A stretch of 6,818 nt of DNA from a virus (taxonomy: Duplodnaviria; Heunggongvirae; Uroviricota; Caudoviricetes). The position numbers and the translations under genes are program-made. The notes under the pieces are model-generated. The model saw only the letters and a program-made list of their open reading frames with translations. It was not told the DNA's origin and made no database searches. Below, piece by piece: positions 1 through 6,818 of this stretch; positions within the stretch are counted from its first letter, which is position 1; each line of letters starts with the position of its first letter. The stretch covers positions 1 through 6,818 of IMG/VR virus record IMGVR_UViG_2579778956_000005, one strand, 5' to 3'.

Positions 1-402
1 ATGGCAACTCTTAAATCAGTGATGGCAATAGCCACCTTAATAATTTCACTCAACGCAAACGCGAATGATATTAAAACCCTTCAAAAGCAGCTTAAACCAT
101 GGCAACCCCTAGAAATCACGAATAAAAACAACTCGCTTACGGTGGTGCTTCCTGGCAAAGAAATCTCTCCTGACGCCTACAACAACCTGATTATGACTGG
201 TGTATGCGCACCAGTCTGGACAAAAGACACGCCTGTTTCATATCTCAAAAAAATCAAAGAAATAAGCATAGTTAATCAATATAAATCCATCGGTTATGTT
301 TTTTCCGAACCATTAAAAACATGCAATGAAATAGGTTCGTTGACGCCTAAACAGGGGCAAGTGTTACTTTCATCCCAAACACGTCTTTACACAGGGAAAT
401 AA
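1..402 (+). CDS. Hypothetical small secreted protein (predicted signal peptide); AT-rich gene flanking the ogr end of the prophage
   Basis: Seen: ORF of 133 aa starting at the ATG at window position 1, TAA at 400-402. The N-terminus MATLKSVMAIATLIISLNANA then NDIK has the shape of a Sec signal peptide with an A-x-A cleavage motif. Two Cys in the mature part. Composition is visibly AT-rich (roughly 38-40% GC by eye) against about 50% in the prophage genes. I do not recognise the family. The window may cut off upstream sequence, so the true start could lie outside the window. Confidence 0.5.
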   Translation: MATLKSVMAIATLIISLNANANDIKTLQKQLKPWQPLEITNKNNSLTVVLPGKEISPDAYNNLIMTGVCAPVWTKDTPVSYLKKIKEISIVNQYKSIGYVFSEPLKTCNEIGSLTPKQGQVLLSSQTRLYTGK

Positions 403-420
403 GCTCCTAAACAAAGTTGA

Positions 421-442
421 AAGCCCCTCGACTGAGGGGCTT
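421..442. terminator. GC-rich hairpin between convergent ORF1 (+) and ogr (-); probable bidirectional intrinsic terminator
   Basis: Seen: aagcccctc (421-429), loop gact, gaggggctt (434-442), a perfect 9-bp stem with a tetraloop. It sits 18 nt after the ORF1 stop and 11 nt after the ogr stop. Flanking sequence is moderately T-rich on both strands (cctgtttg on +, ctttgttt on -), not a clean U-tract. Confidence 0.55.
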
Positions 443-453
443 CCTGTTTGTAA

Positions 454-672
454 TTACATCCACATAATTTGCTGCCCTGACGGCAACGGGTGCGGCCTTA
501 CGGCGTGGACTTCTCCCGGCTTCACGATGTATCGCTGTACCGACTCATAAGTGATGAACGTGGCACTACAATTCACGTTCTGGCACTGATGATAACGCTC
601 TTTTGTCGTGTCAGTGATATAGCGGCTTGTACGCGCATGTGCGGCATGCTGGCATAAAGGACAATGAAACAT
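454..672 (-). CDS. ogr: Ogr, P2 late-gene transcriptional activator (C4 zinc-finger)
   Basis: Seen: translation from the ATG at 672-670 gives MFHCPLCQHAAHARTSRYITDTTKERYHQCQNVNCSATFITYESVQRYIVKPGEVHAVRPHPLPSGQQIMWM, 72 aa, with the CxxC...CxxxxC zinc-binding pattern; this matches my memory of P2 Ogr essentially residue for residue. RBS AAGAGG lies 8 nt upstream. The ORF-track start at 735 is an in-frame upstream extension; an ATG at 708 is a less likely alternative. Confidence 0.9.
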   Translation of the reverse strand: MFHCPLCQHAAHARTSRYITDTTKERYHQCQNVNCSATFITYESVQRYIVKPGEVHAVRPHPLPSGQQIMWM

Positions 673-706
673 CGCGAGCACCTCTTCCGGTTTTGTTGAT
701 GGTGCC

Positions 707-735
707 ATTTTAGTTAAATTATCCTTATAAAACAA
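707..735 (-). promoter_or_regulatory. Putative sigma70-like promoter for ogr (TTGTTT-N17-TAAAAT on the - strand)
   Basis: Seen: on the - strand, TTGTTT (rc of 730-735), a 17-nt spacer, then TAAAAT (rc of 707-712), about 35 nt upstream of the ogr ATG. Established: P2 ogr is thought to have its own promoter in addition to late read-through. Motif-level only. Confidence 0.25.
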
Positions 736-753
736 ACAGATAAAATAAAAACA

Positions 754-1917
754 TCACTCATCATCTTCTGTTTCGTACTCCACATCAGAAAGCCTGACCT
801 CAAGCTCTAAGGACGTCGTGAAGCCGCTATTATTCAGAAAATGTGTCACCTTAGTGATTGTCCAGTCCTGCTCGTCTATGACGCGCTTAAAGCCTGACAC
901 CTTAACCGGTGTTTCCGTGTAAATATCTGCCCGACCGGTAGCCAGGCTGATGGAGAACTCCGCAACGCCCCGTTGCAGTTTATCCCACTTCGCCTGAGCG
1001 GCGCGCATGGCCTGCGCTTTCGTGGCATATACCGTGGTCAGGGCAAAAACATTGTCAGCCTCACCGGCCATGTATTCACCTTCGCGCGCTTCCGGTACTT
1101 TTGGCGCTTTCTTCTGCGTGACCGGTTTCGCTTTCGGGTGCTCCAGTGCGCGCAGGTGTTTCTCTTTCTTTTTGCGTTTCAGTTTTACCTTCTGCTTTTG
1201 TGGCTTCGGGTCTTTGGTGTGTAACCACTTTGCCGTTACGCCGGTGTAGGCTCCACGGTCAGCAATCGCAAAATGATGACGGTCGCCGTCGCTGCGGGTG
1301 ATGGTAATCTGCGGGATTTTTTTACCGCTGGCCGTCACCCCCTGCCCCGCTTTGAGAAACAACAATTTTCCCATTTTTACCGACACCTCACCGCCGTTGC
1401 GTTCAGCAAGGCGGGTCAGGAATTTTGCATCAGACTCCTGCGACTGGTCGATGTGCGGGATTTTAATTCCGGCCAGTGACGGAGCGACACTGGCTTTCAG
1501 CCTGTTACGGGAGGCTATCGCCTCAACAATCGCACCGAGCGTGGTGTCATGCCAGGAGCCTTCACGGCGGGAATTGAGCGTCCCGCGAAAATCTGCACTC
1601 CGGGCGCGGATGGTGACCACATCCGGTGCGCCCCGGTGTTCAACCTCATCAACGGTAAATTTCCCTTTGCATACCAGGGCAAAACCTTTCCAGCCGATAT
1701 ACACCGTCAGGACAGCGCCACGAACCGGCAGCCCGACCTGCCCGTCGGCATCGTTCAGTTCAATATCAAGCTGGTCAGCTTCAAAGCCCCGGTTATCCGT
1801 CAGAGTCATGCTCATCAGACGGTCGCTGATATTGCCGGTAATATCCCTGCTGTCGAGCATCAGCATGTAATCCGGCGTCAGCGTACTGCCTGCATCAAAT
1901 GTCAGCGCATCCAGCAT
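754..1917 (-). CDS. D: Tail protein D (P2 gpD-like), apparently full length
   Basis: Seen: 387-aa ORF with the length and sequence character of P2 gpD, including a Lys-rich linker (KQKVKLKRKKKEK). Its ATG overlaps the U stop as TAATG at 1915-1919, typical translational coupling. Position between U and ogr matches the P2 order U-D-ogr. Confidence 0.85.
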   Translation of the reverse strand: MLDALTFDAGSTLTPDYMLMLDSRDITGNISDRLMSMTLTDNRGFEADQLDIELNDADGQVGLPVRGAVLTVYIGWKGFALVCKGKFTVDEVEHRGAPDVVTIRARSADFRGTLNSRREGSWHDTTLGAIVEAIASRNRLKASVAPSLAGIKIPHIDQSQESDAKFLTRLAERNGGEVSVKMGKLLFLKAGQGVTASGKKIPQITITRSDGDRHHFAIADRGAYTGVTAKWLHTKDPKPQKQKVKLKRKKKEKHLRALEHPKAKPVTQKKAPKVPEAREGEYMAGEADNVFALTTVYATKAQAMRAAQAKWDKLQRGVAEFSISLATGRADIYTETPVKVSGFKRVIDEQDWTITKVTHFLNNSGFTTSLELEVRLSDVEYETEDDE

Positions 1918-2396
1918 TATCCCGCCCCCGTCATACCTGTGAATCTGGTCGCCAGACTGCCGGCCTTACCGATGAGCGACTCCGCCTGTTTACCGATATC
2001 GCCATAAAGCGCGGCCAGTGATTCATCAACGCGGGTGAGCGACAGCGTAAAATCAATTTTCCGGGGTGTGCCGTCTGCAAAGAAAATACTCCCTGTTTCA
2101 CTCACCCTGCTGATGACATACATGCCGTAAATCATGCCAGTGCCATCCAGCAACGGCCACGCCCGGCCTTCATCTGCCATCAGCCTGAGCGTGGTCATCG
2201 TCAGCTTTCCGCCGGTCAGTTCGGGATAAAGCACACCGGCCAGCGTGATGTTTTCCTCACCCACACCGAGAAACTGGTAGGCATCCCGTTTACCGATACG
2301 GGAATTTGACGGCCAGCGATAATCCGATTCACGCTGCATGGTCTGGTGTGGCAGTGTCTGGCGCATAAAAACAAACATACCTAACGCGAGCATCAT
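1917..2396 (-). CDS. U: Tail protein U (P2 gpU-like), apparently full length
   Basis: Seen: 159-aa ORF starting ATGATG at 2396, GGAGG RBS 8 nt upstream (rc of 2403-2407). Length and sequence are consistent with P2 gpU. Sits immediately upstream of D. Confidence 0.85.
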   Translation of the reverse strand: MMLALGMFVFMRQTLPHQTMQRESDYRWPSNSRIGKRDAYQFLGVGEENITLAGVLYPELTGGKLTMTTLRLMADEGRAWPLLDGTGMIYGMYVISRVSETGSIFFADGTPRKIDFTLSLTRVDESLAALYGDIGKQAESLIGKAGSLATRFTGMTGAG

Positions 2397-2413
2397 TTTT
2401 CGTCACCTCCTTA

Positions 2414-2503
2414 ACCGTCATGCATCATGCTGGCACGGGCGCGCGCACGTTTATCCCGCTCGTATTTTTCGAGCGCATCCTGTAACTGGCGGTCAAGCTG
2501 TGT
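2414..2503 (-). pseudogene. T: 3' remnant (about 30 codons) of the tail tape-measure gene T, left by an internal deletion
   Basis: Seen: a short open frame on the - strand, TQLDRQLQDALEKYERDKRARARASMMHDG then stop (TAA at 2413-2411), ending 14 nt before the U start with the U RBS just downstream, which is the arrangement expected for the end of T in P2. The same frame has a TGA at 2506-2504, so it cannot extend further upstream. Inference: this is the C-terminal end of T. I cannot confirm the gpT sequence from memory. Confidence 0.4.
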
Positions 2504-3321
2504 TCACACGATTTAAGAAACTCCAGATTTGCCTGACGGCGCGCACGCACATCACGAATGGCATGTTTACTGGCATAAGGAGAACGGTCTTTATTGACCT
2601 CCCCGACAGCTATCAATAACGCCTCATGCCAGCGCATACGCTGGCCTTTAAGCTGATGAGTCCACCACTCATCGTTAAACAGACGGGCAATGGCAGAATA
2701 TGCCTGCCTCGTGGTCATCTGTCCTTTACGGTATTTTTTCCAGTAAAGCGGGGAAATATTGAAAGCACGTGCAGCGCCAGCAACATGACCATACAGATGC
2801 GCCTGCGCCTCATCCGTAAACAGCGATTCTTTTTCGCCATGCGCATCCACCCAGGCATCGCAGAGTTCCTCATACATCATGAAAAGCTGCGATGAGATAC
2901 GGGCGGCAAACTTTTTCAGCTCCTTGTCATTCATCCCCGGCAGACGCGCATAGTGGTCACGCTCTGTCAGAAACAGCAACGACGCGTCGGTGTTCATTTC
3001 ATGGCGCTGATTCACGCGCTCAATGCGCGGCCATAAACGACGCTGAAAAGTGGATGTGAGGAAATAAAACCCGTGCACCGGGCTTTTATTGCGCCGGATG
3101 TAGTCATAGCGTGAAGTAAACAGCGAGCGCAAAAAGTAAGGCAGGCGGTTAATCGTGGATAAAACACCTTGCACCTGACGCATCTCGTCACGTGTAAGGG
3201 GTCTTTCGCGCCCGACAGCCTCGCGTGGCGCGTTCCATGCATAAGCACCGGTAAACGTCTTACCGGTGCCTGCAGCAAATGCTGACGGATGGACAAAACG
3301 CCCGGAGGCTTTAACGGCCAT
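2425..3321 (-). pseudogene. A: Truncated replication initiation gene A (rolling-circle nickase): N-terminal ~283 codons retained, then a 26-codon out-of-frame tail
   Basis: Seen: from the ATG at 3321-3319 the translation MAVKASGRFVHPSAFAAGTGKTFTGAYAWNAPREAVGRERPLTRDEM...RRQANLEFLKSC matches my recollection of the P2 gpA N-terminus, then continues EHSLTASYRMRSKNTSGINVRAPVPA and stops at 2427-2425. Established: P2 gpA is about 761 aa with the catalytic tyrosines in the central region, which is absent here. The ORF-track start at 3363 is a TTG extension; the ATG at 3321 is preferred although its RBS is weak. Confidence 0.75.
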
Positions 3322-3586
3322 ATGAGCCAAAAGCCTCTGAACAACGCTTGCTGAGTTGCTCAACCTGCGCGTTTAAATCAGCAAAAGACTTTGCGCTTCC
3401 GGTCAGAATATCGTGATGCATCAGGCCGGAAACGAGCTGGCTTAATTTCGGGTAATAACCAACCACCGACAGCCATTCCTGACCGGCGTTTTTACCGCTT
3501 TCAGCTCTCTTTTTCTCGTGGAGAATAAACTGAAAGCTGTCACTGGTAACGACATAATGTTCGCCAATTTCAATACGAATACTCAT
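3311..3586 (-). CDS. Small hypothetical protein, early operon (P2 orf83 position)
   Basis: Seen: 91-aa ORF; its ATG (3586-3584) overlaps the upstream stop as ATGA, and its end overlaps the A start by 11 nt. Fourth of four small ORFs between B and A, matching the P2 orf80-83 arrangement. No recognisable motif. Confidence 0.5.
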   Translation of the reverse strand: MSIRIEIGEHYVVTSDSFQFILHEKKRAESGKNAGQEWLSVVGYYPKLSQLVSGLMHHDILTGSAKSFADLNAQVEQLSKRCSEAFGSYGR

Positions 3587-3807
3587 GCTGTTCTCCGGTA
3601 ATGTTTGTTTTTTGCTTCAAAGACTGACTGACAGGAAACACAACGCGTGGCTGACGGATAAGCCGCACGACGTGCAGCAGGTATTGGCGCGTCACACTCT
3701 TCGCAAACCAGCGCAGAAGCACCGTAATGTTTTACCCTTGCCGCGTTAATCTGGCGCTCCAGTAATTCAGCATGTTGTTCCTGAATAAAATCTACGTTGT
3801 CCGGCAT
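3583..3807 (-). CDS. TraR/DksA-family C4 zinc-finger protein (P2 orf82 position)
   Basis: Seen: 74 aa, MPDNVDFIQEQHAELLERQ...CEECDAPIPAARRAAYPSATRCVSCQ, with CxxC-N18-CxxC as in phage TraR/DksA-like zinc fingers. AGGAG RBS 6 nt upstream of the ATG at 3807. Confidence 0.75.
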   Translation of the reverse strand: MPDNVDFIQEQHAELLERQINAARVKHYGASALVCEECDAPIPAARRAAYPSATRCVSCQSVFEAKNKHYRRTA

Positions 3808-3809
3808 TA

Positions 3810-4109
3810 TCAGCTCCTTTTATCGTTAAGTTTCCTGGATACATCAGCGCAATAACTGGCAAGTTCTGTCGTTAATTTTGTCAGTTCATCCACTGAGGAA
3901 ATTTGCTTGTGGAATACAGCGCGTTTCACAAGTAAATTGACCACATCAGACAGGAGGTTTAATTCATTCTGATAAATCGCGATAACAGATTCAGTTATGT
4001 CGCGTTTTTCTTTATCAAGACAAAGTTGAATAAGAGACAAATCACCATTTTCCATAACGGCGATTTTTAAGGCGTTATTCAGTAATACAACTGAATGAGA
4101 ACAGGCCAT
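3810..4109 (-). CDS. AT-rich small hypothetical protein, early operon (P2 orf81 position); possible moron
   Basis: Seen: 99 aa from the ATG at 4109-4107, which overlaps the upstream stop as TGATG, with a GGAGG RBS 7 nt upstream. The ORF-track first codon at 4112 is TTG. Composition is markedly more AT-rich (about 37% GC by eye) than both flanking ORFs. No recognisable motif; charged and probably helical. Confidence 0.5.
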   Translation of the reverse strand: MACSHSVVLLNNALKIAVMENGDLSLIQLCLDKEKRDITESVIAIYQNELNLLSDVVNLLVKRAVFHKQISSVDELTKLTTELASYCADVSRKLNDKRS

Positions 4110-4333
4110 CAAAGTACCTCCCCGCGAGACAATCCGATATTGTGAAATTTTTCCGACTCCTGACTGAGCAAATCGACTATCTCTACGCGGGATAACTCCG
4201 CCTTTGTGATGTGGCGAATCATGGCGTCAAGATGAGAAGAAAAGCGCGTCGCTGCGTCGGCCTGTGCTTCGGTTCTGGCCTGTTGCAGCAGTAATGCGTA
4301 TTTACCGCACTGATTTTCAGAAACTGTATGCAT
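4109..4333 (-). CDS. Small hypothetical protein, early operon (P2 orf80 position)
   Basis: Seen: 74 aa from the ATG at 4333-4331 ([18 protein letters not shown]...), with a GGAG RBS about 7 nt upstream. The ORF-track start at 4366 is a TTG with no RBS. Confidence 0.5.
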
Positions 4334-4396
4334 GACTTTCTCCAGGCAAAAAGAAGCCCCGCACAATTAAGTGCGTTAAAAACTCTGGTTAATTAC

Positions 4397-4903
4397 TTAA
4401 TGCAGATATTGCTCTGGTTTTACCGACGTCAGAATTGTCGGTGCATACTCAAACAGACTGAATAATTCACGTAACGCACGGAATAAAGCATCACGCCAGT
4501 AACATGATTCCTCATTAATTCGCCAGTATGGCTGGTTAAATTCTTTTTCTGTCAGTCGTGCGTGCATAAATAAAGTGCGACGCTGACTGACTGTTAAAAA
4601 ACTAATATATGCATACTCACTTGCGCCAACCTGACGGCGTTTTGAGAATGCCCCACGCAGTTCATCAATTGCACAAACCAGCCGTTCACGTTCGACGTCA
4701 TTCATTTCTTCAAAACGCATCGTTGCGTGACGCTGTTTTAACTGCGCATGAAAGCAAACCGTTAGCCGTTCGCGTTCCATCATCTGATTATAATAATCAC
4801 ATGTCTCCTGCCAGCGAGGGACGGCCAGATGCTTACCAATTATCCGGCGCATAGTTGCTGGCTGTTTTTCAACGAGATTGAGCGTCATCACTGTCATTTC
4901 CAT
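4397..4903 (-). CDS. B: Probable replication protein B (P2 gpB-like)
   Basis: Seen: 168-aa ORF; GGAGGG lies immediately upstream, and an in-frame ATG at 4897 has better RBS spacing and forms an ATGA overlap with the upstream stop. Established: P2 has a ~166-aa B gene between cox/orf78 and orf80-83. Inference: identity rests on size and position; I cannot recall the P2 B sequence to confirm. Confidence 0.6.
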   Translation of the reverse strand: MEMTVMTLNLVEKQPATMRRIIGKHLAVPRWQETCDYYNQMMERERLTVCFHAQLKQRHATMRFEEMNDVERERLVCAIDELRGAFSKRRQVGASEYAYISFLTVSQRRTLFMHARLTEKEFNQPYWRINEESCYWRDALFRALRELFSLFEYAPTILTSVKPEQYLH

Positions 4904-5091
4904 ACCCTCCGGCTTTTCAGAAAGGTCAGAGCCTTTTTTAACGGACTCTGTTTTTTGGTGCGGATAATGATTCCCTTGCGTCCCTTCCCGTGGGTGATGG
5001 TGAAGTCAATCGCCCTGGGGCTTTCGTTACGCAGTAACTGAGCAATACAACGCGGCTCATTCATAATCACAACCCCATCCACAAAAGCCAT
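4894..5091 (-). CDS. Small hypothetical protein between cox and B (P2 orf78 position)
   Basis: Seen: 65-aa ORF from the ATG at 5091, which would overlap the cox 3' end by 25 nt. An in-frame ATG at 5064 (56 aa, MNEPRCIAQLL...) starts 2 nt after the cox stop and has a purine-rich stretch upstream. The start is uncertain. Confidence 0.4.
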   Translation of the reverse strand: MAFVDGVVIMNEPRCIAQLLRNESPRAIDFTITHGKGRKGIIIRTKKQSPLKKALTFLKSRRVWK

Positions 5092-5339
5092 GCATCACGC
5101 TGTTCAACCGGTCGGTTATAAAACGCCTCACGTACAGCGCGATTAAACTCTGGAATGAAAACCCATTTCTCACCGGCGCGGGCCTTCGGCTTATTTGGAT
5201 CTCGAAGCTCGATAACCGGTAGCTTGTTAGCCTTTATCATTTCTGTAACTGCGGTTTTTGGTTTACCCAATAAATCTGCAAACTTTTCCGCATGTACCGC
5301 ATCAAGCGGGTACTTAATCACATAATCATTAACTTCCAT
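5067..5339 (-). CDS. cox: Cox-like excisionase / early repressor of the lysogenic promoter (P2 Cox family)
   Basis: Seen: 90 aa, MEVNDYVIKYPLDAVHAEKFADLLGKPKTAVTEMIKANKLPVIELRDP...RAGEKWVFIPEFN...RPVEQRDAWLLWMGL, with the KLPVI, RAGE-WV and RD-WL-WMGL features I associate with P2/WPhi/HP1 Cox. GAGGG RBS about 9 nt upstream of the ATG at 5339. First gene of the leftward operon, divergent from C. Confidence 0.8.
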   Translation of the reverse strand: MEVNDYVIKYPLDAVHAEKFADLLGKPKTAVTEMIKANKLPVIELRDPNKPKARAGEKWVFIPEFNRAVREAFYNRPVEQRDAWLLWMGL

Positions 5340-5474
5340 CTATGTTACCCTCATAGGATCCAGCCCCTTAAAAACCGCTTGGAACCGTTTAAGCGGCGCT
5401 GGACTCACGCCCGAAAAGGTTCTGGATTAATGACCTTTTCGGGGAATATAGTCATTAAGTCAGGACTATGTCAA
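5340..5474. promoter_or_regulatory. C/cox intergenic switch region with candidate operator repeats
   Basis: Seen: a 135-bp region between divergent cox and C. Perfect 11-bp inverted repeat cccgaaaaggt (5410-5420) / accttttcggg (5433-5443) with a 12-bp spacer. 8-bp inverted repeat ttaatgac (5427-5434) / gtcattaa (5451-5458) flanking the Pe -10. Near-direct repeat aaccgctt (5373-5380) / aaccgttt (5383-5390). Which of these are C or Cox sites cannot be told from sequence alone. Confidence 0.55.
5445..5474 (-). promoter_or_regulatory. Candidate early promoter Pe for the cox operon: TTGACA-N18-TATATT on the - strand
   Basis: Seen: on the - strand a perfect -35 TTGACA (rc of 5469-5474, abutting the C start codon), an 18-nt spacer, and -10 TATATT (rc of 5445-5450). 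The predicted start near 5437 gives a roughly 100-nt leader before cox. Established: P2 and 186 place the lytic and lysogenic promoters face to face, so the lytic promoter lies next to the repressor gene. Confidence 0.5.
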
Positions 5475-5768
5475 ATGAATATCGCACAGAAATTAAGAGC
5501 AATAAGACAATCGGAAGGGCTAACTCAAGCAAAATTCAGTGAAATCAGCGGTATAGCGTTAGGAACGCTAAAGAATTACGAAGGAGGCCATCAAGACCCT
5601 GGCATCCAAGTTGTGTTGCAGGTCACCAATGCACCTCAGTTCCAAAAATACACACTATGGCTCATGACAGATAAAACAGCGCCGGAAGCGGGACAAATCG
5701 CACCGGCTCTCGCGCACATTGGGCCAGAGTCAACAGAATCCGACCACTCCGCGAAAAGGATTGGCTAA
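5475..5768 (+). CDS. C: Immunity repressor C (P2 C-type, helix-turn-helix)
   Basis: Seen: 97 aa from the ATG at 5475 (MNIAQKLRAIRQSEGLTQAKFSEISGIALGTLKNYEGG...FQKYTLWLMTDKTAPEAGQIAPALAHIGPE...). It has an XRE-like HTH and a YTLW / APE-GQIAPALAH stretch that matches my recollection of P2 C. The ORF-track start at 5292 is an upstream extension running through the promoter region and the cox start, so it is rejected. Confidence 0.85.
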   Translation: MNIAQKLRAIRQSEGLTQAKFSEISGIALGTLKNYEGGHQDPGIQVVLQVTNAPQFQKYTLWLMTDKTAPEAGQIAPALAHIGPESTESDHSAKRIG

Positions 5769-5837
5769 CTCTATATAAAAATTACATTTTCACCATTTGC
5801 CACCAAGATGGTGAATACAGCACCGGAGGGCTTTCTT

Positions 5838-6818
5838 ATGGCAATTAAGAAGCTCGATGATGGTCGCTATGAAGTGGACATTAGACCTCGCGGTCGCGAC
5901 GGAAAACGCATCCGCAGGAAATTTGAAAGAAAAGCTGAAGCACTAGCATTTGAGCGATACACAATCGCCAATGCCAGTCAGAAAGAATGGGGAGGCCAGC
6001 GAGCAGACCGCCGAACTTTGACAGAATTGCTCGACATCTGGTGGAAATACCACGGGCAAAACCACGAGCATGGGACAAAAGAGTTTAATCATCTGCTCAA
6101 AACCATCAGCGGCATAGGTGATATACCAGTGAGCCGGATGAACAAAAGGGCTTTGATGGATTATCGCTCCATGCGACTACGTGATGGCATCAGTGCTGCA
6201 ACGATAAACCGCGACATGTACCGATTATCCGGCATGTTCACAAAATTAATTCAATTGGATGAATTTTCCGGGCAACACCCAATTCACGGACTGCCGCCAC
6301 TGACGGAGGCTAACCCTGAAATGACGTTCCTGGAAAAAGCAGAAATCGAAAAACTGCTAAATGTTTTGACTGGTGATGACTTACTTGTCGCGCTTTTATG
6401 TCTGAGCACTGGAGGAAGATGGACGGAAGTTGCCACGCTAAAACCAGCACAGATTACAAGTTGCAGGGTTACCTTCCTGAAAACCAAAAACGGTAAAAAG
6501 CGAACAGTGCCGATTTCTGAGGAACTGGAGAAAAAAGTTAAAGAGGAGGCCAGCGCCAAATTGTTCAAGGTAGATTATGAGAAGTTTTGCGGGATTTTAC
6601 GCAGAGTGAAACCTGATATACCTCCCAATCAGGCAACCCACATTCTGCGGCATACATTCGCAAGCCATTTCATGATGAATGGGGGCAACATAATTGCACT
6701 GCAACAGATTCTGGGGCATGCGAGCATTCAGCAGACAATGACCTATGCGCACCTTGCGCCTGACTACCTGCAGAACGCCGTCGCTCTGAATCCACTAAAA
6801 GGCGGAGTGACGTTATAA
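5838..6818 (+). CDS. int: Tyrosine integrase (P2 Int family)
   Basis: Seen: 326 aa from the ATG at 5838 (MAIKKLDDGRYEVDIRPRGRDGKRIRRKF...) with GGAGGG 8 nt upstream. The C-terminal catalytic region has conserved Arg (LSTGGRWTE), an H-x-L-R-H box (THILRHTFASHF) and the catalytic Tyr (QTMTYAHL). The stop TAA is the last three bases of the window. It follows C in the same orientation, as in P2. Confidence 0.9.
   Translation: MAIKKLDDGRYEVDIRPRGRDGKRIRRKFERKAEALAFERYTIANASQKEWGGQRADRRTLTELLDIWWKYHGQNHEHGTKEFNHLLKTISGIGDIPVSRMNKRALMDYRSMRLRDGISAATINRDMYRLSGMFTKLIQLDEFSGQHPIHGLPPLTEANPEMTFLEKAEIEKLLNVLTGDDLLVALLCLSTGGRWTEVATLKPAQITSCRVTFLKTKNGKKRTVPISEELEKKVKEEASAKLFKVDYEKFCGILRRVKPDIPPNQATHILRHTFASHFMMNGGNIIALQQILGHASIQQTMTYAHLAPDYLQNAVALNPLKGGVTL

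Follow-up and report, generated by a model that had tools for sequence, protein, structure and literature searches.

A defective P2-like prophage at cpxP-fieF of Escherichia coli in which replication gene A runs into the end of tail gene T

How does the replication gene of a P2-like phage come to end within the last codons of a tail gene, and what could an element built in this way still do? The question is raised by the window, by which we mean the whole stretch of 6,818 bases that was analysed. It consists of two arms of a P2-like (Peduovirus) prophage that are joined on the minus strand, and its features are collected in Table 1. We conclude that the element is very probably a defective P2-like prophage at cpxP-fieF, which suffered one illegitimate deletion reaching from codon 273 of A to the 31st-from-last codon of T.

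The two arms and their chromosomal site

Table 1. Features of the window in order of position, with the strand and the evidence on which each assignment rests.
Feature	Position	Strand	Evidence and remarks
Cargo ORF orf133, 133 aa	1-402	+	ORF list; between ogr and attR; signal-peptide-like N-terminus
Hairpin terminator 3' of ogr	419-444	-	Terminator scan; 11-pair stem
ogr, late-gene activator, 72 aa, full length	454-672	-	PF04606 Ogr_Delta; length as ogrK of the 50EVAW prophage
Tail gene D, 387 aa, full length	754-1917	-	PF05954 Phage_GPD, E = 1.6e-26; 97.5% nucleotide identity to P2
Tail gene U, 159 aa, full length	1917-2396	-	PF06995 Phage_P2_GpU, E = 3.6e-44
Native 14-nt T-U spacer with U ribosome-binding site (GGAGG)	2397-2410	-	Sequence
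Tape-measure gene T, 3' end (last 30 codons and stop)	2411-2505	-	Without own start codon or promoter
Chimeric ORF A', 298 aa	2425-3321	-	gpA 1-272 plus 26 residues read out of frame from the T remnant
Deletion junction, TC on the plus strand (GA in phage orientation)	2504-2505		Three-way alignments
orf83-like, DUF5405, full length	3311-3586	-	Pfam gene calls
TraR/DksA zinc finger (zf-dskA_traR), full length	3583-3807	-	Pfam gene calls
orf81-like, full length	3810-4109	-	Gene call
DUF2732, full length	4109-4333	-	Pfam gene calls
B (Phage_RepB), full length	4397-4897	-	Pfam gene calls
orf78-like, longest ORF	4894-5091	-	phrog_273 over residues 10-65
cox (Phage_Cox), 90 aa, full length	5067-5339	-	Pfam gene calls
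Predicted early promoter Pe, TTGACA-18-TATATT	5445-5474	-	Promoter scan, 11/12; consensus match
Immunity repressor C, 97 aa	5475-5768	+	phrog_147, E = 7e-40; gene call
Integrase int, 326 aa, full length	5838-6818	+	PF24624, PF00589; length as in 50EVAW

Comparison with P2 (NC_001895) by blastn divided most of the window into two colinear blocks. Window 420-2503 corresponds to P2 24288-22205 (97.5%, E = 0) and window 2504-5065 to P2 28851-26290 (96.3%, E = 0); in P2, positions 28034-28851 are the 5' third of A, while positions 22205-22297 are the 3' end of T. The homology starts, at window 420, in the hairpin behind ogr, and P2 has its ogr/F-operon terminator annotated at the equivalent position, 24265-24288. 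The Pfam order recorded for the early arm is Phage_Cox, Phage_RepB, DUF2732, DUF5405, zf-dskA_traR and Phage_GPA, and the position of the Pe-like site between C and cox agrees with that of Pe in P2. Beyond window 5065 the C/int region has weak or no homology to P2 and is 96.8% identical to Yersinia phage P37. The immunity type of C differs from that of P2 and is common to P37.

The closest intact counterparts are P2-like prophages at cpxP-fieF, represented here by the prophage of strain 50EVAW together with P37. On either side of the join, their genes have the order and orientation seen in the window, with nucleotide identities of 96-98.6%, and both share the immunity (C) type of the window; P37 additionally shares the integrase/att type and the 47-nt att core. 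The 50EVAW prophage, of about 29.6 kb, is intact, lies at the same site and has the same immunity/int type. The lengths of Int (326 aa), C (97 aa), Cox (90 aa) and Ogr (72 aa) equal those found there; indeed, every remaining gene other than A (and T) has the length of its 50EVAW counterpart. The cargo gene orf133 matches phrog_3807 (unknown function, E = 2.7e-56) and gave no match in the Pfam scan. The slot that it occupies is likewise filled in P37.

The element resides on the 28.7-kb E. coli draft contig AYKE01000042 (GCA_000511565.1), where the window is 100% identical to positions 169-6986 of the contig segment that was read. At its full 7.1 kb, the remnant sits between cpxP and fieF-pfkA-sbp-cdh-tpiA. 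It is framed by a perfect 47-nt direct repeat, GACACCATCCCTGTCTTCCCCCACATGATGTGGGGGTTTTTTTTATC, at positions 7-53 and 7149-7195 of the contig segment, 7,142 bp apart, and an Int arm-type repeat, TGTGGACxCTATGTGGACA, accompanies the 47-nt repeat on each side. Strain 13TMH22, whose cpxP-fieF site is empty, has a single copy of the 47-mer there, and phage P37 likewise has one. Because the sequence is duplicated here and single in these two, the copies represent attL and attR in the remnant, attB in the empty site and attP in the phage. The copy that forms attL (7-53) lies outside the window.

Over 7.4 kb, the neighbouring chromosomal DNA has 100% identity to many E. coli genomes, and for this reason we assign the host to E. 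coli. Among strains with identical flanks, 13TMH22 carries the empty site and AMSCJX02 the right end of a P2-like prophage (T-U-D-ogr). Together with the intact prophage of 50EVAW, these strains provide the comparison of the locus in related strains that had been proposed when the window was first described.

The junction and the missing interval

Starting with the ATG at 3321 (minus strand), the A frame agrees with P2 gpA in 266 of 272 residues, up to ...NLEFLKSC, and the Cys codon that closes this match occupies window 2506-2508. The 26 codons that follow, EHSLTASYRMRSKNTSGINVRAPVPA, have 0/26 identity to gpA and run to a stop at 2425-2427. A second frame, over 2411-2503, reads TQLDRQLQDALEKYERDKRARARASMMHDG followed by a stop, and its residues are the C-terminus of gpT without exception (30/30). 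This T frame is shut upstream by the TGA at 2504-2506. Its own stop (2411-2413) lies 14 nt before the start codon of U (2394-2396), with the same spacing as in P2, where the identical 14-nt T-U gap is found at 22298-22311.

The position of the break was obtained from the alignments. When the whole window was compared with complete E. coli genomes, all A-side matches among the best 40 of 2,167 records started at 2504. On the T side, the matches listed for the query 2300-2700 stopped at 2505 or ran, with mismatches, to 2508. This puts the breakpoint at 2503|2504 relative to P2, with an ambiguity over 2504-2505 relative to a T allele of the KL53 type. The KL53 prophage is 100% identical to window 2300-2505, and the part matching 2411-2505 is annotated there as tape measure. 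In STEC309 this stretch of T is likewise annotated as tape measure.

The choice of the parental T allele decides how the join is described. With a KL53-type T allele as the parent, the two ends share a microhomology of 2 nt (GA), and with P2 itself of 0 nt; the microhomology hence depends on the allele, and it is too short to tell mechanisms apart. The join is blunt when P2 or the 50EVAW prophage is taken for comparison. An alternative description, a 1-nt insertion at the join with an offset GAC on both sides relative to P2 and 50EVAW, was dropped, given that the KL53/STEC309 T allele accounts for the join by a simple GA overlap. We prefer this 2-nt overlap because that allele is 100% identical on the T side. 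The junction alignments contain no insertion at the break and a shared sequence of 0-2 nt only. No insertion sequence or long repeat is present at the break, and no repeat family spans it in the 14.5-kb contig segment.

These results confirm the preliminary description, which had been made from the letters of the window, apart from a small change in extent. It had read the A frame as matching gpA up to LEFLKSC before 26 unrelated codons, and the other frame as the C-terminus of T, ending 14 nt upstream of U and closed by the stop at 2504-2506; both readings are borne out by the protein comparisons. The single breakpoint that it placed at roughly 2500-2510 is found, with the two P2 blocks meeting at 2503/2504 inside this bracket, and the clean break expected near 2505 is seen in the concordant match boundaries of blastn against P2 and against E. 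coli. The homology to the start of A, given as 2506-3321, runs from 2504 in the blastn comparison with P2. For the end of T the identity was correct, while the extent has to be changed from 2425-2503 to 2411-2505. The microhomology for which it had suggested looking amounts to the GA described above if the parent had a KL53-type T allele, and to nothing if it had that of P2.

The interval between the two ends corresponds to 26,946 bp in P2 (28852-33593 plus 1-22204) and to 22,217 bp in the 50EVAW prophage, where the points that are adjacent in the remnant lie this far apart. In the P2 record it contains the ori nick site (29892, inside A), orf91, tin, old and cos; the genes Q, P, O, N, M, L and X and the lysis genes; R, S, V, W, J, I, H, G, fun(Z), FI, FII and E/E'; and all of T except its end. 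In the 14.5 kb that were read of the source contig, nothing matched P2 28852-33593 plus 1-22204. The same 14.5 kb are without the 40-mer around the P2 ori nick site, and the P2 cos 19-mer is absent from both the window and the contig segment at up to 3 mismatches. The earlier statement that the interval holds ori, tin/old, cos and the head, lysis and tail genes is therefore right for P2, while the cargo of the actual parent may have been tin/old or other genes. Cargo varies among P2-like relatives.

Intact relatives measure about 30-33 kb. Compared with them, the 7.1-kb remnant is without everything from codon 273 of A to codon -31 of T, including the Q-P-O-N-M-L head genes and the baseplate, fibre, sheath and tube genes. 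By synteny, sequence identity and att structure it belongs to the P2-like prophages. Because the set of functions of a viable phage (head, lysis, tail, cos, ori) is incomplete, we file it as a defective derivative and not as a phage.

The junction itself is rare. In a set of about 15 billion proteins, a sequence identical to A' is recorded on one contig only, AYKE01000042. Megablast searches of 5,426 complete E. coli genomes, with 2300-2700 and with the whole window as queries, yielded no case of the junction among the matches listed (for the whole window the best 40 of 2,167 records), and a megablast search with 2400-2610 gave 0 of 50,697 phage records. The junction 30-mer was not found in viral contigs or in GTDB species genomes, nor was the junction 20-mer when the GTDB species genomes were rescanned. 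A natural A-U adjacency, the arrangement that had been named as speaking against a deletion, thus occurs in none of the phage, viral, GTDB or complete E. coli data searched. Two metagenome matches to a 22-mer were set aside, as those 22 bases are all that they have in common with the window; they are chance matches in unrelated DNA. Phage records that appeared to be 98% covered in one place were rejected as well, since the pieces had been joined regardless of their order and do not form this arrangement. Blastn against P2 and P37 gives a circular permutation, because ogr, attP and int adjoin in the phage genome.

Origin of the junction

We propose that a single, homology-independent deletion of about 22 kb, measured on the nearest intact relative, or of 26.9 kb, measured on P2, would have given rise to the remnant. 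Such an event would leave the order attL-int-C-Pe-cox-orf78-B-orf80-83-A'/'T-U-D-ogr-orf133-attR. In E. coli, illegitimate deletions arise by end-joining and by topoisomerase-type recombination. The junction would fit one of these routes, and not homologous or site-specific recombination, because the ends share at most 2 nt (GA). Further decay is not visible, which suggests that the deletion may be recent; selection is the alternative.

Several events could have produced the same structure, either as nested deletions or through recombination between two co-resident or tandem P2-like prophages. Identity to 50EVAW is slightly higher on the A side (98.6%) than on the T side (97.3%), P2-like phages are mosaic, and many genomes hold several of them, with up to 8 matching places per genome. 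However, the difference in identity falls inside normal mosaicism, there is only one novel junction, and both flanks line up with a single prophage at a single att site. Moreover, P37 combines this immunity/int type with the orf133 cargo in one phage. We regard more than one event as unlikely: a single event is the most parsimonious explanation, though nested deletions or a deletion between tandem prophages would give the same junction.

Could the strain instead carry an intact prophage, with A and T misjoined during assembly or by a chimeric read? The junction and the exact A' are found in one draft contig and are absent, among the matches listed, from the 5,426 complete E. coli genomes, and this contig terminates right at attL, 6 nt outside it. 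Against this, assemblers join sequences via long shared words, whereas the two sides here have at most 2 nt in common. The contig is colinear with P2-like prophages on both sides of the join and continues via attR into the chromosome, where the flank is 100% identical over 7.4 kb. In addition, no piece of the deleted interval is present in the 14.5 kb of the contig that were read. We therefore consider a sequencing or assembly artefact very unlikely.

It is hardly credible that the locus is a natural short-A mini-element or satellite, in which A' would be functional and A-U the normal order. The retained ORFs and both att sites are intact, as they would be in such an element, and phrog_12979 (189 positions) does consist of stand-alone N-terminal fragments of gpA. 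This family probably reflects annotations that split A into two ORFs, as in HQ103 ('replication protein x2'). None of the phage records, viral contigs, GTDB representatives and complete E. coli genomes searched showed the adjacency, the break cuts Phage_GPA at profile position 137 of 321, and the tail of A' is T read out of frame. Because cos and ori are absent, the element is also not a satellite packaged by a helper. A P4-like, helper-dependent satellite was rejected, with no cos 19-mer (at up to 3 mismatches), no homology to the P2 cos region and no ori; the gene calls on the contig include no primase-like gene. A tailocin was rejected too, as only U and D are left and nothing in the 14.5 kb read is homologous to FI, FII, V, W, J, I, H, G or the lysis genes.

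Retained functions and relation to other defective prophages

The single deletion that we favour has direct consequences for replication. In the Pfam comparison, A' covers only positions 1-137 of the 321 positions of the Phage_GPA profile. The HUH motif of gpA (PHWHM, residues 399-401) and the sequence GYIAKY (449-454) lie beyond the break and are missing, and A' is without the nicking domain of gpA (HUH motif, Tyr450/454). Annotators should label the 298-aa 'replication endonuclease' as a pseudogene or a fusion, and the element as a defective and not an intact prophage.

The element has no terminase, capsid or lysis genes, and of the tail genes U and D are left, plus the end of T. From the biology of P2 we infer that the remnant should be unable to replicate, because there is neither an ori nor a catalytic gpA, and unable to be packaged, because cos and the terminase are gone. 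By the same reasoning it should be unable to lyse the cell, to build particles or to help a satellite.

Other functions look intact, as the preliminary description had already noted for immunity, integration and Ogr: the genes have the lengths found in 50EVAW and both att copies are perfect. The intact ORFs and sites suggest that C, expressed from Pc, should still confer immunity to homoimmune phages. Excision by Int and Cox should persist as well, given the intact ORFs and both att sites, and it would cure the cell of the element, because the excised circle would have no origin. Expression of Ogr should likewise persist, its ORF being intact. The remnant is thereby a clean example of one-step 'grounding', in which replication, packaging, lysis and most structural genes are lost while immunity, integration and att are kept.

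The fusion may also have changed how the tail genes are transcribed. A', the T remnant, U, D and ogr lie downstream of the early operon in the same orientation; the terminator scan gave no terminator-like site between A' and U and one terminator after B, at 4375-4360. If Pe were derepressed, U, D and ogr would probably join the transcription of the early operon, because of the common orientation and the lack of a terminator between A' and U, and this read-through would replace the lost late promoter pF. The gene ogr retains its own upstream region.

One may speculate that the 7.1-kb mini-prophage is kept because it is useful, be it as an immunity module (C, maybe with orf133), as a reservoir for recombination or as an early source of Ogr. 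As a reservoir, it could supply superinfecting P2-like phages with a new immunity/integrase arm, much as the defective prophage of E. coli B did for P2 Hy dis. As a source of Ogr, it could upon derepression, for example by a P4-type antirepressor, trans-activate late or satellite promoters of co-resident elements. We consider such a role rather doubtful. Defective prophages with internal deletions are textbook knowledge, and what is new here is the particular allele alone, so that the finding has little importance beyond annotation.

Related remnants are known from other strains of E. coli. In 1992 Barreiro and Haggard-Ljungquist reportedly described a cryptic P2 remnant in E. coli K-12, with ogrK and a fragment of gpD beside att. 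As in our case, the right end of a P2-family phage (D/ogr/att) was kept there after most of the phage had been lost. From the K-12 remnant the left arm (int, C, cox, B, A) is reportedly missing, and its D is truncated, whereas the element described here still has its two arms, its two att sites and D and U at full length, the loss being one internal deletion. E. coli B carries a defective P2-related prophage from which P2 Hy dis received its immunity region. It is, like the present element, of a non-plaque-forming P2 type with a non-P2 immunity region, which could in principle be rescued by recombination; its lesion is different from that of our remnant. P2 Hy dis itself has been treated as a heteroimmune relative of P2 (PMC1904268).

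A 2026 survey in NAR of defence hotspots in P2 and P4 described regions with P2 core markers as 'very likely defective versions' of P2, and found the replication gene ('the primase of P4 and P2') to be pseudogenised more often than other core genes (PMC13586616). In our remnant, too, the replication gene is the broken one. The regions of the survey were found via the defence cargo that they had kept, whereas the remnant has lost the region from A to cos, which holds tin and old in P2, together with the fun(Z) region, and its cargo amounts to one small ORF, orf133.

The predicted early promoter and its putative operator

The -10 element of the predicted early promoter Pe is flanked by an inverted pair, TTAATGAC / GTCATTAA, while direct repeats are the known binding target of the P2 immunity repressor C, according to PMC2995052. 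The immunity type of this prophage, which is common to Yersinia phage P37 and the intact P2-like prophage of E. coli 50EVAW, may therefore have an operator layout different from that of P2.

Positions of the annotated features in the window
Feature	Position	Strand	Remark
133-aa ORF	1-402	+	ogr-attR cargo slot; signal-peptide-like N-terminus MATLKSVMAIATLIISLNANA
gpA residues 1-197	2731-3321		region matched by phrog_12979
Predicted Pe, -35	5469-5474	minus	
Predicted Pe, -10	5445-5450	minus	
Inverted pair	5427-5458		flanks the predicted Pe -10

Gene A and the deletion junction

In the PHROG search, phrog_12979 (189 positions, "unknown function") matched the N-terminus of gpA, the product of replication gene A, end to end with E = 5e-109. 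From this coverage, A seems to be divided into two ORFs in some phage annotations, for example in Yersinia phage HQ103 ("replication protein x2"). Between A and its neighbour, the orf83 homologue, P37 has an additional gene of the phosphoadenosine-phosphosulfate reductase family (L002 3821-4828), and so do some E. coli prophages (strains GN04592, C10 and C11); the window lacks this gene at the equivalent position (~3290-3352).

The exact junction 22-mer, AAGCTGTGTTCACACGATTTAA, was found by a metagenome 22-mer scan in two contigs, Ga0075421_100089626 (L007 142-163) and Ga0209382_10137170 (L008 1528-1549), which are 99.9% identical to each other across 1,688 bp. Neither shares any sequence with the window besides the 22-mer itself; they are chance matches, demonstrating that 22-mer scans of this metagenome collection yield such hits.

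The cargo slot and the attachment sites

The 133-aa ORF gave no match in Pfam, while the PHROG search returned an end-to-end match to phrog_3807, labelled unknown function. The slot between ogr and attR is also filled in P37, whereas in the 50EVAW prophage it holds a different gene of 213 aa.

The source contig AYKE01000042 crosses attR without interruption. At its end with the identical 47 nt of attL (L003 1-53, past int and outside the window), the same contig terminates 6 nt beyond the repeat, within the cpxP terminator hairpin.
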